A DNA stretch of 64,000 nt from an uncultured Saprospiraceae bacterium. Its GTDB lineage: Bacteria > Bacteroidota > Bacteroidia > Chitinophagales > Saprospiraceae. Where the stretch lies: assembly GCA_938002665.1 (NCBI GenBank), contig CALLAE010000012.1, positions 28,616-92,615 on the forward strand, read 5' to 3'. Positions 1 to 64,000 of the stretch are shown piece after piece. Below the pieces are notes generated by a model. The model did not search any database, had not been told where the DNA came from, and saw nothing but the letters and a program-made list of their open reading frames with translations. Within the stretch, counting starts at the first letter, position 1, and every line of letters starts with the position of its first letter. The translations under genes were made by a program, and so were the position numbers.

Positions 1-316
1 TAAGTGAGCCATTGGCAACACTGATGGTCTTACTAGATTTTATAGAGCTCTCATCATCTAGATCTTGGTAAGAGTTGTATTTAGTCAGAGCATTATTTTT
101 TTCGACCAATCTCCAATCAGTCTTTTCATCACAGCTGTGAATGGCTTCAAACCAATATTTTTTGAGATCCCTATATTGGCCATCTTCCATATCCAGCTTG
201 ATATGGGTGGTGTCGGTAGGTGGAGGTAGATCTGTATGGGGTTCTTTCTGCCACATGCCGCTATAGACAGTGGCTATTATAAATATCAGTATTAGAAATA
301 AAGCTGTTTGTTTCAA
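1..316 (-). CDS. hypothetical membrane-anchored or secreted protein, N-terminal fragment (continues beyond window start)
   Basis: Minus-strand frame is open from TTG at 316-314 to base 1: (M)KQTALFLILIFIIATVYSGMWQKEPHTDLPPPTD... An in-frame TGA lies just upstream. The N-terminus is hydrophobic. It is absent from the ORF track because there is no stop in the window. Confidence 0.4.
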   Translation of the reverse strand, partial: MKQTALFLILIFIIATVYSGMWQKEPHTDLPPPTDTTHIKLDMEDGQYRDLKKYWFEAIHSCDEKTDWRLVEKNNALTKYNSYQDLDDESSIKSSKTISVANGSL

Positions 317-365
317 TGCTCTTGTATTTGCTCATTCAGCAAACACAAGAATCTATGTTTGCTGT

Positions 366-1679
366 CTAATTCTTATAATTATCGTCCCAGTTCTTAACTT
401 CTGGTACACCTAGCTTACCCTCTGATTTGCCTACTAGCATAGATACAGTAGCGTCTCCAGTGACATTTATCACTGTACGCAACATATCCAATGGTCTATC
501 TATGGCAAAAATTAATGCTAGTCCTACCATCAGTGTTTCCTTAGAAACGCCAAGAGAGTCGAGTACTATGACTAGCATGACCATTCCCGCTCCTGGGACA
601 GCTGCTGAACCTATGGAGGCTAGAGTAGCTGTCATGACAATAGTTAATTGATCAGGAATTGTCAATCCATAGTCTAACGCCTGACAAATGAATACCGCTG
701 CTACAGCTTGATATAAACTTGTCCCATCCATATTGATAGTAGCACCTACAGGACATACAAAACTGGCTACCTCCTTATCTACTCCTAAGTGTTCTTCTAC
801 TCTTTCCATAGTTACAGGAAGTGTAGCAGCAGATGAGCTGGTAGAAAAAGCCAATAATTGTGCTGGGCTGATACCTCTCAAAAAAGAGCTAGGAGAACGT
901 CCAGTGTAGATTTTAATAACGACAATGTAGAGCACTACCATAGTGAAAAGTCCCAATACAACTGTCAGCCCATATTGGGCCAAAGCAACAAAGATGTCTG
1001 AGTTGCCTGTCTCGACGATAAGCGATGCCAGCAGAGCAAAAACAGCATAAGGAGCGATCAGCATTATGATATCTATCATTTTCATGATTACCTCATTTAG
1101 ACTATCAAAGAAGTCCTTAATAGGTTTGCTTTTTTCTTCTTTTACTAAGAGCAAGCTGATACCAAACAACACAGTAAAAAATATTACCTGCAGCATATTG
1201 CGATTATTACTAGCGGCTGCAAAGATGTTATCAGGAACCATGTCTTCTATAAATTGAATCGGACCCGTTTCCTTTTGGTCGAAAGCTGATTCTACTCGAG
1301 CATTGGCTTTTGTGTTGTAAGCAGACGATAATTGATCTACTGTTTCTTGACTGATGCTGTTTCCGGGCTGAATAATGTTTACCAATACAAGACCAATTGT
1401 GACAGCAATAACGGTAGAGCATACATAGAGTAATATCGTCTTCTTCCCGATGCTGGAAAACTTTGAGATATCTTTAAGATCGGAGATACCTTTAATGAGA
1501 CTGGCTATGATTAAAGGAATTGCGATAAGCTTTAGAAGTTTTATGAAAATAACTCCTATTGGTTTTATCCAGTCTACAATAAAGGACTTGCCCCACGATG
1601 TATTAGAAAGTATAAGTCCAAAGACAATTCCCAGTGCCATGCCGAGTAAGATTTGCCAATGCAAGGCTAACTTCTTCAT
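366..1679 (-). CDS. dicarboxylate/amino acid:cation symporter (DAACS / GltP family)
   Basis: ORF 366..1733 is a multi-TM protein with family-typical segments SSSAATLPVTM, AVPGAGMVML and DRPLDMLRTVINVTGD. The track start 1733 is TTG; ATG at 1679 (MKKLALHWQILLG) is the likelier start. Confidence 0.9.
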   Translation of the reverse strand: MKKLALHWQILLGMALGIVFGLILSNTSWGKSFIVDWIKPIGVIFIKLLKLIAIPLIIASLIKGISDLKDISKFSSIGKKTILLYVCSTVIAVTIGLVLVNIIQPGNSISQETVDQLSSAYNTKANARVESAFDQKETGPIQFIEDMVPDNIFAAASNNRNMLQVIFFTVLFGISLLLVKEEKSKPIKDFFDSLNEVIMKMIDIIMLIAPYAVFALLASLIVETGNSDIFVALAQYGLTVVLGLFTMVVLYIVVIKIYTGRSPSSFLRGISPAQLLAFSTSSSAATLPVTMERVEEHLGVDKEVASFVCPVGATINMDGTSLYQAVAAVFICQALDYGLTIPDQLTIVMTATLASIGSAAVPGAGMVMLVIVLDSLGVSKETLMVGLALIFAIDRPLDMLRTVINVTGDATVSMLVGKSEGKLGVPEVKNWDDNYKN

Positions 1680-1748
1680 ATCAATTTGTTGTTTTTTTGG
1701 AAAGGAACTAGATGTTCCTAACTTCTTCAACAAAGTACTGATTATTAC

Positions 1749-2438
1749 TTATATGGGTTTAATATTGGCTGCTTTTGTGGCTCTAAGCATTTCCCTTTTA
1801 CGGCCTGGTCCATTGAGTCTTTCTATCTTGTAACCTAAGTTTTCTAGAGTTCTTCTAAAGGCTCCTTGAGTACAATAGGTGACAAGAACTCCATCGTCAG
1901 CTAAACTATCATATAGCTTAGAATGAATATCTTCAGTCCACAGGTTGGCTTGACAACTGGGTGCAAAAGCATCATAGTATATGAGATCAACCTTTTGGGT
2001 AAGAACAGTTTCTTCCAATTTTCCTAAGATTTTTCGAAATACAAAATGCTCATTTATAGCTATCGATTCATTCCAAGAACATCTATGTATTTGATACTGA
2101 ATGTCTTGACAAGAGACATGATCTAGAAGGTTTGGGTAATTAAGTTCTTCTACTTTCTCAGATGGTATAGGGTCACTTTCTATAGTGCAGTAATCTACTT
2201 TGAGATCCAACTGTTCTGCTTCTATGGCTGTAAGAAGGGCATTCAGACCCGTTCCCATACCCATTTCGAATATAGATATAGTTGTTTTGCCACGCCGATA
2301 CGCATGATATAGACCAGCAGAAATAAAGACATGTATAGATTCTTCTAGTGCCCCATATACAGAATGGTAGTGGGCACCATATTGCTCACTATAGACCGTA
2401 TGAGAATCATCCTCAGTGATAAGGAGTTTGTGAGACAC
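1749..2438 (-). CDS. SAM-dependent methyltransferase, MnmC-like (tRNA mnm5s2U methyltransferase domain type)
   Basis: 229 aa with a GTG start. It has the N-terminal TEDDSHTVYSEQYGAHYHS motif and the FEMGMGTGLN SAM-binding loop typical of stand-alone MnmC C-terminal-domain homologues. Confidence 0.65.
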   Translation of the reverse strand: MSHKLLITEDDSHTVYSEQYGAHYHSVYGALEESIHVFISAGLYHAYRRGKTTISIFEMGMGTGLNALLTAIEAEQLDLKVDYCTIESDPIPSEKVEELNYPNLLDHVSCQDIQYQIHRCSWNESIAINEHFVFRKILGKLEETVLTQKVDLIYYDAFAPSCQANLWTEDIHSKLYDSLADDGVLVTYCTQGAFRRTLENLGYKIERLNGPGRKREMLRATKAANIKPI

Positions 2439-2459
2439 TAACCTAAAAGGGAGGTTGTC

Positions 2460-2606
2460 TTACTTAGTGAAAGGAAGAGAAACAGAAGGAAGTGCTTTGA
2501 AATTATTAGGACATCCTACGCCTTTCTTTGCACAAGAACTGAAGACTGTCAGTACAATAAGAAAAGCGAAAACTTTTGCTATTGCGTTTAACTGATTTTT
2601 ACGCAT
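2460..2606 (-). CDS. small predicted lipoprotein (48 aa), not in ORF track
   Basis: My translation is MRKNQLNAIAKVFAFLIVLTVFSSCAKKGVGCPNNFKALPSVSLPFTK*. It has a signal peptide with a lipobox-like FSSC, and a TATATTTG -7 box lies 39-46 nt upstream on the same strand. Confidence 0.45.
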   Translation of the reverse strand: MRKNQLNAIAKVFAFLIVLTVFSSCAKKGVGCPNNFKALPSVSLPFTK

Positions 2607-2644
2607 TTTTGATTTTTTTATTTGTTATCTAACGCTTGCGGATG

Positions 2645-2652
2645 CAAATATA
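2645..2652 (-). promoter_or_regulatory. Bacteroidota -7 promoter box TATATTTG (TAnnTTTG)
   Basis: It is 39-46 nt upstream of the small lipoprotein ATG (2606). Confidence 0.4.
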
Positions 2653-2712
2653 TTACCAATTAGGGATAGATGTCGGGTATTTGTCACTTCCATTTCTGAA
2701 TAGTTTTCACAC

Positions 2713-4050
2713 ATGAGATTTCATTTAATAGCAATAGGAGGCAGTGTAATGCATAATTTGGCGATAGACCTTAAAGATCTTGGGCATCAGGTCAGTGGTT
2801 CTGATGATGAAATCTATGAACCGAGCAAAGGAAACTTAAGCAATCATGGCTTGTTGCCGAATAAAATGGGGTGGGATGCTTCTCTAATTACTCCCGACAT
2901 TGATGTAATTATCCTAGGAAAACATGCCAAAGCTGATAATCCAGAGCTAAAAGCAGCCTTAGATCTAAAATTAAAGATTGTTTCGTTTCCAGAGTTTATT
3001 GCTGAAAATACCAAAGCCACAAAGAAAATTGCAATCACAGGAAGTCATGGGAAAACGACAACGACCTCCATGATAATGTACGTGCTGAAGGCTTTGGAAA
3101 TGGATTTTGATTATTTGGTCGGTGCTCAGATAGCGGGCTTTGATAAGATGGTAAAGGTTTCTGGTGCCGACATTCTAGTTGTAGAGGGGGATGAATACCC
3201 CTCATCTTGCCTAGATAGCCAAGCCAAAATGCTGCATTATGAAGCCAACATCTCTGTCATAACAGGAGTAGCATGGGATCATGTGAATATCTACAAGACT
3301 TACGATAGCTATCTATCGATTTTTGATGATTATCTGAAGCGTCTGCAGAAGGAGAATATTGTCTTTTTTGATCAGACGGATAAGCAGCTTCTGGATTTGG
3401 TGTATGACAATGAGTATGCTTGTACAAGAAAAGGCTATACTGCATTACAATCTAACAGAAAGGGAGATATAGTACTAGATAGTAGAACCTATCCTATAGC
3501 TGTTTTCGGTCAGCATAATCTTAAAAACTTGCATGCTGCTATGCATGTATGTGGTGAATTAGGTATCACTAACCATGATTTTCTGTCACTAATCGAAGGC
3601 TTTACCGGAGCAGCCAAGCGTCTGGAGTGCATATCCCAGTCTGAGGACCTCGTTGTTTATAAGGATTTTGCCCATGCACCGTCTAAAGCTAAAGCTACAG
3701 CTGAGGCTGTCCGCTCTAAACACCAATCTAAACACATCTCTGCTATCCTCGAGTTGCATACTTTTTCTAGCATGAACATAGACTATATACAATATTATAA
3801 AGGCAGTCTAGCTAGCATGGATGAGGTCATAGTCTTTTATGATCCCGCCGCTCTGAAAACCAAGCAAATGCCTGACCTTGACCCCTCATCAGTTGCCCAT
3901 GCTTTTGACCATCCTAATCTTAGAGTTCTGTACAAATCAGATGACCTTAAAGTACACATAGAAAAGGTGCAGAAATCACCTGCTGAGGTCTTTTTGGTGA
4001 TGAGTTCAGGTAATGTAGGTGGGATAAGCCTTTCTGACTATTTTAGCTAG
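2713..4050 (+). CDS. mpl: Mur ligase family protein, Mpl-like (UDP-N-acetylmuramate:L-Ala-gamma-D-Glu-mDAP ligase)
   Basis: 445 aa with the Mur-ligase P-loop GSHGKTTTTSM, EGDEY and a DFAHAP C-terminal motif. The N-terminus aligns by eye with E. coli Mpl. Confidence 0.7.
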   Translation: MRFHLIAIGGSVMHNLAIDLKDLGHQVSGSDDEIYEPSKGNLSNHGLLPNKMGWDASLITPDIDVIILGKHAKADNPELKAALDLKLKIVSFPEFIAENTKATKKIAITGSHGKTTTTSMIMYVLKALEMDFDYLVGAQIAGFDKMVKVSGADILVVEGDEYPSSCLDSQAKMLHYEANISVITGVAWDHVNIYKTYDSYLSIFDDYLKRLQKENIVFFDQTDKQLLDLVYDNEYACTRKGYTALQSNRKGDIVLDSRTYPIAVFGQHNLKNLHAAMHVCGELGITNHDFLSLIEGFTGAAKRLECISQSEDLVVYKDFAHAPSKAKATAEAVRSKHQSKHISAILELHTFSSMNIDYIQYYKGSLASMDEVIVFYDPAALKTKQMPDLDPSSVAHAFDHPNLRVLYKSDDLKVHIEKVQKSPAEVFLVMSSGNVGGISLSDYFS

Positions 4051-4068
4051 TCATTTTGCTATATTTCG

Positions 4069-4076
4069 TATCTTTG
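4069..4076 (+). promoter_or_regulatory. -7 promoter box TATCTTTG
   Basis: It is 25 nt upstream of the pdhB ATG (4101). Confidence 0.45.
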
Positions 4077-4100
4077 CACATTCAAGTTTAAAATCTAATT

Positions 4101-5087
4101 ATGCCAAGAATAATAACACTACGTGATGCTCTAAGAGAAGCTATGAGCGAGGAGATGAGAAGAGATGAAAATGTCTTTTTGATGGGAGAAGAAGTGGCGG
4201 AATATAATGGGGCTTACAAAGTCAGTAAGGGCATGTTAGATGAGTTTGGCCCCAAGAGAGTCATTGATACTCCTATCGCAGAGCTGGGCTTTGCAGGAAT
4301 AGGGGTAGGTGCTGCGATCAATGGTCTAAGACCTATCGTAGAATTTATGACATGGAATTTTGCTGTCTTGGCTTTTGACCAGATTGTTAATAATGCTGCT
4401 AAGACGCTTTCACAATCTGCAGGAGATTTTACTTGTCCGATAGTTTTCCGAGGGCCCACGGGTTCTGCTGGACAGTTAGCCCAGCAACATTCTCAGACTT
4501 TTGAGAGTTGGATGGCAAATGTACCTGGACTAAAAGTCATCTCCATCGTAGATCCGAAAGATGCCAAAGGACTTATGAAGTCTGCCATCAGAGATGAAGA
4601 TCCTATCTGTTTTATGGAGTCAGAGATGCTCTATGGCCACAAAGGAGATGTGCCTGAAGAGGAATATCTAACTCCCATTGGGAAAGCAGTAGTCAGAAGA
4701 GAGGGGACAGATGTGACCTTGGTTTCTTATAACAAAATGTCTCTCGTTGCAGAGCAGGCAGCTGTAGAACTAGCTAAAGAAGGTATTTCAGCAGAGGTAA
4801 TTGATTTGAGAACGATCAGACCTCTGGATAACAAGACACTAGTAGAATCTGTAAGGAAGACTAATAGGATGGTGGTAGTAGATGAGTGCTGGCCTTTTGC
4901 TGGTGTCTCTGCAGAAATAGCTTACGAGATTCAGAAATATGCTTTTGACTATTTGGATGCCCCTGTAACAAGGGTCAATTCTGCGGATACTTCCTTATCA
5001 TATGCACCTACTCTTGTGGAGGAATGGCTGCCTAATGCGAGCAAGGTTATCAAGGCAGTGAAGGAAGTTTTATATGTTAACGCCTAA
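4101..5087 (+). CDS. pdhB: pyruvate (2-oxoacid) dehydrogenase E1 component, beta subunit
   Basis: 328 aa. It has the transketolase-like pyrimidine-binding domain (VIDTPIAELGFAGIGVGAA) and a C-terminal domain (IDLRTIRPLD). Confidence 0.9.
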   Translation: MPRIITLRDALREAMSEEMRRDENVFLMGEEVAEYNGAYKVSKGMLDEFGPKRVIDTPIAELGFAGIGVGAAINGLRPIVEFMTWNFAVLAFDQIVNNAAKTLSQSAGDFTCPIVFRGPTGSAGQLAQQHSQTFESWMANVPGLKVISIVDPKDAKGLMKSAIRDEDPICFMESEMLYGHKGDVPEEEYLTPIGKAVVRREGTDVTLVSYNKMSLVAEQAAVELAKEGISAEVIDLRTIRPLDNKTLVESVRKTNRMVVVDECWPFAGVSAEIAYEIQKYAFDYLDAPVTRVNSADTSLSYAPTLVEEWLPNASKVIKAVKEVLYVNA

Positions 5088-5107
5088 CTGCATACAGATT
5101 AAACTAG

Positions 5108-5737
5108 ATGATGAGATCTACCATTCCGTTCCTTGTTTTTCTATTCTTTTTCATTTCTACAGATGATGTTGTAGCACAGAAAAAACGAAAGAGACCCACA
5201 AAAAGACCAGCAAAAACCGAAGTTCCAAGACAAGAAAGAGAAGCTACTACCGATTTTAAGAAAATAGGTTTCAGATTACAGGCAGGTCCCAATTTTAGCT
5301 TTGTCAATGTTGACTTAGGCGAAGCGACTGCAGGCTTTGGATTTCAAGGTGGAGTAGGGTTGGTGTATCGTTTTCACCCTAAATTTAAAATGAGGTTTGA
5401 TGCACTGTATTCGTTTAGGCAATATGAGCAACAGTTTACCTCTGTAAATCAGAATAGAGTAACTCATTTTACAATTCCAGCTTTGTTTGAGTACCATCCC
5501 AATAGATTTTCATTCTTTGTAGGCCCTCACTTTAATTATCTACTGAAGGCAGAAGTCGGATCTACTAACTCAGATCTCTTTGATGTCACTGAAAGTCGGG
5601 ATAGGTTTTTACCTGGTTCAAGAATCGGAATTGGTTTTGATCTAGTGAATACTGGGACTATCGTTAGGGCTGAAGGGAGTATATTGGCAGATAACGATAT
5701 CAGTTCCTTGAACCTAACATTCGTAGTAATTTTCTAA
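5108..5737 (+). CDS. outer-membrane beta-barrel protein (porin-family/PorT-like fold), hypothetical
   Basis: 209 aa with a signal peptide, a Lys/Arg/Pro-rich linker, then alternating-hydrophobic beta-strand pattern with aromatic strand ends. Confidence 0.5.
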   Translation: MMRSTIPFLVFLFFFISTDDVVAQKKRKRPTKRPAKTEVPRQEREATTDFKKIGFRLQAGPNFSFVNVDLGEATAGFGFQGGVGLVYRFHPKFKMRFDALYSFRQYEQQFTSVNQNRVTHFTIPALFEYHPNRFSFFVGPHFNYLLKAEVGSTNSDLFDVTESRDRFLPGSRIGIGFDLVNTGTIVRAEGSILADNDISSLNLTFVVIF

Positions 5738-5768
5738 GATTGCTGGGTAATACATTAGCTGCTTCTAA

Positions 5769-6866
5769 CTAAACATTAAACAGAAAGTGCATTATGTCTC
5801 CATCTTGTACAATGTAGCCTTTGCCCTCAACTCCTAGTTTACCCGCCTCTTTCACTTTGGCTTCAGATTCATACTTGACATAATCTTCATATTTGATAAC
5901 CTCAGCTCTGATGAATCCCTTCTCAAAATCTGTATGTATAACGCCTGCAGCCTGTGGAGCAGTAGAGCCTACTTTTACTGTCCAGGCCCTCACTTCTTTT
6001 TCTCCTGCGGTAAAATAGGTGATTAGATTTAGTAACTTATATGATGATAGGATAACTCTATTGACCCCAGGCTCCTTGAGTCCCATCTCTTCTACAAACA
6101 TCATCTTCTCTTCGTAGTCTTCCAGCTGCGCTATTTCCTCTTCTATGGCTGCACAGATAAAAATCACCTCTGCCGCTTCATCTTTGACATGTTCTACAAA
6201 TCTCTTGGTATGGTCATTTCCATTGACGACAGAGTTTTCGTCTACATTGCAGACATAGAGGATAGGCTTGGCAGTCAGAAGCATCATCTCTTTTACGAGT
6301 GCTTTGCCATCTTCATCTAGGTCTAGAGCTCTCGCTGATTTTCCTTCTTCCAGACCTTTGTAGACAGCCTCAGCAATCTCTACATTCTTTTTATCCGCTG
6401 GCTTACCAGTTTTGCTTTGCTTTCTGAGCTTTTCTAGTCTCTTCTCTAGCGTTTCTAGATCTTTGAGTATGAGCTCGGTATCGATGATGTCTTTGTCTCT
6501 AACTGGGTCTACATTCCCATCTACATGCACCACATTATCATTGTCAAAACACCGCACTACATGCGCTATAGCATCTACTTCTCGTATATTAGCTAAGAAC
6601 TGATTACCCAATCCTTCTCCCTTGCTAGCACCTTTTATCAGGCCCGCTATATCTACGATTTCTACAGTTGTAGGCTGTACTTTTTGAGGGTTGACGAGTT
6701 TAGCGAGAGTAGTTAGTCTTTGGTCCGGAACAGTGATGACTCCTACATTAGGTTCCTTGGTTGCAAAAGGATAGTTAGCGGCAAGCGCTTTAGCATTGGT
6801 CAAAGCATTAAAGAGGGTAGATTTACCGACATTTGGTAATCCAACAATTCCAGCGTACAAAGGCAT
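5769..6866 (-). CDS. ychF: redox-regulated ribosome-binding ATPase YchF
   Basis: 365 aa with GIVGLPNVGKSTLFNALT, a central coiled-coil insert and a C-terminal TGS-like domain ending DGDIMHFLFNV. Confidence 0.97.
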   Translation of the reverse strand: MPLYAGIVGLPNVGKSTLFNALTNAKALAANYPFATKEPNVGVITVPDQRLTTLAKLVNPQKVQPTTVEIVDIAGLIKGASKGEGLGNQFLANIREVDAIAHVVRCFDNDNVVHVDGNVDPVRDKDIIDTELILKDLETLEKRLEKLRKQSKTGKPADKKNVEIAEAVYKGLEEGKSARALDLDEDGKALVKEMMLLTAKPILYVCNVDENSVVNGNDHTKRFVEHVKDEAAEVIFICAAIEEEIAQLEDYEEKMMFVEEMGLKEPGVNRVILSSYKLLNLITYFTAGEKEVRAWTVKVGSTAPQAAGVIHTDFEKGFIRAEVIKYEDYVKYESEAKVKEAGKLGVEGKGYIVQDGDIMHFLFNV

Positions 6867-6886
6867 ATATTTTGTCTATTTTGCCG

Positions 6887-6894
6887 CAAATATA
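6887..6894 (-). promoter_or_regulatory. -7 promoter box TATATTTG
   Basis: It is 21 nt upstream of the ychF ATG (6866). Confidence 0.45.
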
Positions 6895-6932
6895 CTCCCT
6901 TTGAGCATTCAAGAAACATTTTCCATTCTACG

Positions 6933-7514
6933 ATGAACTATTTGGCGCATTGTTACCTATCCTGTTCAGAAGAAGATATGCTGATCGGCAATTTTATGAC
7001 TGATTTTCTTAAGAAAAAGGAAGAGGCAAATTATAGCGGGAGGGTACTTGAAGGTATCTACTTACATCGGCAGATAGACAGCTACACAGATGTGCATCCT
7101 GCTTCCTTAGAATTAAGAGCCATGCTCAGAAAAAGGCACGGTAAATATGCCTCTGTAGTAGTTGACTTAATATGGGATTATTATTTAAGTAACCATTGGG
7201 ACAGATATTCTGGTACGAGTCTCCCGGAGTTTAATAGTGGTATCTATAATATCTTGGTCAAGCGAAAAGAGGAATTGCCTAGCAAGCTTAGAGATAAGAT
7301 AGATAAGATGATAGAGAATGATTTTCTTATGGCCTATGCAAATAAGGAGAATATGGCTATTTCCCTAGCTTGGATGGACAGAAGAGTGAATTTTAATTCT
7401 GCATTCAAAGATGCAATATTGGATATAGAAGAAAATCATGATCGTATAGAAAAACTATTTGAGAGTTTCTTTCCTGATCTCATAGCTCATTCTAAATCTT
7501 TTTGTAACTGTTAA
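6933..7514 (+). CDS. acpH: acyl carrier protein phosphodiesterase (AcpH family)
   Basis: 193 aa. MNYLAHCYLS...HRQIDSYTD...DLIWDYYLSNHW aligns by eye with E. coli AcpH (MNFLAHLHLA...HRRIDVLTD...DVMWDHFLSRHW). Confidence 0.8.
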   Translation: MNYLAHCYLSCSEEDMLIGNFMTDFLKKKEEANYSGRVLEGIYLHRQIDSYTDVHPASLELRAMLRKRHGKYASVVVDLIWDYYLSNHWDRYSGTSLPEFNSGIYNILVKRKEELPSKLRDKIDKMIENDFLMAYANKENMAISLAWMDRRVNFNSAFKDAILDIEENHDRIEKLFESFFPDLIAHSKSFCNC

Positions 7515-7525
7515 AGGGAAACTTC

Positions 7526-8260
7526 CTAACCTTCAAAGTTTAAGGAAATAGACAAAGTTCGAGAGAGAATTTTATCTATAGCACGCGAGGTTTCTAGATT
7601 ATCATTATATATGTGAATATTGTTAAGTCCTCTGGAAAACTTAATTTCTGGCGAGAAGATGAAAAAGGGGAAGAAGAACTGCATTCCAGCTCCCAATTCC
7701 AATTGAAAATCATGAGCAGCAATCTGAATTAAATTTTCACGTAATTCTTGTCTGGCACTAGAAGTACTGGATACATCATAACTATACTTCAGTCCTCCCA
7801 GTACAAAGAATCTCTTATCTTTATATGGGTCTGATTTGAATCTTAACAGCAAAGGAATTTCCAGAAAAACAGATTCTATACGGGCATCCCGCACAGTCTC
7901 ATCAGCTCTTGGACTGAATAAGAGTTTTCTTTCAGAAAAGGCAAAACCTGGTATAAATCTGAAGTCAAAATATTGTCCAATTTTTAGATTAGTAATGATA
8001 TTTACATTCAGACCAGGAAGACTCTGGGCTCCCACAAAAGTTAGATTATCAGTTCGGCTTAGATCACTGAATCTACTGGATTTACTAGCTATATAACCAG
8101 TACTGTGCATGCCTATGGTGAGGCCAAAATAGAAGGGTTTGTTTCTAAACTCCCAGTAATTGATGTTTCCCTTTTCTATAAATTGACCGCTGAGGTCGCA
8201 AGAAACTATAAGGGCTATAAGAAAGGGAAGTATTACTTTATTCCAGTGTATATCGTGCAT
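7526..8260 (-). CDS. PorT-family outer-membrane beta-barrel protein (type IX secretion-associated), probable
   Basis: ORF 7526..8284 has a GTG start; ATG at 8260 gives MHDIHWNKVILPFLIALIVS. It shows a beta-barrel pattern and sits immediately downstream of ubiE, an arrangement I recall for porT/sprT in Bacteroidota. Confidence 0.5.
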   Translation of the reverse strand: MHDIHWNKVILPFLIALIVSCDLSGQFIEKGNINYWEFRNKPFYFGLTIGMHSTGYIASKSSRFSDLSRTDNLTFVGAQSLPGLNVNIITNLKIGQYFDFRFIPGFAFSERKLLFSPRADETVRDARIESVFLEIPLLLRFKSDPYKDKRFFVLGGLKYSYDVSSTSSARQELRENLIQIAAHDFQLELGAGMQFFFPFFIFSPEIKFSRGLNNIHIYNDNLETSRAIDKILSRTLSISLNFEG

Positions 8261-8973
8261 ATGCCTAAACTCAAAGATTTCCACTGTACAGAACGAAATC
8301 CTACCTTTTCTAGTATCTGACCGAAATTGTCATAATCTGGAAAAGCCTGTACAGATTCATAAAGGTACTCATAAGCTCTCTGATCTTTGGAAGTTTTACG
8401 ACCTATAAAGGGTAGAATATATTGGAAATAGAAGTTGTACAGTTGCTTGAAAGGAAAGATTCTTGGTTTTGAAAATTCTAAGATTACCGCTTTCCCACCA
8501 TTTCTTATAACTCTATGCATCTCGCTCAAGCCCTTTTCTAGGTTTCCAAAATTCCTTACTCCAAATGCCACGGTCACAGCATCAAAATAGTTATCCTGGT
8601 ACCTCATATTCTCCGAGTCACCAACCTCTAGGCTTATTACCTTATCGAGTTTCTGTTTTGATATTTTCTTGTTTCCATAGTTAATCATCTCCTGAGAAAT
8701 GTCCATTCCTATTATCTCTTTTGGAGTAAGTTGTCTGTTTATCTCCACAGCTATATCTGCTGTACCAGTTGCTACATCTAGAATCGTCTGGTGCTCCTTA
8801 GAGTTAAGCTGAGAGATGGCCTTTTTTCGCCAGATAGTATCTATCCCTAAGGTCAATACTCGATTGAGTAAGTCATATTTAGGAGCTATGTTGTCAAACA
8901 TATTAGTGACTTGCTCCTTTTTTGAGCCGACTTCTTGATAGGGTTTTACGATGTTCTTCGATGCTTCGGTCAT
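8233..8973 (-). CDS. ubiE: demethylmenaquinone / ubiquinone C-methyltransferase UbiE/MenG
   Basis: 246 aa with FDNIAPKYDLLNRVLTLGID, SAM motif LDVATGTADIA and C-terminal GGKAVILEFSKP. Confidence 0.93.
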   Translation of the reverse strand: MTEASKNIVKPYQEVGSKKEQVTNMFDNIAPKYDLLNRVLTLGIDTIWRKKAISQLNSKEHQTILDVATGTADIAVEINRQLTPKEIIGMDISQEMINYGNKKISKQKLDKVISLEVGDSENMRYQDNYFDAVTVAFGVRNFGNLEKGLSEMHRVIRNGGKAVILEFSKPRIFPFKQLYNFYFQYILPFIGRKTSKDQRAYEYLYESVQAFPDYDNFGQILEKVGFRSVQWKSLSLGICTIYTGIK

Positions 8974-9016
8974 CTATAATTTCACTGATTTTTGAACTGC
9001 AATAAGGTATAGAACA

Positions 9017-9024
9017 CAAACCTA
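9017..9024 (-). promoter_or_regulatory. -7 promoter box TAGGTTTG
   Basis: It is 44 nt upstream of the ubiE ATG (8973). Confidence 0.4.
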
Positions 9025-9080
9025 ATGAATCTATGATAATATGGTTCATTTAGAGCCGATTTGAGAGCTAAAAACCGCTA

Positions 9081-9088
9081 TATTTTTG
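9081..9088 (+). promoter_or_regulatory. -7 promoter box TATTTTTG
   Basis: It is 44 nt upstream of the gyrA ATG (9132). Confidence 0.45.
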
Positions 9089-9131
9089 GTATCTTCGTAC
9101 CCTAATTAGAAAATCTAAGTTTAATATATAA

Positions 9132-11606
9132 ATGGCAGATAATCAGCGAATTGTAAAGGTAAATATAGAGGATCAGATGAAGTCTGCATACATCGATTAT
9201 TCGATGTCTGTAATTGTCTCCAGAGCCTTACCAGATGTGCGGGATGGACTGAAGCCAGTGCATAGGAGAATCCTCTATGGAATGGATGATCTTGGACTGG
9301 ATTATAACAAGCCTCACAAGAAATCTGCAAGAGTCGTCGGAGAGGTACTCGGTAAGTATCATCCACACGGTGATAGTTCCGTATATGACGCGATGATCAG
9401 AATGGGTCAGCCATGGAGTATGCGATACCCCTTAGTAGATATACAAGGTAATAAAGGTTCTATGGACGGTGATAGTCCTGCAGCCATGAGATATACCGAG
9501 GCTAGGATGGACAGGCTAAGTGATGAACTTATAGATGATATCAAGAAAAATACAGTTGACTTTAAACTCAACTTTGACGATTCCTTAGAAGAGCCCACCG
9601 TACTACCTGCCAAGTTACCCAATCTACTTATAAATGGTGCTACAGGCATTGCAGTAGGTATGGCAACCAATATGCTTCCTCACAACTTATCAGAGGTCAT
9701 AGATGGTACTATAGCCTTGATAGATGATGCCGAAATATCTATAGATGGACTGATGGAACACATCAAAGCGCCAGACTTTCCTACAGGAGGAATCATCTAT
9801 GGAATGGAAGGTGTCAAAGAGGCTTTTCACACCGGTAGAGGTAGAGTAGTAGTTAGAGCCAAAACCGATATAGAGCTCAGTAAAACGGGAAAAGAATCTA
9901 TCATCATATCTGAAATTCCATTCCAAGTCAATAAGGCCAATCTCGTTATGAAGATTGCTGACTTAGTTAATTCTGGTAAAGTAGAAGGGATCAGTGACAT
10001 CAGAGATGAATCTGATAGAAATGGACTGAGAGTAGTAGTAGATATTAAAAAGGATGCAATTGCCAATGTGGTACTGAGTAAGCTTTTTAAATATTCACCA
10101 TTACAGACTTCCTATGGTGTCAATAATATCGCACTTGTAGATGGCAGGCCTAGACAACTGAATCTAAAAGATATTTTAGAGGAGTTTGTAAAATTCAGAT
10201 TGGAGGTCATCGTAAGAAGAACACAATTTGATCTCAATAAAGCTGAAGAAAGAGCCCACATACTAGAAGGTCTGATCAAAGCAATAGATAACCTGGATGA
10301 GGTTATCAGAATTATCAGGAGTTCTAAGACAGTAGATGAGGCTAAGGAAAAGCTTATGGCTTCTCTTGATCTATCGGAAATACAGGCTAAGGCAATTCTA
10401 GAAATGAGACTACAGAAGCTAGTCAGTCTGGAAATGGAAAAACTCCGTAAAGAGTACGAAGAGTTGCAGATTGTTATAGCAGATCTGAAGGATATCTTGG
10501 CCAATGAAGGTAGAAGGAAAGAGATTATCAAAGAAGAACTGAAAGAGCTCAAAGAACGATATGGAGATATCAGAAGAACGCAGCTGAGACATGCAGATGG
10601 TGAGATCAATATTGAAGATATGATCCCTAATGATGAAGTAGTGGTGACTATTTCTAACCTAGGCTATGTCAAGAGAACGAATGCTACAGAGTATAAAACT
10701 CAAAGTAGAGGTGGACGTGGATCACGAGGCAGTAAGACAAGAGATGAAGACTTTGTAGAGCATCTGATTATCGGAAACAATCATAATTACCTACTCTTCT
10801 TTACAGAGAGAGGAAGATGCTTCTGGTTACGTGCCTATGAAATACCAGAAGGTTCTAAAACAGGATCTGGAAGAGTGATTCAGAATATTATTAATCTACC
10901 GAAGGATGATAAAGTCAAGGCTTATATCATGATAGAGGATCTGACTGACCAGGAATTTCTGAAGAATAACTTCATCGTCTTTGCTACAAAGAATGGCGTC
11001 ATTAAGAAAACTTCAGTTGAGGCATATTCTCGACCACGAACAAATGGTATCAATGCCATAACGATTAAGGACGATGACACTTTACTGGAAGTAAAGTTGA
11101 CTGACGGCAATCAGAACATCATGCTGGCCAGTAAGACGGGTAGAGCTATCCGCTTTAATGAGTCTAAGGTGAGAGAAATGGGTCGTTCTGCAGCAGGTGT
11201 AAGAGGTATGAAAATAGACCTAGAAGCAGGTGATAAGATAGTAGGTATGATAATCGATAATCCATCAGATGAAGGCAAAGCCCTCTTTGTAGTATCTGAA
11301 AATGGGTATGGAAAAAGATCGCTTGTCGATGATTTCACAATCATTAACAGAGGTGGAAAGGGTATGAAGGGCATGCAGATCACAGACAAGACGGGTCAAA
11401 TGGTTGCTGTCAAAAGTGTAACAGATACGGACGACCTTATTATTACAACTAAAAATGGCATTATGATCAGAATGAAAGTTTCTGATGTTAGGGTCATGGG
11501 AAGAGCTACCCAAGGTGTGAAGGTTATAAAGCTAGGGGATGGTGATTCTATAGCAGATGTCGCGGTCATTGCTAGAGACGAAAGCGCAAGCGATGAAGAA
11601 GAGTAG
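9132..11606 (+). CDS. gyrA: DNA gyrase subunit A
   Basis: 824 aa with [24 protein letters not shown], the catalytic AAMRYTE region and C-terminal beta-pinwheel repeats. Confidence 0.99.
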
Positions 11607-11716
11607 AACTTAACTTTTATATATAAAATCTTAACTATTTTTAAGATTCATTTAAGATAATACAAGAGTTATCCTTTTGTGTATCACTAAAATTGAAATT
11701 TAAATTGACCATACTA

Positions 11717-13003
11717 ATGAAGAATTTATTCGCAATACTAACCGTAATGCTTTTTTCAGTGCTATCTATCTCAGCACAGGATGCTTTCAAAGAGTTGAAG
11801 AACGCAGAAAAAGCAATTAAAAAATATGTCGCTAATACTGACTCAGGAGACGAGCTAACTAAAGGTATCCAGCTTATGGAGTCTGCTTTTAGTTCTGATG
11901 ATGTCATGTCTCAAGCAAAATCATGGATTACTAAAGGTAAACTGATGAATATGCTTGCAGATGCTGAAATGAAAAACAAGACCCTAGATATCGCTGGTAC
12001 CTATGTAATAGCTGCACCAGATGCCGCTACAGATGCTTATCAAGCTTTCAGTAAGGCAGCTGAAATGTCTGATAGAAAGAATGAGCTGAAGGAAATCCAT
12101 TCGGGCTTAGCAAGTGTAGAGAATCATCTTAACAACTTCGGTATCGTAGCCTACCAAGCGAAAGATTATGAAAAAGCTTTTGCTAATTTTTCTCAATCTA
12201 TCGCAGTAGCAGAAACATTAAAAGGAATGGGTAAGAAAAGTAGATTAGATGATGAAGCTCTACTTTCAGATCAAAATTTCTTTTCTGCTGTGAGTGCATA
12301 CTACAGCAAGAATTTTGAAGGTGCAATGCCATTTTTAAAGACACTACTCGACAGTGGGAACAAAGACCCATTTGTATATGAAGCATTATACAATATCACT
12401 GCTGACTCAGATCCTGAAATGGCAGTAGGTTATCTTGCAAAGGGAAGAGAACTTAATCCTGATAATACTGGCTTATTATTTACTGAAATCAATCATTACC
12501 TGAAAGTAGGAGAGCTGGATAAACTTATAGGAAAATTAGAAACAGCTATCGAAAAAGAACCAGACAATACTTCTATATATAATACATTGGGATCAGTATA
12601 CGATCAGATGCAACAAAAAGAAACTGATGCAACTAAGTCACAAGAGCTTAGAGATAAGGCTAAAGGATATTATGAGACTGTGCTGGAAAAAGAGCCAGGA
12701 AACTTTGATGCTATGTATAGCCTAGGAGCATTATATTACAACAAAGCTGCAACGTTTGTAGATAAGTTGAACACATTATCAGCTGACTTAACACCTGCGG
12801 GAATGAAAGCTTACGATAATACAAAGGCTGACATGGATGCACTTTTCGCTAAAGCTTTACCATATTTTGAAAAAGCAGAAAAGGCTAATGGAGAAGACCC
12901 TAATACTATTATAGCTTTGAAAGAAATCTACGCTAGACTTAATAACTTAGAAAAGTCTAACGAGTATAAAGCTAAGTACGAAAAGATCGCTACTAAGCAA
13001 TAG
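11717..13003 (+). CDS. secreted tetratricopeptide-repeat protein
   Basis: ORF 11693..13003 starts at TTG; ATG at 11717 gives signal peptide MKNLFAILTVMLFSVLSISAQD. TPR-like helical repeats follow. Confidence 0.7.
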   Translation: MKNLFAILTVMLFSVLSISAQDAFKELKNAEKAIKKYVANTDSGDELTKGIQLMESAFSSDDVMSQAKSWITKGKLMNMLADAEMKNKTLDIAGTYVIAAPDAATDAYQAFSKAAEMSDRKNELKEIHSGLASVENHLNNFGIVAYQAKDYEKAFANFSQSIAVAETLKGMGKKSRLDDEALLSDQNFFSAVSAYYSKNFEGAMPFLKTLLDSGNKDPFVYEALYNITADSDPEMAVGYLAKGRELNPDNTGLLFTEINHYLKVGELDKLIGKLETAIEKEPDNTSIYNTLGSVYDQMQQKETDATKSQELRDKAKGYYETVLEKEPGNFDAMYSLGALYYNKAATFVDKLNTLSADLTPAGMKAYDNTKADMDALFAKALPYFEKAEKANGEDPNTIIALKEIYARLNNLEKSNEYKAKYEKIATKQ

Positions 13004-13027
13004 TAGCTTCAAGAATTATAACCACAA

Positions 13028-13059
13028 GGGTTGTATCAGTTGTGATGCAACCCTTTTTT
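13028..13059 (+). terminator. rho-independent terminator after the TPR gene (gyrA operon end)
   Basis: GGGTTGTATCA-GTTG-TGATGCAACCC (11-bp stem with one G.U) followed by TTTTTT. Confidence 0.8.
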
Positions 13060-13142
13060 ATACCTATAGGCATGAGCATGCATTAATCTTTCAGGTTTAG
13101 AACAGACTTACGTTCTTATGGGTATACTTCTCATATGGATTT

Positions 13143-13871
13143 TTAGATTGCCAATACATCAGACATTGTATATATGCCTTTCTTATCGCGGATGTATTCT
13201 GCTGCCAGTACTGCTCCTAAGGCAAAGCCTTCGCGGGAGTGCGCCTCATGTTTGAGAGTGATAGTGTCTATATCAGAAGAGTAGCTGATCTCATGCATGC
13301 CCTTCACATCTTTCTCTCTTATAACTTCTATGAATATGTTGTCTACTTCATTTTCTGAAATAGACCAACTTTTCTTTCTTTCAATATTTTCCATTATTTG
13401 TCCCGCCAAGGTGACAGCGGTGCCAGAAGGTGCATCCTTTTTAGTGATATGATGAGCCTCTTGCATGCTGACTTCATATTCACTATGCTGGGCCATTAAC
13501 TTAGCCAATTGCTTATTCAGGGCAAAGAGTACATTCACACCTATGCTAAAATTAGAGGCGTAGAGAAAGCCTGTCTTGGTATTCTGGAAGGCTGTACTAA
13601 TTTCCTTGTATTTATCGAGCCAGCCAGTTGTGCCACTTACAGCCGGTATGCCATGCTTAGCCAAAAATAAGAGGTTGGCAGCAGCACTGTGCGGAGTCGT
13701 AAATTCAATTGCCACATCTATTTTCTCGAGAGAGGATGGAATAAAATCCTCACGATTTTTAGAAGATATGGTTAAGGCAATATGGTGACCACGATCTTTA
13801 GCTACTTTTTCGATAATCTTTCCCATTTTACCATAACCAATCAGTGCTATATTGAGTTTATTATCTGTCAT
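13143..13871 (-). CDS. dapB: 4-hydroxy-tetrahydrodipicolinate reductase
   Basis: 242 aa with a Rossmann N-terminus IALIGYGKMGK and the central HHITKKDAPSGTA motif characteristic of DapB. Confidence 0.93.
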   Translation of the reverse strand: MTDNKLNIALIGYGKMGKIIEKVAKDRGHHIALTISSKNREDFIPSSLEKIDVAIEFTTPHSAAANLLFLAKHGIPAVSGTTGWLDKYKEISTAFQNTKTGFLYASNFSIGVNVLFALNKQLAKLMAQHSEYEVSMQEAHHITKKDAPSGTAVTLAGQIMENIERKKSWSISENEVDNIFIEVIREKDVKGMHEISYSSDIDTITLKHEAHSREGFALGAVLAAEYIRDKKGIYTMSDVLAI

Positions 13872-13903
13872 TCGATATTTTCGTGCCCTAAAGTTAAATA
13901 AGT

Positions 13904-14935
13904 GTGATAGAAAACGATATTCTTCTCAGAACAATCAAAAAGGAAGTAGTAGTCCGTCCGCCGATCTGGCTTATGAGACAAGCCGGCAGAATACTTCCAG
14001 AATATAGAGCGATAAGATCTTCATTGTCTGGCTTTATTGAACTGGTAACTACTCCACATTTAGCTGCAGAGGTGACTATACAACCTGTGGACATCTTAGG
14101 TGTAGATGCTGCCATAATATTTTCTGATATACTTGTCATACCAGAATGTATGGGCTTAGAATATGAGTTAATCGAAAAGAAAGGGCCCTATTTTCCTAAG
14201 ACTATAGAGACTGCTGCAGATATAGCAAAGCTGGAGTACGGTCAAGTGGCAGCTGAAAAACTAGACTATGTTTTTAGAGCTCTCGAAATAACAAAGAAGA
14301 ATCTAGCGGGTAGGGTACCACTAATTGGGTTTTCTGGCGCACCTTGGACACTGTTTTCATACATGTTAGAAGGACAAGGCTCAAAGACATTCTCCAAAGC
14401 GAAAGCATTTCTTTACAAGGAACCCAAGCTTGCGCATGAGTTGTTGAGAAAGATTACCCTTACGGTAATTGAATATCTGAAACTAAAAATTAATGCTGGT
14501 GCTGATGTGCTACAGATTTTTGACTCGTGGGCAGGTATGCTAGATAGAAAGTTGTATGCGGAGTTCTGTCTTCCGTATCTCAAAATGATAGTGGATGAGG
14601 TGCAGGGGGTGCCTAAGATTGTATTCAGTAAGGGAGCTTACTTCTCATTAGATCAGATTATTGATTTAGGTTCAGAAGTTGTTGGCTTGGATTGGACTAT
14701 AAATAGAACGGAGTTCAGACAAAATTATGGTGGTGAGATAGTTGTTCAAGGTAACCTAGATCCATGTACACTATATGCTGCGCCGGAGGATGTAGCCAAG
14801 AGTGCCACCGAACTAATGCAGGACTTTAAACGTAACCACATATTCAATTTAGGTCATGGTGTTTATCCAGATACACCATTAGATAATGTCAAACATCTAA
14901 TAAATACGGTTAAAGCATTCAATTACAACACCTAA
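13904..14935 (+). CDS. hemE: uroporphyrinogen decarboxylase
   Basis: 343 aa with a GTG start, PPIWLMRQAGRILPEYR, IIFSDILV and a FNLGHGV C-terminal motif. Confidence 0.95.
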   Translation: MIENDILLRTIKKEVVVRPPIWLMRQAGRILPEYRAIRSSLSGFIELVTTPHLAAEVTIQPVDILGVDAAIIFSDILVIPECMGLEYELIEKKGPYFPKTIETAADIAKLEYGQVAAEKLDYVFRALEITKKNLAGRVPLIGFSGAPWTLFSYMLEGQGSKTFSKAKAFLYKEPKLAHELLRKITLTVIEYLKLKINAGADVLQIFDSWAGMLDRKLYAEFCLPYLKMIVDEVQGVPKIVFSKGAYFSLDQIIDLGSEVVGLDWTINRTEFRQNYGGEIVVQGNLDPCTLYAAPEDVAKSATELMQDFKRNHIFNLGHGVYPDTPLDNVKHLINTVKAFNYNT

Positions 14936-15037
14936 TACATTCTAAGATATATAATATATAAGTATAAGTATTTCAGACGATTAGGATGTTTTTAGAAGCT
15001 TTACTGTATTAGTTTATGTATACTAGTTCTGAAAGTA

Positions 15038-15045
15038 TAAATTTG
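15038..15045 (+). promoter_or_regulatory. -7 promoter box TAAATTTG
   Basis: It is 52 nt upstream of the accD ATG (15097). Confidence 0.4.
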
Positions 15046-15096
15046 GCTGCTGCAAATAACCCTATGAACTATCCTCAAACATCAAATATTTTCTAA

Positions 15097-15948
15097 ATGG
15101 GATGGTTTAAGAGATTCAAAGATGGAATACAAACTGCCACCAAGCACAAAAAGGAGGCACCTGATGGCCTTTGGTACAAGTGTAGAGATTGTGGTGAGAC
15201 GGGTACAGTCAAGGAATATAAGGAACAATTCTATATCTGCCATAAGTGTGGACATCATGCAAGAATAGGTTCGCATGATTATTTTGACATCATCTTCGAT
15301 GGTAAGTATGAGGAGTTGTTTGAAGATCTGGTCTCAAAAGATTTTTTAGAATTTACAGATCTCAAATCTTATTCTGAAAGACTGGATAAAGCAAAAGAAA
15401 AGACTGGCTTGACAGAAGCGATCACTATTGCATCTGGAAAGGTCAATAAGAAGCCTCTGGTTATTGCGGCAATGGACTTTTCTTTTATAGGAGGTTCTAT
15501 GGGCTCGGTGATGGGCGAAAGAATTTCCAAGGCCATAGATTATTGTCTTGATAACAATGTGCCCTTCATGATTTTGTCTAAAACTGGTGGTGCAAGAATG
15601 ATGGAATCAGCCTTTTCTCTTATGCAAATGGCTAAGACCTCTGCTAAGCTTACTTTACTCGCATCTGCTAAGATTCCATATTTTTCGTTTCTGACTGATC
15701 CGACGACTGGAGGTGTAACTGCATCCTTTGCAATGTTAGGGGATATCAATTTTTCTGAGCCTCGAGCCCTGATAGGTTTTGCAGGCCCAAGAGTGATAAA
15801 GGAAACAATCAAAAAAGACTTACCAGAAGGATTTCAAAGCTCAGAGTTTCTTCTAGATCATGGCTTCTTAGATTTTATTGTAAGTAGAGATCAACTCAAA
15901 AGCAAGCTCTCAGATTTATTGACGCTATTTACCCTGCCTGAGGCATAA
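15097..15948 (+). CDS. accD: acetyl-CoA carboxylase carboxyltransferase beta subunit
   Basis: 283 aa with an N-terminal Zn ribbon CRDCGE...CHKCGHH and a carboxyltransferase domain FSFIGGSMGSV. Confidence 0.96.
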   Translation: MGWFKRFKDGIQTATKHKKEAPDGLWYKCRDCGETGTVKEYKEQFYICHKCGHHARIGSHDYFDIIFDGKYEELFEDLVSKDFLEFTDLKSYSERLDKAKEKTGLTEAITIASGKVNKKPLVIAAMDFSFIGGSMGSVMGERISKAIDYCLDNNVPFMILSKTGGARMMESAFSLMQMAKTSAKLTLLASAKIPYFSFLTDPTTGGVTASFAMLGDINFSEPRALIGFAGPRVIKETIKKDLPEGFQSSEFLLDHGFLDFIVSRDQLKSKLSDLLTLFTLPEA

Positions 15949-17536
15949 CAAACACTTTGAAAGTCTTGTCGAAAGGATCACAATGCTCCAGAAGATCATC
16001 TATAAGTTCTGCACCATAGGTAGAGATATACTGAAATATATTATCGTGCCTTTCTTGTAGCCCTTTGGGAAAAAGATTGCTTTTCAGTTTACTCAGTCTA
16101 TTCAGGTTTATCTCCTCTTTCTGTTTGATTGCCTTTTTTAATTTTGATTCAATGAAGTCTAGGCTTTTTAGTGTCTTAGCTTTTTCAGAACCAGCAGTCT
16201 TAACTAAGGTTTTATCTATCGTTACTACTCGATTAGTGATTTCATCAAAAAGAGTATCCACCTGCGATTTCAAATCTTGTAATTCATAATTAGGATGCGT
16301 AGAGTCAGAAATGAGTTTAGTTATGAGAGTTTGTTCTGCTTCAAAAGAGTCTTGGATGCTGATACCTAACTTATCCATTTGTTTTTTACTAGATGGAGTC
16401 AGAATGAGACCAGATCTTCTTCTGATCAGCATCGGGTAGGGTACTCCGAAATGCTCGAACTGTGTCTTGCGCTCTGTCCAATAGGCTAACTCACCACCAC
16501 CTCCTATATAAGCTAGGTTGGGCAAGATATATTCTTGATAGATAGGTCTCATGACAACATTTGGACTGAACCGTTCTGGATGTGCTTCTATTTCCTTAGC
16601 CATCTCTTCCTTACTGAATGAAAGCTCAGTGTCTACTACCGTATAGCGCTCAGCAATTAATTCTATTCTATCTCGTCTTTGAGCCTGGCAGTAAAAGAAA
16701 TTTATATCTCTCACAAAGGCCTGCTCATTATAACCTAGGTTTTCTTTTATCTCTGTTTGAGTCTTAGTTACTTGTGCTTTACTAGGGTTGGAAAAAATCT
16801 CTTCTTTGATAATGGGAATGAAAGCTCTTTTAAGACGAGCATCACTCATGCGCAGAATAACTAAACCTAAATGATCAAATAGAATATGTGTCAATCGAAA
16901 GGCAAACTGGTCATAGGAGACAAAGGCGTTTAACTCCGATTTTAGTTTGCTCAGAATTTCTTGCGCTTTTGATTTTTCGCCTAGTACTTGAACTACTTCA
17001 GATAGTAGCTCTTCTAGCTTCTCAGGCTTATAAGCTCCTACAGATCCTCCGCTTTTTTCTTCCCACTGGTAAGTTCTACCATAGAGATGCATGTGGTTAA
17101 TTTCCTCAAAATCATGATCTTCAGAACCCAGAACAAAGCATGGAACGAAGTGATATCCTGAGTACTCCTTCTGAAGTCTCTCTGCTAGTTTGACAGCACT
17201 GAGAATTTTATAAATGTAGTAGAGTGGTCCAGTCAGTAAAGAGGGCTGGTGGGCGGTCACTACTGTATACGTATTGTTCTTTAGTAAGGCAGATATGTTC
17301 TTTTTTGTGATCTCAGAGGAGCTGGTTTCGGCATATTGATCAGTGATGACTTGATGCAATAAATTTCTGTCAATGTTTTGTTGTTGCTTGGCTTTAATGA
17401 TTTTAGGAAATTCATCAAACTCAAAATCATGTGCGACGAATTGGCTGAATTGTGTAGGGTTAGTATAGTAAGCCAAGTCTCGAGCAGAGAATTGTTTGAT
17501 TTTATCTAGGGGTATATCGAGAACTTCCATTTTCAC
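15929..17536 (-). CDS. bshC: bacillithiol biosynthesis cysteine-adding enzyme BshC
   Basis: 535 aa with length and N-terminal pattern typical of the BshC/DUF2317 family (VVTAHQPSLLTGPLYYIYKILS, GGGGELAYW). The start is GTG at 17536 or ATG at 17530. Confidence 0.75.
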   Translation of the reverse strand: MKMEVLDIPLDKIKQFSARDLAYYTNPTQFSQFVAHDFEFDEFPKIIKAKQQQNIDRNLLHQVITDQYAETSSSEITKKNISALLKNNTYTVVTAHQPSLLTGPLYYIYKILSAVKLAERLQKEYSGYHFVPCFVLGSEDHDFEEINHMHLYGRTYQWEEKSGGSVGAYKPEKLEELLSEVVQVLGEKSKAQEILSKLKSELNAFVSYDQFAFRLTHILFDHLGLVILRMSDARLKRAFIPIIKEEIFSNPSKAQVTKTQTEIKENLGYNEQAFVRDINFFYCQAQRRDRIELIAERYTVVDTELSFSKEEMAKEIEAHPERFSPNVVMRPIYQEYILPNLAYIGGGGELAYWTERKTQFEHFGVPYPMLIRRRSGLILTPSSKKQMDKLGISIQDSFEAEQTLITKLISDSTHPNYELQDLKSQVDTLFDEITNRVVTIDKTLVKTAGSEKAKTLKSLDFIESKLKKAIKQKEEINLNRLSKLKSNLFPKGLQERHDNIFQYISTYGAELIDDLLEHCDPFDKTFKVFVMPQAG

Positions 17537-17568
17537 TATGCCTTAAATTGTTTTTTAATGTAAGGCTG

Positions 17569-17576
17569 CAAAGGTA
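17569..17576 (-). promoter_or_regulatory. -7 promoter box TACCTTTG
   Basis: It is 33 nt upstream of the bshC start (17536) and downstream of the orphan terminator. Confidence 0.4.
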
Positions 17577-17632
17577 GAAATAACTGACTCAGTGAAATAG
17601 TTCATTGCAGGCTGAAAAGCCGAGTAGTAGGC

Positions 17633-17667
17633 AAAAAAATAAGAGGTTGTCCATGTAACAACCTCTT
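17633..17667 (-). terminator. strong orphan intrinsic terminator (no annotated gene upstream on this strand)
   Basis: The minus strand reads AAGAGGTTGT-TACATGG-ACAACCTCTT (perfect 10-bp stem) followed by ATTTTTTT. It lies 97 nt upstream of the bshC start. Confidence 0.7.
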
Positions 17668-17897
17668 AACAGGGCAATATTTAAAAATCAGTTAAACTTT
17701 TAATTTTCAAGACCTCTTTCGGGCTTGTATGTATTAAGACACTAAAAGCTGCCTAAGCGATGCCTGAAGAGTTTATATTTTTTATCTTTTTTTCCTTTTT
17801 CTTCGAAAACCTAGTAAATACCTGCTTTCCCAGCCTAAATTATTTGTAGACTTTTATATCAAGCGGGTATATATCTTTATAAAACCCATGTGAAAGT

Positions 17898-17905
17898 TAT
17901 CTTTG
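17898..17905 (+). promoter_or_regulatory. -7 promoter box TATCTTTG
   Basis: It is 66 nt upstream of the purM-like ATG (17971). Confidence 0.4.
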
Positions 17906-17970
17906 CGTCTCATTCACAATACTTAGTGTCATGAATGAGGTATTAGTTACCCCTATAAGTAAATAATTCT

Positions 17971-19143
17971 ATGTCAGACCCAAAACGGTATGAATTAAGA
18001 GGCGTTTCGGCCTCTAAAAGTGAGGTGCATGATGCTATCAAAGGTCTTGATAAAGGCCTTTATCCTTTGGCTTTCTGTAAGATCTTACCAGATGTGGCTG
18101 GCGGAGACGATAATTACATCAATATTATGCATGCCGATACAGCTGGTACTAAAACCAGTCTCGCTTATATGTACTGGAAAGAAACAGGTGATCTTTCTGT
18201 ATGGAAAGGCATTACGCAGGACGCTATAGTCATGAATCTAGATGATATGGCATGCGTCGGTATTACTCAGGGTATACTGTTGAGCTCCACGATAGGTAGA
18301 AACAAGAATCTTATATCAGGAGAGGTTATCAAAGAACTGATTCAGAGCACAGCCACTTTCTGTGATATGTTGCGCTCTCATGGTGTAGATATCCATCTGG
18401 CTGGAGGCGAGACTGCAGATGTAGGAGATATAGTAAGAACAGTAGATGTAGGCTTTACAGCTTTTGCTAGAGCAAAAAAATCTGACCTTATCCTTAACAA
18501 TATTAAATCTGGTAATGTTATAGTTGGCCTAGCTTCTTACGGCATGTCCACATACGAATCTGAGTATAATGGTGGTATGGGAAGTAATGGCCTTACTTCT
18601 GCAAGACATGATGTTTTCCATAAGAGCTATGCAGACACTTTTCCTGATGCCTACGATCCCAATACGCCAAATGAAGTCGTCTTCACAGGAGGAAAAAAAC
18701 TCACTGATACACTTATGATTGATGACCAAGAAATAACAATAGGCAAATTGGTCCTTTCACCTACAAGAACATTTTTACCTGTTATCACCGCTATACTAGA
18801 CAAGCATCGTTCTGATATCACGGGCATGATTCATAATACAGGCGGCGCACATACCAAAGTGAAGAAGTTTGCGCCAGGAAAGAAAATCATCAAAGACAAG
18901 TTATTGCCAGTACCACCACTCTTCAGACTAATACAAGATCAGTCGGGTACCAGTGATAAAGAGATGTTTCAGGTATTCAATATGGGCACTAGATTAGAAG
19001 TGTACACTTCTGAGGCAGTAGCTAATAGCATAGTGGATATTTCAGAATCATTCGGTATAGCTGCACAGGTCATAGGTAGAGTAGAAGAGGCAGACGAAGC
19101 CTCAGTAGAATTGCATTATAATGGTCAGGTATTCCAGTATTAG
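17971..19143 (+). CDS. AIR synthase-related protein (PurM-like phosphoribosylformylglycinamidine cyclo-ligase)
   Basis: 390 aa with YELRGVSASKSEVHDAIK and PurM N/C domain pattern (DDMACVG, GGETAD). This is the long Bacteroidota-type PurM homologue. Confidence 0.75.
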   Translation: MSDPKRYELRGVSASKSEVHDAIKGLDKGLYPLAFCKILPDVAGGDDNYINIMHADTAGTKTSLAYMYWKETGDLSVWKGITQDAIVMNLDDMACVGITQGILLSSTIGRNKNLISGEVIKELIQSTATFCDMLRSHGVDIHLAGGETADVGDIVRTVDVGFTAFARAKKSDLILNNIKSGNVIVGLASYGMSTYESEYNGGMGSNGLTSARHDVFHKSYADTFPDAYDPNTPNEVVFTGGKKLTDTLMIDDQEITIGKLVLSPTRTFLPVITAILDKHRSDITGMIHNTGGAHTKVKKFAPGKKIIKDKLLPVPPLFRLIQDQSGTSDKEMFQVFNMGTRLEVYTSEAVANSIVDISESFGIAAQVIGRVEEADEASVELHYNGQVFQY

Positions 19144-19159
19144 TAATAAAAAAGTAAAC

Positions 19160-19540
19160 TTACTCTTCTTCGCTCTTTGCCTTATCTAGGATATCCTCAA
19201 CCATTTTCTCACCTTCTTTCATGACATTTTTGATTGTAGATGCACCTTCTTGCATGTTTTCAGAAAGGTCTTCTGTAAGGATTTTGCCTTTCTCTATTAT
19301 TTTATCACCTACGTTTTTGAGCTTTTCGATATCTACATTTTCCTCAAAGGAATCTTTGGTCTGCTGATAGACCATACCTGCTTTCTCTACTATTTTTCCT
19401 GAAGAGGTTTTAAGATTGTCTACGGCATTAGTGAGGTACTCTTTTTCTAGAAGATCATCTATAAAGTCCATAGACTTATGAGTGGTCTTATTAGCTGTCT
19501 TAGCAGAGTTGAATAATAGTTTAGCTAGTTTCTTGAGCAT
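19160..19540 (-). CDS. hypothetical acidic helical protein
   Basis: 126 aa, Lys/Glu-rich and predicted all-helical, directly downstream of purB on the same strand. I recognise no motif. Confidence 0.45.
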   Translation of the reverse strand: MLKKLAKLLFNSAKTANKTTHKSMDFIDDLLEKEYLTNAVDNLKTSSGKIVEKAGMVYQQTKDSFEENVDIEKLKNVGDKIIEKGKILTEDLSENMQEGASTIKNVMKEGEKMVEDILDKAKSEEE

Positions 19541-19548
19541 AATTGACT

Positions 19549-20877
19549 TTATAAATATCCTACATAGTTATGGGGTGAGATTGCTCTCAGTTCTTTCTTA
19601 ACCTCATCAGATACCTCTAAAGTTTCAATAAAGCTCATAATCGAGTCTTTGGTAAGAGCGGTATTGCCTCTAGTTAAGGCCTTTAATGCCTCATAGGGTT
19701 TAGGGTAGTGCTCTCTCCTCAGTATATTTTGTATGGCTTCAGATACAACTGCCCAATTAGCCTCTAGGTCGGCTTCGAGTTTAGCTTTATTCAGTTCTAT
19801 CTTGCTTAGGCCTTTGAGGAGGGATTGGAAAGCGATAGTCGTATGTGCGAAGGGCACACCGAGATTTCTGGTAACAGTGCTGTCTGTAAGATCGCGTTGT
19901 AATCTAGAAATAGGAAGCTTTTGTGCAAGGAAAGTAATCATCCCATTAGCTAGGCCAAAATTGCCTTCTGCATTTTCAAAATCTATTGGGTTCACCTTAT
20001 GGGGCATGGCAGAGGAACCCACCTCATTAGCAATTACTTTTTGCTTAAAATAATCCATGCTGATGTAAGTCCACATATCTCTGCAGAGGTCTATCAGAAT
20101 GGTATTAATTCTTCCTACATTTTGGAGTATGGCAGCCAGATGATCGTAATGACTAATCTGGGTAGTGTTTTTAGATCTCTGAAGACCCAGCTCCATTATC
20201 ATCTTATCAGCAAAGTCTGGCCAATCGATAGCTGGGAAAGCGACCTTGTGAGCATTAAAGTTTCCAGTCGCTCCTCCGAATTTAGCCTTGATGGGTAGCT
20301 GCTTTAGTAGCTCTAGTTGATCTGCTAGTCTTTCTATAAAGACTCTGAGTTCTTTCCCTACAGTAGATGGACTAGCAGCTTGTCCATGGGTTCTGGAAAG
20401 CATAGGTATGCCTATATATTGATTATCTAACTCTTTGAGTTTTTTAAGCAGTTGATTGAGTTCTGGCAGATAGTAATCTCTCAAGTAATCAGCTAGGAGG
20501 AGTGGGGTGGCCGTATTATTTATATCCTGAGAGGTCAGTGCAAAGTGTACCCACTCTAAGTGGTCCTTCATGCCCTGCTCTTCCATTTTAGCTTTGATAA
20601 AATACTCTACGGCCTTGACGTCATGATTAGTAGTCTTTTCTATATCCTTGATAGCCTGTGCATCTACTTCGCTGAAGTTTTTATAAATATCATCAAGTAC
20701 CGTAACTTTTTCAGCTAGTGTCTTTAGTTGTGGGATGCCTAGCGCGATGAGCGCTTTGAGATAATGGATCTCTACGAGAACTCTGTACTTTATGAGTGCA
20801 TATTCAGAGAAGTATTCTTGGAGCTTAGTAGTTTTTTTCTGGTATCTACCATCTATAGGGGAGACAGCTTTGAGCAT
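19549..20877 (-). CDS. purB: adenylosuccinate lyase
   Basis: 442 aa with SPIDGRY, the fumarate-lyase signature GSSAMPHKVNP and a C-terminal ADSL domain. Confidence 0.97.
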   Translation of the reverse strand: MLKAVSPIDGRYQKKTTKLQEYFSEYALIKYRVLVEIHYLKALIALGIPQLKTLAEKVTVLDDIYKNFSEVDAQAIKDIEKTTNHDVKAVEYFIKAKMEEQGMKDHLEWVHFALTSQDINNTATPLLLADYLRDYYLPELNQLLKKLKELDNQYIGIPMLSRTHGQAASPSTVGKELRVFIERLADQLELLKQLPIKAKFGGATGNFNAHKVAFPAIDWPDFADKMIMELGLQRSKNTTQISHYDHLAAILQNVGRINTILIDLCRDMWTYISMDYFKQKVIANEVGSSAMPHKVNPIDFENAEGNFGLANGMITFLAQKLPISRLQRDLTDSTVTRNLGVPFAHTTIAFQSLLKGLSKIELNKAKLEADLEANWAVVSEAIQNILRREHYPKPYEALKALTRGNTALTKDSIMSFIETLEVSDEVKKELRAISPHNYVGYL

Positions 20878-20891
20878 AGTTATGTTTTGCC

Positions 20892-20899
20892 CAAAGGTA
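20892..20899 (-). promoter_or_regulatory. -7 promoter box TACCTTTG
   Basis: It is 15 nt upstream of the purB ATG (20877). Confidence 0.4.
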
Positions 20900-20954
20900 A
20901 GGACTTGGTAGCACTTGCATGAATGGTAACTATGAAGATACTATAGGGTATAAA

Positions 20955-20985
20955 CCAAAAAACCCAGCTCTTCAGCTAGGTTTTT
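20955..20985 (-). terminator. terminator-like hairpin after the acyltransferase gene
   Basis: The stem AACCCAGCT/AGCTAGGTT has one mismatch and a CTTC loop. It has an A-run on one side and a T-run on the other, so it could act bidirectionally. Confidence 0.4.
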
Positions 20986-21091
20986 CGTTAATCCATTTTT
21001 TCATTATCTATCCACTTATAAGACAGATATTTAAGGGTTAACCCCTACTTCATTTTAATTTTATTTTCAAAACCCAATAAGATCGAGGGTT

Positions 21092-21994
21092 CTAGTAGGA
21101 TATTTTATTTTTAAACCGTTTGTGAGACCATAACCAGGATTGAGGGGAGGCTGTGATAAGTCTCTCTAGATTCTGGATGTACCTTGCGGTGAGCTGGTCA
21201 GCAGAGCTTAATTCTCCTGCCTTGGCCAGTTGCACAGCCTCGACTTCATATCTCCCCCTGCCTACTCTATGGACATCCAGAGAAAAGATTGCTAGACCTG
21301 ATTTTATACCATACTTAGCTGCTCCTCCGTGGAAGCTTACTTGTTGGCCTAAGAAATCCATTTCTATGGCTCTTTCTTTACCACTTGGTTTCTGATCTGC
21401 TATAAATACGATACCTACAGGTTTAGGCTCTTCATCTAGTTTGCTGAAGAATTTGGCAGTCTGATAAGTCGGGATGATACTAACATTGTTGCCAGATCGT
21501 CCAGTTTTCATGTATTCATTGATGTATTGGTTAGACAACATTTTCACAGCACCTACTAGATGATGTTTCATCTGTAGCCCAAGACACAGCGGAGCCCATT
21601 CCCAATTATTATAGTGTTGGCTATAGATAATGACATGCTCTCCGCGCTCGAAGTGTGCATCCATTAGTTCGGGATTTCGGAAGGTGTATCTGGGGATGAG
21701 CTTTTGAGGAGAAGTGCCTAAACCTTTGAATGACTCTAGGATGATATCTATAAAATTTCTATAGAAGGACTTAGCGATACTGGCTAATTCTTGTTTGGAC
21801 TTATGAGGGAAGCAATAGCTGAGATTGGTTTCTATTACTGCGGTTCTATATTTGAAAAGATGTTTTAGAATAAAGTTCAGTAAGTCAGAAAATAGGTATA
21901 GCAACTTGAAGGGGAGGAGGGAGAAAAGGCCGATAAGTAATCTGAAAAAGATATAAGCAAGAAACTTCAAGTGATATAACTTAGATGAGTTCAA
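21092..21994 (-). CDS. lysophospholipid / lipid A biosynthesis acyltransferase (LpxL/HtrB family)
   Basis: 300 aa with an N-terminal membrane anchor and SQHYNNWEW (the HX4-type acyltransferase region). The start codon is TTG and uncertain. Confidence 0.7.
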   Translation of the reverse strand: MNSSKLYHLKFLAYIFFRLLIGLFSLLPFKLLYLFSDLLNFILKHLFKYRTAVIETNLSYCFPHKSKQELASIAKSFYRNFIDIILESFKGLGTSPQKLIPRYTFRNPELMDAHFERGEHVIIYSQHYNNWEWAPLCLGLQMKHHLVGAVKMLSNQYINEYMKTGRSGNNVSIIPTYQTAKFFSKLDEEPKPVGIVFIADQKPSGKERAIEMDFLGQQVSFHGGAAKYGIKSGLAIFSLDVHRVGRGRYEVEAVQLAKAGELSSADQLTARYIQNLERLITASPQSWLWSHKRFKNKISY

Positions 21995-22250
21995 TAAATG
22001 ACTCTTCCGAATCTTCAGACTTAAATAACTGCGTTCTATTGCTTTCCATTGTAAGAAAGGAAGCTTTGCAGGTTTTGTAAAAATCTTCAGTCATCAAGTT
22101 TTTCAAGTGGCTGAGATCTCTGATTTGTCCATCTCTAAATTTATAGGTCTGCTCCATTAGCTTGGTTTCCACTTTAAGACTATACCGTCCATTCATGATC
22201 ATGACCGTGAGTCTCATAGTTTCAAAGGACCATTCGTCTAAGATTCTCAT
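21981..22250 (-). CDS. hypothetical small protein (89 aa)
   Basis: Its ATG overlaps the stop of the upstream DUF2520-type gene (ATGA at 22250-22247), and its 3' end overlaps the acyltransferase ORF by 14 nt. I recognise no motif. Confidence 0.45.
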   Translation of the reverse strand: MRILDEWSFETMRLTVMIMNGRYSLKVETKLMEQTYKFRDGQIRDLSHLKNLMTEDFYKTCKASFLTMESNRTQLFKSEDSEESFIELI

Positions 22251-23050
22251 TTTTTCTTTCTTGGTTTTGGTTTAGAGCTGTTTTTGATACTTTGACTCAT
22301 TGCCTTATATATCGAGCTAAGATAGGCATCTGATTTTATGATCTTAAGATGTTCTTTTTCTACTTTGATATCGTTTCTGGCTGCTGGTCCAGTCTGTATG
22401 CTACATGGATTTTGGAGTAAGATGCTGGCGAAGGTTGTTTCCATAATAGGTGATAATACCTTTGGCTTGAGCTTGTTCTCTTTCAAAAAATTAGCTGTCA
22501 GGCAGGCAAGATGATTAGTGAAATTATTGAGTATGACAGCTGCCAGATGGTACTTCATTCTTTCTAGGTCATTGGCCTCAGAGACGTTAGAAGATAGTTG
22601 TCTTGCTAACATTCTAAATTTCCTCAGTGTCTTAGGATTATTGCCATGTATTAGAAAAGGAAGAGCTGCTATATCTACAGCCTTCTTTTTTTTGAAAGAC
22701 TGGAGGGGATAGAAGCTTCCATAATTCTCAGCTCTTTTAGTTAGAAAGGTAGTAGGTGTTGCGCCAGAGGTATGGGCTAGGTATTGTTTGCTATTAAGTT
22801 TAGGCAGTTGAGCTGAGACCTCCCTGATGACATCATCTTTTACCATGATCAAGTATAAGTCTGCTTTATCACTGACAGCTTGTAGGTCAGCAATTGCCTT
22901 AGCTTCAACCTTACGAGCAAGAGAATTGGCGTTTTTTATATCTCTACTATATACTTGTGAGATGTTACAACCAATATTGTGCAGAGCGGGTACTAGATGA
23001 GAGGCGATATTACCTGCACCTATGCTTATAATGTTCATGATCTTAGTCAT
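22247..23050 (-). CDS. Rossmann-fold NAD(P)-binding protein, DUF2520-type
   Basis: 267 aa with ISIGAGNIASHLVPAL dinucleotide-binding N-terminus and a helical C-terminal domain, as in Rossmann-like/DUF2520 proteins. Confidence 0.6.
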   Translation of the reverse strand: MTKIMNIISIGAGNIASHLVPALHNIGCNISQVYSRDIKNANSLARKVEAKAIADLQAVSDKADLYLIMVKDDVIREVSAQLPKLNSKQYLAHTSGATPTTFLTKRAENYGSFYPLQSFKKKKAVDIAALPFLIHGNNPKTLRKFRMLARQLSSNVSEANDLERMKYHLAAVILNNFTNHLACLTANFLKENKLKPKVLSPIMETTFASILLQNPCSIQTGPAARNDIKVEKEHLKIIKSDAYLSSIYKAMSQSIKNSSKPKPRKKK

Positions 23051-23055
23051 GTCAT

Positions 23056-25863
23056 TTAGTTGGAGCGGGATCTTTTAGATCTCCTATTGTATAAGCCAAG
23101 GAAGAAACCTAGCATCATCATGGAAGCTCCTACCCAGAAAAGATTTATACCAGGAAACATCTTAGCTTCTAGTATGATAACATCCGTTCTGCTTTTTTCA
23201 GCCACTTCTATGACCAAGTCGTCATTGGATCTATCATCTATTGCCATCATGAAGGAGAATTTTTCATCCACAGGATTGATATGTGTCATTCTTGCATGGA
23301 CGCCACTATTTATCTCGTGGTCCTTAATGTTGAAAGGCTTCGTATCTCTTATAACATAGATAGGTTTTAGAAGTGCTTTGTCAGATAAGCGGAGCAGTAG
23401 TGCCTGAATGGAGATGTCATTTTCTTCTCTGATGTAGTTAACACTAGTAGCATCTTTTTCAAAACCGGTTAAGACATATTCTTCACTTTGGTAGGTGAAT
23501 GATTCGTCTTGGGTAATAGAAAATGACTGGTATTCTAGCTGATCTTCAGTACTAAAGAAATTATCAAAAGAGGCTTCATTTAATCTTACTTTCAGTTCTA
23601 GTTCATTGATCTGGGATGGATACTGGTAAAGTAGATTCTCTCTTACACCTATTGCAGGTTCTATCACTTCACTGTAATCATCTTCTAGATCATGGAATTT
23701 GATTTTTACACCTAGGCCTATATCATTAGTATGCTTGAGATAGTCAGGATGCTGTGGATCAAAAGTGTAGCCTTCTACAATAGCGTAATGCTCTTTGGTG
23801 AATAAGGTGTCACCGACACTGAGTTCGTATTTTACATACTTTAGAGAATCCTCTGCTTCTTTAGCTAGCTTGATATCCATCTGTTCATTAGGAAGAGAGG
23901 CTATACTGGTAAATATATCTTTGTCTATAAAGTGCTTAGCGTCAGGATTAGTTGCAGCTACTTTGCTGAAGTCATTAGAGAAGAGGACATTAGGATAGAC
24001 ATAGAACGGGTCTATATTTCCTCTTTCTTTATCCTCTTTTTCAAATTTTATTTTGAAGGTTCTTATCTGGTCTACTATCGTATCACTCTCATAAGTTATC
24101 CAGTAGTCATTAACAAAGAAAGGCTCTTGCTTAATGAGCTTGACCGAACTAGCCAGATCCTTGTCCTTAATTAGTCCTTTCATCACAAAAGGATTAGTAG
24201 TGACTACTGACTCATTCAGACCACTAGTGAGTATGCCTATAATCATGACACCAAATCCTATATGCGAGAAGACAGCAGAAGCCATCTTAGCATTCTTCAT
24301 AGATTTTCTAAGTAGGAAGGCAGCATTAGAAAGAATAGTATAGAAAGCACAAAAGGCAAGTAGCGCATATTTCCAATGAAAGAAATCTATCCATAAGCTT
24401 AAAAGTAAAGTCATCCCACCTGCGAGAGCAGCATGAAATAATTGTCCTTTAGCAAAGGTAATCTTTTGGCCTGTGCTCCACTCGCCAGCTTTATATCTCA
24501 GGAAAATTGTTTTTGCAGCTAAGACCATAACTAGGATCGAGGTCCATAATTGGAATTTATTAAAGTGTGGAATGGGGTCCTTGATGACTGTTCCTACAAA
24601 TTCTGGATCGTATAGCGTGGCTAAAGCGTTCAATACTGGAAGTGAAGTAGATGCAGCAATAATACCACCACTAAATAAAAGGACTAATGCACCTACAAAC
24701 ATCCAAAACTCTCTAGAGTAAATAGATTCTTCTTTATCGAATACTGGAATTAAATTGCTTTTAGCTATGTAAATGGTCATCGCTAGTACAGCAAAAAACA
24801 TGACCATAAAGATAAGCTGTGGCTCAAGTCCCATCTCTGTAAAAGAGTGGGCAGAGGTATCGCCTAAGATTCCACTACGAGTCAGGTAGGTAGAGTATAG
24901 TATCAGTACAAAAGTCAAAGCGTAGTAGATATAGGTGCTTCTTACAGCCCTGCCAGTGACATTGGCGATGAGATTAGTATGGACACCTGCAACTAAGATT
25001 AACCATGGAACAAAAGACATATTCTCCACTGGATCCCAGGCCCAATATCCACCAAAAGTCAGGGCCTCATAAGCCCAAGCGCTACCCATCAATATTCCTA
25101 CACCAAGTATCCCTGCAGAAAACAAAGCCCATTTTAGTGCTGGCTTAAGCCACTCTCTGTGTCTGCCCGTAAATAGACCGCCTGCAGCGTAGGCAAAGGG
25201 AACGATAGTACTAGCAAAGCCTAGGAAAAGAGTAGGGGGATGTATAGTCATCCAGTAATTCTGTAGCAACGGATTGAGCCCTGTTCCGCTGATTACATTG
25301 ACATAGTCTGCTTTTTCGAATATAGGTGCTTCAAAGACATCTCTTAGAAGAGTTGTAGGATTGCTTCCTATTTTGTAAACAAAGTCGCCTATATGTACAT
25401 GTAGCCCAAGAAGCATAGAACTTAGTACCGCCTCTGCTAGTGCAATAATCATTATGACTGGTGCCTCCCAGCTTCCCGCTTTCTTGATAAGATACCAGCC
25501 TAGGATACAGTGCCAAAACATCCATAAGATAAAACTGCCTTCCTGACCCTCCCAGAAAGCTGAGAGGATATATTTCATAGAGAGGTCATCTGATACATGG
25601 GCCTGAGCATAGGAATACTCATATAGGTGATTTACCATAATGTAAAACAGAACGGCTATCAAGGAAAATAATGAAAGTGTATGCAATAGAAAGCCCATCC
25701 TACCTAGCTTCGTCCAATTACCTTTCTGGTCTAATTCTGTTTGGCTTGCTTTGAAATAAGAAAAGACAGCTAACAGACTAGAGACAAAACACAGTATAAT
25801 GCAAAAGTGGCCTATTCTACCTGGCCAGAGGTGTTCTCCTATGTATTGTATATCTTGAATCAA
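23056..25863 (-). CDS. ccmF: cytochrome c-type biogenesis protein CcmF-like (heme lyase) with enlarged periplasmic domain
   Basis: 935 aa, polytopic, with the Trp-rich heme-handling motif FGGYWAWDPVEN. A ~340-aa soluble segment precedes the last TM helix. The TTG start overlaps the ccmE stop. Confidence 0.85.
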   Translation of the reverse strand: MIQDIQYIGEHLWPGRIGHFCIILCFVSSLLAVFSYFKASQTELDQKGNWTKLGRMGFLLHTLSLFSLIAVLFYIMVNHLYEYSYAQAHVSDDLSMKYILSAFWEGQEGSFILWMFWHCILGWYLIKKAGSWEAPVIMIIALAEAVLSSMLLGLHVHIGDFVYKIGSNPTTLLRDVFEAPIFEKADYVNVISGTGLNPLLQNYWMTIHPPTLFLGFASTIVPFAYAAGGLFTGRHREWLKPALKWALFSAGILGVGILMGSAWAYEALTFGGYWAWDPVENMSFVPWLILVAGVHTNLIANVTGRAVRSTYIYYALTFVLILYSTYLTRSGILGDTSAHSFTEMGLEPQLIFMVMFFAVLAMTIYIAKSNLIPVFDKEESIYSREFWMFVGALVLLFSGGIIAASTSLPVLNALATLYDPEFVGTVIKDPIPHFNKFQLWTSILVMVLAAKTIFLRYKAGEWSTGQKITFAKGQLFHAALAGGMTLLLSLWIDFFHWKYALLAFCAFYTILSNAAFLLRKSMKNAKMASAVFSHIGFGVMIIGILTSGLNESVVTTNPFVMKGLIKDKDLASSVKLIKQEPFFVNDYWITYESDTIVDQIRTFKIKFEKEDKERGNIDPFYVYPNVLFSNDFSKVAATNPDAKHFIDKDIFTSIASLPNEQMDIKLAKEAEDSLKYVKYELSVGDTLFTKEHYAIVEGYTFDPQHPDYLKHTNDIGLGVKIKFHDLEDDYSEVIEPAIGVRENLLYQYPSQINELELKVRLNEASFDNFFSTEDQLEYQSFSITQDESFTYQSEEYVLTGFEKDATSVNYIREENDISIQALLLRLSDKALLKPIYVIRDTKPFNIKDHEINSGVHARMTHINPVDEKFSFMMAIDDRSNDDLVIEVAEKSRTDVIILEAKMFPGINLFWVGASMMMLGFFLGLYNRRSKRSRSN

Positions 25864-26264
25864 GAGGAAAGACTAGCTTCTGATCTTAGTTTGAGTTCTT
25901 CGTCTTTGTACTTAGAAGGGCATTTTAGCAGAACTTCATCTGCTATGAAAGTTTCGCCATCCATTTGTCCAGTGACAACTACTGTTTCTGAAAGCTCAAA
26001 ATCTTGAGGCTTAGGCTTTTTCATTATGACTTTCTTGGATAGTCCTTCGCTATCTTTCATTAGAAAAGTGAAAGAGTTGGGATTCTTGATAGGGTCATAT
26101 ACTACCTCACCATTTTTATCTATCTCTCCAGATATTTTGACCCTATTTTGGTTCTGGATAGCATTTTCAAAGGTTGCATAAGTACTCACATCCTTTGACG
26201 CTGATACTATAATAGCTATTGCTGCAATCAGTGCCAAAAATCCGACTAAGTAACTTTTTTTCAT
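25860..26264 (-). CDS. ccmE: cytochrome c maturation heme chaperone CcmE, CXXXY variant
   Basis: 134 aa with an N-terminal anchor and an OB-fold body. The C-terminal FIADEVLLKCPSKYKDEE aligns with E. coli ILAKEVLAKHDENYTPPE, placing Cys where the heme-binding His sits. Confidence 0.8.
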   Translation of the reverse strand: MKKSYLVGFLALIAAIAIIVSASKDVSTYATFENAIQNQNRVKISGEIDKNGEVVYDPIKNPNSFTFLMKDSEGLSKKVIMKKPKPQDFELSETVVVTGQMDGETFIADEVLLKCPSKYKDEELKLRSEASLSS

Positions 26265-26364
26265 AATTCATAGATTGATGAAAAGCATAATATAAAGGTA
26301 AGCTCTAATACTAACTTTATCCATTTATCTTTAAGTATTTAGAACGATAGTAAATTAGGTCTAT

Positions 26365-27318
26365 CTATTCAAATAAAGCCTCCACAAAGGCTGCTTTATT
26401 AAATACTTGTAGTTGCTCTATTCCTTCTCCTACACCTATGTATTTGATAGGGATTTTAAACTGGTCTGAGATACCGAGCACAACTCCTCCTTTAGCAGAC
26501 CCATCTAGCTTAGTGAGGGCTAGGGTAGTGACTTGTGTAGCCTCCGTAAATTTATTAGCCTGTTCTATGGCATTCTGTCCTGTAGTTGCATCTAGCACCA
26601 ACATAACTTCATGTGGTGCACCCGGTAATTTTTTATTTATAGATTGATTGATCTTAGTCAGCTCTTCCATTAGGTGGGTCTTAGTATGTAACCTTCCTGC
26701 CGTATCTATAATGCAGAGGTCTATGTCATTGTTCATGGCATATTGCACTGTTTCATACGCTACCGCGGCAGGGTCAGTATTCATACCCTTAGAATAGAAC
26801 TCTACTTCATTTCGGTCAGCCCATATCTTCAGCTGATCTACAGCTGCTGCTCTAAAAGTATCAGCAGCACCTAGGACTATTTTCTTTCCTTTCTTTTTGA
26901 ACTGATGCGCGAGCTTTCCTATGGTAGTCGTTTTTCCTACTCCATTTACACCTACGACTAGAATGACATATGGAATATGGTAATCAGGATAGACAAAGTC
27001 TTCTATGTCCTCAGTGTTGTTCTCACCTAGAATATCGACGACTACATTTTTGAGGATTTTATTGAGTTCATTGGTATTGAAGTATTTTTCTTCGGCTACT
27101 TTCTTTTCTAGGCGCTCTATAATTTTAACTGAGGTATCTAGTCCTACATCCGAGGAGATAAGTATGCCTTCTAGCTCATCCAAGAAAGATTCATCCACTT
27201 TGGATTTTCCAGCTACTGCTTTTGCTATTTGGCCAAATAGGCTCTTCTTGGTTTTTTCTACACCTTGATTTAGATCGGTTTTTTTTTCCTTTGTGAAGTA
27301 TTTTTTAAAGATGCTCAT
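26365..27318 (-). CDS. ftsY: signal recognition particle receptor FtsY
   Basis: SRP54-type NG domain with GVNGVGKTTTIGKLA, DTAGR and TKLDGSAKGG. The track start 27339 is TTG; ATG at 27318 (MSIFKKYFTKEKK) is likelier. Confidence 0.95.
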   Translation of the reverse strand: MSIFKKYFTKEKKTDLNQGVEKTKKSLFGQIAKAVAGKSKVDESFLDELEGILISSDVGLDTSVKIIERLEKKVAEEKYFNTNELNKILKNVVVDILGENNTEDIEDFVYPDYHIPYVILVVGVNGVGKTTTIGKLAHQFKKKGKKIVLGAADTFRAAAVDQLKIWADRNEVEFYSKGMNTDPAAVAYETVQYAMNNDIDLCIIDTAGRLHTKTHLMEELTKINQSINKKLPGAPHEVMLVLDATTGQNAIEQANKFTEATQVTTLALTKLDGSAKGGVVLGISDQFKIPIKYIGVGEGIEQLQVFNKAAFVEALFE

Positions 27319-27340
27319 TCCTATACTATAGCTATTCAAT

Positions 27341-27371
27341 AAAAAAAGGCAAAGTGAGAACCTTGCCTTTT
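27341..27371 (-). terminator. terminator-like hairpin between the DUF4295-type ORF and ftsY
   Basis: The minus strand reads AAAGGCAA-(10-nt loop)-TTGCCTTT followed by TTTT. Confidence 0.45.
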
Positions 27372-27396
27372 AGATAATATGTTTTGCGTTGCTTTA

Positions 27397-27570
27397 CTAT
27401 TTTTTAGCAAAGAACTCTTTCACTTTGTCTTTGTGGATGTTCATTTCTTTGTAAGTATATTTTCCTGTTACCGGATCTTTGATACTTTTTACAACTTTTA
27501 CGAAGTCCCTTCCTGATCCAGCATTTGCTGCTCTTTGAGCTACTCTCGCATTCTTTGATACTTTAGCCAT
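27397..27570 (-). CDS. small basic protein (57 aa), DUF4295-type, not in ORF track
   Basis: My translation is MAKVSKNARVAQRAANAGSGRDFVKVVKSIKDPVTGKYTYKEMNIHKDKVKEFFAKK*. It starts 4 nt after the rpmG stop and is followed by a hairpin plus T-run. Confidence 0.7.
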   Translation of the reverse strand: MAKVSKNARVAQRAANAGSGRDFVKVVKSIKDPVTGKYTYKEMNIHKDKVKEFFAKK

Positions 27571-27573
27571 GAC

Positions 27574-27762
27574 TTACTTTATTTCTTTGTGAACAGTATA
27601 TTTATTAAGGATAGGATTGAATTTTTTCAATTCCATTCTATCTGGTGTATTCTTTCTATTTTTCTGAGTTACATATCTAGAAGTACCAGGTTGGCCAGTA
27701 GCTTTGTGCTCAGTGCATTCTAGTATGACTTGAATTCTATTTCCTTTTGACTTTTTTGCCAT
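27574..27762 (-). CDS. rpmG: 50S ribosomal protein L33
   Basis: 62 aa, [20 protein letters not shown]...[21 protein letters not shown]. Confidence 0.97.
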
Positions 27763-27787
27763 TGCTCCTTGTTAATTAAATTTGTAA

Positions 27788-28039
27788 TTACTTAAGGTCT
27801 AACCCGAAGTCAAAACCCGCTTTTTGTTGTCTTTTAAGATATTCATATACACCTAGCTTATTAATGTTTCTCATTGCAGAAGCAGAAAGCTTTAATGAGA
27901 CCCATTGATCAGTTTCTGGAATATAATATTTCTTATTATTAAGGTTGGGAAGGAATCTTCTCTTTGTCTTTCTCTTAGAGTGAGACACGTTGTTACCTGA
28001 TATAGGCTTCTTCCCTGTTAATTGACATCTTCTAGACAT
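27788..28039 (-). CDS. rpmB: 50S ribosomal protein L28
   Basis: 83 aa, MSRRCQLTGKKPISGNNVSHSKRKTKRRFLPNL. Confidence 0.97.
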   Translation of the reverse strand: MSRRCQLTGKKPISGNNVSHSKRKTKRRFLPNLNNKKYYIPETDQWVSLKLSASAMRNINKLGVYEYLKRQQKAGFDFGLDLK

Positions 28040-28080
28040 GGTATTGTATGATTTCTTTGTTCTTCTCTATAAAAGAGGTG

Positions 28081-28088
28081 CAAAGGTA
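28081..28088 (-). promoter_or_regulatory. -7 promoter box TACCTTTG
   Basis: It is 42 nt upstream of the rpmB ATG (28039). Confidence 0.45.
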
Positions 28089-28375
28089 AGCCTTTTATAT
28101 ATGATACAAAACACTTCTAGCGCAATAATTACAGCGATTTCCCTCTAATTCTACTATTAAAGGTGTAAACAGTACAATTTTCCGAGAGTCTACGATTGGA
28201 TATGAGGCTATATCCATCTCATTTCAGTCATTATCACTACTAAAATAGCAAGCTGCTTGACAAAATATATCTAATTATTAAAGCCATGTAGTGTAATTAA
28301 GTTCTGTAGCTGTCCTTGGTATGTGTCTAAAGTTTATAATAATTTTTAAGTCAAACGATAAAATATTTAAAGGGA

Positions 28376-29074
28376 ATGAAAACTCTAATAGCACTCTTAA
28401 TAAGTGTAGGCTTTGCAGTGTCAGCCTATGGACAATGGTCAATCGGTCCTAAAGTCTCCTACGGGACGATCACACAATCAGCAGATGATATAAGAATAAT
28501 ACCCACCTCAGATGTCAATCCTCCTAAGATGGCCTTTCTTGGTGGTGGAGGAGTTAGGTCTGTAGGGTTTATGCTTCATAACAGTCTAGGTCCTGCTTTT
28601 TTACAAGTAGAAGCATTAGGTACTCAGTTTAATGTTCAGTATTCTTCACAAGAATATTCAAGAGCAGCAGCAGAACCTAACATCTATGATGAGACAACAA
28701 TAATCCTTGAAGTTCCAATTGCAGCTGGATTCAAGCCTCACAGAAATATTAAAGTAGGTGTAGGTCCAGTAATGGAAGTACTTCTGAGCAAAGATTCAGA
28801 ATTGAAAGAAATAGATAGATATGTAGATACTGCCAACAGAATAGATGGTGGTTTCCAGGGTTTATTGGGATTCAGTAAAGGAAATTTCAATGTAGACCTA
28901 AGATACGTATACAAGTTTTCTAGTGTCGTAGATGGATTTAGCCTTGGAAATGATATCCTAAAATTGAACAGGAGTGCTAATAGATTAACCTTATCATTAG
29001 GTTATACTATGGGCAGTTCTAGAAAAATACTTTCTGAAGAAGAACTACTGGAGAAAGAACCTCTAGTATACTAA
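28376..29074 (+). CDS. outer-membrane beta-barrel protein, hypothetical
   Basis: 232 aa with signal peptide MKTLIALLISVGFAVSAYGQ and an alternating beta-strand pattern. A strong terminator follows it. Confidence 0.55.
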   Translation: MKTLIALLISVGFAVSAYGQWSIGPKVSYGTITQSADDIRIIPTSDVNPPKMAFLGGGGVRSVGFMLHNSLGPAFLQVEALGTQFNVQYSSQEYSRAAAEPNIYDETTIILEVPIAAGFKPHRNIKVGVGPVMEVLLSKDSELKEIDRYVDTANRIDGGFQGLLGFSKGNFNVDLRYVYKFSSVVDGFSLGNDILKLNRSANRLTLSLGYTMGSSRKILSEEELLEKEPLVY

Positions 29075-29104
29075 AACATATATTCGGACAATTCAGTTTT
29101 TAAA

Positions 29105-29138
29105 AAGAGCGATGCTATTGGTATTGCTCTTTTTTTTT
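29105..29138 (+). terminator. rho-independent terminator after the beta-barrel gene
   Basis: AAGAGCGATGC-TATTG-GTATTGCTCTT (11-bp stem with two G.U) followed by a run of 8 T. Confidence 0.8.
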
Positions 29139-29280
29139 GTCTAAGTGAGCCGTTTTTTCTTTTTGATCAATCAAAAGAAGGATTTTTATTCCTGTTTGTG
29201 ATTCCATATCATGTGGGTTCTGTTTAGCAAATGAAGTGCTAGTCTAGAATTTATCTTAGCAAACTAATCAAGATAATCGT

Positions 29281-29802
29281 ATGAGTAGATCTGCATTTAT
29301 AAAATTCACTAATTCTCTCAATGAAGAGGAGCTAAGAACTGAGATGAAGAATCTATACACCGAGTTAGATGCTGTAAAGAAGCACTACGCGATGGAACTA
29401 GGTCAAGATAAGGATAGAAAGAAGATCTTTGATAAAGCGAAGAAGGAAATCTACAATCTTATCTATATCAGGAATAAACCTCGAAAGCGACCACGCATAG
29501 CCAAGATCAAAGCAATCACTAAGGAACTCGCTAAGCTCTCAGTCTTCCAGCACGAAACAGCCGATCTCTATTTATATGCAGCAGAACTAGAGGCTGCTTA
29601 TTTATTGCGAAGGCCTAGCACCACCCAGGCTACGTTTAATAACTGCAAAGAAAACTTTGAGAAGGCCTGTGATATTATAAATCAACTAGCCTTGCATGAA
29701 GATTTCAAAGATAGATGTCGACTCTTGGTACAAGATGCCAATGCCATTTATATGTTGGATGAACAAATTAAGGATATATACAACAAGAATTTCAAAAACT
29801 AA
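29281..29802 (+). CDS. hypothetical helical protein
   Basis: 173 aa with a Lys/Arg-rich central patch (IRNKPRKRPRIAKIK) and no signal peptide. I recognise no catalytic motif. Confidence 0.5.
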   Translation: MSRSAFIKFTNSLNEEELRTEMKNLYTELDAVKKHYAMELGQDKDRKKIFDKAKKEIYNLIYIRNKPRKRPRIAKIKAITKELAKLSVFQHETADLYLYAAELEAAYLLRRPSTTQATFNNCKENFEKACDIINQLALHEDFKDRCRLLVQDANAIYMLDEQIKDIYNKNFKN

Positions 29803-29811
29803 GACCACATA

Positions 29812-30252
29812 TCAGACTTGCACATAGTATACATCTGAGCTATTCCTAGGGATACTACCTACCTTAAAGGCACCCGCCTGATTATCACAATGTTCTAATA
29901 AGCTGAATACTATACAAGACTTAGGAAGGCCAGAAAAGATCAATGTAAAATGGTTCTCGCCCACATCCACAGCTTTCCAGGTAGGGAAGTAAGTGATGTT
30001 TTCTGCATGTACCAGTTCTGATCTATGCTCGGAATGTGAATCATATAGATAAGTCGTCGGCCAGATTCTAATATATGATGGATAAGGAGTGGACTGGATA
30101 CAGTGCACAACCACTTGCCCTTGCTCATGTATTTGCTCTTTCAGCTCATCTAATATAGATGGACTTATGTCTACTTTGGGATTAGCTATAATAGTCGGAG
30201 AGCTCAACTCTATTTCTTTTTTAGCGATTATTACCGTGCACATCTTTTGCAC
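29812..30252 (-). CDS. hypothetical protein
   Basis: 146 aa with no recognisable motif. It is convergent with the preceding ORF and divergent from the frameshifted ORF. Confidence 0.45.
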   Translation of the reverse strand: MQKMCTVIIAKKEIELSSPTIIANPKVDISPSILDELKEQIHEQGQVVVHCIQSTPYPSYIRIWPTTYLYDSHSEHRSELVHAENITYFPTWKAVDVGENHFTLIFSGLPKSCIVFSLLEHCDNQAGAFKVGSIPRNSSDVYYVQV

Positions 30253-30335
30253 GATGGATTCCTTATTTGTATTTCAATCTTGAAAGTAAAGGCTTGAAAG
30301 TAAAAAGGATTAATAAATTTTCAAAAAATCTGAAT

Positions 30336-30829
30336 ATGGACCGCGCTACAATAATGTTATCTATCCACGAAATTAAAAAGGGAAAGACATTTTATAGAAG
30401 TAAGCTAGCTAAAACAATTAGAAACAAAAAAGTATGGGACGAACTGCGATCAGAAATAACACAGGGTTACTCTTTAGATCTTCCACGAGAACGAAAAATG
30501 ATATCTCCATCAAGAGCCTAAGGATAAATGCATACAAACTAAAGAGTTCGCTGAGTGGTGTGACCATCATATATAATCAGTCAGATCCTGAATTGCAGGC
30601 GGTGTATGGGCAGAATGACCTTTATATCCAGCTCTATCTCTCCTGGCATTCTTTGCGGGCAGTGAGGAAGCATCTTACCAAAGGCGAGGAGATAGAAACT
30701 TACAATAAGGCCGCTTGCATAGCCTGGCTGCAAACTTATCTAAGATCAGCGTCTAACCTGGACCTGATATTAGCTGAAATAAGAAAGCACAAATATCCTT
30801 ATGTGCTTTCGGGGACTACGCTTTTTTAA
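30336..30829 (+). pseudogene. frameshifted hypothetical gene (two overlapping frames joined by a 1-nt change in an A5 run)
   Basis: The ATG 30336 frame reads MDRATIML...DLPRERKMISPSRA* (stop 30519-30521). The other frame reads ...TKNDISIKSLRINAYKL... to 30829. Making the A5 run at 30494-30498 an A6 gives one continuous ~164-aa ORF. Confidence 0.55.
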
Positions 30830-30882
30830 TTAGGTGTCACTGCTGGAGGAGAGGCAGTGAATGATTGTAGTTTTCGTTATAG

Positions 30883-30911
30883 AGCAGGGCAGAGGTGCCC
30901 TGCTTTTTTTA
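30883..30911 (+). terminator. rho-independent terminator after the frameshifted gene
   Basis: AGCAGGGC-AGAGGT-GCCCTGCT followed by TTTTTTT. Confidence 0.8.
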
Positions 30912-30951
30912 TGCTTTTAGACTTGATTTAAATAATAAATCGAAGAAGAAG

Positions 30952-31025
30952 TGACCACGGGAGGAGTCGAACCCCCAACCTCCTGAGCCGTAATCAGGTA
31001 CTCTATCCAATTGAGCTACGTGGCC
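30952..31025 (-). tRNA. tRNA-Arg (anticodon ACG)
   Basis: I hand-folded GGCCACGTAGCTCAATTGGATAGAGTACCTGATTACGGCTCAGGAGGTTGGGGGTTCGACTCCTCCCGTGGTCA. It has a 7-bp acceptor stem, D arm, anticodon stem CCTGA/TCAGG with loop TTACGGC, a 5-nt variable loop and a T arm with TTCGACT. No CCA is encoded. Confidence 0.9.
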
Positions 31026-31035
31026 ATTCTGATGG

Positions 31036-31043
31036 CAAATATA
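31036..31043 (-). promoter_or_regulatory. -7 promoter box TATATTTG
   Basis: It is 11 nt upstream of the tRNA-Arg 5' end (31025). Confidence 0.5.
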
Positions 31044-31229
31044 GTTAATCTAAGCACCTGCATACAAAACACTTGCCTTTAAAACGATCTGTTCTTGTTA
31101 GATGAAGTTTACAATACGTAAACAAATTATTTTCTATTTCATAAATAGTATACAATTCTGACTCTGTGTCAGCCCACCTTTGTATTGTTATTAAAAAACA
31201 TTTTGATCATTTATTAAACAATTACGATT

Positions 31230-31718
31230 ATGATTTACACTTTGAAAAACACTTTATTTATTCTAGGCCTACTCAGTACTCTTGTTGTGCTTCAATCTTG
31301 CGAATCTGAAGGCTGCACTGACCCTAATGGTGAAAACTATGACCCTGAAGCGGATGTAGATGATGGTAATTGTACGTATGCTAGGACAAAATTCATAGGA
31401 AGCTACGGCGTAGGAGAATCTTGTGGCGGAGGTCCAGTAAATTCATACTTAGTAACTATAGAAGAATCTGCTACTGCTACTAATGCTTTGAGAATCACTA
31501 ATGAGGAAAAAGGTGTTACTGTCACGGGAATCGTGTCAGGTAATACGGTTTCCATTGATGATACCTTTACAGATAATGGGCAGACTGTAAGTATGGAAGG
31601 AGATGGCACTTATTCTAATAATGGGAAAGAAAAAATAGATGTGGAGTATACCCTTAGAGTAATGGTAAATGGACAAGAGGTTAGTCAATCATGTACAGCT
31701 GTATGGAGTAAGTCATAA
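31230..31718 (+). CDS. hypothetical lipoprotein
   Basis: 162 aa with a signal peptide and lipobox VLQSC. A terminator follows it. Confidence 0.6.
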   Translation: MIYTLKNTLFILGLLSTLVVLQSCESEGCTDPNGENYDPEADVDDGNCTYARTKFIGSYGVGESCGGGPVNSYLVTIEESATATNALRITNEEKGVTVTGIVSGNTVSIDDTFTDNGQTVSMEGDGTYSNNGKEKIDVEYTLRVMVNGQEVSQSCTAVWSKS

Positions 31719-31755
31719 AAGAGACCCTCTCTGAGAAACAACTTCAATATTGTAA

Positions 31756-31786
31756 ACCAAGGTCAGCTTCTGATCTTGGTTTTTTT
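31756..31786 (+). terminator. rho-independent terminator after the 162-aa lipoprotein gene
   Basis: ACCAAGGTCA-GCTTC-TGATCTTGGT (one G.U) followed by TTTTTT. Confidence 0.75.
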
Positions 31787-31812
31787 AGTATTAGATTTTT
31801 CTAAGATAGACT

Positions 31813-33213
31813 TCAGGCCTCCCATGAAGGCAATATCCGAGACCGATACAGCACTATCTGAAACAAAGAGCGCCCTGCCATAAAACCCACCATGGCAATC
31901 CATATCGCCTGTTCAGGAAAACTAGCTTTACTAGCATAGAAAAAAACAAAGAAAATTCCTGTAGCGATTATCATAGAATCTCTTAACTCCTTCGCTGCTG
32001 TGGCACCACTATAGACTCCATCCCATATAAAAGCCAGCGCGCCAGCCACAGAAACTAAGGCCAACCATACCATCAAGGAGCCAGACTTTTGCACGAGTTC
32101 AGTATTTGTGGTCATGAGTCTGATAAGATGCGTCCCAAAAAAGATAAAGCATATTGCAAACAACATCCCAAAACCCAACCCATAGATCAGACATTTCTTA
32201 ATAACTCTCTTAACTGTAGAAATAGACTTAGCCCCGATATATTTTCCGACTAGACTCTCTGACGCATAGGCAAAGCCATCCACAGCATAGGACATGAAAT
32301 AAAAGAGTTGTAGCATCATTTGATTTACGGCAAGGTAGCTATCACTAACTCGTGAAGAGTAATCAGTAAAGAAAGTGAAGACAAGTATCATCCCCATATT
32401 TCTGATAAACATATCTCGGTTTACACTAAGAAATCGTCCAAGTTCTTTCGCCTTGAAAATGGCCTTGTCGAAATAGTGCATAACCTTGCTTCTATGCCTA
32501 ATAGCAATGATACCCAACGCTACTAAGAAAGTAATCCATTGGGCAGCAAAGGTCCCATAGGCCACTCCTGCCACTCCCAGACCTTTTATGATAACTAAGT
32601 ACCAGCTGATAATAACATTCAGCATATTAGATATGATGGTAAGTAGCATGGGGGAGATAGCATCTTGCATCCCAAAGAACCACCCACGTAAAGCAAATAC
32701 ACATATGACTGCCGGGGCTGCCAATACTCTAATAGAAAAATACTCTGCGGCTAGGCTCTCCACTTGAGCTGAGCCATTGAGAATCCCGAAGCATAGCTGA
32801 CCTAAGGGTCTATGGAGAATGAGAATAAGCAAGCCCAACCCAAAGCCTATACTTGTAGATCTGAAAAGTAATCTAAAACATTCAGCTTCATTTCCACTGC
32901 CATAAGCTTGAGCGGTCAGACCAGTCGTACCAGGCCTCAAAAAGCCTAGCCCCCAGTATAACAAATTGAATATGATACCACCAACAGCAATAGCTCCTAT
33001 GTAAGCAGGGTCATTCATTCTACCCATTAGGGCCGTGTCTACTATGCCTAATAAGGGAATGGATATATTAGCAATGATATTAGGCAGAGCAATGGAGAAA
33101 ATCTCCTTATTGATAGATGGACTGTGGGAAGAGGGGAGGCTCAGAAATTGTAGTTTAGGAATTGAATGTATCTCGGGCTTAAACCTAAGGCTATCTTGCG
33201 ATAAGTTCCGCAT
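31813..33213 (-). CDS. MATE family efflux transporter
   Basis: 466 aa, 12-TM pattern, N-terminal ALPNIIANISIPLLGIVDTALMG typical of MATE/DinF-like transporters. Confidence 0.85.
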   Translation of the reverse strand: MRNLSQDSLRFKPEIHSIPKLQFLSLPSSHSPSINKEIFSIALPNIIANISIPLLGIVDTALMGRMNDPAYIGAIAVGGIIFNLLYWGLGFLRPGTTGLTAQAYGSGNEAECFRLLFRSTSIGFGLGLLILILHRPLGQLCFGILNGSAQVESLAAEYFSIRVLAAPAVICVFALRGWFFGMQDAISPMLLTIISNMLNVIISWYLVIIKGLGVAGVAYGTFAAQWITFLVALGIIAIRHRSKVMHYFDKAIFKAKELGRFLSVNRDMFIRNMGMILVFTFFTDYSSRVSDSYLAVNQMMLQLFYFMSYAVDGFAYASESLVGKYIGAKSISTVKRVIKKCLIYGLGFGMLFAICFIFFGTHLIRLMTTNTELVQKSGSLMVWLALVSVAGALAFIWDGVYSGATAAKELRDSMIIATGIFFVFFYASKASFPEQAIWIAMVGFMAGRSLFQIVLYRSRILPSWEA

Positions 33214-33646
33214 CTTCCAGTATAAAACTGACTAGATTCCAATCCTCCGTGTTGATAAGTAATCGACCAGTGAAGGTTAGCACCTCATCCATCTCAAAGC
33301 GCTTTTTGGGTGGCTGATTAAGACGGACTTCAAGAATGGTTTCCAGCCCTGCACCCCCACAAAAGAAGCAATTAGCGTTGGGGAATTTAGATAGGACGAT
33401 CATGTCTTCTTCCATAACTGGAATATGATAGCCTTTAATGGTGATGACTCTATTGTTCAGAGCTACAATTTCTGGATCATCTTCTAGGAGGCTGGCGTAG
33501 GCTCCGTATTCTTCGAGATAGACATCTTTGAAATTGGCATCCTTAAAAAGATTCCAGCTCTGTTCTGCTTGTGCCAACAAAGAAGAGTCTGTAACTATGC
33601 ATAATAATGCTAAGGTGAAAAGTGTTAAACACAAGTTACGCATCAT
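33191..33646 (-). CDS. hypothetical secreted protein
   Basis: 151 aa with a signal peptide and the motif ITIKGYHIPV...NCFFCGGAG, loosely reminiscent of DUF3299-type proteins. It overlaps both neighbours, suggesting operon coupling. Confidence 0.5.
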   Translation of the reverse strand: MMRNLCLTLFTLALLCIVTDSSLLAQAEQSWNLFKDANFKDVYLEEYGAYASLLEDDPEIVALNNRVITIKGYHIPVMEEDMIVLSKFPNANCFFCGGAGLETILEVRLNQPPKKRFEMDEVLTFTGRLLINTEDWNLVSFILEDAELIAR

Positions 33647-34247
33647 TCAGTTTGGTTCCTGAAGTGAATAGTTTAGCTAAAAACAGTGCTACTTCATTGT
33701 TGTCAAATTGTGAATTGACTGACATGTTATTGAGGAAGAGCTCAGCCGGCGTACCTACGAGCACATAGCTGAGAAGTTGCCGATCTCTTTCGTTTTTGAA
33801 GTTGATCCTATCATCTAATTTTGATATGTCTACTTGTAAGTCTTTTATGATTCGTCTTATCGAGTCACTCTTGTATGAAGCACTTCTAATGTATGCTTGG
33901 TTTTTTTTGTGAAAGGAAAGCATTTCGTTACTTGAGGCAAAATCGAAGTAAGCTTTTATCGAGGCATGAAATAAGTCAAAAACATTGTCTTGTTTATTCC
34001 TAGCTTTTTTGGTAATCATTCTGATCTCTTCATTGACTTCTTCTACGACAGTATTGAAGATATCTCGGACATCTGAAAAGTAATTATAGAAAGTTCCTCT
34101 ACCTATATTACAGGCCTTAACAAGATCTGCAACAGTTGTTTTTTCAAAACCATGCTCAGCAAAAAGTTTACGTGCTTCCAACAAGAGCTGGCTTCTAATA
34201 GCCTCCTTGTTACGTTCTCTTTTTCCTATGTCTAGGTTGCTCTCCAT
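33636..34247 (-). CDS. TetR/AcrR family transcriptional regulator
   Basis: 203 aa with N-terminal HTH FAEHGFEKTTVADLVKACNIGRGTFYNYF. It is the last regulatory gene of the minus-strand fad cluster. Confidence 0.9.
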   Translation of the reverse strand: MESNLDIGKRERNKEAIRSQLLLEARKLFAEHGFEKTTVADLVKACNIGRGTFYNYFSDVRDIFNTVVEEVNEEIRMITKKARNKQDNVFDLFHASIKAYFDFASSNEMLSFHKKNQAYIRSASYKSDSIRRIIKDLQVDISKLDDRINFKNERDRQLLSYVLVGTPAELFLNNMSVNSQFDNNEVALFLAKLFTSGTKLNDA

Positions 34248-34278
34248 AATGATTTGGGTAAGGGAGTTGTAGCTATTA

Positions 34279-35451
34279 TTAATTCAATCTCTCAAAAATT
34301 CCTGCAATACCTTGTCCACCTCCTACACAGGCTGTTACCATTCCATAGCGCTGATCACGTCTTCTCATTTCATTGAGTAATTGTACAGTGAGCTTAGCTC
34401 CTGTACAACCAAGTGGGTGGCCTAGGGCAATAGCGCCACCGTTTACATTTACAGTTGCAGGGTCTAGTCCTACTGTTTTTATGACGGCAAGAGCTTGAGT
34501 AGCAAAGGCCTCATTCAATTCTGTCTGTTGTATATCTTCTAACTTAAGTCCAGCCATTTTTAGTGCTTTAGGAATAGCAACGCAAGGACCTATACCCATG
34601 TATAAAGGATCTACACCTCCTACAACGCAAGTGACGAGCCTTGCTATGGGCTCTAGCTTAAGTTTTTTTACCATTTCCTCACTCATAACCAAGGTAAAGG
34701 CAGCACCATCTGAAGTCTGGGAAGAGTTTCCTGCAGTGACGACTCCACCGTTTTTGAAGACAGCTCTTAATCGGCCTAGCCCTTCCATGCTTGTTCCTCT
34801 TCGAAGTCCTTCATCGACTTCTACGATATGAGAACTTTCGACTCTTTTACCATCTTTTACAAACACCTCTTCTACTGTCACAGGAACGATTTCATCTTTA
34901 AATAAGCCTGTATCTATAGCGTTAGCAGCTCTTTTGTGAGACTCTACAGAAAAGGCATCTGCTTGCTCCCTGTTTACCTCGTACTTTACAGCTACGGCCT
35001 CGGCAGTATTGCCCATTCCGACGTGGTAGTTGATATTCTCTAAGTTGGCTTTGTAGCTAGGTGCTAACTTGTATCCAGTCATAGGTACAGAGCTCATACT
35101 TTCTGCTCCTCCTGCGATGTACATGTGCCCATAGCCCGCTTTAATTTTTCCTACAGCCATTGCTATTGCCTCTAATCCTGATGCACAAAATCTATTGACA
35201 GTAACGCCTGGAACTTCCACTCCTAAAGCCCTAGCAGAAATCATTCTGCCCACTTGCATGCCTTGTTCACCTTCAGGTATCGCACAGCCTACAATGACAT
35301 CATCTATGAGGGTAGGGTCTACTTCAGGGACAGTTTTCATCATATGCTTGATAACATCTACTGCTAGGTCATCAGAACGATAATTTTTGAATCCTCCCTT
35401 ATGTGCTTTCCCTACTGCTGATCTAAATCCTTTTACTAAGTATGCTTCCAT
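34279..35451 (-). CDS. fadA: acetyl-CoA C-acyltransferase (3-ketoacyl-CoA thiolase)
   Basis: 390 aa with active-site region [12 protein letters not shown] and C-terminal [17 protein letters not shown]...CVGGGQG. Confidence 0.95.
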
Positions 35452-35494
35452 GTAGTTTGTTGTTTCTTTTTATTAATTAATTAGATCGCTTTGC

Positions 35495-35510
35495 TTTTTA
35501 GATTTTTAGA
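35495..35510. repeat. inverted 16-nt copy (TTTTTAGATTTTTAGA) of the TCTAAAAA repeat
   Basis: It is the exact reverse complement of TCTAAAAATCTAAAAA at about 35556-35571 in array A. The two can pair as a long-range hairpin in the fadA-proximal spacer. Confidence 0.7.
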
Positions 35511-35541
35511 ACGCTACGCTTTCAGATTACAAGAATTCTTC

Positions 35542-35694
35542 TCTAAAATCTAAAATCTAAAAATCTAAAAATCTAAAAATCTAAAAGTCTAAAAGTCTAA
35601 AAGTCTAAAGTCTAAAAGTCTAAAAGTCTCAAGTCTAAAAAATCTCAAGTCTAAAAAATCTAAAAGTCTAAAAGTCTAAAGTCTAAAATCTAAC
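35542..35694. repeat. microsatellite array A: about 20 tandem 7-9-nt units (TCTAAAA / TCTAAAAG / TCTAAAAA, two TCTCAAG)
   Basis: I read it directly from the sequence. Its last unit overlaps the stop codon (35690-35692) of the four-helix-bundle gene. Confidence 0.95.
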
Positions 35695-36049
35695 CCTTCT
35701 TAATCTTGATCCGAAATACATTTATCATTTTTTGTAACTCAATTATCTCTGATAAAATTTCATCTGCAGTCCACTGCTTAATATATCCAAGCTCCTTGCA
35801 AATTATTACTTGGGTATCCAGTTCAGTAAGTGATCCCATTGCAATATTTAAAAAATGTACAAGTTGCTTAGGAGTATTACGTCCACAACCTTCAGCTATG
35901 TTTGAAGGCACAGAAACCGAACACCTTCTAATTTGACTAGTCAGTCCAAAAACTTCTTCTTTAGGAAATGAGCCAGACACTTTATAAATAAGTAAACTGA
36001 GTTGAATTGCCCTTTGCCAAATCTTCAGTTCCTTAAAATTGTGATTCAT
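35690..36049 (-). CDS. four-helix-bundle protein (23S rRNA intervening-sequence protein / Avd-like family)
   Basis: 119 aa with FKELKIWQRAIQL...SQIRRCSVSVPSNIAEGCGR...FLNIAMGSLTELDTQ, the characteristic pattern of this family. Confidence 0.85.
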   Translation of the reverse strand: MNHNFKELKIWQRAIQLSLLIYKVSGSFPKEEVFGLTSQIRRCSVSVPSNIAEGCGRNTPKQLVHFLNIAMGSLTELDTQVIICKELGYIKQWTADEILSEIIELQKMINVFRIKIKKG

Positions 36050-36050
36050 T

Positions 36051-36177
36051 TCTACAAGTCTAAAGTCAAAGTCAAAGTCTAAAAATGTAAAATCTAAAAG
36101 TCTAAGGTCTAAAAGTCTAAAGTCTAAAGTCTAAAAAGTCTAAAAGTCTAAAAATCTAAAGTCTAAAAAGTCTAAAA
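36051..36177. repeat. microsatellite array B: about 17 tandem units of the same TCTAAA(A)G family, same orientation as array A
   Basis: It fills the whole gap between the fadB-like stop (36180) and the four-helix-bundle ATG (36049). Confidence 0.95.
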
Positions 36178-36179
36178 CC

Positions 36180-38582
36180 CTAATTCCTCAAAGGCTTATT
36201 ATTCATCAACATATATTGAATCCTATCTAGCGTTTTTTGATTTCCTAGTAGAGATAAAAATGCTTCCCTCTCTAGATCTAATAGATATTGCTCGCTTACT
36301 TTTTGTTTGCTTGTTAAGTCTCCTCCACACATTACAAAGGCCACTTTCTTAGCTATCTCAACATCATAATCAGACATAAATAAACCTAGTCTAAATTCAT
36401 TTATAGCAGTATATAAAGCCGATAAGCCTGTTCTTCCTAATACCTCCACATCTTCTCTCGCCACTGGTGCTACAAAATCTTTAGCCATCTCTATTACTTT
36501 ATGTTTAGCTAGGCTGATATTCTTGGGAGTCCTAGGAGTTACTTCATCTTTCGTGGGCAGTAAAAGATTGTAATCATAGCCTTCCCATCCAGAGGTCGCT
36601 ACGCTAGCCATCGCGATGGGCTTAAAGTGATCTAAGAGGGTAGGAATCTGCACATCACCTTCAAAGTAAGCATCAGAAGCTCTCAAGGCCATTTCCTTAG
36701 TACCTCCACCACCTGGTAACAGTCCCACTCCAACTTCTACAAGACCTATATAAGATTCAGCTGCACAGACAGCGCCATTGGCATGCATTGTCATTTCACA
36801 TCCTCCTCCAAAAGTGTAGCCTTGGGTAGCGACTACAACTGGTACTTTAGAAGTTCTCATGTGCATGCATAACTGCTGGAACTGATTGACCATTTCATCT
36901 AACTTCTTAAAATCTTTCTGCATGGCAACCATGCCTACATTCATAAGATTAGCTCCGACAGTAAAGTGTTCAGCATTATTCCCTATCACTACTCCCTGGA
37001 GTCCATCGTTTTCAGCTTTGGAAATTGCTTCAAATATGCCATTTCCTATTCCTTCACCTATAGCATTGCTCTTAGACTGGAATTCTACACATAGTACGCC
37101 ACCTCCGATATCATGTACGGTACATTCTGAATTTTTGATAATTGGAGTTTTATCCCTTAGTGTATCTAAGATCACAAAACCTAAAGTGCTAGGGACAGTT
37201 AAGTATGCATTAGTTCTCAGGTCATAATACTTTTTTTGTCCTTCTTCTATCTTATAGAAGCTAGTTTGCCCTTTTGCTATCATATCCTCGACCCATTGAG
37301 GAATAGATTCTCCACATTCTTTAGCAATAGCTATACCTTTTTCTATGCCTATCTTGTCCCAGTACTCAAATGGGCCATAAGACCACTTGTAACCAGCCTT
37401 CATAGCATCATCTATACTGAATATTTCGTCAGATATTTCTGGAATTCTATTGGCTGTATAGCTGAACAATGCAGCAAAATATTCTTTGAGAAATTTATTT
37501 CCTTTCTCTTCTCCGTCTATTAGGGTCTGCAATCTTTTATCAAATAACTCTATTTTTCTGGCTGCACCTATGGAAGCTAACCTTGGCTTTATCGCTTTTT
37601 CGTACTCAAGAGTTTCTAGATTTAGAGCTAGATAGATTGTTTTTCCTTTCTCATCTTTTTCTTTGGTTCTCTCGTAGAATCCTTTTTTAGTTTTCTTACC
37701 GAGGAATTTATTCTCTACCAGAAAATCTACATACTTAGGATTTCCAGCTGCCTTTACTTTTTCAAAGTATGGATCACCAGGAGTATTGTTTGCCACAAAC
37801 TTGGCTACTTTGTCTCCTGTGTCTATACCTACTAAGTCTTGTAATTTGAAGGTAGCCGTTTTTGGCCTACCGATAAGCGGACCTGTTAGAGCATCTACTT
37901 CTTCTATTTTGAACTTATACTTATCTGTGAGCTCATACATTTTAGCACCAGACATGACGCCTATTCTATTCGCTATAAATGCTGGAGTATCTTTACACAG
38001 TACTGTGTCCTTTCCTAAAAAGCTATCTCCGTAGTCCATAAAGAAATCGATGACTCCCGGATCAGTTCCTTTGTGCGGTATGATTTCTAATAAAGACATG
38101 TATCTAGGGGGGTTGAAAAAGTGGGTACCACAGAAGTGCTTTTTAAAGTTTTCACTTCGTCCTTCTACTAGCATTCCTATTGGAATACTGGAAGTGTTTG
38201 AAGTAATAAGAGCACCTTCTTTAGCATATTTTTCTACCTTCTCGAAGATTTGCTTCTTGATATCAAGTCGTTCTATGACTACTTCTATTATCCAATCTGC
38301 TTCCCCTATTTTGTCAAAGTCATCTGTAAAATTCCCAGTCTTTATTCTTGAGGCAAATTTCTTAGTATACAATGATGCTGGCTTAGATTTTATGGCAGCT
38401 TTCAAGGCACCATTTACTATACTATTTCGAGCAACTTTGTTGTCTTTATCCTTCTCTGCTAAGTCAAATGGGACGATGTCTAGTAAAAGAACATCCAATC
38501 CTATATTGGCTAAGTGACAAGCAATACCTGAGCCCATCACTCCAGAACCTAAGACTGCGACTTTTTGTAACCGATGTTTCAT
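36180..38582 (-). CDS. fused 3-hydroxyacyl-CoA dehydrogenase / enoyl-CoA hydratase (FadB/FadJ-like, HAD domain N-terminal)
   Basis: 800 aa with N-terminal VAVLGSGVMGSGIA NAD-binding HAD domains and a C-terminal crotonase fold (GYTFGGGCEM). Confidence 0.9.
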   Translation of the reverse strand: MKHRLQKVAVLGSGVMGSGIACHLANIGLDVLLLDIVPFDLAEKDKDNKVARNSIVNGALKAAIKSKPASLYTKKFASRIKTGNFTDDFDKIGEADWIIEVVIERLDIKKQIFEKVEKYAKEGALITSNTSSIPIGMLVEGRSENFKKHFCGTHFFNPPRYMSLLEIIPHKGTDPGVIDFFMDYGDSFLGKDTVLCKDTPAFIANRIGVMSGAKMYELTDKYKFKIEEVDALTGPLIGRPKTATFKLQDLVGIDTGDKVAKFVANNTPGDPYFEKVKAAGNPKYVDFLVENKFLGKKTKKGFYERTKEKDEKGKTIYLALNLETLEYEKAIKPRLASIGAARKIELFDKRLQTLIDGEEKGNKFLKEYFAALFSYTANRIPEISDEIFSIDDAMKAGYKWSYGPFEYWDKIGIEKGIAIAKECGESIPQWVEDMIAKGQTSFYKIEEGQKKYYDLRTNAYLTVPSTLGFVILDTLRDKTPIIKNSECTVHDIGGGVLCVEFQSKSNAIGEGIGNGIFEAISKAENDGLQGVVIGNNAEHFTVGANLMNVGMVAMQKDFKKLDEMVNQFQQLCMHMRTSKVPVVVATQGYTFGGGCEMTMHANGAVCAAESYIGLVEVGVGLLPGGGGTKEMALRASDAYFEGDVQIPTLLDHFKPIAMASVATSGWEGYDYNLLLPTKDEVTPRTPKNISLAKHKVIEMAKDFVAPVAREDVEVLGRTGLSALYTAINEFRLGLFMSDYDVEIAKKVAFVMCGGDLTSKQKVSEQYLLDLEREAFLSLLGNQKTLDRIQYMLMNNKPLRN

Positions 38583-38623
38583 CTATAGAATTTATTGTCA
38601 TATAAAATTACGTCTTTTTGACT

Positions 38624-38650
38624 CTAAAAGTGACACTGTGTCACTTTTAG
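38624..38650. promoter_or_regulatory. 27-bp perfect palindrome, candidate repressor operator of the fad divergon
   Basis: CTAAAAGTGACAC-T-GTGTCACTTTTAG has 13-bp arms. It lies between the divergent fadB-like and acyl-CoA dehydrogenase genes and ends 3 nt before a TAACTTTG -7 box. Confidence 0.65.
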
Positions 38651-38653
38651 TTA

Positions 38654-38661
38654 TAACTTTG
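38654..38661 (+). promoter_or_regulatory. -7 promoter box TAACTTTG
   Basis: It is 39 nt upstream of the acyl-CoA dehydrogenase ATG (38700), directly after the palindrome. Confidence 0.5.
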
Positions 38662-38699
38662 AAAAGTAAATTTCACAGAATCACTTAAAATATTGAACT

Positions 38700-40508
38700 A
38701 TGGCAGACTACATGAGTATGGACAATTTGAGATTTATACTGCACGAAATGCTGGATGTGAGTCAGTTATGTGAACTAGAAAGACACAAAGACTACGATAA
38801 AGAAAGCTTTGATATTTTATTAGACTCTGCTAAGACTTATGCAGATAAAGTCATGTTTCCTACCTTAAAGGAAATGGATGAGGCTCCTGCTCATTACAAA
38901 GATGGAAAAGTTATTGTCCATCCTGTAGTGGGTCAAGTAATGAGGGATGCGGGTGAGAATGGCTCCATAGGTTCTACTTTTGATTATGAAGTAGGAGGGA
39001 TGCAATTACCCAATACTATCGCAGTAGGAGTTGCTCACATTTCTTCTGCGGCAAACAACTCTATAGGTGGATATGCAGGACTAACCTCTGGTGCAGCGCA
39101 TCTTATTATAAATTTCGGGTCTCAAGACCTTATTGAAACTTATACTCCTAAAATGATGAAAGGAGAGTGGGCTGGTACGATGTGTCTTACAGAACCGCAA
39201 GCGGGCAGCTCATTATCTGATATTACAACCTCAGCTACCCCTGTGGGTGATGGTTCATATAGAATCAAAGGCCAAAAGATATTTATCTCAGGTGGTGATC
39301 ATGAGCATTGTGATAATTTTATTCATCTAGTATTAGCTAGAATAGATGGTGCGCCGGCGGGTACTAAAGGGATTTCACTTTTTGTTGTGCCCAAGAAAAG
39401 AATATCTGGTGATGACCTAGAATCTAACGATGTATTGACTGCTGGAGATTTTCAGAAGATGGGTCAGAAAGGCTATTGCACTACTCATTTAGTATTTGGT
39501 GAGCAAGACGACTGTAAAGGCTGGTTAGTAGGTCCTCAAAATAAAGGTCTCAAATGTATGTTTCAGATGATGAATGGGGCTAGAATAGATGTAGGTGTAA
39601 CAGCTGCCTCTGTTGCAACAGCTGCCTATTATGCCTCACTCCAATATGCAAAAGAAAGACCGCAAGGCAGAAGAATCTTAGCAAATGGAGTAAAGAATGC
39701 TGAAGCAGAGCAGACCACTCTTATAAATCACCCTGATATAAGAAGGATGTTACTCCTACAAAGAGCCATTACGGAAGGGGCTCTTGCTTTGTTGCTGCAA
39801 GCCTCTCTCTACCATGATCTGAGTGAAGCAGGTCCGGAAGAGGATAGAGAGAAATATCATGATCTTCTAGAGCTTTTGACACCTATGGCTAAAACTTATC
39901 CATCAGAAATGGGAAGAACCTCTATCAATGCTGGTCTTCAGATTTTTGGTGGTTATGGTTTCTGTACAGAGTTTCCCTTAGAACAGTATTACAGGGATAT
40001 AAGAATCATGTCTTTGTATGAAGGTACAACTGGTATTCAGTCTCTAGATCTATTGGGTAGAAAGGTAACCATGAAGCATGGTGCTGCGATGAAGCATCTT
40101 ACTCTAGAGGTCATAGAAACGATAAAAGCGGCGAGTAACTATGATGATTTAAAAGTATATGCTGGTCAGCTCAAGAATGCTTCAAAAGACCTAGAAGCTA
40201 CCCTGATGCATCTGCTAAAGTTTGCAATGGAGGGAGATCATGAGAGATATATTGCTGATGCTACAGTATTTATGGATTACATGAGTACTATTGCTATAGG
40301 ATGGCAATGGTTAAAAATGGCGACAGTTGCCAAGACAGCCTTGGTAACTGGAAACATGAAAAGAAGTGAAGGTTTCTATGAGAATAAAATTCACACGATG
40401 CGTTTTTTCTTTAAATACGAGCTGCCAAAAATATATAGCTTAGCTGAAACTCTTAAGCACCCAGAATCATTAACTATATTAGAAGAAAATAAAACAGTGT
40501 TAGCATAA
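38700..40508 (+). CDS. acyl-CoA dehydrogenase (long form with C-terminal helical extension)
   Basis: 602 aa with GTMCLTEPQAGSSLSD and YEGTTGIQSLDLLGRK. It is divergent from the fadB-like gene. Confidence 0.9.
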   Translation: MADYMSMDNLRFILHEMLDVSQLCELERHKDYDKESFDILLDSAKTYADKVMFPTLKEMDEAPAHYKDGKVIVHPVVGQVMRDAGENGSIGSTFDYEVGGMQLPNTIAVGVAHISSAANNSIGGYAGLTSGAAHLIINFGSQDLIETYTPKMMKGEWAGTMCLTEPQAGSSLSDITTSATPVGDGSYRIKGQKIFISGGDHEHCDNFIHLVLARIDGAPAGTKGISLFVVPKKRISGDDLESNDVLTAGDFQKMGQKGYCTTHLVFGEQDDCKGWLVGPQNKGLKCMFQMMNGARIDVGVTAASVATAAYYASLQYAKERPQGRRILANGVKNAEAEQTTLINHPDIRRMLLLQRAITEGALALLLQASLYHDLSEAGPEEDREKYHDLLELLTPMAKTYPSEMGRTSINAGLQIFGGYGFCTEFPLEQYYRDIRIMSLYEGTTGIQSLDLLGRKVTMKHGAAMKHLTLEVIETIKAASNYDDLKVYAGQLKNASKDLEATLMHLLKFAMEGDHERYIADATVFMDYMSTIAIGWQWLKMATVAKTALVTGNMKRSEGFYENKIHTMRFFFKYELPKIYSLAETLKHPESLTILEENKTVLA

Positions 40509-40524
40509 TTTTTAAATATTTGAA

Positions 40525-40818
40525 ATGATTGAACAAGCAATAGAGAAATTTAGTGAAGCAGCCGGGAATGCTGCCCCAATTGGAGCTACTATCAAATTTA
40601 TGTTGGATGGTGAAGCAATTTTTATAGATGGAACTGGTGATGCAAATGTCGTCACAGGAGAGGATAAGGATGCTGATTGTACGATATCGATGAGCATGGA
40701 AGACTTAGTAAAACTGAGAAATGGAGAGCTAAACCCTATGATGGCAGTAATGGGAGGAAAAATTAAGATCAAAGGGGACATGGGCTTAGCGATGAAGCTT
40801 CAAACTCTTCTGGGGTAG
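40525..40818 (+). CDS. SCP2 sterol/lipid-carrier domain protein
   Basis: 97 aa with LVKLRNGELNPMMAVMGGKIKIKGDMGLAMKLQ, the typical SCP2 C-terminal pattern. Confidence 0.85.
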   Translation: MIEQAIEKFSEAAGNAAPIGATIKFMLDGEAIFIDGTGDANVVTGEDKDADCTISMSMEDLVKLRNGELNPMMAVMGGKIKIKGDMGLAMKLQTLLG

Positions 40819-40853
40819 AACAAAGAATAGTACATTATTGAGAAAGAATTAGG

Positions 40854-40881
40854 AGCTGCGAGAGATTGCGGCTTTTTTTTT
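40854..40881 (+). terminator. rho-independent terminator after the SCP2 gene, immediately before the repeat array
   Basis: AGCTGC-GAGAGATT-GCGGCT (6-bp stem with one G.U) followed by a run of 9 T. Confidence 0.6.
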
Positions 40882-40900
40882 GTCTCTCTTGAAGAATTGT

Positions 40901-41517
40901 TTCGAAAGACAAAGGGTGCCAAATCGTCCACTGTCTTGTCGACCTTGTGGAGACGACTTCAAAACTTGGAAGTTAGTAGTTGGTTAAGTTGAAGTTTTCT
41001 GCGCTTCACTTTGTTGCGGTCGAAAAGACAGAAGTTGAGGATTCTATTACTACCACTTGTTTTGTCGACCTTGTGGAGACAACTTCAAAACTAGGAAGGT
41101 AGTGGTTGGTTAAGTTGAAGTTTTCTCCGCTTCACTTCGTTGCGGTCGAAAAGACAAAGGATTTAGGTTTCTTTCAGTGCCACTTGTTTTGTCGACCTTT
41201 TGGAGACGACTTCCAAATTAGAAAAGACAGTGGTTGTTTAGGTTGAAGTTTTCTCCGCTTCACTTTGTTACGGTCGAAAGGACAAAATAGTCTAGGTTTC
41301 TTTCGGTGCCACTTGTTTTGTCGACCTTGTGGAGACGACTTCAAAACTAGGAAGGTAGTAGTTGGTTAAGTTGTAGTTTTCTTCGCTGCACTTCGTTACG
41401 GTCGAAAAGACAGAAGTTGAGGATTCTATTACTACCACTTGTCTTGTCGACCTTGTGGAGACAACTTCAAAACTAGAAAGGTAGATTTTGCTTCACTATA
41501 TTTTGGTCGAGAAGTCA
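40901..41517. repeat. tandem hairpin-unit array, left block (partial right arm plus units 1-5)
   Basis: Units lie at about 40929-41030, 41054-41156, 41181-41284, 41310-41412 and 41436-41517 (the last internally deleted). Consensus: CACTTGTCTTGTCGACCTTGTGGAGACAACTTCAAAACTAGGAAGGTAGTGGTTGGTTAAGTTGAAGTTTTCTCCGCTTCACTTCGTTGCGGTCGAAAAGACA. Linkers are 22-25 nt. Confidence 0.95.
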
Positions 41518-41533
41518 AGAAAATAGTTTTAGA

Positions 41534-41848
41534 CTATTCTTCTACATGAATAAACTCAGGATTTAGGGATAGCAGTTTAGGGTTTGTGCTTTTGATGAGA
41601 GTATTTTTCTTTGATCTATTCCATTTTTTTAGCTGTTTTTCTCTTGCAATAGCATCATTCACATATTGGTAGATTTCGTAATAGACCAATTCATAACAGT
41701 AGTACCTGCCTGAAAAGTATTTTACATTTCCTCTGTTTTCAAAATGTTCTTTTAACCTTCTGGAAAGATTTTTTGTAACACCTATGTACAGAGTAGTTCT
41801 AGCTGGATTGGAAAGTATATAGGTATAGTAGGTATGGTCCTTTTTCAT
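41534..41848 (-). CDS. GIY-YIG nuclease family protein (small stand-alone URI-domain type)
   Basis: 104 aa with YYTYIL...LYIGVT...RRLKEH...AIAREKQLKKW, which matches the GIY / YIG / Arg / Glu core order of the fold. It is embedded in the tandem repeat array. Confidence 0.85.
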   Translation of the reverse strand: MKKDHTYYTYILSNPARTTLYIGVTKNLSRRLKEHFENRGNVKYFSGRYYCYELVYYEIYQYVNDAIAREKQLKKWNRSKKNTLIKSTNPKLLSLNPEFIHVEE

Positions 41849-41904
41849 TTTTAAAGCTATTATCTCTGCTAAGTTAATGAAGACTTATATGAAAAGGTTA
41901 TGTA

Positions 41905-42809
41905 TACTGTTTGTCTTGTCGACTTGTGGAGACAACTTCCAAAAAAAATGAGTAGACAGTGGTTGGTTAGGTTGAAGTTTTCTCCGCTTCACTTTGTTGC
42001 GGTCGAAAGGACAAAAAGTCTTGGTTTCTTTCAGTATCACTTGTCTTGTCGACCTTGTGGAGACGACTTCCAAAGTAGAAAAGACAGTGATTGTTTAGGT
42101 TTCTCCGCTTCACTTTGTTACGGTCGAAAAGACAGAAGTTGAGGATTCTATTACTACCACTTGTCTTGTCGACCTTGTGGAGACAACTTCCAAACTAGGA
42201 AGGTAGTGGTTGGTTAAGTTGAAGTTTTCTCCGCTTCACTTTGTTACGGTAGAAAAGACAAAAGTCTTGGTTTCTTACAGTGCAACTTGTCTTGTCGACC
42301 TTGTGGAGACAACTTCCAAACTAGGAGGTAGTGATTGGTTAGGTTGAAGTTTTCTCCGCTTCAGTTCGTTGCGGTCGAAAGGATAAAGGATTTAGGTTTC
42401 TTTCAGTGCCACTTGTCTTGTCGACCTTGTGGAGACAACTTCAAAACTAGGAAGGTAGTGGTTGGTTAAGTTGAAGTTTTCTCCGCTTCACTTCGTTGCG
42501 GTGAAAGGACAAAAAGTCTTGGTTTATTTCAGTGCCACTTGTTTTGTCGACCTTTTGGAGACGACTTCCAAATTAGAAAAGACAGTGATTGTTTAGGTTG
42601 AAGTTTTCTCCGCTTCACTTCGTTACGGTCGAAAGGACAAAGGGTTCCAAAAATTCGCCCACTCTTTTTATCGACCTTGTGGAGACAACTTCAAAAAAAA
42701 TTGAAAAGACAATGATTGGTTAGGTTGAAGTTTTTTCTGCTTCACTTCGTTTTGGTCGAAAAGACAAAGGGTTCTATTTACGCTTCAGTTTGTTTTGATA
42801 CTAAAGACA
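41905..42809. repeat. tandem hairpin-unit array, right block (units 6-12 plus partial right arm)
   Basis: Units lie at about 41905-42013, 42038-42134, 42158-42260, 42283-42385, 42410-42511, 42536-42639 and 42660-42766, with a partial right arm at 42781-42809. Orientation is the same as the left block. Confidence 0.95.
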
Positions 42810-42825
42810 AAGTATGAAGGCTTTC

Positions 42826-43257
42826 CTAATCCTTCAGCGTATAGCTGGTAGAGATTGTGGCTGTCTTTTCTAGGATCTTGGCTACAGAACAATACTTTTC
42901 GATAGAGATATCTATGGCCTTTTTTAGTTTGTCTTCTTTCATTGAGCCCCACATGTGAAAATGGAGATGTATAGTCTTGTATTGAGTGGCGTCTCCTACC
43001 TTGACCCGTTCAGCCTCTACTTCGATTTTGATATCACGGATCTCTTGTTTCATTTTCTTTAGAATAAGAACAACATCTATAGCACTACATCCAGCTATGC
43101 CCATCAGTAAAGTCTCCATAGGTCTGACGCCATTTCCTTTGCCACCTATAGCAGCTGATCCATCTAGCAGTATAGAATTTTCTGTTTCATTAGTTGCGAC
43201 GAAGTTAACGTGGTCATCTATTCTACTGAGTCTTATTAAAGTCGTATTATCTGACAT
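42826..43257 (-). CDS. OsmC family protein (peroxiredoxin-like)
   Basis: 143 aa with GVRPMETLLMGIAGCSAIDV and C-terminal EKYCSV, giving the two conserved Cys regions of OsmC/Ohr. Confidence 0.8.
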   Translation of the reverse strand: MSDNTTLIRLSRIDDHVNFVATNETENSILLDGSAAIGGKGNGVRPMETLLMGIAGCSAIDVVLILKKMKQEIRDIKIEVEAERVKVGDATQYKTIHLHFHMWGSMKEDKLKKAIDISIEKYCSVAKILEKTATISTSYTLKD

Positions 43258-43266
43258 GGGACGAAA

Positions 43267-44679
43267 TTATTTAGAAAATTTATACGGCCACTCTCTGGGA
43301 TAATTCTCATAGATGCCGTTAAGATAAATTTGGCTTTCGGCAGCTTCAAGGAGTTTTTTAAACTCCTTGAGATCAGAAACTGGTTGATTATTGATACTAG
43401 TGATGATATATCCTGGATCCATATTGACAGAAGCAATTTTACTGTCCTTATAGATACTTACTACCATGACACCTTCTGTAGCATTGAGTTCTTTTTCGGC
43501 AGAGTCTAGGTCTCTCAGTTCGAAGCCTAGATCTGTGAATATTTTGTCTTTCCTGACTGCTATATAGTCTGTAGTATTTAGCTGGTTTCTAAGCGTAGCT
43601 GAAGTAGTCCTCACACTTCCCTTTCTTATGTAGCTTATCGTGACAGAATCCCCAGGTCTATATTGTGCGATAATTTCTAAGAAGGTAGGTTTACTCGGAG
43701 TAGGCTTTCCATCTAGGGCTATGATGACATCTTCATATAGTAAGCCTGCTTCGCTAGCAGCTCCATCTTTTTCCACCATATCTATAAATAGACCTTCTAT
43801 CTTTTCTAAGCCTAAAGCCTCTGCTCTTTTTTCATTGACATTCAGTCCTGAAATGCCTAGCCAAGCTCTTTGCACTGCTCCATATTCTCTTATGTCTGTA
43901 ATGACTTTCTGGACCATATTACTAGGTACGGCAAATGAGAATCCTTCGTATTTTCCAGAATAGGTAAGTATGGCAGTATTGATGCCTACTACTTCACCCA
44001 CAGTGTTTATAAGGGCACCACCACTATTTCCTGGATTGATTGCTGCATCTGTCTGTATAAACGATTCTATGCCTGGCCGCTTAAAGATATCTATGCTTCT
44101 AGCCTTAGCACTAACAATGCCTGCTGTTACACTAGAGCTTAGTTTAAACGGATTGCCTATAGCTAGCACCCATTCACCTATCTGTAAATCATCTGAATCG
44201 CCAAATTGTAAATAGGATAGAGCTGAGGCATCTATTTTGATAACAGCGATATCAGTAGGTCTATCATATCCGATAAGTTCTGCTTTGAATTCTCTCCTAT
44301 CCTCCAGTGTAATATTGATATCATCAGCATTTTCTACCACATGGTAGTTAGTGACTATAAAGCCATTAGCAGAAATAATAACCCCTGAACCATTTGATTT
44401 GGAATACTGATCCTTACGGAATACTTCTTTTTTGACTTGAACTGCCTCAAGTCCTACGACACTGTTTTTGGCTTTGTTGGCAGGTTCTATAAAACTAAGC
44501 TCTCCTATAGCAGAAGATCTTTCTAAGGCTGATGGAGAATTGTTATTTCTTTCTGAGACCAGCTGCGCATAATTCTCTTCCATTGTATCAATACTATCAT
44601 TGCGGAAATAATCATACACTAATATGCTCAGAGCAGAACAACAAAGGGCTATGATTATCGTATTAATACTTTTTGTCAT
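43267..44679 (-). CDS. HtrA/DegP-family serine protease with two PDZ domains
   Basis: 470 aa with an N-terminal anchor and the trypsin-like triad regions TNYHVV, DIAVIK and GNSGGALIN, followed by PDZ-like repeats. Confidence 0.9.
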   Translation of the reverse strand: MTKSINTIIIALCCSALSILVYDYFRNDSIDTMEENYAQLVSERNNNSPSALERSSAIGELSFIEPANKAKNSVVGLEAVQVKKEVFRKDQYSKSNGSGVIISANGFIVTNYHVVENADDINITLEDRREFKAELIGYDRPTDIAVIKIDASALSYLQFGDSDDLQIGEWVLAIGNPFKLSSSVTAGIVSAKARSIDIFKRPGIESFIQTDAAINPGNSGGALINTVGEVVGINTAILTYSGKYEGFSFAVPSNMVQKVITDIREYGAVQRAWLGISGLNVNEKRAEALGLEKIEGLFIDMVEKDGAASEAGLLYEDVIIALDGKPTPSKPTFLEIIAQYRPGDSVTISYIRKGSVRTTSATLRNQLNTTDYIAVRKDKIFTDLGFELRDLDSAEKELNATEGVMVVSIYKDSKIASVNMDPGYIITSINNQPVSDLKEFKKLLEAAESQIYLNGIYENYPREWPYKFSK

Positions 44680-44683
44680 ATGA

Positions 44684-44691
44684 CAAAGTTA
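44684..44691 (-). promoter_or_regulatory. -7 promoter box TAACTTTG
   Basis: It is only 5 nt upstream of the htrA-like ATG (44679), which implies a leaderless or near-leaderless mRNA if it is functional. Confidence 0.3.
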
Positions 44692-44789
44692 AGGAGTTTC
44701 ATTGGCTAAACCCAAATCAACTATCTTGGGATCTTGTTAATTTAAAGGTAAATATCCGTTAGGAGTTACCTGTCATATAACGTTAAAAA

Positions 44790-45578
44790 GTGAAAATAGA
44801 TTTTAGTAAGTACCACGGAGCAGGAAATGACTTTGTCATGATAGATGGCTTCCTCTATCCCAAACTCAGTCATAACTTGACCACAGATCAAGTTGCTTTT
44901 CTTTGTAATAGACATTTTGGAATAGGAGCTGATGGGCTTATTATTCTCAGTAGGCATGAAGAGTATGACTTTGAAATGATCTATTATAACTCCGATGGTA
45001 AGCTGTCATCTATGTGTGGAAATGGGGGACGATGCATATTGAAATATGCCAAACAACTGGGCTACATTCAGGATAAGGCCTCCTTTCTTGCAGTGGATGG
45101 CCCACATCTAGGGTCTGTAGGGAATCAGATTTCTCTAAAAATGAGTTCTGTAGAAACTATAGAAAAACTAGATGACAACACTTTCTATTTGGATACTGGC
45201 TCTCCTCATTATGTTCAGTTCCGGAAGGACATCAGTACTATCGATATACTCAGAGAGGCGAGAGTAATTAGATATAATGCTCGTTTTGAGGCAAAGGGTA
45301 CTAACGTTAATTTTGTGGAGGTACTTGACGATGGCTCGTTGTCTCTCAGGACTTATGAAAGAGGAGTAGAGGATGAAACCCTTGCTTGTGGGACCGGAGT
45401 AGTAGCAAGTGCTTTAGCGCATTCTTACCGATCTGGTGATGAAGGACTAAGATCCGAAAGAGTACATGCTGTGGGGGGAGATATGCAGGTCAATTTCTCA
45501 TGCGACGGATCTATATATGAAGATATCTGGCTTATAGGTCCAGCTCAGGAGGTTTTCAAAGGAGAAATATATCTCTAG
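44790..45578 (+). CDS. dapF: diaminopimelate epimerase
   Basis: 262 aa with a GTG start, KYHGAGNDFVMIDG, NSDGKLSSMCGNGGRC and LACGTGVVAS (the two catalytic Cys). Confidence 0.95.
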   Translation: MKIDFSKYHGAGNDFVMIDGFLYPKLSHNLTTDQVAFLCNRHFGIGADGLIILSRHEEYDFEMIYYNSDGKLSSMCGNGGRCILKYAKQLGYIQDKASFLAVDGPHLGSVGNQISLKMSSVETIEKLDDNTFYLDTGSPHYVQFRKDISTIDILREARVIRYNARFEAKGTNVNFVEVLDDGSLSLRTYERGVEDETLACGTGVVASALAHSYRSGDEGLRSERVHAVGGDMQVNFSCDGSIYEDIWLIGPAQEVFKGEIYL

Positions 45579-45601
45579 GTATTTTATCACTTTCACAGAA
45601 C

Positions 45602-45931
45602 TTAGTTTCCTAAAGTCATCTCGAGATTGGTCTTAGCGGTATTGAGTTCAGAAAGGGCATGAAAATCACCTAACTCTTTAGCTAGGTTTATACCTTCTTT
45701 ATACGTCCTTAAGGCAAGTATTTCTTCTTGTATTCTTTCATACAGTTTACCAAGATGATAATACAAACCTATATACTTTGAGTCAATCTCCTTCAACTTA
45801 GTGTAATGCAAAAGTGCTTGATCTATCTGACCAATGTTCTCATATTCTTTTGCTAAGGCAAACAGCAAAAAGCTGTCATTTGGACTGCTTTTGAGGAAAT
45901 CGAGTAATTTATCAAGTCTCTCACTGCTCAT
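45602..45931 (-). CDS. small tetratricopeptide-repeat protein
   Basis: 109 aa with two to three TPR-like helix pairs (ALAKEYENIGQIDQALLHY..., YYHLGKLYERI...). Confidence 0.6.
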   Translation of the reverse strand: MSSERLDKLLDFLKSSPNDSFLLFALAKEYENIGQIDQALLHYTKLKEIDSKYIGLYYHLGKLYERIQEEILALRTYKEGINLAKELGDFHALSELNTAKTNLEMTLGN

Positions 45932-45970
45932 ATACTAGGTTTGTGAGCTATGAACGTATATAAAATAATC

Positions 45971-45978
45971 TATATTTG
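45971..45978 (+). promoter_or_regulatory. -7 promoter box TATATTTG
   Basis: It is 93 nt upstream of the bifunctional-nuclease gene ATG (46071). Confidence 0.35.
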
Positions 45979-46070
45979 CTTCACTTTGGTGCAAAATACC
46001 CTTTTGGTAACTAAGCTTTAGTCATTGTTCTGAGTCCTAAGAAAATCTGATAGGGCTACATAGTAGGTAA

Positions 46071-46667
46071 ATGAAGAAAATAGATCTTGAAATAGTCGCT
46101 CTTTCTCACAGCGTCACACAGTCTCATAATTACGCAGTTGTCTTGGGAGAATTATCAGGCAATAGAAGGTTGCCTATAGTTATAGGAGGTTTTGAAGCGC
46201 AAGCAATAGCAGTTGCCATGGAGAGAATGATTCCTAATAGACCATTGACTCATGATTTGTTTAAAAACACCTTGGATACCTTTGATGTCGAATTAAAGGA
46301 AGTGATTATCAATAATCTGTTAGATGGAATATTCTATGCTCAGTTAGTCTGTACGCGAGATAACCAAGAGTTTGTCATAGATTCTAGAACTTCTGATGCT
46401 ATAGCAATGGCCGTGAGGTTTAAGAGCCCTATATACACTTTTGATTTTATCATGGAACAGGCAGGTGTCGTACTAGAAGATTCTGAAACAGAAGGGAAGT
46501 CTAATATTCTATCTGATGAGGTCAAGCCTGACTCTTTTGAACAATATTCGACCAAGGCATTAAAGCAGATGCTAGATGATGTCTTAGAAAACGAAGATTA
46601 CGAACGAGCAGCAAAAATCAGAGACGAAATCAATAACAGAGAGTCAGAAGACAACTCAAAAACCTAG
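46071..46667 (+). CDS. bifunctional nuclease family protein (DUF151/BFN) with C-terminal UVR motif
   Basis: 198 aa with [16 protein letters not shown] and [12 protein letters not shown], plus a C-terminal [15 protein letters not shown] UvrB/C-like helix. Confidence 0.8.
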
Positions 46668-47675
46668 TTGAGGCAAAACCTCCCATAACGCCTCCATCAT
46701 TTCTTCTGTAAAATCCATATGTGTAACGAAGCGAACTTGTTGTTCTCCGAAGGCTGAGGCATTGATGCCATTTTTTTGAAGTAATTGAACAAAGTCTGAA
46801 GCCAATCCCTCTTTCAGGCTGAAAATTATAATGTTGGTTTTGATCGGATTAACATCTGCTATATAGGGGAGACTTTTTAGAAACTGCCCTATTTTTCTAG
46901 CATTATCATTATCCACTTTCAGTCTTTCAATGTTATGATCTAAAGCGTAAATACAGCCTGCAGCTAAGATTCCCGCTTGTCTCATCCCTCCACCCATTAC
47001 TTTTCTAAATCTTTGGGCTTTGGTAATCAGGCTCTTATTACTAATGAGTACAGATCCTACTGGAGCGCCCAGGCCCTTAGAGAGACAAATGGATACACTA
47101 TCAAAAAGCTTACCCACTTCCTCTGTGGTATCACCCGTTTCTACAAGTACATTGAATAATCTTGCCCCATCTAAATGCAATCTTAGCTCATGCTTTTTGC
47201 AGCAATCAGAAATCGCTTTGAGCTCGTCTAGTGTATAGTAATTCCCGCCTCCTTTATTCGTACTGTTTTCAACGACGACTAGCTTTGATATAGGCAACCA
47301 ATCATAGACAGGTTTGATATTTTTTTCGATCAGTTCTGGCGTTAATTTACCATATTCTCCATGTAGAAGGTTTACACTAATGGATGAGTTATAGGCATAG
47401 CCAGCAGACTCATATTGATAGACATGGGAAGTATATTCACATATCATTTCATCTAAGGGCTGTGTATGTATTTTTATGGCTATCTGATTTGTCATCGTAC
47501 CAGAAGGGCAGAAAAGGGCCGCTTCATGCCCAAACATGTGTGCCAATCTCTCTTGTAACCTGTTAACTGTAGGATCTTGTCCGAAAACATCATCACCTAC
47601 CAAGGCTTCAGCCATTGCTTTTCTCATGCCTTTTGTGGGCTTGGTTACCGTATCACTGATCAAGTCTATGTGCAT
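46656..47675 (-). CDS. ltaE: low-specificity L-threonine aldolase (PLP-dependent, GntG/LtaE family)
   Basis: 339 aa with [23 protein letters not shown] and the Lys region [14 protein letters not shown]. Confidence 0.85.
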
Positions 47676-47687
47676 GCTAAGAATAGT

Positions 47688-47695
47688 TATATTTG
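47688..47695 (+). promoter_or_regulatory. -7 promoter box TATATTTG
   Basis: It is 22 nt upstream of the NrtR-like gene ATG (47717), inside the 41-nt divergent gap with ltaE. Confidence 0.45.
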
Positions 47696-47716
47696 TTCCA
47701 AATCTAAGAGTTCTGA

Positions 47717-48406
47717 ATGCCTTTTCAGAAAGAAATTTATAAGTCAGCTTTTTCAGTCGATAATGTCATTTTTGGCTTTGACGGTGATACGCTTAAGTTA
47801 TTACTGATCAAAAGGAAGGAGAATCCATATGCTGGACAATGGGCTTTGCCTGGAGATATAGTCAAGCCGACTGAAAACCTAGTAGAGGCCTCTAAGCGGG
47901 TACTCTTACAATTGACTGGTGTAAGAGATATCTATTTAGAGCAGGTTCACACCTTCGGAGCAGTAGACAGGCACCCAAAGGGAAGGGTAATCACTATCGC
48001 CTATTATGCACTGATCAATATTGCTAAAGTTAAGATAGAAGCAGCCTCATTTGCTGAGCAGGTTGCATGGAAAGAAGTCAGATCATTGGATTCTCTTGCC
48101 TTTGACCACATACGGATAATGAACTACAGTCTGGCTAAGCTCCGTCAAGATTTGAAACTAAGACCCATAGGCTTTGAGCTATTAGCTGAAAAATTTACAC
48201 TTACAGAACTTCAGCGTCTTTATGAAGTCGTGCTAGAACAAGACCTTGACAAGCGAAATTTCAGAAAGAAAATCTTGAGTATGGGCATTCTGAAAACCCT
48301 CCATGAGCTTCAGACTGGTGTTTCTCACAGGCCTGCTAAGCTATATTCCTTCGATGCAGAAAAGTATGAAGTGGTAAAAAGAGAAGGCTTTATCTTCGAA
48401 ATCTAG
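47717..48406 (+). CDS. NUDIX-domain protein with C-terminal winged-helix (NrtR-like regulator)
   Basis: 229 aa with a degenerate Nudix box around [27 protein letters not shown] and a C-terminal domain [26 protein letters not shown], as in NrtR. Confidence 0.65.
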
Positions 48407-48467
48407 GTGATTCTTCATTTCCTCCCATTTCCTTTGCTAAGTATCAGAACTAAACTGTCAAATAGGC

Positions 48468-48475
48468 TATCTTTG
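48468..48475 (+). promoter_or_regulatory. -7 promoter box TATCTTTG
   Basis: It is 3 nt before the first lepA ATG (48478) and 9 nt before the second (48484). Confidence 0.35.
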
Positions 48476-48477
48476 CT

Positions 48478-50277
48478 ATGCTTATGAAGAATATCAGGAA
48501 TTTTAGTGTGATAGCCCATATAGATCATGGTAAGAGTACCTTATCTGATAGAATGCTAGAGTATACCTCTACAGTATCAGAAAGGAATATGCAAGACCAG
48601 GCCTTGGATGATATGGATCTCGAAAGAGAAAGGGGTATCACCATAAAGAGTCATGCTATTCAACTAAATTATAAGCATACAGATGGAGAAGTATATATTC
48701 TTAATCTGATAGATACTCCTGGACACGTAGATTTTTCATACGAAGTCTCTAGGTCCATTGCAGCATGTGAAGGTGCGCTCTTGCTTGTGGATGCAAGTCA
48801 AGGTATACAAGCACAAACCATATCCAACCTATATCTAGCTCTAGAACATGATCTGGAAATCATCCCAGTTCTGAATAAGGTAGATATGGAAAGTGCGATG
48901 GTAGAAGAAGTATCAGATCAGATTATAGATTTGTTAGGTGTAGAGTTAGAAGATATCATACATGCGAGTGGGAAAACAGGTTTCGGTGTCGACAATGTCT
49001 TAAGCGCGATTGCAGAACGTATTCCTCCACCCAAAGGTGACGTCACCTTACCTTTGCAAGCCCTAATTTTTGATTCTTTGTTTAATTCTTTCAGAGGGGT
49101 AATCGCTTATTTTAAAATTGTAAATGGTACTCTAAATAAAGGAGATAAAGTACGCTTTGTCAATACAGGAAAAGAGTATGGTGCTGATGAGATAGGGATC
49201 TTGAAAATGGATATGGTCCCTAAGAAGCAGCTCAGCGCGGGTGATGTAGGTTATATCATTACGGGCATCAAAGAAAGTAAAGAGATTAAAGTAGGGGATA
49301 CTATAACGACTGTAGCGCATCCTTGTGAGGAAGGAATCCAAGGCTTTGCTGAGGTGATGCCGATGGTATTTGCTGGTCTCTATCCGATAGATAACGATGA
49401 TTTTGAAGACTTGAGAGATAGTCTAGAGAAACTTCAGTTGAATGATGCAGCCCTGGTCTATGAGCCAGAGTCTTCTGCAGCTTTAGGGTTTGGATTTAGA
49501 GTAGGTTTTTTGGGTATGTTACACCTTGAGATCGTGCAAGAAAGATTGAGTAGAGAGTTTGACCAAGAGGTGATTACGACCACTCCTAACGTTTCTTACT
49601 TTGCCTATACTAAGAAAGGTGAAAAACTTACCATCAATACCCCTAATGACCTACCTGATCCTACTTTTGTAGATAGGGTAGAGGAACCTTATATCAGAGC
49701 TCAGATAATAACTAAGCCCAGCTTCATAGGCTCAATAATGACGCTGTGTATGGACAAGAGAGGCACCTTGATGAAGCAACATTATCTTACTCAAGAAAGG
49801 ATAGAGTTGACCTTTGAGTTACCGCTTGCTGAGATAGTCTTTGACTTTTATGATAAGCTGAAGTCCATCTCTAAAGGCTATGCTTCTTTTGATTATGCAC
49901 CCATAGATTACAGACCTGCGGATCTTGTAAAATTAGATATCAAACTGAATGGTGATAATGTAGATGCTATGTCTGCCTTAGTGCATAGATCTAAGTCTGA
50001 TCCTTTTGGACGCCGTATCTGCAAGAAACTTAAGGAGCTATTACCTAAGCAACAGTTTGTCATTGCTATACAAGCAGCTATAGGTCAGAAAGTAATAGCT
50101 AGAGAAACTATCAGCGCTATGCGAAAAGATGTAACGGCTAAGTGTTATGGTGGAGACATCACTCGTAAGCGTAAGCTGTTAGAAAAGCAAAAGAAAGGAA
50201 AGAAGAAGATGAGACAGATAGGTTCTGTGCAGGTTCCTCAGAAAGCCTTTTTAGAAGTACTCAAGATTAATGATTAA
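48478..50277 (+). CDS. lepA: translation elongation factor 4 (LepA)
   Basis: 599 aa with [29 protein letters not shown] and the LepA C-terminal domain. The second ATG at 48484 (MKNIRNF) is an equally good start. Confidence 0.98.
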
Positions 50278-50308
50278 CATCAGCAAGAGCTAGGAGAACT
50301 TCCGATCT

Positions 50309-51637
50309 TTAATTTTGCCTTAGGAATTTATAGTACATTCCTAAGCTAGCGTGCATCATACTAGTGTCATAGTATTTTCCTATTCTCCAAGGATTCACCA
50401 TAGTGAGATGCATTCCAAATGTTTCATTTAGTTCTGTTCTAAGGGCAATTTTAGGATTCAATGGAGCTCCTTGTTGCATGAAATTCCCCACACTAATGCT
50501 AGTGTTTTCGAATGGACGATAACTTAGATAAGGCTCAGCAAAATAGAGTTGGTTGACCCCATTATTTTTGGCCCTTAATAGAACTCCCAAAGACAAAAAG
50601 TCATTGAGATCATAGTTCATTCCCACGAGAAAACTACTAAGTAGAGCACTGCTAAATGATTTGTTATTAGAATCTATTTCTAGCTTAGAGTATAGGGTAT
50701 CTTCTACTGAGTAGGTCTCGCCAGAAACATAGGATTTTCTGATGTCTATACCGCCAAACTCTTCATAGGACTGCTCTTCTAAGACTTGTGTTTTGTTCGT
50801 CCATTTTATGTAGCCTAAATCTTCTACTCTTCCAAATATTCTCAAGTTGTCCATCGGCTGAAAACTCAGTTGAGCAGAAATGCCAAAGCCCAAGTTGTTA
50901 AATGAGCCAGCTGCTGTCAATGCATTTTCGTCAAGAAAAAAGTCGACGCTATCTATTTTGGAATAGTTTATTGCTCCACTGGATTCTACTAGGATATCTT
51001 TATCAAAACCGAATTCGAAAAAGTTCTCTTCAAAATCGATATTCATTGTGCTAGAATGGGTATTGAGATAAGCGCTTCCTGTATACACATTCGCTTGTAC
51101 ACCTACTTGTATTCTATCTAGCTGATATTCTGCACCTAAAGACCATTTATGAGTGGACTGGAATAAGGCCTGTGGGTTGATTTCTACATTGAGAAGATTA
51201 CTATTGCCTTCTGTAGCAAGTTTAAATAGATGATGCGGGACGTGAAGTCTTGTATCAATATTCAGCTCATGAAAAAGTGAAAATCTTAATCGATTGAGAT
51301 TGTAAGAGATGCAACCATAACTCACTTTTCCATTGAGCTGTAGGTCATAATCTTTCTCACTTTCTGTGGCTATCGTAAGATCTAAGGTTTTAGTTTCTTC
51401 TACATACACATCCCCATAGGTTAACTGAGGACTTATCATCGTTAGACTAAAATTGGGTAGTACATAAGTGACTCTCTTCGGACTCTTAGATCTGGGCTGA
51501 TAAAATCTAGACTCTGTCACAAATCTCTGCTCATGAATTAATTGTGACTCATGATAAGAGGACATGAATTGTCCCACGGCAGTAGAACAATAACTAGCAA
51601 GTATGCTTAAGAGCAGTAGCGTTTTGAGACTGTTCAT
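50309..51637 (-). CDS. hypothetical outer-membrane protein (beta-rich)
   Basis: 442 aa with a signal peptide and a long alternating beta pattern. Its stop-to-start gap to the upstream lipoprotein gene is 3 nt. Confidence 0.5.
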   Translation of the reverse strand: MNSLKTLLLLSILASYCSTAVGQFMSSYHESQLIHEQRFVTESRFYQPRSKSPKRVTYVLPNFSLTMISPQLTYGDVYVEETKTLDLTIATESEKDYDLQLNGKVSYGCISYNLNRLRFSLFHELNIDTRLHVPHHLFKLATEGNSNLLNVEINPQALFQSTHKWSLGAEYQLDRIQVGVQANVYTGSAYLNTHSSTMNIDFEENFFEFGFDKDILVESSGAINYSKIDSVDFFLDENALTAAGSFNNLGFGISAQLSFQPMDNLRIFGRVEDLGYIKWTNKTQVLEEQSYEEFGGIDIRKSYVSGETYSVEDTLYSKLEIDSNNKSFSSALLSSFLVGMNYDLNDFLSLGVLLRAKNNGVNQLYFAEPYLSYRPFENTSISVGNFMQQGAPLNPKIALRTELNETFGMHLTMVNPWRIGKYYDTSMMHASLGMYYKFLRQN

Positions 51638-51640
51638 AGG

Positions 51641-53134
51641 TTATCTTAAGACTGCTCCTAATTTGATATCTATACCATGATGGTCATAGACCCATACATA
51701 TTCATCATCAAATCCTTCTTTTGTGGTAATAAGTACTTTCACTAGGACCTTACTAGCTATCGGCAACTGTGCTATATTTTCTTCAGAAATCGGGATGCTG
51801 GATATTTCTGGTTCTAAGTCAGCTACCGTAAGCGCTTGGTCAGTATTAGCAGCAACACTTACCCATTCACTAGGATCTACTAGTGTAAATAATTTCTCAC
51901 CCTGCTCATTTAGAAAATCTAGATTTACTCCCACTCCGATTGGGAACGCATTGATAAGGCTTATTTTCAGCTCTCCTGTTCCCTCTATGTTATCATAGGT
52001 AATCTCTTCAAAGTCTACTGTATCTTGAAGGATAAGATCGTTTGCTCTTAGATAGAGAGGAAGTTCTACTACTGCATTGACAGTTATATTACTTTCATCT
52101 GTGTAGAAACCTAGCTCTTGGCTAGGACCACTACTAATTGTTAGATCCAGATCATATTCTATTCCGCTAGGTTTCTTGTCAAACAAGTCTACCACATTGC
52201 TGTTGTCGCTATTGATTTCCACTGAGGTAGCTTTGCTCTCACCGATCTGGCTTAATGAGGGGTAATCAAAAGTGACTCCATCATTGAGCAGGTCGCTTTC
52301 CAGCTGGAAAGTCTGATTGTCTATAGTTGTGATGTTAGCATAGTTGAGCTTTAGCTCTGCTGGAATACCTATGCTATTCTCAATATCAAAAACCAGCTTA
52401 GGATCTGATAAATTAAGTCCTCCACTTACCCAGCTATCAAAAAATGATATATCTATAAGGTCTTCTGTAGTCGGTAAAATAGCGTCCTCAAAAATCCCTT
52501 CTAGATACGAAAATTGTAATCTGTCAAAATTGATTGTTAGATCTGAAATGTTGACAGATGGGTTGCTTGCAGTAGAGGCTTGGTAGCTGATCGTCAGACT
52601 CCTATCACTATCCAGATTCATTTCTGAAAGGTCTATTTGAGGTGACTGGAAATTTTGTCCAGAGTTCAGTATATAGGTTTCTGAAAAGCTAGTTCCCGCT
52701 TTTGATATTTCGGGGATATTCAATGTGATATTAAGTGTCTCATTAGTAGGATTGTTTATATCAAATGAGATATGAGCATCCTTAAAAACCGCAGATCTGA
52801 TATCAATAGCATGAAAGGGTAGTGTAAATTCTTGAGGATTGGCTACGACGGCAAGCTTTTGATTTTCTTCAGCGGGAAAGACTTCTCTTATAGGTATAGG
52901 GTCTATCTCATTAGAATACCTCAAGGTGACACGTCCTTCGCTATCAGATATAACATCAGTATTGTTTTTTTGGTTAACTCCCAAATCTGCTATGTAGAAA
53001 GTGGAATTGACTAAGGGAACACCTATTTCTGGGTCTCCAAAGTCCACATTTTCGATGTCAAAAGGATCTACTTTATCACAGGAAATTAGAAGCGTGAGGA
53101 CAAGCAGCGACATGAGTCGTTGGAAGTAAGTCAT
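51641..53134 (-). CDS. hypothetical lipoprotein
   Basis: 497 aa with a signal peptide and lipobox LLISC, acidic and Asn/Ser/Thr-rich, beta-rich. Confidence 0.5.
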   Translation of the reverse strand: MTYFQRLMSLLVLTLLISCDKVDPFDIENVDFGDPEIGVPLVNSTFYIADLGVNQKNNTDVISDSEGRVTLRYSNEIDPIPIREVFPAEENQKLAVVANPQEFTLPFHAIDIRSAVFKDAHISFDINNPTNETLNITLNIPEISKAGTSFSETYILNSGQNFQSPQIDLSEMNLDSDRSLTISYQASTASNPSVNISDLTINFDRLQFSYLEGIFEDAILPTTEDLIDISFFDSWVSGGLNLSDPKLVFDIENSIGIPAELKLNYANITTIDNQTFQLESDLLNDGVTFDYPSLSQIGESKATSVEINSDNSNVVDLFDKKPSGIEYDLDLTISSGPSQELGFYTDESNITVNAVVELPLYLRANDLILQDTVDFEEITYDNIEGTGELKISLINAFPIGVGVNLDFLNEQGEKLFTLVDPSEWVSVAANTDQALTVADLEPEISSIPISEENIAQLPIASKVLVKVLITTKEGFDDEYVWVYDHHGIDIKLGAVLR

Positions 53135-53375
53135 AGCGGAAGTTGTTGTTTTAAGAAATGTTTCTCATCTAAATCTATCCCAAAAGTGGCTCTAACGTTG
53201 CATTTAGGACTATAAAATTTCAGATTATGTCGTGATTGACATATTATTTAACGTTTAAGACCATTAATACAGTATATCTGTTAATGTCTTGATGCTTAGA
53301 AAAGTAATTATTGTGGTGTTGGAGATAAGCCTACCGATACCAGTAAGTGGTTTCAAAGGGTAATGGAAGTTAGTC

Positions 53376-53792
53376 TTATTGAATCAGCTCAAAGGTGTAG
53401 CTGACTCTCTTAAACATAGGATAACCAGACTTTGGATCTAAGTTTTCTAGATTGATATCTATTTCGACGGTTTCTGATTTATCTTTTTGAGTACTGTCAA
53501 AGATGGCTGAAACAAAACCTCGTTCTCCAGGCTTGATTGCCTTTCTTGGCCAATCCAGTGTGGTACATTCACAGCCAGAGACGATTTCTATTTTTAGATC
53601 TTCTGTCCCTGTATTGGTAAAATGGAATTCCATTTCCTTTTTGTCACCTTTCACTACTTGACCTATATCGACATGTGGTCGGTCAAAGGTCATGGCAGCT
53701 CCTTCTGTTACAACTTGCTTATCTTGGGCAATAGCTTGAGTCATACAACCAGCTAAGAACAATATACATAAGATGAATCTAAAAGCTTTCAT
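53376..53792 (-). CDS. DUF1573 domain-containing secreted protein
   Basis: 138 aa with a signal peptide, then FDRPHVDIGQVVKGDKKEMEFHFTNTGTEDLKIEIVSGCECT, the hallmark DUF1573 pattern. Confidence 0.75.
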   Translation of the reverse strand: MKAFRFILCILFLAGCMTQAIAQDKQVVTEGAAMTFDRPHVDIGQVVKGDKKEMEFHFTNTGTEDLKIEIVSGCECTTLDWPRKAIKPGERGFVSAIFDSTQKDKSETVEIDINLENLDPKSGYPMFKRVSYTFELIQ

Positions 53793-53874
53793 ATAACAAA
53801 GGTCTTAATAAGGCAGCTTTGTTTGACCTAATGAAAAGTTAATATTTTGTCAGTATCTTCTAAAAATAATTAGT

Positions 53875-55338
53875 CTAGTTATTTAATTCATCAAACATAT
53901 TAGCCAAAGGATCACTAAAATTGAGGCTCCTATCTAATTGGTCCTTACTTATGGCTTCTGTTTCTGCAAGACCATGAAGAACAAATTCCTTAAATAAATG
54001 TCTGTCCTCTGTGTTAGGCTTAAGACCATCAATAATTTTGTCTAAGCCAGTCACATTGTCTAGAATAGCTTCGTAATCTTTCTGATTAGCTCCATTGAGA
54101 ATATTCACTTCATTACCTACTGAGAACCAGGTGCGAATAGGACCATACGGATCTTTCTCATTCTTTTTAGCACTGCGGTCTGGATGTTCGAAAAACTCCA
54201 AGAAAAGTTCTTTTATAGCCTTACTCATTAGGAGGAGTGCGACACCATAAGGGCCTTCTTGTTCTCCTTCATATACGAGCTCTACCTTACCAGTGATAGA
54301 AGGTATGATTCCGACGAGATCGGCTATTCTCACTGTCCCTGATTTTTCTTTGTTTTTGAGCATTCTATGCTCTACAGTACTGTATAGATTTTCTAGAGCG
54401 GAGATACTCAGTCTTGCTGATACACCACTTTTCTCATCCACTAGCTCACTATCTCTCGCTTCAAAAACTATCTTCTCTAGTAGGTCTCTGATAACTTCTG
54501 GAATTCTAATGCTATCCTTTATGTCAGGAGCAATAATGGCCTCTTGTTCAGTGATGTGCTTAGCTATCTCTATCGTTTTGGGATAATGTGTCAGTATCTG
54601 GCTTTCTATCCTGTCTTTGAGAGGGGTGATGATACTTCCTCTATTAGTGTAGTCTTCTGGATTAGCAGTAAAAACAAAAAGGATATCTAATGGCAACCTC
54701 AGTTTGAAGCCTCTGATTTGCATATCTCCTTCTTGTAGGATATTGAACAAAGCCACTTGGATTCTAGCTTGGAGATCTGGCAATTCATTCAGTACAAAGA
54801 TGCATCTATGAGATCTGGGTATAAGTCCATAATGTATAACTCTAGGATCTGAATAGGGAAGCTTTAGGGTAGCAGCTTTTATAGGGTCTACATCACCTAC
54901 TAGATCTGATATACTGACATCAGGGGTCGCTAACTTTTCTATATATCTATCTTCTGACTTCAGCCAAGTGATAGGTGTCTCATCACCATGCTCAGCAATG
55001 AGGTCTAGCGCACTAGTAGAAATTGGATTCAGTGGGTCATCATTTAGGTCAGCACCAGTTATCACAGGGATATAATCATCTAACAGCTTAGTTGTGAGTC
55101 TTGCAATTCTTGTTTTAGCCTGTCCTCTCAATCCTAGTAATAAAATATTATGCTTTGATAACAAGGCTCTTTCTAGATCAGGAATCACAGAATCTTCAAA
55201 ACCTAAGATGCCTTCATAGCTATCATCTCCTTTGGCTAGACGTTCTTTAAGATTGGTTCTTATCTCATCTTTTATACTTCTGCTCTTGTATTTTGATGCC
55301 TTTAATTGTCCTAAGGTTTTTATTTTACTTATGTCCAC
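53875..55338 (-). CDS. AAA+ ATPase, ChlI/BchI (Mg-chelatase subunit I)-like
   Basis: 487 aa with a degenerate Walker A region LLLGLRGQAKTRIA, a Walker B-like FVLNELPD and a sensor region FVFTANPEDYTNRGSIITPLKDR. Confidence 0.65.
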   Translation of the reverse strand: MDISKIKTLGQLKASKYKSRSIKDEIRTNLKERLAKGDDSYEGILGFEDSVIPDLERALLSKHNILLLGLRGQAKTRIARLTTKLLDDYIPVITGADLNDDPLNPISTSALDLIAEHGDETPITWLKSEDRYIEKLATPDVSISDLVGDVDPIKAATLKLPYSDPRVIHYGLIPRSHRCIFVLNELPDLQARIQVALFNILQEGDMQIRGFKLRLPLDILFVFTANPEDYTNRGSIITPLKDRIESQILTHYPKTIEIAKHITEQEAIIAPDIKDSIRIPEVIRDLLEKIVFEARDSELVDEKSGVSARLSISALENLYSTVEHRMLKNKEKSGTVRIADLVGIIPSITGKVELVYEGEQEGPYGVALLLMSKAIKELFLEFFEHPDRSAKKNEKDPYGPIRTWFSVGNEVNILNGANQKDYEAILDNVTGLDKIIDGLKPNTEDRHLFKEFVLHGLAETEAISKDQLDRSLNFSDPLANMFDELNN

Positions 55339-55372
55339 TCCTGATTATTAGTTGATGATTTTATAATAACTG

Positions 55373-56479
55373 TTATCTTTTCTTGCGCTTATTGTCTTTG
55401 TAATCCATGAAGATAAATTCTCCCAATCCTTGCAAAGAGCTGTAGAATGCTTTCCCATTATTAGCCTTAGTAAATCTATCAACAAACTTAACCAACCATG
55501 GATCTCTGGCTATCATAAAGGTGGTGATAGGTATACCTAGTTTCTTTGCTTTTCGGGATAAGCCTAGAGTTCTATTCATTATCATTTTATCCAGACCAAA
55601 GGCATTCTTGTAGTACTTTTTTCCTTTTTTGATACAGGTGGGTTTACCGTCGGTGATCATCATGATCTGTTTGTTGGGATTCTTTCTGCGTCTCAATATA
55701 TTCATAGCCAGCTCTAGTCCAGCCACTGTATTAGTATGATACGGACCTACTTCTAAGTAAGGAAGATCTTTTATTTCTATTTTCCACGCATCATTACCAA
55801 AGACAATAATGTCCAAACTATCTTTTGGGTATCGAGTTGTAATCATTTCAGCCAGCGCCATCGCAACTTTCTTAGCAGGAGTGATCCTATCCTCACCATA
55901 CAGAATCATGGAATGAGATATATCTATCATGAGTACGGTACTGGTCTGAGACTGAAAGAAAGTCTCATGCACCTCTAGGTCATCTTGAGTCAGTTTGAAT
56001 TCATCGAGACCATTATTGATTTGGGCATTTTTAAGAGATTCTGAAATAGATAGCTTGTCTAGTTTATCTCCGAACTCGTATGGTTTTAGCTCTGAAGTAA
56101 ACTCGTCTCCCTGACCAGTAGATCTAGTATTGTGTTTCCCTTTTTTAGATTTCTTAAGTTGGTCAAAGATGTCATCTAGTGCATGCTTCCTGAGCGAAGC
56201 TTCCATTTTTTTGGTGGGATTCATACCTCCTAGACCTTTGCCATCCCCATCCTTTGAGATGTAACCTTTCTCTTTTAGCTCTTCTATAAAGTCTGCAATG
56301 CCATAGTCTGGATTAGTTAAGTCATGCTCTTTGTCTAGTTCAGTCAGCCATGAGAGGGCTTCAGATACATCTCCAGACGTATGTATGAGTAGTTCTTGGA
56401 ATAGCTTCAATAAATCCTCAAAAAGAGAATTTCCTCCTTTACTCAGATACTTTCCAAATCTCCAACCTATCATAGACAT
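55373..56479 (-). CDS. von Willebrand factor type A (vWA) domain protein, CoxE-like
   Basis: 368 aa. The C-terminal half has the MIDAS-like motif VLMIDISHSM and MITDGKPT. It is immediately upstream of the AAA+ gene on the same strand. Confidence 0.7.
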   Translation of the reverse strand: MSMIGWRFGKYLSKGGNSLFEDLLKLFQELLIHTSGDVSEALSWLTELDKEHDLTNPDYGIADFIEELKEKGYISKDGDGKGLGGMNPTKKMEASLRKHALDDIFDQLKKSKKGKHNTRSTGQGDEFTSELKPYEFGDKLDKLSISESLKNAQINNGLDEFKLTQDDLEVHETFFQSQTSTVLMIDISHSMILYGEDRITPAKKVAMALAEMITTRYPKDSLDIIVFGNDAWKIEIKDLPYLEVGPYHTNTVAGLELAMNILRRRKNPNKQIMMITDGKPTCIKKGKKYYKNAFGLDKMIMNRTLGLSRKAKKLGIPITTFMIARDPWLVKFVDRFTKANNGKAFYSSLQGLGEFIFMDYKDNKRKKR

Positions 56480-56566
56480 ATCTCAAAAATACATGAGTAT
56501 AAATAAAAAAGAACCCTAAGCCATTAACACCTAGAGTTCTGATTATGTTTTGAGTGCAGCGTATTC

Positions 56567-57538
56567 TTATTTTAACTTGAACTCTCCTTTGCCTACTTCA
56601 AAGCCATGATTGTATACATGCACCTTATATATCCCACTCATGAGTTGGAAATTAGGTGTAAAGTCTAAACAAGTAGTACGGCCTTTGTTTTGGTAGTCTG
56701 TCGTGCCCGAGGTTGTATATTTTACCATCTTTCCATTTAGTTTTTCAGTCAGGGAACCCGAACCCGAGTCTTCTATGTATAAGACTTCGCCTATAGGATT
56801 AGTATAGGTCACATAGAACTCTTTTTCACCAGCAGGGGTTACGATATTAGTTTCCATAGTGAGGCAAGCTCTAAGCATATCTACTTTTTTAGCTCTTCCT
56901 TTTTCTTTTACAGAGCCATCATCCCTTACGTCATACCCTTTGACATCTATAGAGTTTATTTTAATAGCCTCAGCTATATCGACCTTTCCAATAAGCATGG
57001 TGTTAGATTCAGAAAGTTCTTCTGTCTGACTTACTAAGATTGTTTTTACAGAATCTAGATTTGAGATTCTTTTCTTATTGACTTCCACTTCTTGGGTAAG
57101 ATTGGTGTTTTCCGATGTTAGTTTTGCGTTTTTGCCAGAAAGAACCTCATTTTCTTGCTTGAGTCTAGTTGCTTCTATGATGTATTGGTTAGCTAATTGG
57201 TCAAGTCTTTCCATTTCTTGCTTAGCCTTGCCTAGCTCTTTCTGAGTCCAGATGAGACCACTTATCTTTTTCTTCTGAGCTGCTAATTCGGTTTTTTGTG
57301 CATCTATTCTTGCATTCAGTTCTTCGTTGTCTCCTCTGAGTCCTTCTAACTCCTCCAACTTTGTTTGATAGTTGAAATCTAGTTCAGTATTTATTTTCTC
57401 TAAACTGAGAAACTCTGATTTCTGTGCTGATAAATCTGATTTCAACTTAGAAGAGGTCATCCACTGGTAGGCATTGAGGCCTAATAGGGCCAGGATTAGG
57501 ATGATTCCGAAGATAGAACTTGAATTATTTTTGCTCAT
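56567..57538 (-). CDS. membrane-anchored coiled-coil protein with C-terminal beta domain, hypothetical
   Basis: The track start 57553 is TTG; ATG at 57538 gives MSKNNSSSIFGIILILALLGL (TM). About 170 aa of heptad-rich coiled coil follows, then a ~130-aa beta-rich domain. Confidence 0.55.
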   Translation of the reverse strand: MSKNNSSSIFGIILILALLGLNAYQWMTSSKLKSDLSAQKSEFLSLEKINTELDFNYQTKLEELEGLRGDNEELNARIDAQKTELAAQKKKISGLIWTQKELGKAKQEMERLDQLANQYIIEATRLKQENEVLSGKNAKLTSENTNLTQEVEVNKKRISNLDSVKTILVSQTEELSESNTMLIGKVDIAEAIKINSIDVKGYDVRDDGSVKEKGRAKKVDMLRACLTMETNIVTPAGEKEFYVTYTNPIGEVLYIEDSGSGSLTEKLNGKMVKYTTSGTTDYQNKGRTTCLDFTPNFQLMSGIYKVHVYNHGFEVGKGEFKLK

Positions 57539-57673
57539 AGCAGTGATTTTCAAGTAAATATCAAGCTTATAAAGTAGATATAAAAGCGAGAAGCACTAAT
57601 TTGGGTGGAATCAAGGAATAGTGAACTCAATTTTATAGTAGAATTCACCTAATGAAGAACAACAAGCAGAGAT

Positions 57674-58426
57674 ATGGCTAGTTATAAAAAGCGTATTGCC
57701 GACATTCTTTTTTTGGACATAGAGACAGCAGGAGGATCAGCAACATTTTCTGCACTCTCAGAAAACATGCAGGAGTTATGGAGCATAAAAGCTAAGCAGT
57801 TAAAGAGGGGAGAAGACCTATCTATCGAAGCAGTTGCTCAGTTATACTTAGACAAAGGAGCTATCTTCTCAGAGTTCTCAAAGGTAGTCTGTATATCTGT
57901 AGGTTATTTTGACTACAGAAAACAAAAGACTAAAAAATTTAGAGTCAAAAGTTTCTTTGGCAATAACGAAGAAGAAATACTCTCAAATTTCATCTCTTTG
58001 CTCAAAGCACATTTTGATAGACCTAACAAGCAAGCTATTGCAGGACATAACATAAAGGAATTTGATATTCCATTCTTGTGCAGGAGAATGATTATACATG
58101 GACTGAAAGTGCCTAAAATGCTGGACATCAAAGGCAAGAAACCTTGGCAGGTCGATCACTTATTAGATACGCTGGTCCTTTGGCGTTTTGGAGATTACAA
58201 AAACTATACTTCCCTTAAATTGCTGGCTGCTGTATTAGGTATCCCTTCTCCCAAGAATGACATAGATGGTAGTCAGATACACGATACATACTGGAATAAA
58301 AATGACCTTAGGCGAATCTGTGAATACTGTGAAAGAGACGTGCTGACTACGGCAAAAGTATTTTTGCGTATTCACAATAAACAAATCCCAGAGAATCTAG
58401 AAGTTATCTCAAAGACTAGATTCTAG
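57674..58426 (+). CDS. 3'-5' exonuclease, RNase H-like fold (PolB-exonuclease-related family)
   Basis: 250 aa with the DEDD-type motifs ILFLDIETAG, GHNIKEFDIPFL and YCERDV. Confidence 0.7.
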   Translation: MASYKKRIADILFLDIETAGGSATFSALSENMQELWSIKAKQLKRGEDLSIEAVAQLYLDKGAIFSEFSKVVCISVGYFDYRKQKTKKFRVKSFFGNNEEEILSNFISLLKAHFDRPNKQAIAGHNIKEFDIPFLCRRMIIHGLKVPKMLDIKGKKPWQVDHLLDTLVLWRFGDYKNYTSLKLLAAVLGIPSPKNDIDGSQIHDTYWNKNDLRRICEYCERDVLTTAKVFLRIHNKQIPENLEVISKTRF

Positions 58427-58476
58427 CTCCAGCTAAACATATTAGGAATTGTAGCTATATAGCCAAGGAATTATAA

Positions 58477-58484
58477 TACTTTTG
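58477..58484 (+). promoter_or_regulatory. -7 promoter box TACTTTTG
   Basis: It is 17 nt upstream of the rpe ATG (58501). Confidence 0.4.
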
Positions 58485-58500
58485 CTGCATAAAATTACAC

Positions 58501-59172
58501 ATGTCTCACCTCATAGCTCCTTCTATCCTTGCAGCTGATTATGGACACCTGAATAAGGACTTTGATATGCTGAATACCAGTCAAGCAGACTGGGTCCATG
58601 TGGATATAATGGATGGTGTATTTGTCCCTAATATCTCCTTTGGACAGATGTTAGTTAAGCCCATGAAGGCAGCCTCAAAGCTTCCACTAGATGTGCATCT
58701 TATGATAGTGGAGCCTGAAAAGTATGTGGACTCATTTGTTGAAGCAGGTGCAGAGGTGGTAACGTTTCATCTTGAAGCAACTAATCATGCGCACAGGCTA
58801 ATCAGTCATATACAGAGTCAAGGTGTGAAGGCTGGTGTTGCCATTAATCCTCAGACTTCTGTTGATAATTTAGACGATATTTTAGAAGGTCTAGATTTAG
58901 TATGTCTTATGTCTGTCAATCCCGGTTTTGGAGGTCAAAAGTTTATCTATCGAACCTTGCACAAGATCAGGACTCTCAAGCGTAAAATAATGGAGAGGAA
59001 TCTCGATACACTGATAGAAATAGATGGCGGTGTGGGCTTACAAAATGCAGAAGCAATTTTAAAAGCAGGAGCAGATGTCCTGGTTGCGGGAAGTAGTGTA
59101 TTTAAGTCTGATAACCCTACCCAGACTATTCAAAGATTAAAGGAAATCGAAATTGGAAATTTTGATATTTAG
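58501..59172 (+). CDS. rpe: ribulose-phosphate 3-epimerase
   Basis: 223 aa with APSILAADYGHL, HVDIMDGVFVPN, MSVNPGFGGQKF and EIDGGV. Confidence 0.96.
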   Translation: MSHLIAPSILAADYGHLNKDFDMLNTSQADWVHVDIMDGVFVPNISFGQMLVKPMKAASKLPLDVHLMIVEPEKYVDSFVEAGAEVVTFHLEATNHAHRLISHIQSQGVKAGVAINPQTSVDNLDDILEGLDLVCLMSVNPGFGGQKFIYRTLHKIRTLKRKIMERNLDTLIEIDGGVGLQNAEAILKAGADVLVAGSSVFKSDNPTQTIQRLKEIEIGNFDI

Positions 59173-61708
59173 ACTCAAACAGTTTTTTCTTGTCTTTACC
59201 CTCATAATAGTCTCAGCTCTTTTTGCTGATACTCTTAAGGGTCAGCAGACAGCTACTATATTTGGGGTGGTAACTGATCTTGATACCAAGGAGCCAGTAG
59301 AATTTGCTACCGTATATATCAAAGGCACAAATAACACCTCCGAGACCGATTCCTATGGAGAGTACACTATAACTATACCTTCAGAGGAAGTTGCCACCTT
59401 AGTGGTTACTAGAATAGGTTACAAAGAAGCAGAATATAGAGTAAAAAAGCAGAGCACAGGAGCTAAGCGCAATATCAATATAAAGCTGGTCCCTGAGGTG
59501 TCAGACTTAAACATAGTGATCCGTGAAAGTAAGATAGAGGACGTGGGCATGGTGAGAGAAGAGGTCACTGAGTTTAAAAAGCTACCTACGGCAAGTGGAA
59601 ACTTTGAAAGTATTCTTCCTCACATAGCTTTAGGTGCTTCTGGTGGTACAGGAGGAGAGCTCAGCTCGCAGTATAATGTAAGAGGAGGTAACTATGACGA
59701 AAACCTCGTGTATGTCAATGATTTTGAAATCTTTCGTCCACAACTCATAAGGTCTAATCAGCAAGAAGGATTGTCCTTTCCCAATATAGATTTGATAAGA
59801 GATGTTTCTTTTTCTTCAGGTGGCTTTGAAGCTCGTTATGGGGATAAGCTATCTTCAGTACTCGACATCAGGTATAAGAGACCTGAAGATTTTGGGGCCT
59901 CGTTTTCTGCAAGCTTCCTAGGTGCCTCAGCGCATATAGAAGGCAGTAAGAAACTGGGTGCTAATGCTTATAACAAATTGAGATATCTCATCGGAGCCAG
60001 ATATAAAACGACCCAGCATCTGCTCGGTTCACTAGATGTCGCAGGAGAGTATGCACCGCAGTTCGGAGATATACAGTCCATGATTACCTATGATATTACT
60101 AAGGATCTTCAGTTAGGTGTCCTAGGGAATTATAATCGAAGTCTCTACAATTTCATACCCCAAGAGCGAGTAACCGCTACTGGACAGTTTACACAGATAG
60201 TTCAACTGAGTAGTGTCTTTGAAGGTCAGGAAGAAGATGGTTTTCAAAATGCGATGGGTGGAGTTTCTCTTACTTACTTACCGGAGAGAGATAAGAATCC
60301 ACTTTACATAAAATTACTTGCCTCTTATTATGATAATTATGAATCGGAGAATTTTGATATTCTTGGATTCTATAGGTTGAGTCAAGTCGAGTTTGACCTT
60401 GAGAGTGAAGATTCGGAACTTAATGAAGTAGGGGTGCTTGGCGTCGGCACTCAACATGTCAATGCCAGAAACAGACTTGCTAATACCATCGCCAATGCTG
60501 AAATGAAAGGTGGGATAGAGTTACAAGGAGATAGTGATAACCAGAATAATTTTATTCAGTGGGGACTCAAGTATCAGGCAGAAGACATCTCTGATAGATT
60601 GAGCGAGTGGGAGCGGATAGATTCTGCTGGGTATTCTTTACCTTATAATGAAGAGGCAGTAGAGCTGAGCGAAGTGATAAAATCAGAGAATGACATAAAC
60701 AGTTACAGACTGCAAGGCTATGTCCAAAATAGCTTTAGTTTGCTCAGCCCTGATCGTTATGAACTTAAGCTAACAGGAGGCGTCAGATTACATCACTGGA
60801 GTTATAATGGTGAAACTAATGTGAGCCCACGCGTCCAGCTCTTCTACCAGCCACTTAACTGGCAGAAAGATGTGACTTTCAAATTGTCTGGTGGCCTTTA
60901 TTATCAGTCACCCTTTTATAGAGAGATCAGAAGACCGAATGGTATCATCAATCCTGACATACAGTCTCAGAAATCTCTGCATCTAGTCGCCGGCATGAGT
61001 TATGATTTTCTGTGGAAGAAAGTTAGTCGTTCTAAGTTCAGATTAATTACTGAGCTATATTACAAGAAGTTAGATAACCTTATTTCTTATGAAATAGATA
61101 ATGTAAGAATTCGCTACTCTGGGGAAAATGATTCTGATGGTTATGTAGCAGGCTTAGATTTAAGAATCAATGGAGAGTTTGTTCCAGGTGCTGAATCATG
61201 GGTTAATCTTTCATTTCTTCAAGCCAAGGAACGTATTAAAGGCATAGAGCACAAGAAATTTTTTGCAGGCGATACTGTGGCTTCTATACAGAACTATGTC
61301 CCTAGACCGACAGATCAACTTTTTAATATTTCAATATTTTTTCAGGATTACCTACCTAAAAATGAGAATTTCAAAATGAACCTCAATCTGACTTTTGGTT
61401 CAGGTTTGCCTTTTGGAGTGAAAGGGAATAATAGGGAGTTTAGAAATATTTTCAGGTTTAAGGCTTATCAGAGGGTGGATATAGGATTTGCCTATCAGTT
61501 ATGGCATGAATCTAAAAGAGCCAATAGACCTAATCATCTTTTGCGAGGATTTTCTAATGCCTGGCTTTCTTTTGAAGTATTTAATCTGATGGACATATTA
61601 AATGTAGGCTCTAATGTATGGATAAAGACGGTGGGTAAGCAACAGTACTCTATTCCTAACTATTTGACTTCTAGAAGATTAAACCTGAAATTGAAAGTAG
61701 AGATATAG
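59153..61708 (+). CDS. TonB-dependent receptor with N-terminal carboxypeptidase-regulatory-like domain
   Basis: 851 aa with a signal peptide, IFGVVTDLDTKEPVEFATVYIKGT (CarboxypepD_reg-like) and plug and barrel segments. The TTG start is uncertain and overlaps the rpe 3' end. Confidence 0.8.
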   Translation: MEILIFRLKQFFLVFTLIIVSALFADTLKGQQTATIFGVVTDLDTKEPVEFATVYIKGTNNTSETDSYGEYTITIPSEEVATLVVTRIGYKEAEYRVKKQSTGAKRNINIKLVPEVSDLNIVIRESKIEDVGMVREEVTEFKKLPTASGNFESILPHIALGASGGTGGELSSQYNVRGGNYDENLVYVNDFEIFRPQLIRSNQQEGLSFPNIDLIRDVSFSSGGFEARYGDKLSSVLDIRYKRPEDFGASFSASFLGASAHIEGSKKLGANAYNKLRYLIGARYKTTQHLLGSLDVAGEYAPQFGDIQSMITYDITKDLQLGVLGNYNRSLYNFIPQERVTATGQFTQIVQLSSVFEGQEEDGFQNAMGGVSLTYLPERDKNPLYIKLLASYYDNYESENFDILGFYRLSQVEFDLESEDSELNEVGVLGVGTQHVNARNRLANTIANAEMKGGIELQGDSDNQNNFIQWGLKYQAEDISDRLSEWERIDSAGYSLPYNEEAVELSEVIKSENDINSYRLQGYVQNSFSLLSPDRYELKLTGGVRLHHWSYNGETNVSPRVQLFYQPLNWQKDVTFKLSGGLYYQSPFYREIRRPNGIINPDIQSQKSLHLVAGMSYDFLWKKVSRSKFRLITELYYKKLDNLISYEIDNVRIRYSGENDSDGYVAGLDLRINGEFVPGAESWVNLSFLQAKERIKGIEHKKFFAGDTVASIQNYVPRPTDQLFNISIFFQDYLPKNENFKMNLNLTFGSGLPFGVKGNNREFRNIFRFKAYQRVDIGFAYQLWHESKRANRPNHLLRGFSNAWLSFEVFNLMDILNVGSNVWIKTVGKQQYSIPNYLTSRRLNLKLKVEI

Positions 61709-61838
61709 TAGATTCTGCTTTTGTAATCTCCTTTCTGACTGTTCTGGATATTTTTTCTCCATGTATTGCAGCGTTTACTGAGTAACTAGCTTTATACTTA
61801 TAACGGATATAATCCATTTATAAAGCTAACTATCGAAA

Positions 61839-63506
61839 ATGCGCTTACTTTTTATTTCAGCACTCTTACTTCTATTTAGCTCTTGCTATAAAGACGTGGA
61901 TAACACGACACAGATAGAAGTCATCACAGAGCAACCTAGAATAGATATGGAAACTGGCCTGACAGGTCATGTAGATGAAGGTACGGACTTGCCTATGTCT
62001 GACTATTCTTTACAAATCAATGATGAACTCTACGATGTACCTGAAAGTCACTTTTACTTTCACATTAATGACTTAGATAAGGAAGGACAATTAGTAGAGG
62101 TCATAAAGGATGGTGAGATAGTCAGTGTCGCTTATACCTACCTTGTAGAAAATGATATCAATAGATTAGAACTGGCAGCTTTTCCTGATGCAGTGGAAGC
62201 GACGACGGATGGCGTGATAGCAATAAAAGATGGTATTTCTATGAATGTCAGTTTGACTGATCTAGTAGATGGGTCAGGATCTGAGGTCAGTGAGGACGTT
62301 AGCTCTAGCCTAGTTGTCTTAGAAGACAAAGAGCTACTGAATCAATTTGGTTCCTCTGCCTATACGAAGGAAGGTGCGCTTTTATCCATTAATCCTGCGT
62401 TAGGATTCACTGTTGGTTTTCGTAGTGCTTCGGAATCTCTGAGTTTGACGGCGGGATCAACAATCTCCTTCAATATTTCAACTTTTGAGGGACAGCAATT
62501 GTATGCTTTTCATAGAGAGTTTGGGTATTGGCTTGAGTTAGGGACTATAGGAGAAGTAGAAATCACAACGGATCAGCATGGCTACTACCTCATAGGAGAA
62601 TCTGATCCGGGCATCTATTCAGAAGGGACTATCAAGAATGATGATAAAGTTGTTTCCTTTATCAATGGATCTCATGATCTAGGAGATCAATCATTTTCTT
62701 TTTTATCTACAGAAAATGGCAGGTGGGCTCATGTGCTACCGGAGGCAAGAGCCTTAGAGACTAATTTGTATGATCCGTGCAAAAATTTATTGGCTTCAAA
62801 TGAGTTAATAGTATCAGAAACAAGTCAAGTTAACCATGAGAGTAACCTACCTGATAAACAGTTATTCAATATCTCAGCTGAAATAATTGATTGTGATGGG
62901 AATAATTTTGAGAACCCATCTATCTCTATAAATAGTCATGAATCATCTGAAGAAGTCTATGTCTTCTCGGGTTCTTCCACTGAAAGACAGATTGCTATCT
63001 GTAATCCAGAATTTAATATTGCAGGTTATGACTTAGATAACTCTGATAAAGGACCTCAGATTCCTTGGGCATTAGACAAAGACGATCAGCTTAAATATCT
63101 CAGCAATTGTAAATCACAAGAAGATGGATATACTTATGTGAAGATTAACGGAGAGGTCCATGTTTATCCCCATTTTAATTATTTGACTATAGAAGATGAG
63201 ACCCGTTTTTTTACATCTAATTCTACTTTCGAAATAAGAATAAAGGGGGATGCAAAGGACTTTTATAGTAATGATGAAGTAAACATTGCTATCAATGATC
63301 CTTCGATAGGGAATGATGGATATTTTATTTCTTGCTTAAATTCTGAGAACGGCTGTGGCATAGATGATCTAAGAATCACCCATATCAACGAAAGTGGTGA
63401 AGGCTGGATCAGAGCTTCATTTAGAGGAACTCTATGGATGAGAACCATACAAAATCCTACTGCAGGTAATTATTCAATAGAAGGAGTGATCCTGATAAAA
63501 CAATAA
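61839..63506 (+). CDS. hypothetical lipoprotein
   Basis: 555 aa with a signal peptide and lipobox LFSSC, acidic. I recognise no motif. Confidence 0.5.
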   Translation: MRLLFISALLLLFSSCYKDVDNTTQIEVITEQPRIDMETGLTGHVDEGTDLPMSDYSLQINDELYDVPESHFYFHINDLDKEGQLVEVIKDGEIVSVAYTYLVENDINRLELAAFPDAVEATTDGVIAIKDGISMNVSLTDLVDGSGSEVSEDVSSSLVVLEDKELLNQFGSSAYTKEGALLSINPALGFTVGFRSASESLSLTAGSTISFNISTFEGQQLYAFHREFGYWLELGTIGEVEITTDQHGYYLIGESDPGIYSEGTIKNDDKVVSFINGSHDLGDQSFSFLSTENGRWAHVLPEARALETNLYDPCKNLLASNELIVSETSQVNHESNLPDKQLFNISAEIIDCDGNNFENPSISINSHESSEEVYVFSGSSTERQIAICNPEFNIAGYDLDNSDKGPQIPWALDKDDQLKYLSNCKSQEDGYTYVKINGEVHVYPHFNYLTIEDETRFFTSNSTFEIRIKGDAKDFYSNDEVNIAINDPSIGNDGYFISCLNSENGCGIDDLRITHINESGEGWIRASFRGTLWMRTIQNPTAGNYSIEGVILIKQ

Positions 63507-63560
63507 GAAAAATAAGATTGTAGATGAATTCATTGCAATCATCTATCTAAGGCTAAAAGT

Positions 63561-64000
63561 GTGACTGAACTTCAAATTATACAGGGATGTAAGAAGATGG
63601 ACCGTAAGGCTTATAAGGCCTTTGTGGATACCTACTCCAAGTATATATATGCTATTTGTTTTAGGTATATGGGAGATTCGGAATTAGCAAAAGATGCCTT
63701 ACAAGAAGCGTTGATTCAGATTATCAATAATATAGATAAATATGAAGAGCGCGGCTTGTTTAAGTCATGGATAGGATCTGTAACTGTCAAGAAATGTTTG
63801 GACGGTTTGAGAAAAGAAAAAAGACACAAGTATGCTTCTATGGAAAATATAGTAGAGCCAAGTGTAGATGAGATGAGTAGTATGAGACTAGAGCATGATG
63901 ATGTGGTACAGTTTATAAAAACCATTCCAGAGAATTATAGAATAGCTATAAATCTCTTTTTGGTAGAAGGGTATTCTCACAAGGAGATATCAGAAAAAAT
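63561..64000 (+). CDS. RNA polymerase sigma-70 family (ECF-type) sigma factor, 5' partial (runs off window end)
   Basis: GTG at 63561 opens a frame to the window end: (M)TELQIIQGCKKMDRKAYKAFVDTYSKYIYAICFRYMGDSELAKDALQEALIQIINNIDKYEERGLFKSWIGSVTVKKCLDGLRKEK... These are region 2 and the start of region 4. It is not in the ORF track because it has no stop. Confidence 0.8.
   Translation, partial: MTELQIIQGCKKMDRKAYKAFVDTYSKYIYAICFRYMGDSELAKDALQEALIQIINNIDKYEERGLFKSWIGSVTVKKCLDGLRKEKRHKYASMENIVEPSVDEMSSMRLEHDDVVQFIKTIPENYRIAINLFLVEGYSHKEISEK

Follow-up and report, generated by a model that had tools for sequence, protein, structure and literature searches.

The 4HB gene and its arrays between fadB and fadA

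The locus described here lies in a 64-kb stretch of DNA, which as a whole we call the window, and consists of a fadB-like gene, a gene of the four-helix-bundle (4HB) family and a fadA-like thiolase gene on one strand, with long tandem-repeat arrays on both sides of the 4HB gene and a short inverted copy of the repeats ahead of the thiolase gene. Table 1 lists these features. The fadB-like fusion carries the Pfam domains 3HCDH_N, 3HCDH and ECH_1 (NCBIfam Staph_FadB-like, 577 bits) and its closest named relatives are from Saprospiraceae MAGs, and the thiolase is assigned by Pfam Thiolase_N and Thiolase_C together with TIGR01930 (428 bits). The genes, arrays and inverted copy listed in a preliminary description were all recovered in their places, and its view that the 4HB gene splits a normally tight fadB–fadA junction agrees with the gaps of 4–12 nt in many relatives.

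Table 1. Features of the fadB–4HB–thiolase locus (positions in the window).
Feature	Position	Strand	Remark
fadB-like 3-hydroxyacyl-CoA dehydrogenase/enoyl-CoA hydratase fusion, 800 aa	36180..38582	-	upstream host gene
fadB TAG stop	36182-36180	-	adjoins first repeat unit
Expanded 5' arm, ~17 units of 7-9 nt	36050..36179	-	TRF 36051-36177
4HB gene, 119 aa, PF05635 23S_rRNA_IVP / TIGR02436	35690..36049	-	intact
Extra same-sense array, ~20 units of 7-9 nt	35542..35693	-	TRF
Spacer, 31 nt	35511..35541	-	loop and inner stem of local 3' hairpin
Vestigial canonical 3' arm (the 'inverted copy')	35490..35510	-	inverted repeats I3/I4, I11
A/T-rich leader, cassette to thiolase start codon	35452..35489	-	sequence
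Thiolase (fadA-like acetyl-CoA C-acyltransferase), 390 aa	34279..35451	-	downstream host gene

The 4HB gene is the sole copy of its family in the window, and an rRNA search of the whole 64 kb returned no rRNA and only one tRNA. Between 31.8 and 44.7 kb the ORFs fall by Pfam into MatE, TetR, thiolase, fadB, ACAD, SCP2, GIY-YIG, OsmC and protease families, with one 151-aa ORF left without a Pfam assignment. Scanning positions 35300–36400 gave no sigma-70-like promoter on the minus strand, with a scan that does not model Bacteroidota promoters, and no intrinsic-terminator-like site anywhere in this range.

The 4HB protein scores above cut-off with PF05635 (E 3.8e-40, 136.8 bits; cut-off 33.8), TIGR02436 (129.9 bits; cut-off 24) and NF008911 (141.4 bits; cut-off 137), bearing out the earlier assignment to the 23S-IVS/Avd family of four-helix bundles. 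It keeps all family-invariant residues (21 invariant columns in a 28-sequence alignment) and has the motif R42-x3-S46-x3-N50-x2-E53, matching the R-x3-S-x3-N-x2-E motif quoted for the PF05635/TIGR02436 family (PMC3936711). Its PDB homologue 2GSC (XCC0516, five chains; E 7.9e-22 over residues 6–94) is a toroidal homopentamer (PMC4990558). An exact-sequence look-up of the protein gave zero matches, and the family as a whole comprised 39,465 clusters at 50% identity in our search. Plasmid matches to the protein were nearly all from Nostoc, Calothrix or Anabaena; no match occurred in 50,697 phage records, and PADLOC and functional searches of the gene found nothing, leaving a link to defence systems or phages unsupported. 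We know of no report of catalytic or nucleic-acid-binding activity for 4HB proteins outside diversity-generating retroelements.

It is barely credible that the gene is the accessory gene (Avd) of such a retroelement, with its repeats as remnants of a template/variable repeat pair. The bAvd protein assembles into a pentameric barrel, to which nucleic acid and a reverse transcriptase bind. The window protein is a distant homologue with the same four-helix-bundle fold (the homology is noted in PMC10053308) and matches the bAvd models weakly (PF22296, 20.9 bits; NF033474 DivGenRetAVD, 22.1 bits), but these scores are far under the cut-offs of 40 and 80 bits, its genomic setting is different, the Pfam-checked ORFs from about 31.8 to 44.7 kb include no reverse transcriptase, and the repeats at the gene are 7–9-nt tandem units only, not a template/variable repeat pair.

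The upstream array (TRF period 8, 16.9 copies, score 131) occupies the entire 130-nt gap between the fadB stop and the 4HB ATG, and the downstream array (period 8, 19.6 copies, score 188) begins within the 4HB stop codon, in line with the ~17 and ~20 units that had been said to bracket the gene. The units are TCTAAAAG-like; their true length is 7–9 nt (CTTTAGA, CTTTTAGA or CTTTTTAGA on the coding strand), as the T-run is variable and 8 is the TRF consensus. On the coding strand the upstream array reads (CUUU(U)(U)AGA)n, every unit having a UAG or 'NAG' core, and UAG stands on the sense strand in both long arrays. We counted 12 occurrences of the 16-mer TCTAAAAGTCTAAAAG in the window at no more than 2 mismatches, all of them in this region, against 0.21 expected by chance and 0/100 shuffles, and no further array of this kind was found in the 64 kb. 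Direct similarity between the two flanks (score 154, z 50) is the highest of 86 genes compared.

The 16-nt inverted copy at 35495–35510, 31 nt from the nearer array, was confirmed and pairs with the repeat units: it is complementary to units of either array over up to 21 nt at 90% (I3/I4) and over 14 nt at 100% (I11). It belongs to a short 3' arm which reads UCUAAAAAUCUAAAAAGCAAA on the coding strand, that is, two CT-type units complementary to array units, and which matches in position and sequence the (NGTCTAA/TCTAAAA)3-5 3' arms that sit just upstream of the thiolase ATG in three orthologous cassettes (L081, L083 and L085). The upstream array is likewise the counterpart of the short (TTAGACN)3-5 5' arms of these cassettes. 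Since the downstream array runs in the same sense as the 5' arm, the two cannot pair; its distal units pair instead with the vestigial 3' arm in a local hairpin (-29.2 kcal/mol, z -2.5). The direct orientation of the long arrays leaves only this hairpin, and the window RNA as a whole folds no better than shuffles (z 0.09), with no enclosing stem. In the orthologue L085, a terminal arm–arm stem encloses the ORF (z -4.25). The lack of such a stem makes IVS-like excision doubtful for the window copy, and its excision by a stem-specific RNase in its present form unlikely.

The source DNA is a short-read marine metagenome, and we checked the arrays against independent Logan contigs from four runs. 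That the long arrays are an assembly artefact is highly improbable, although both arrays interrupt the contigs in each of the four runs, array depth is 4–35 times flank depth, and the array contigs have many loose ends into unrelated sequence and low-depth chimeric joints between the two arrays. Each array is nonetheless entered from unique flanks, on four sides and in independent runs, the contig bearing the 4HB gene has one end in each array (35671–36120), and arrays occur at equivalent places in orthologues and many paralogues. Three runs hold a version 7 nt shorter at 36100. The window arrays are real; only their exact copy numbers are in doubt, being assembly-dependent given the contig breaks and inflated depth.

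Repeat arms across the 4HB family

We surveyed 85 evaluable 4HB genes from 80 genome loci, chosen by protein similarity alone and drawn from Bacteroidota, Verrucomicrobia/Opitutia, Planctomycetota, Acidobacteriota, Cyanobacteria, Patescibacteria/Peribacteria, Firmicutes (Acutalibacteraceae) and others. Arrays of period 6–9 lie within 150 nt upstream of 58/85 genes (68%) and within 150 nt downstream of 67/85 (79%), an 11–13-fold enrichment over the control density in the same loci (0.063 per 150 nt, or 6%); 49/85 genes have them on both sides. Period 7 prevails (102 arrays, compared with 13 of period 8 and 3 of period 9) and the modal array length is 30–31 nt. Scored by local alignment against shuffles, 56 of 86 genes (65%) have reverse-complementary flanks (z>4) and 10 have directly related ones; 26 show no significant relation by this measure. 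Two other flank tests, one by shared 6-mers and one by RNAduplex with swapped partners, were dropped as too noisy and confounded by base composition. The median arm is 32 nt long with 86% complementarity, the 5' arm ending 32 nt ahead of the gene and the 3' arm starting 17 nt past its stop. Paralogues on one contig (L019, L025) have unlike units which are nevertheless complementary within each gene. The repeat flanks are thus family-wide and belong to the gene rather than to the site. The family's cassettes are canonically bounded by short inverted arms, about 30 nt long, and not, as had been proposed from the window, by long direct arrays, which are an atypical expansion.

A typical arm is made of five phased heptamers with a T-N-A-G(-W) core. 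AG is present in 85% of 5'-arm units, and the information content of the units is 4.85 bits against 3.89 +/- 0.09 in shuffled units. AG dinucleotides spaced exactly 7 nt apart most often reach a longest run of 5, both upstream (24/85) and on the antisense strand downstream (19/85), compared with 1–2 in shuffles, and CT-phased runs of at least 4 occur in only 5/85. The arms have a fixed chirality: whichever strand is read, the 5' side carries the AG-type units. Variant units of one arm recur in mirror order in the other (for example in L003 and L005).

RNA-specific covariation in the arms was considered and found no support: mismatches comprise 145 G.U and 157 A.C, with transitions to transversions at about 1:2. 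Without an excess of G.U over A.C there is no signature of RNA-specific selection; the symmetry could equally well have its cause at the DNA level. A stop-codon insulator, with stops in all frames, was also discarded, the units being no richer in stops than shuffles (z -0.2 to 1.8). Other cargo genes between heptamer-array pairs were sought, and the five extra pairs in 363 kb were all empty hairpins.

The layout of the window, two same-sense arrays and one outer inverted arm, recurs in L174, L111, L048 and L033; in L174, same-sense arrays of 15 and 10 units bracket the gene.

A coincidence of ordinary, slippage-prone simple-sequence repeats with a 4HB gene, either as a contingency or phase-variation tract or as an A/U-rich unstructured leader aiding translation initiation in Bacteroidota, is most improbable on these data. 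Unit number does vary between assemblies (the 7-nt indel seen in three runs), and heptamer repeats are over-represented in the intergenic DNA of many bacteria and have no partner gene assigned there (PMC4692102, PMC4679880). Coincidence would not, however, account for the enrichment beside 4HB genes at 80 independent loci in many phyla, for the complementary flanks of 65% of the genes, for the same unit type in orthologues or for the absence of any other such array from the 64-kb window. In our literature search, 4HB genes and heptamer arrays were not connected in any paper. The link between these genes and paired heptamer arms across phyla is thus undescribed in the literature found, as the preliminary description had supposed of the flanking architecture.

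History of the fadB–fadA junction

Operons are the usual setting of the family: the nearest long ORF is co-oriented with the 4HB gene in 69/78 cases upstream and 66/76 downstream, and the median distance from the upstream stop is 67 nt. Other insertion places include the space between sdhA and sdhB, that after ffh and that between cas6 and cas4. At the fadB–thiolase junction itself, related genomes hold orthologous 4HB copies, 61–71% identical, with short canonical arms of the unit type seen in the window. These copies rule out a recent insertion, and their short arms mark the long same-sense arrays of the window as a lineage-specific expansion.

In the closest fadB relative (78% identical, gene order kept) the junction is an empty 30 nt, and elsewhere it is empty (4–40 nt) or holds a pseudogene or a solo hairpin, so that the search for empty sites proposed earlier has a positive answer. 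Of the junctions compared, 13 are occupied, 12 distinct ones are short gaps, and 17 are long gaps in which no intact gene remains. One long gap carries a 325-nt internal deletion at 98.5% identity of the host DNA, and the 381-nt junction of L123, L128 and L138 contains a 72-aa ORF that matches no Pfam family. Heptamer-array hairpins without a gene were found in L088-L090, L009 and L051. The 4HB gene and its repeat units are co-inherited over short distances. Some 4HB alleles are incongruent with the host: L102 and L105 share 96% identity in the thiolase and 52% in the 4HB protein, and for the window and L086 the values are 85% and 41%. In such comparisons identity falls exactly between stop and start. 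The host stop is TAG in 20/30 filled junctions and in 1/12 short ones (p 0.0014), which hints at a defined left boundary of the cassette.

Presence and absence at one junction, pseudogenes, deletion remnants and non-orthologous alleles fit a selfish cassette. The earlier proposal of a mobile cassette agrees with the patchy presence and incongruent alleles, but the window copy is an old resident and recent transposition is unsupported. A search for recent transposition with two proteins found on many contigs gave none, P0104 and P0045 each lying in a single genomic context. The cassette has no transposase, while its relatives carry terminal inverted arms; a target-site duplication was not recognised at the junction, as the empty sites are only 4–30 nt and unalignable.

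We think it rather unlikely that the cassette is a mobile element at the DNA level, whose arms would be terminal inverted repeats, each with about five oriented heptamer sites, and whose RNA stem would be a by-product. Similarly doubtful is the step by which the pentamer of the encoded 4HB protein, or else some host factor, would bind these sites so as to synapse, cut or copy the ends. Patchy presence with incongruent alleles at one junction, and arms that travel together with the gene, would be expected of such an element, and the TAG bias of filled junctions could mark its left boundary. The fixed arm chirality is what oriented end sites should produce, the mirror-ordered variant units and the mismatches free of RNA-type wobble bias also point this way, and the IVS ORF was earlier proposed to serve mobility (PMC4990558). 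Against this, the family has no known nuclease or recombinase motif and no PADLOC or other functional match, no target-site duplication was seen, identical copies were not seen in two contexts, the phage records searched gave no match, and heptamer spacing places successive sites 240 degrees apart on duplex DNA, an awkward geometry for a ring.

Comparison with rRNA intervening sequences and other repeat systems

Comparison of the loci gives a canonical cassette with a ~30-nt 5' arm of roughly five phased heptamers (core T-N-A-G-W), a ~30-nt leader, a 4HB ORF of about 115–125 aa and a 3' arm reverse-complementary to the 5' arm. This design is found in rRNA as well. A 23S rRNA gene of Azospirillum lipoferum (Rfam 891.9 bits) carries a 4HB ORF in the loop of a hairpin, with a 5' arm CAGAGGA CGGATGA CAGAGGA CGGAGGA CAGAAAG and a 3' arm CCGTCCT CTGTCTT CTGTCAT CCGTCTT CTGAGTG. 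As this 23S IVS has the same five-heptamer arms as the operon cassettes, we favour, with moderate confidence, the view that the window locus is an IVS-type 4HB gene cassette that fills the whole stop-to-start space of a fadB–fadA operon.

ORF-bearing 23S IVSs, with the Xanthomonas-type 'S23p' ORF, are recorded from Leptospira, Coxiella burnetii and Brucella (Ralph & McClelland 1993, cited through PMC4990558). Like them, the cassette encodes a PF05635 protein, and the ORF sits within complementary, stem-forming termini (28 bp in Coxiella; PMC4990558); the distribution of both is sporadic, and a selfish or mobile nature of the IVSs was suggested by earlier authors (PMC4990558). Unlike them, the window element stands between protein genes and not in an rRNA helix (9, 25 or 45), and its arms are swollen to ~130–150 nt in direct orientation, without an enclosing stem. 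The IVS literature that we found mentions neither a heptamer substructure of the arms nor the same cassette in mRNA operons.

As its host genes are co-directional and neither a promoter nor a terminator is evident within it, the cassette is probably transcribed by read-through. In a freshwater metatranscriptome contig a related cassette is transcribed continuously with the downstream gene, the contig ends at the repeats being uninformative; a search for RNA runs containing the window sequence gave none. In the transcript the canonical arms would pair into a ~30-bp stem round the ORF. By analogy with rRNA IVSs, whose stems are cut by RNase III in Coxiella, Salmonella and Leptospira (PMC4990558), this stem is a probable RNase III substrate, and cleavage would free or insulate the cassette while the host messages stay usable. 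The window copy is on this reading an old, vertically inherited resident of the junction with remodelled arms. Its 5' arm would have expanded by slippage to ~17 units of 7–9 nt, a second same-sense array of ~20 units would have arisen behind the 4HB stop codon, and the canonical 3' arm would have been reduced to two units that close a local hairpin with the nearer array rather than a gene-enclosing stem. The odd arrays of the window are on this account explained by growth of pre-existing arms, with no new kind of delimiter.

The AG core, the five-repeat mode and the pentameric homologue suggest that the arms may also be bound by the protein that the cassette encodes. The TRAP ring of Bacillus, an 11-mer, takes up 11 (G/U)AG repeats, and bAvd binds nucleic acids. 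We also weighed a TRAP-like autoregulatory switch, to which we give only a small chance: a 4HB pentamer would wrap the single-stranded 5' arm of its own mRNA along five phased NAG repeats, and wrapping, no less tentatively, would compete with arm–arm pairing and so set translation or processing of the cassette and of the downstream host gene. The ~37 sense-strand UAG repeats of the window might then, with as little confidence, be seen as a large sponge or landing pad. In favour are the AG core with its modal five repeats at exact 7-nt spacing, the toroidal homopentamer of the solved homologue (2GSC; PMC4990558), the 5' arm end about 32 nt ahead of the start codon and the sense-strand UAG of both long window arrays. 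The switch is, however, argued purely by analogy. An inverted repeat reads alike on both strands, so that AG chirality is ambiguous and no proof of RNA recognition, and the units diverge fast while the putative contact residues are invariant, leaving only the AG core to be read. The likeness to TRAP is a functional analogy only, its fold being unrelated (a beta-sandwich 11-mer), its repeat spacing 5–6 nt and its binding proven where that of the window protein is putative.

Returning to the IVS-type cassette, its arms resemble heptamer repeats known from other work. Mazel and colleagues are said to have reported in 1990 the cyanobacterial STRR heptamers CCCCAGT, TTGGTCA and CAACAGT. Heptamers of Xanthomonas (GGGAATC) occur in convergent pairs (PMC4692102), and TAACTGA repeats are found in Beggiatoaceae, Cyanobacteria and Bacteroidetes (PMC4679880). 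Such repeats share with the arms a period of 7, an intergenic position often directly upstream of start codons, frequent convergent (inverted) pairing and 7-nt length steps; the TAACTGA repeat, read as its complement TCAGTTA, fits the T-N-A-G-W core, and the taxa of these papers are ones where 4HB genes are common. They differ in that the papers treat them as free-standing and name no gene partner, whereas here the arrays are tied to one family; the window units are also 7–9 nt with consensus 8, and GGGAATC has no AG core.

Three puzzles have so far been treated separately: the rRNA IVS ORFs known since 1993, the 4HB family, and the excess of intergenic heptamers in cyanobacteria, Xanthomonas, Beggiatoa and Bacteroidota. 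The comparison suggests that they are facets of one cassette, composed of about five phased T-N-A-G heptamers, an ORF and a complementary arm. Its grammar makes the function of the family directly testable through ring–repeat binding, RNase III processing and operon effects. A wider, speculative reading, which we hold with low confidence, is that the 4HB pentamer is the missing protein partner of bacterial heptamer repeats, its ring reading five phased NAG heptamers; gene and arms would be self-propagating, decay would leave solo arrays and hairpins (STRR, TAACTGA), and the rRNA IVSs would be the rRNA-resident subset.

Genes annotated 23S_rRNA_IVP in cas operons, there between cmr3 and cmr2, were read as having possible CRISPR-associated functions (Zhang, Doak & Ye 2014, PMC3936711). 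They belong to the same family and are likewise wedged in an operon, as between cas6 and cas4 in L174, and that paper does not mention repeat flanks. Our comparison suggests that they may be cassette insertions of a kind possible in any operon (fad, sdh, ffh or cas), for which the arms offer annotators a signature where such genes have so far been taken for pathway-associated ones.

REP/BIME elements and MITEs are similar in being small intergenic inverted-repeat elements between co-transcribed genes, with RNA or DNA hairpins. The cassettes differ from them in having no RAYT or transposase partner, in tandem heptamers instead of a fixed palindrome and in a locus-specific unit sequence; the gene-less heptamer-array hairpins at the five loci named above are a further likeness to these elements.

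Cassette grammar and embedding of 4HB genes

By sequence, the 119-aa ORF between the fadB-like and thiolase genes belongs unambiguously to the 23S-rRNA-IVS-protein or 'four helix bundle protein' (4HB) family, as the preliminary description had proposed (PF05635, E 3.8e-40; TIGR02436, 129.9 bits; NF008911, above cut-off). Against models of Avd, the accessory protein of diversity-generating retroelements (DGR), its scores were far under the cut-offs, and sequence similarity gives it a single solved relative, XCC0516 (2GSC; E 7.9e-22). FadB similarity places the host among marine Saprospiraceae-like Bacteroidota.

Features of the window around the 4HB gene and of a second array-flanked gene
Feature	Position	Strand
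TetR gene	33636-34247	minus
Thiolase	34279-35451	minus
Gap, 238 nt, 119-aa ORF to thiolase	35452-35689	minus
Inverted copy, 16 nt	35495-35510	
Downstream array	35542-35693	
119-aa 4HB ORF	35690-36049	minus
Gap, 130 nt, fadB-like to 119-aa ORF	36050-36179	minus
Upstream array	36051-36177	
fadB-like HAD/ECH fusion	36180-38582	minus
Region of 126-bp tandem repeat	40928-42768	
GIY-YIG nuclease-domain gene, 104 aa	41534-41848	minus

Repeat flanks are a property of the 4HB gene family. We compared 80 genome loci picked on protein similarity alone (Bacteroidota, Verrucomicrobia/Opitutia, Planctomycetota, Acidobacteriota, Cyanobacteria, Patescibacteria/Peribacteria, Firmicutes (Acutalibacteraceae) and others). 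Among their 85 evaluable genes a period-6-9 array lies within 150 nt upstream of 58 and downstream of 67, with arrays on both sides of 49; like arrays occur elsewhere in these loci at 0.063 per 150 nt. Unit sequences are locus-specific, and the two copies that share a contig (L019, L025) also differ. Flank arrays of periods 7, 8 and 9 stand at 102 : 13 : 3, and the modal length is 30-31 nt. The flanks are reverse-complementary in 56 of 86 genes (z>4) and directly similar in 10 of 86. The arms (median 32 nt, complementarity 86%) match within each locus, with variant units in mirrored order; the 5' arm ends 32 nt before the gene start and the 3' arm begins 17 nt after the stop codon. Protein pairs at least 60% identical have a unit in common (at most one mismatch) in 33% of cases, compared to 2-3% for distant pairs, indicating that arms and gene are co-inherited, yet fast-diverging.

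Phased heptamers of the 5' arms share the core T-N-A-G-(T/A)-A-N (A in 41 and G in 39 of 46), with 4.85 bits of information compared to 3.89 +/- 0.09 for shuffled units, and the 3' arms, once complemented, give an identical motif. Of the 5'-arm units 85% contain AG, as do 84% of the 3'-arm units after complementing, and the opposite, CT-first chirality is almost absent. Where AG recurs at exact 7-nt spacing, the longest run most often has five members (24/85 upstream, 19/85 downstream-antisense), compared to 1-2 in shuffles. The published TAACTGA repeat (PMC4679880) is the complement of TCAGTTA, which agrees with the T-N-A-G core, as does the window unit UUAGAC(U)(U).

The cassettes are embedded co-directionally with their neighbours: the nearest long ORF shares the orientation of the 4HB gene in 88% of upstream and 87% of downstream cases, and the median distance from the end of the upstream gene to the 4HB start is 67 nt. 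Further copies occupy the sdhA-sdhB and cas6-cas4 intervals and the position following ffh, and 23S_rRNA_IVP copies between cmr3 and cmr2 were noted earlier (PMC3936711). 4HB genes that have been truncated or frameshifted but retain flanking arrays are frequent (L106, L129, L132, L020 and the second copy of L029), which points to recurrent gene decay with persisting arms.

Earlier work has described the protein family, ORF-bearing IVSs whose termini are complementary, and heptamer SSRs, each on its own. The literature searched, whose incomplete coverage leaves room for an earlier description, holds no mention of heptamer arrays flanking 4HB genes, of IVS arms as phased heptamers, or of an IVS-type cassette populating protein-coding operons.

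Comparison with 23S rRNA intervening sequences

A tblastn search against plasmid records gave 31 matches, nearly all from heterocystous cyanobacteria. On Azospirillum lipoferum 4B plasmid AZO_p2 (L175, 13798-15324), an unannotated 4HB ORF sits in a hairpin loop within a 23S rRNA gene (Rfam, 891.9 bits) at model position about 1206-1218, which we take to be the helix-45 site. Each of its two arms has five phased heptamers; the element is a true IVS whose arm grammar is that of the operon cassettes. IVS termini are known to pair into a stem, 28 bp long in Coxiella, which RNase III cleaves in Coxiella, Salmonella, Leptospira and alphaproteobacteria (PMC4990558). Given this published stem and the five-heptamer Azospirillum arms, operon cassettes and classical ORF-bearing IVSs are alike, with protein family, layout and arm substructure common to both.

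Another plasmid copy, on Pseudanabaena galeata pPg_01 (L174, 45674-47215), lies between cas6 and cas4 in the order (TTAGCTT)n, loop, (AAAGCTA)x15, gene, (AAAGCCA)x10. Here 15 and about 10 heptamers run in the same sense, with (TTAGCTT)n as the outer inverted arm, so that the layout is a mirror image of that of the window, with arrays of like length. The reported 'CRISPR-associated' 23S_rRNA_IVP genes (PMC3936711) may likewise be cassette insertions, as these observations suggest.

The window copy and turnover at the fadB-thiolase junction

The window copy is a partly degenerate cassette that has expanded to an unusual extent. Its unit is a heptamer with a U-run of varying length (CUUUAGA, CUUUUAGA or CUUUUUAGA on the coding strand), and the motif has 12 matches in 64 kb compared to 0.21 expected, all at the 4HB locus. 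The roughly 17 units described as filling the gap from fadB to the ATG, and the roughly 20 from the stop codon, were both recovered by TRF (16.9 and 19.6 units), their exact copy numbers being uncertain since contigs break within the arrays and versions in metagenome runs differ by one 7-nt unit. The upstream array begins directly behind the fadB TAG and extends to the 4HB ATG, and the downstream one starts within the ORF's own TAG. The window was assembled from short reads of a marine metagenome, and both arrays are entered from unique flanks in four runs. In these runs (X1-X4), k-mer depth over 35510-35692 and 36059-36180 is 4-35x the flanking depth, and many contigs lead from window-type repeat into unrelated sequence, indicating that TCTAAAAG-type arrays are abundant elsewhere in the marine community.

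The closest homologues of the window protein (61-71% identical) occupy the fadB-thiolase junction too, with short, canonical flanks, for example (TAGACNT)x5 upstream and (ANGTCTA)x5 downstream in L085. The predicted RNA fold of L085 has a terminal arm-arm stem enclosing the ORF (z -4.25); that of the window has no arm-arm stem around the ORF (z 0.09), and its two flanks are the most extreme case of direct similarity among 86 genes (score 154). The enclosing stem has been lost. The upstream array is the 5' arm of the relatives, enlarged. The inverted copy reported previously is present, has the position and sequence type of the relatives' 3' arms, and folds with the nearer array into a local hairpin (-29.2 kcal/mol, z -2.5). 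Of the proposal that long arrays delimit the insert, the association of flanks with the gene stands; long arrays are not the usual delimiters, relatives at the same junction having short canonical arms.

We surveyed this junction, from fadB stop to thiolase start, using thiolase relatives in metagenome contigs (63 loci) and loci from exact protein look-up. Distinct junctions comprised 12 with short gaps (4-38 nt), 13 occupied by a 4HB gene and 17 with long gaps lacking an intact one; among the last are heptamer-array hairpins standing alone, copies with a frameshift or truncation, and L110, which carries a 325-nt internal deletion relative to L111 (thiolase DNA 98.5% identical). The empty site sought in relatives exists: in the closest relative by fadB (78% identical), which keeps the same gene order, the junction is empty and 30 nt long. 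The 4HB alleles do not track the host, with thiolases 96% identical and 4HB proteins 52% between L102 and L105, and 85% and 41% between the window and L086; the collapse in identity is bounded exactly by fadB stop and thiolase start. The fadB stop is TAG in 20 of 30 filled (array or cassette) junctions compared to 1 of 12 short ones (Fisher p 0.0014; L081-L148), which fits a first repeat unit overlapping the host stop.

Some loci have just a hairpin or a single array of phased heptamers that encloses no gene (L088-L090, L094, L103, L130, L136, L137; also L009 5810-5931, L051 692-786 and L062 1534-1624), and these are likely remnants of decayed cassettes; several lie at the fadB-thiolase junction, including one from a distant taxon (CACGAAG/CTTCGTG). 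Directly after the thiolase, loci of a more distant clade (thiolase 55-65% identical) carry a further 4HB gene (L122 4715-5068, L129 4808-5161, L133 4829-5191, L139 828-1178), and in three of these four the fadB-thiolase junction holds one as well. 4HB genes have hit the fad operon repeatedly. The junction accepts other small genes too: L123, L128 and L138 have a 381-nt gap holding a 72-aa ORF with no Pfam family and no repeat arrays.

Possible working of the cassette

Since a scan of the window region, made without a model of Bacteroidota promoters, gave no terminator-like or sigma-70-like signals, we infer that the cassette would be transcribed by read-through from the host operon. The transcript would be continuous with the downstream gene, as is a related 4HB gene in one metatranscriptome contig. 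By analogy with IVSs, arm pairing would produce a stem of about 30 bp, to be cut by RNase III. Arm mismatches have no G.U bias, which leaves room for an explanation at the level of DNA, in which the arms would be oriented terminal repeats. Any processing in the window would be expected where the local 3' hairpin forms, shortly before the thiolase start. The window arrays probably grew by replication slippage. More speculatively, a pentameric ring might read five phased NAG units.

The window holds a second small tandem-array-flanked gene 5 kb from the 4HB gene. This GIY-YIG gene (PF01541, E 7.8e-17) is flanked by 4.4 and 6.8 copies of a 126-bp tandem repeat, one block on either side, with an internal inverted repeat in every unit. 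The region of about 2 kb separates SCP2 and OsmC genes that are adjacent in the syntenic locus L169.

Follow-up and report, generated by a model that had tools for sequence, protein, structure and literature searches.

Ssn nucleases are single-domain GIY-YIG enzymes that act as site-specific endonucleases on single-stranded DNA (ssDNA), and they were described together with their hairpin target repeats (SRM/NTS) by Chenal et al. (Nat Commun 2025, PMC11893778). The characterized homologue, SsnA, does not bind RNA, and mutation of its residues Y6, Y17, and E64 abolishes cleavage (PMC11893778). The paper already draws the analogy with REP/BIME/RAYT systems and reports that its degenerate SRM search string matches only 71% of the Ssn homologue regions (PMC11893778). 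The original prediction for the locus analyzed here held that no GIY-YIG-associated hairpin repeat family had been described; given the 2025 publication of the Ssn/SRM family, this was mistaken. Our own literature search returned no link between GIY-YIG proteins and REP or REPIN elements, nor relevant reports for COG2827/YhbQ/UPF0213 or the motif strings.

The locus lies in a 64-kb stretch of Bacteroidota DNA, all of which was analyzed (the window). Sequence comparison indicated that it is very probably an Ssn/SRM locus, in which the gene is a member of the Ssn family and the surrounding array is a cluster of cognate hairpin target motifs. It is a new Bacteroidota example of the Ssn/SRM pairing, not a new kind of system. 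Like the published loci, it combines a single-domain GIY-YIG protein of about 100 aa, which is 44% identical to SsnA and keeps the catalytic Y/Y/E residues, with oriented hairpin repeats on both sides of the gene. In these repeats, the stem is preceded by GTC and followed by C, the heads point towards the gene, and the repeats cluster with alternating orientation.

Neisseria intergenic mosaic elements are intergenic arrays bounded by dRS3, with 50-150-nt units and short inverted hairpin repeats in alternating orientation, and the ssnA gene of our N. gonorrhoeae control locus (L041) is embedded in one. The array in the window is likewise an intergenic series of units with inverted hairpin repeats in alternating orientation, but its unit and motif sequences are unrelated, it is far more regular, and it comes from another phylum. 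Short extragenic hairpins in inverted pairs and tandem clusters are also shared with REP/BIME elements and their RAYT (TnpA-REP) enzymes, including REPINs, whose hairpins flank the gene of a small ssDNA-specific enzyme that recognizes them, as is predicted here. However, the enzyme here is a GIY-YIG hydrolase and not an HUH tyrosine transposase, no GTAG-type REP head is present, and we know of no transposition activity for Ssn proteins. An HUH tyrosine (Y1) TnpA-REP transposase was absent from the array, and the sole gene inside it encoded the GIY-YIG protein.

The type III toxin-antitoxin system ToxIN resembles this locus in having a tandem non-coding repeat array that adjoins a small nuclease gene. 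In contrast, ToxIN repeats are 34-46-nt RNA units that are always upstream of, and co-oriented with, the endoribonuclease gene, and this layout was not found here. The repeats in the window lie on both sides of the gene, their orientation varies among loci, and the substrate of the enzyme family is ssDNA rather than RNA.

Organization and setting of the repeat array

The array consisted of 12 units of about 126 nt, all in the same orientation, which spanned positions 40932-42766 and were split 5 + 7 by the GIY-YIG gene. TRF, nhmmer, and the half-site analysis delimited block A (units u1-u5, 40932..41517, no strand), with unit starts at 40932, 41058, 41185, 41314, and 41440, and block B (units u6-u12, 41912..42766, no strand), with unit starts at 41912, 42042, 42162, 42288, 42414, 42540, and 42664. 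The start-to-start distances were 126, 127, 129, and 126 nt, then 472 nt spanning the gene, and then 130, 120, 126, 126, 126, and 124 nt. TRF reported a period of 126 with 4.4 and 6.8 copies and 81-85% matches. An nhmmer unit profile recovered all 12 units (E 1e-20 to 6e-42) and found no copy elsewhere in the 64-kb window, where the best match outside the array had an E value of 0.8. A very regular 126-nt tandem array that has no dispersed copies in 64 kb is one of the ways in which this locus differs from the published Ssn/SRM system.

Each edge of the array carried a remnant. On the SCP2 side, a partial right-arm half-site (TTTCGAAAGACAAAGG) was read in the sequence at about 40897-40916 (- strand), directly 3' of the SCP2 terminator; a hairpin scan placed a terminator-like hairpin on this side at 40851-40876. 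On the other side, a decayed right-arm half-site (42778..42823, no strand; nhmmer E 0.009) adjoined the OsmC stop codon. This second remnant was also present in an independent short-read contig (L001), which matched the OsmC-side edge of the array and then broke within the array. Thus, sequence reading, TRF, and nhmmer all agreed with the 12 same-orientation units and the partial right arm at each edge that had been predicted, and the flanking genes, SCP2 (+) and OsmC (-), were convergent as claimed. The array had metabolic genes of the chromosome as its neighbours, and genes for partition or replication were absent.

Pairwise identity among the units ranged from 70% to 94%, with decay at the edges and an internal deletion in u5. 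The array was mosaic, in that the most similar units were not adjacent. A coding array was considered since 126 equals 3 x 42, and this idea was dropped because every reading frame of both blocks contained 6-16 stop codons. The original prediction was therefore right in calling the array non-coding and wrong in stating that the period was not a multiple of 3, as the modal period is 126. A promoter and terminator scan of the array found no excess over shuffles, and an Rfam 15 covariance-model scan found nothing at the gathering score and only chance-level matches at E <= 10.

Inverted half-sites within the unit

The unit had been described as a single long, bulged hairpin. Its outer arms, inner arms, apical region of about 27 nt, and 15-nt asymmetric segment were all present, as was the GTCGAC palindrome in 11 of the 12 left arms. 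The arms of the long inverted repeat were thus real, but the single-hairpin reading did not hold up: judging from the sequence, the 103-nt unit is better read as two shorter, inverted half-sites of about 25-36 nt, and the putative 15-nt bulge is the predicted loop of the right-hand half-site copy. Each half-site has the form GTC, a 5-nt stem, GA, a short GC mini-stem with its loop, the complementary stem, and C. Within a unit, the left half-site is on the + strand and the right one is on the - strand, with the apical region between them. Each 126-nt period therefore holds two inverted half-sites, which gives about a dozen oriented sites per DNA strand, and the GTC heads of neighbouring half-sites converge in the 24-nt inter-unit spacers.

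Two classes of half-site, with loops of 4 nt and 11 nt, were found. An example of the short-loop class was GTC-TTGTC-GA-CC-TTGT-GG-A-GACAA-C (41441..41465, + strand), and an example of the long-loop class was GTC-TTTTC-GA-CCGC-[11-nt loop]-GCGG-A-GAAAA-C (41120..41155, - strand). The presence of two classes, the stem sequence, and the GA-versus-A internal loop in the stem all differ from the published motifs. The local hairpins were also much weaker, with ssDNA folding energies of -3.6 kcal/mol (z -0.4) and -6.1 kcal/mol (z -0.8) for the two examples compared to -8.9 kcal/mol (z -3.2) for the NTS. Pairing between the left and right arms of a whole unit was more stable than the local hairpins (-17 kcal/mol), and this long hairpin exceeded shuffled sequence in stability by only a modest margin (z about -1.2 to -1.9). 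GTC preceded the stem in 7/12 left and 9/11 right half-sites, with GTT in its place in 4 left half-sites, and C followed the stem in 12/12 left half-sites and in most right ones.

A strict half-site pattern matched 11 times in the 2-kb array, including one match that spanned a unit junction and was not a true half-site, and 4 times in the remaining 62 kb; shuffles gave 1.6 matches per 64 kb. Eight of the matches were within 500 nt of the gene (three on one side and five on the other), and one of these was the junction-spanning match (42009-42053). As expected for an Ssn/SRM system, each side of the gene thus had hairpin-forming, oriented inverted repeats of 20-50 nt at a distance of at most 500 nt, and most half-sites carried the conserved triplet ahead of the palindrome and the C behind it.

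The nuclease and its relatives

The identification of the 104-aa open reading frame (41534..41848, - strand) as a GIY-YIG domain protein was confirmed by Pfam (E 7.8e-17), with the domain spanning residues 7-81 and no further domain found, and its length is below the limit of about 150 aa that applies to Ssn proteins. This ssn-type gene took the place of one 24-nt spacer, between half-sites whose GTC heads faced the gene (41517 and 41913). The protein was 44% identical to N. gonorrhoeae SsnA over 81 residues (65.9 bits, pairwise E 1e-20), in an alignment that covered residues 5-83 of the 94 in SsnA; the reference was the N. gonorrhoeae orthologue read from locus L041, not the N. meningitidis entry CAX49033.1. 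With an E value estimated at about 1e-12 for a proteome-sized database, the protein falls within the published definition of an SsnA homologue (blastp E < 1e-10, cover >= 75%; PMC11893778). Residues Y10, Y21, and E70 aligned with Y6, Y17, and E64 of SsnA. The conserved domain expected of Ssn proteins is cd10448 (GIY-YIG_unchar_3); as a proxy for this assignment, the protein was compared with the UPF0213 structure 1zg2, and the match was far weaker than that to SsnA, at 22.6 bits. An exact look-up of the protein sequence found no identical record, and searches of NCBIfam and PDB sequences yielded no matches other than generic or distant ones to GIY-YIG proteins.

The published SRM search string, HGTCWYN(0-2)YYVSBRHN(0-5)WNVSBRGN(0-2)RNCYNB, which is a search heuristic, had no matches in the window or in any of the Bacteroidota loci compared to nine in the Neisseria control. 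The string failed at its S and B positions because a conserved GA follows the stem. The motif is therefore a variant outside the published definition, and surveys that use the string probably under-count flanked homologues. In the Neisseria control itself, the heads of the sites to either side of the gene pointed towards it, which matches the window; the NTS sites alternated + then -, separated by about 75-330 nt and mostly by about 150-195 nt, and the locus also contained a tandem repeat of 74 nt in 2.7 copies.

Homologues at 50-66% identity were found in seven other Bacteroidota loci (L022, L032, L033, L042, L043, L044, and L045), and in all seven, hairpins of this kind lay no more than a few hundred nt from the gene. 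Together with the SsnA homology and the SRM architecture, this result supported the proposed cognate pairing of repeat and nuclease, similar to that of REP and RAYT. Three of the seven loci also contained tandem arrays (periods 174, 242, and 29/71 nt). The gene-in-hairpin-repeat layout was seen in 8/8 Bacteroidota loci, the window included, and in Neisseria, with different unit sequences and the same motif architecture. The orientation of the half-sites relative to the gene varied among the Bacteroidota loci. In L032, the gene stood in place of about 105 nt of repeat unit, and in L033, a 29-nt x 14 array adjoined the homologue. P0040 was considered a mobile gene, with an identical protein encoded in two different settings, and this was rejected: the loci were syntenic, and the adjoining "genes" were spurious open reading frames over the 29-nt array. 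Over-extended N termini of homologue open reading frames were seen to translate the motif (e.g., SFEMT, SSLRCDMT, VISTE...GEI, and VIPTKEES).

Stem covariation was evident across loci, with 53 fully paired stems in 282 anchor matches compared to 12.6 with shuffled partners, and five stem variants were recurrent (ATTTC/GAAAT, ACCTC/GAGGT, TTTTC/GAAAG, TTGTC/GACAA, and ATCTC/GAGAT). These counts were made without the MAFFT alignment of the short half-sites, which was set aside because the 3' stems were out of register.

In a syntenic relative (L002, about 80% identity), the spacer was 166 nt long and contained a single decayed half unit, and the nuclease gene was absent. The left-arm pattern (GTCGACCTTNTGGAGACNACTT) had no matches in genome contigs and one partial match, probably due to chance, in metagenome contigs (L021). 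A right-arm pattern search found the long-loop half-site motif of about 40 nt in 18 loci of other phyla. No GIY-YIG gene was found in the 8 kb searched at these 18 loci, which is a weak negative, as the profile was contaminated by unrelated proteins.

Several of these observations fit self-amplification of the repeats. Arrays of unrelated period (126, 174, 242, and 29/71 nt) occurred in 4/8 Bacteroidota loci, including the window, and among three closely related assemblies, the repeat copy number varied (10.7, 14.4, and 26.7). The array in the window was mosaic, and a close relative had neither array nor nuclease gene at the same site.

Proposed activity, alternatives, and implications

Based on the Neisseria work, the half-sites would fold when the DNA is single-stranded, such as during replication or repair, or when DNA enters by transformation or conjugation, and would then be bound by the nuclease. 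The strand would be cut a few nt 5' of GTC, that is, within the spacers, and double-stranded DNA and RNA would be left uncut. Such a nuclease may restrict or modulate recombination of site-bearing ssDNA, and the recombinogenic ends could cause the units to expand, contract, and reshuffle locally, which would account for the mosaic array and its absence in the close relative.

The absence of array and gene from that syntenic relative would also suit a selfish mobile element comparable to REPIN/RAYT or IS200/IS605, a hypothesis raised in the Ssn paper (PMC11893778), in which SRM-ssn-SRM is the autonomous form, gene-less units are non-autonomous, and the nuclease catalyses their spread. The inverted half-sites that bracket the gene with their heads towards it, the dispersal of the motif in many copies across unrelated phyla, and the replacement of about 105 nt of repeat unit by the gene in L032 point the same way. 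However, the units are strictly tandem and share common spacers, which points to local duplication and recombination and not to independent insertions; no target-site duplications were seen, and the other 62 kb of the window held no further copies. To our knowledge, GIY-YIG nucleases act by hydrolysis, and strand-transfer chemistry is not known for them. We therefore consider a mobile element quite unlikely.

An array of tandem structured small RNAs, or a type III-like RNA antitoxin array, that acts on or with the nuclease was judged extremely unlikely, even though only the + strand permits G-U pairing at the variant positions of the long hairpin and the 29-nt x 14 array of L033 resembles ToxI-type arrays in size. 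The lack of any Rfam match even at E <= 10 beyond chance level, the weak fold z-scores, and the absence of an excess of promoter-like or terminator-like sites argue against it, as do the repeats on both sides of the gene and an orientation relative to the gene that is not conserved among loci. In addition, the characterized homologue does not bind RNA (PMC11893778). The 70-94% identity of the units, their decay at the edges, and the lineage-specific distribution of the array would be compatible with a satellite that is decaying and has no function, or with a partition or iteron array, in which the nuclease gene sits by chance. This explanation is hardly credible, as the same layout recurs in 8/8 Bacteroidota loci and in Neisseria with different unit sequences and the same architecture, and the neighbouring genes are chromosomal metabolic genes without partition or replication functions.

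Our preferred reading remains that of an Ssn/SRM locus. A more speculative and rather doubtful extension is that Bacteroidota Ssn nucleases may actively produce and reshape tandem arrays of the hairpins that they target around the gene, such that SRM-ssn-SRM might be a self-amplifying or mobile element based on an ssDNA nuclease of the hydrolytic type, and more than a gene with its sites on either side by chance.

The locus opens no new class of system and no new principle; it adds a Bacteroidota lineage to the range of the Ssn/SRM pairing, which was described only recently. The half-sites fall into classes with loops of 4 nt and 11 nt, and each class is a candidate substrate for a new Ssn specificity, which is of practical interest because Ssn enzymes are under development as site-specific ssDNA cutters. 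With a regular 12-unit array here and copy-number variation at related loci, this clade is suited to asking whether Ssn activity drives repeat expansion.

Layout of the array and its nuclease gene

The repeat array occupied the interval between the SCP2 (+) and OsmC (-) genes and contained 12 units in the same orientation, with starts at 40932, 41058, 41185, 41314, and 41440 (u1 to u5) and at 41912, 42042, 42162, 42288, 42414, 42540, and 42664 (u6 to u12). Start-to-start distances were 120 to 130 nt, the commonest value was 126, and TRF returned a period of 126 on either side of the nuclease gene. A unit profile search of the 64-kb window matched all 12 units (E values of 1e-20 to 6e-42) and a partial right arm at 42778-42823, and yielded no further match; a second partial right arm was located at about 40897-40916. 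An independent short-read contig (L001) reproduced the OsmC-side edge of the array and broke within it, as expected of a genuine repeat. Thus, the 12-unit array of the original prediction was real, and its arms, apical region, and 15-nt "bulge" were present as described, as was GTCGAC in 11 of the 12 left arms. The gene inside the array was, as proposed, a 104-aa GIY-YIG gene (41534-41848, -). The array had also been called non-coding with a period that was not a multiple of 3; the modal period of 126 contradicted the latter, but each array block carried 6 to 16 stop codons per frame in all six frames, in agreement with the former.

The regularity of the array was unusual. Identity between units ranged from 70 to 94%, and the closest pairs were non-adjacent (u2, u8, u9, and u10 at 89 to 94%; u1 and u4 at 90%), which indicates that recombination or segmental duplication occurred inside the array.

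Three identical sigma-70-like matches (TCGACA, 16 nt, TAGAAT) were found on the - strand at 41041-41068, 41423-41450, and 42145-42172, where they straddled the "A-type" spacer/left-arm junction. The count of promoter-like matches in the array region was not above that in shuffles, as judged with the sigma-70 consensus; Bacteroidota promoters follow another. The window held a second small repeat-embedded gene (35690-36049, -), with a microsatellite array of the 8-nt unit TCTAAAAG to either side of it (window 35542-36177). One array (35542-35693) had 19.6 copies of the unit and the other (36051-36177) had about 17. The 119-aa product of the gene was a four-helix-bundle protein (TIGR02436, E 4e-38) with distant similarity to Avd of diversity-generating retroelements.

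Two half-sites in each unit

A scan with the most conserved right-arm stretch, using one genome per species, identified 18 loci in Christensenella and other Clostridia MAGs, Bacteroidales, Flavobacterium, and Saprospiraceae. Similarity at these loci spanned about 40 to 50 nt (GAGATTTCTCC-GCTTCACTTCGTTTC-GGTCGAAATGAC), so the right arm of the window unit belongs to a small hairpin that is widespread; in its short-loop form, GACCTCTCCGCTACGGTCGAGGTGAC, the stem was altered on both sides. The 15-nt "bulge" is the loop of the right-arm hairpin, and the left arm carries this motif in inverted orientation and with the short loop. Read 5' to 3' from GTC, the left half-site (+ strand) was GTC-TTGTC-GA-CC-TTGT-GG-A-GACAA-C and the right half-site (- strand) was GTC-TTTTC-GA-CCGC-[11 nt]-GCGG-A-GAAAA-C; GTT replaced GTC in four left half-sites. 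The 103-nt "long hairpin" arose because the two half-sites were mutually inverted copies. Thus, the pairing on which the original prediction based a single long imperfect hairpin was correct, but the unit was better described as two inverted half-sites.

Among 282 anchor matches in all of the compared loci, all five stem positions were paired in 53, compared to 12.6 with shuffled partners, and five recurrent variants made up most of the 53 fully paired stems. This excess supports the view that the small hairpin is the conserved element. The predicted ssDNA folds of isolated half-sites were weak (-3.6 and -6.1 kcal/mol versus -8.9 kcal/mol for NTS, the Neisseria hairpin repeat), and the long left-right pairing of the whole unit was more stable (-17 kcal/mol).

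Among the scanned loci (L003-L020), the approximately 40-nt hairpin GAGATTTCTCCGCTTCACTTCGTTTCGGTCGAAATGAC and the short-loop form occurred in several copies per contig in the Christensenella and other Clostridia MAGs, often as convergent pairs (e.g., L020 128-470 and L013 3884-3956). No GIY-YIG gene was detected near these hairpins in 8-kb stretches with an imperfect profile.

Ssn-type nucleases and their hairpins

The original prediction stated that no GIY-YIG-associated hairpin repeat family had been described, a statement overtaken by the Ssn family and its "Ssn-related motifs" (SRM) (Chenal et al. 2025, PMC11893778). SsnA of N. meningitidis is a 94-aa single-domain GIY-YIG protein (CDD cd10448) that binds NTS (CGTCATTCCCGCGMAVGCGGGAATCYRG) as single-stranded DNA only, on one strand only, with a cut site a few nucleotides 5' of the hairpin (PMC11893778). 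Cleavage depends most on the three nucleotides preceding the palindrome, binding depends most on the C following it, and Y6, Y17, and E64 are essential (PMC11893778). Across phyla, at least one SRM flanks 71% of Ssn homologues and 42% are flanked on both sides (PMC11893778).

A tblastn search of a plasmid collection matched two N. gonorrhoeae chromosomes, one of which (L041) contained a 94-aa ORF with canonical NTS repeats on its flanks. Both records (NZ_CP119140.1, which is L041, and NZ_CP119142.1) were 2.17-Mb whole chromosomes labelled as plasmids, and the ssnA locus in L041 was unannotated. The window protein was 44% identical to N. gonorrhoeae SsnA over 81 residues (65.9 bits, E 1e-20; SsnA residues 5-83 covered), and its score against the UPF0213 structure 1zg2 was 22.6 bits. 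Residues Y10, Y21, and E70 of the window protein aligned with catalytic Y6, Y17, and E64.

The published SRM string found 9 sites in the Neisseria control and none in the window and Bacteroidota loci, where the conserved GA after the stem prevented a match. The string is a search heuristic rather than a definition of the family, and the window motif is a variant outside it. A strict half-site pattern (GTC, 5-nt stem, GA, 3 to 30 nt, complementary stem, C) gave 11 matches in the array, one of them across a unit junction, and 4 in the other 62 kb, compared to 1.6 per 64 kb in shuffles. The nearest half-site on each side pointed its GTC head at the gene (41517 and 41913), a geometry matched in L041, where the nearest heads likewise faced the gene (1382 and about 1766).

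The source organism is a member of the Bacteroidota, and among named taxa the closest homologues of its nuclease came from Hymenobacter, Siphonobacter, Fulvivirga, Pedobacter, and Spirosoma. We compared homologues with 50 to 66% identity at seven other independent Bacteroidota loci, and hairpins adjoined all seven. The gene lay within 174-nt repeats bearing ATTTCTCAATCGTTCCTCAATCGAAATGAC and an inverted short-loop copy (L022) or within 242-nt repeats bearing CATCTCGACCTTGCGGAGAGATC (L032). In L033-L037, a 71-nt array with the hairpin inside lay upstream, and two inverted hairpins (GTCATTCCGAGCGCAGCGAGGGAC and others) followed by a 29-nt array lay 3' of the gene. On the Spirosoma plasmid (L042), the inverted pair GTCATCCCGAGGAACGAGGGATC ... 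GATCCCTCGTTCCTCGGGATGAC, the same composite as the window unit, was immediately upstream of the gene, and L043, L044, and L045 all had similar hairpins at most a few hundred nt away. Half-site orientation relative to the gene varied among Bacteroidota loci, and the N-termini of several over-extended homologue ORFs were translated motif.

The 29-nt array spanned 4447-4859 in L033 (14.4 copies), 3503-3809 in L034 (10.7 copies), and 2137-2904 in L035 (26.7 copies), three assemblies that were about 92 to 94% identical to one another. Its unit resembled the flank of the adjoining hairpin, and the ORFs that gene callers placed across it were spurious. By eye, a tRNA-like sequence was seen in L045 at about 2450-2525, in the interval between the Ssn homologue and the gene before it and some 500 nt upstream of the former.

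Locus history and possible function

A syntenic relative (L002) matched the window at about 78 to 81% identity along flanks of 4.7 and 4.9 kb. Between SCP2 and OsmC it had a 166-nt spacer, with no nuclease gene and one decayed right half-site, and this remnant implies that the motif was present before the two lineages diverged. In this comparison of two genomes, either gain and expansion of the array and gene in the window lineage or their loss in L002 would account for the difference.

The window locus is very probably an Ssn/SRM-type system of the kind already described (Chenal et al. 2025, PMC11893778). This reading is based on homology to SsnA, retention of the catalytic residues, the half-site architecture, the placement of the gene in a spacer, and recurrence across loci, which excludes a chance association of gene and repeats. 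The central proposal of the original prediction, that repeats and nuclease form a pair, was upheld by the SsnA homology and the hairpins beside the gene elsewhere. A likeness to REP/BIME and IS200/IS605 has been drawn (Chenal et al. 2025, PMC11893778). A mobile element whose nuclease spreads the repeats is disfavoured here: the units were strictly tandem with shared spacers, no further copies occurred in the other 62 kb, and the chemistry of the GIY-YIG fold is hydrolytic. That the array acts as RNA is also disfavoured, given the lack of an Rfam match for the array, weak fold statistics, variable orientation, and an SsnA that does not bind RNA.

For the Ssn-type system, by analogy with Neisseria, the nuclease would bind folded half-sites in single-stranded DNA and would cleave within spacers on both strands. 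Speculatively, such cutting might limit the integration of incoming single-stranded DNA, and the resulting ends might drive expansion and shuffling of the array. What the locus adds to the family is a motif variant that the published SRM string does not cover, together with an array of unusual regularity.
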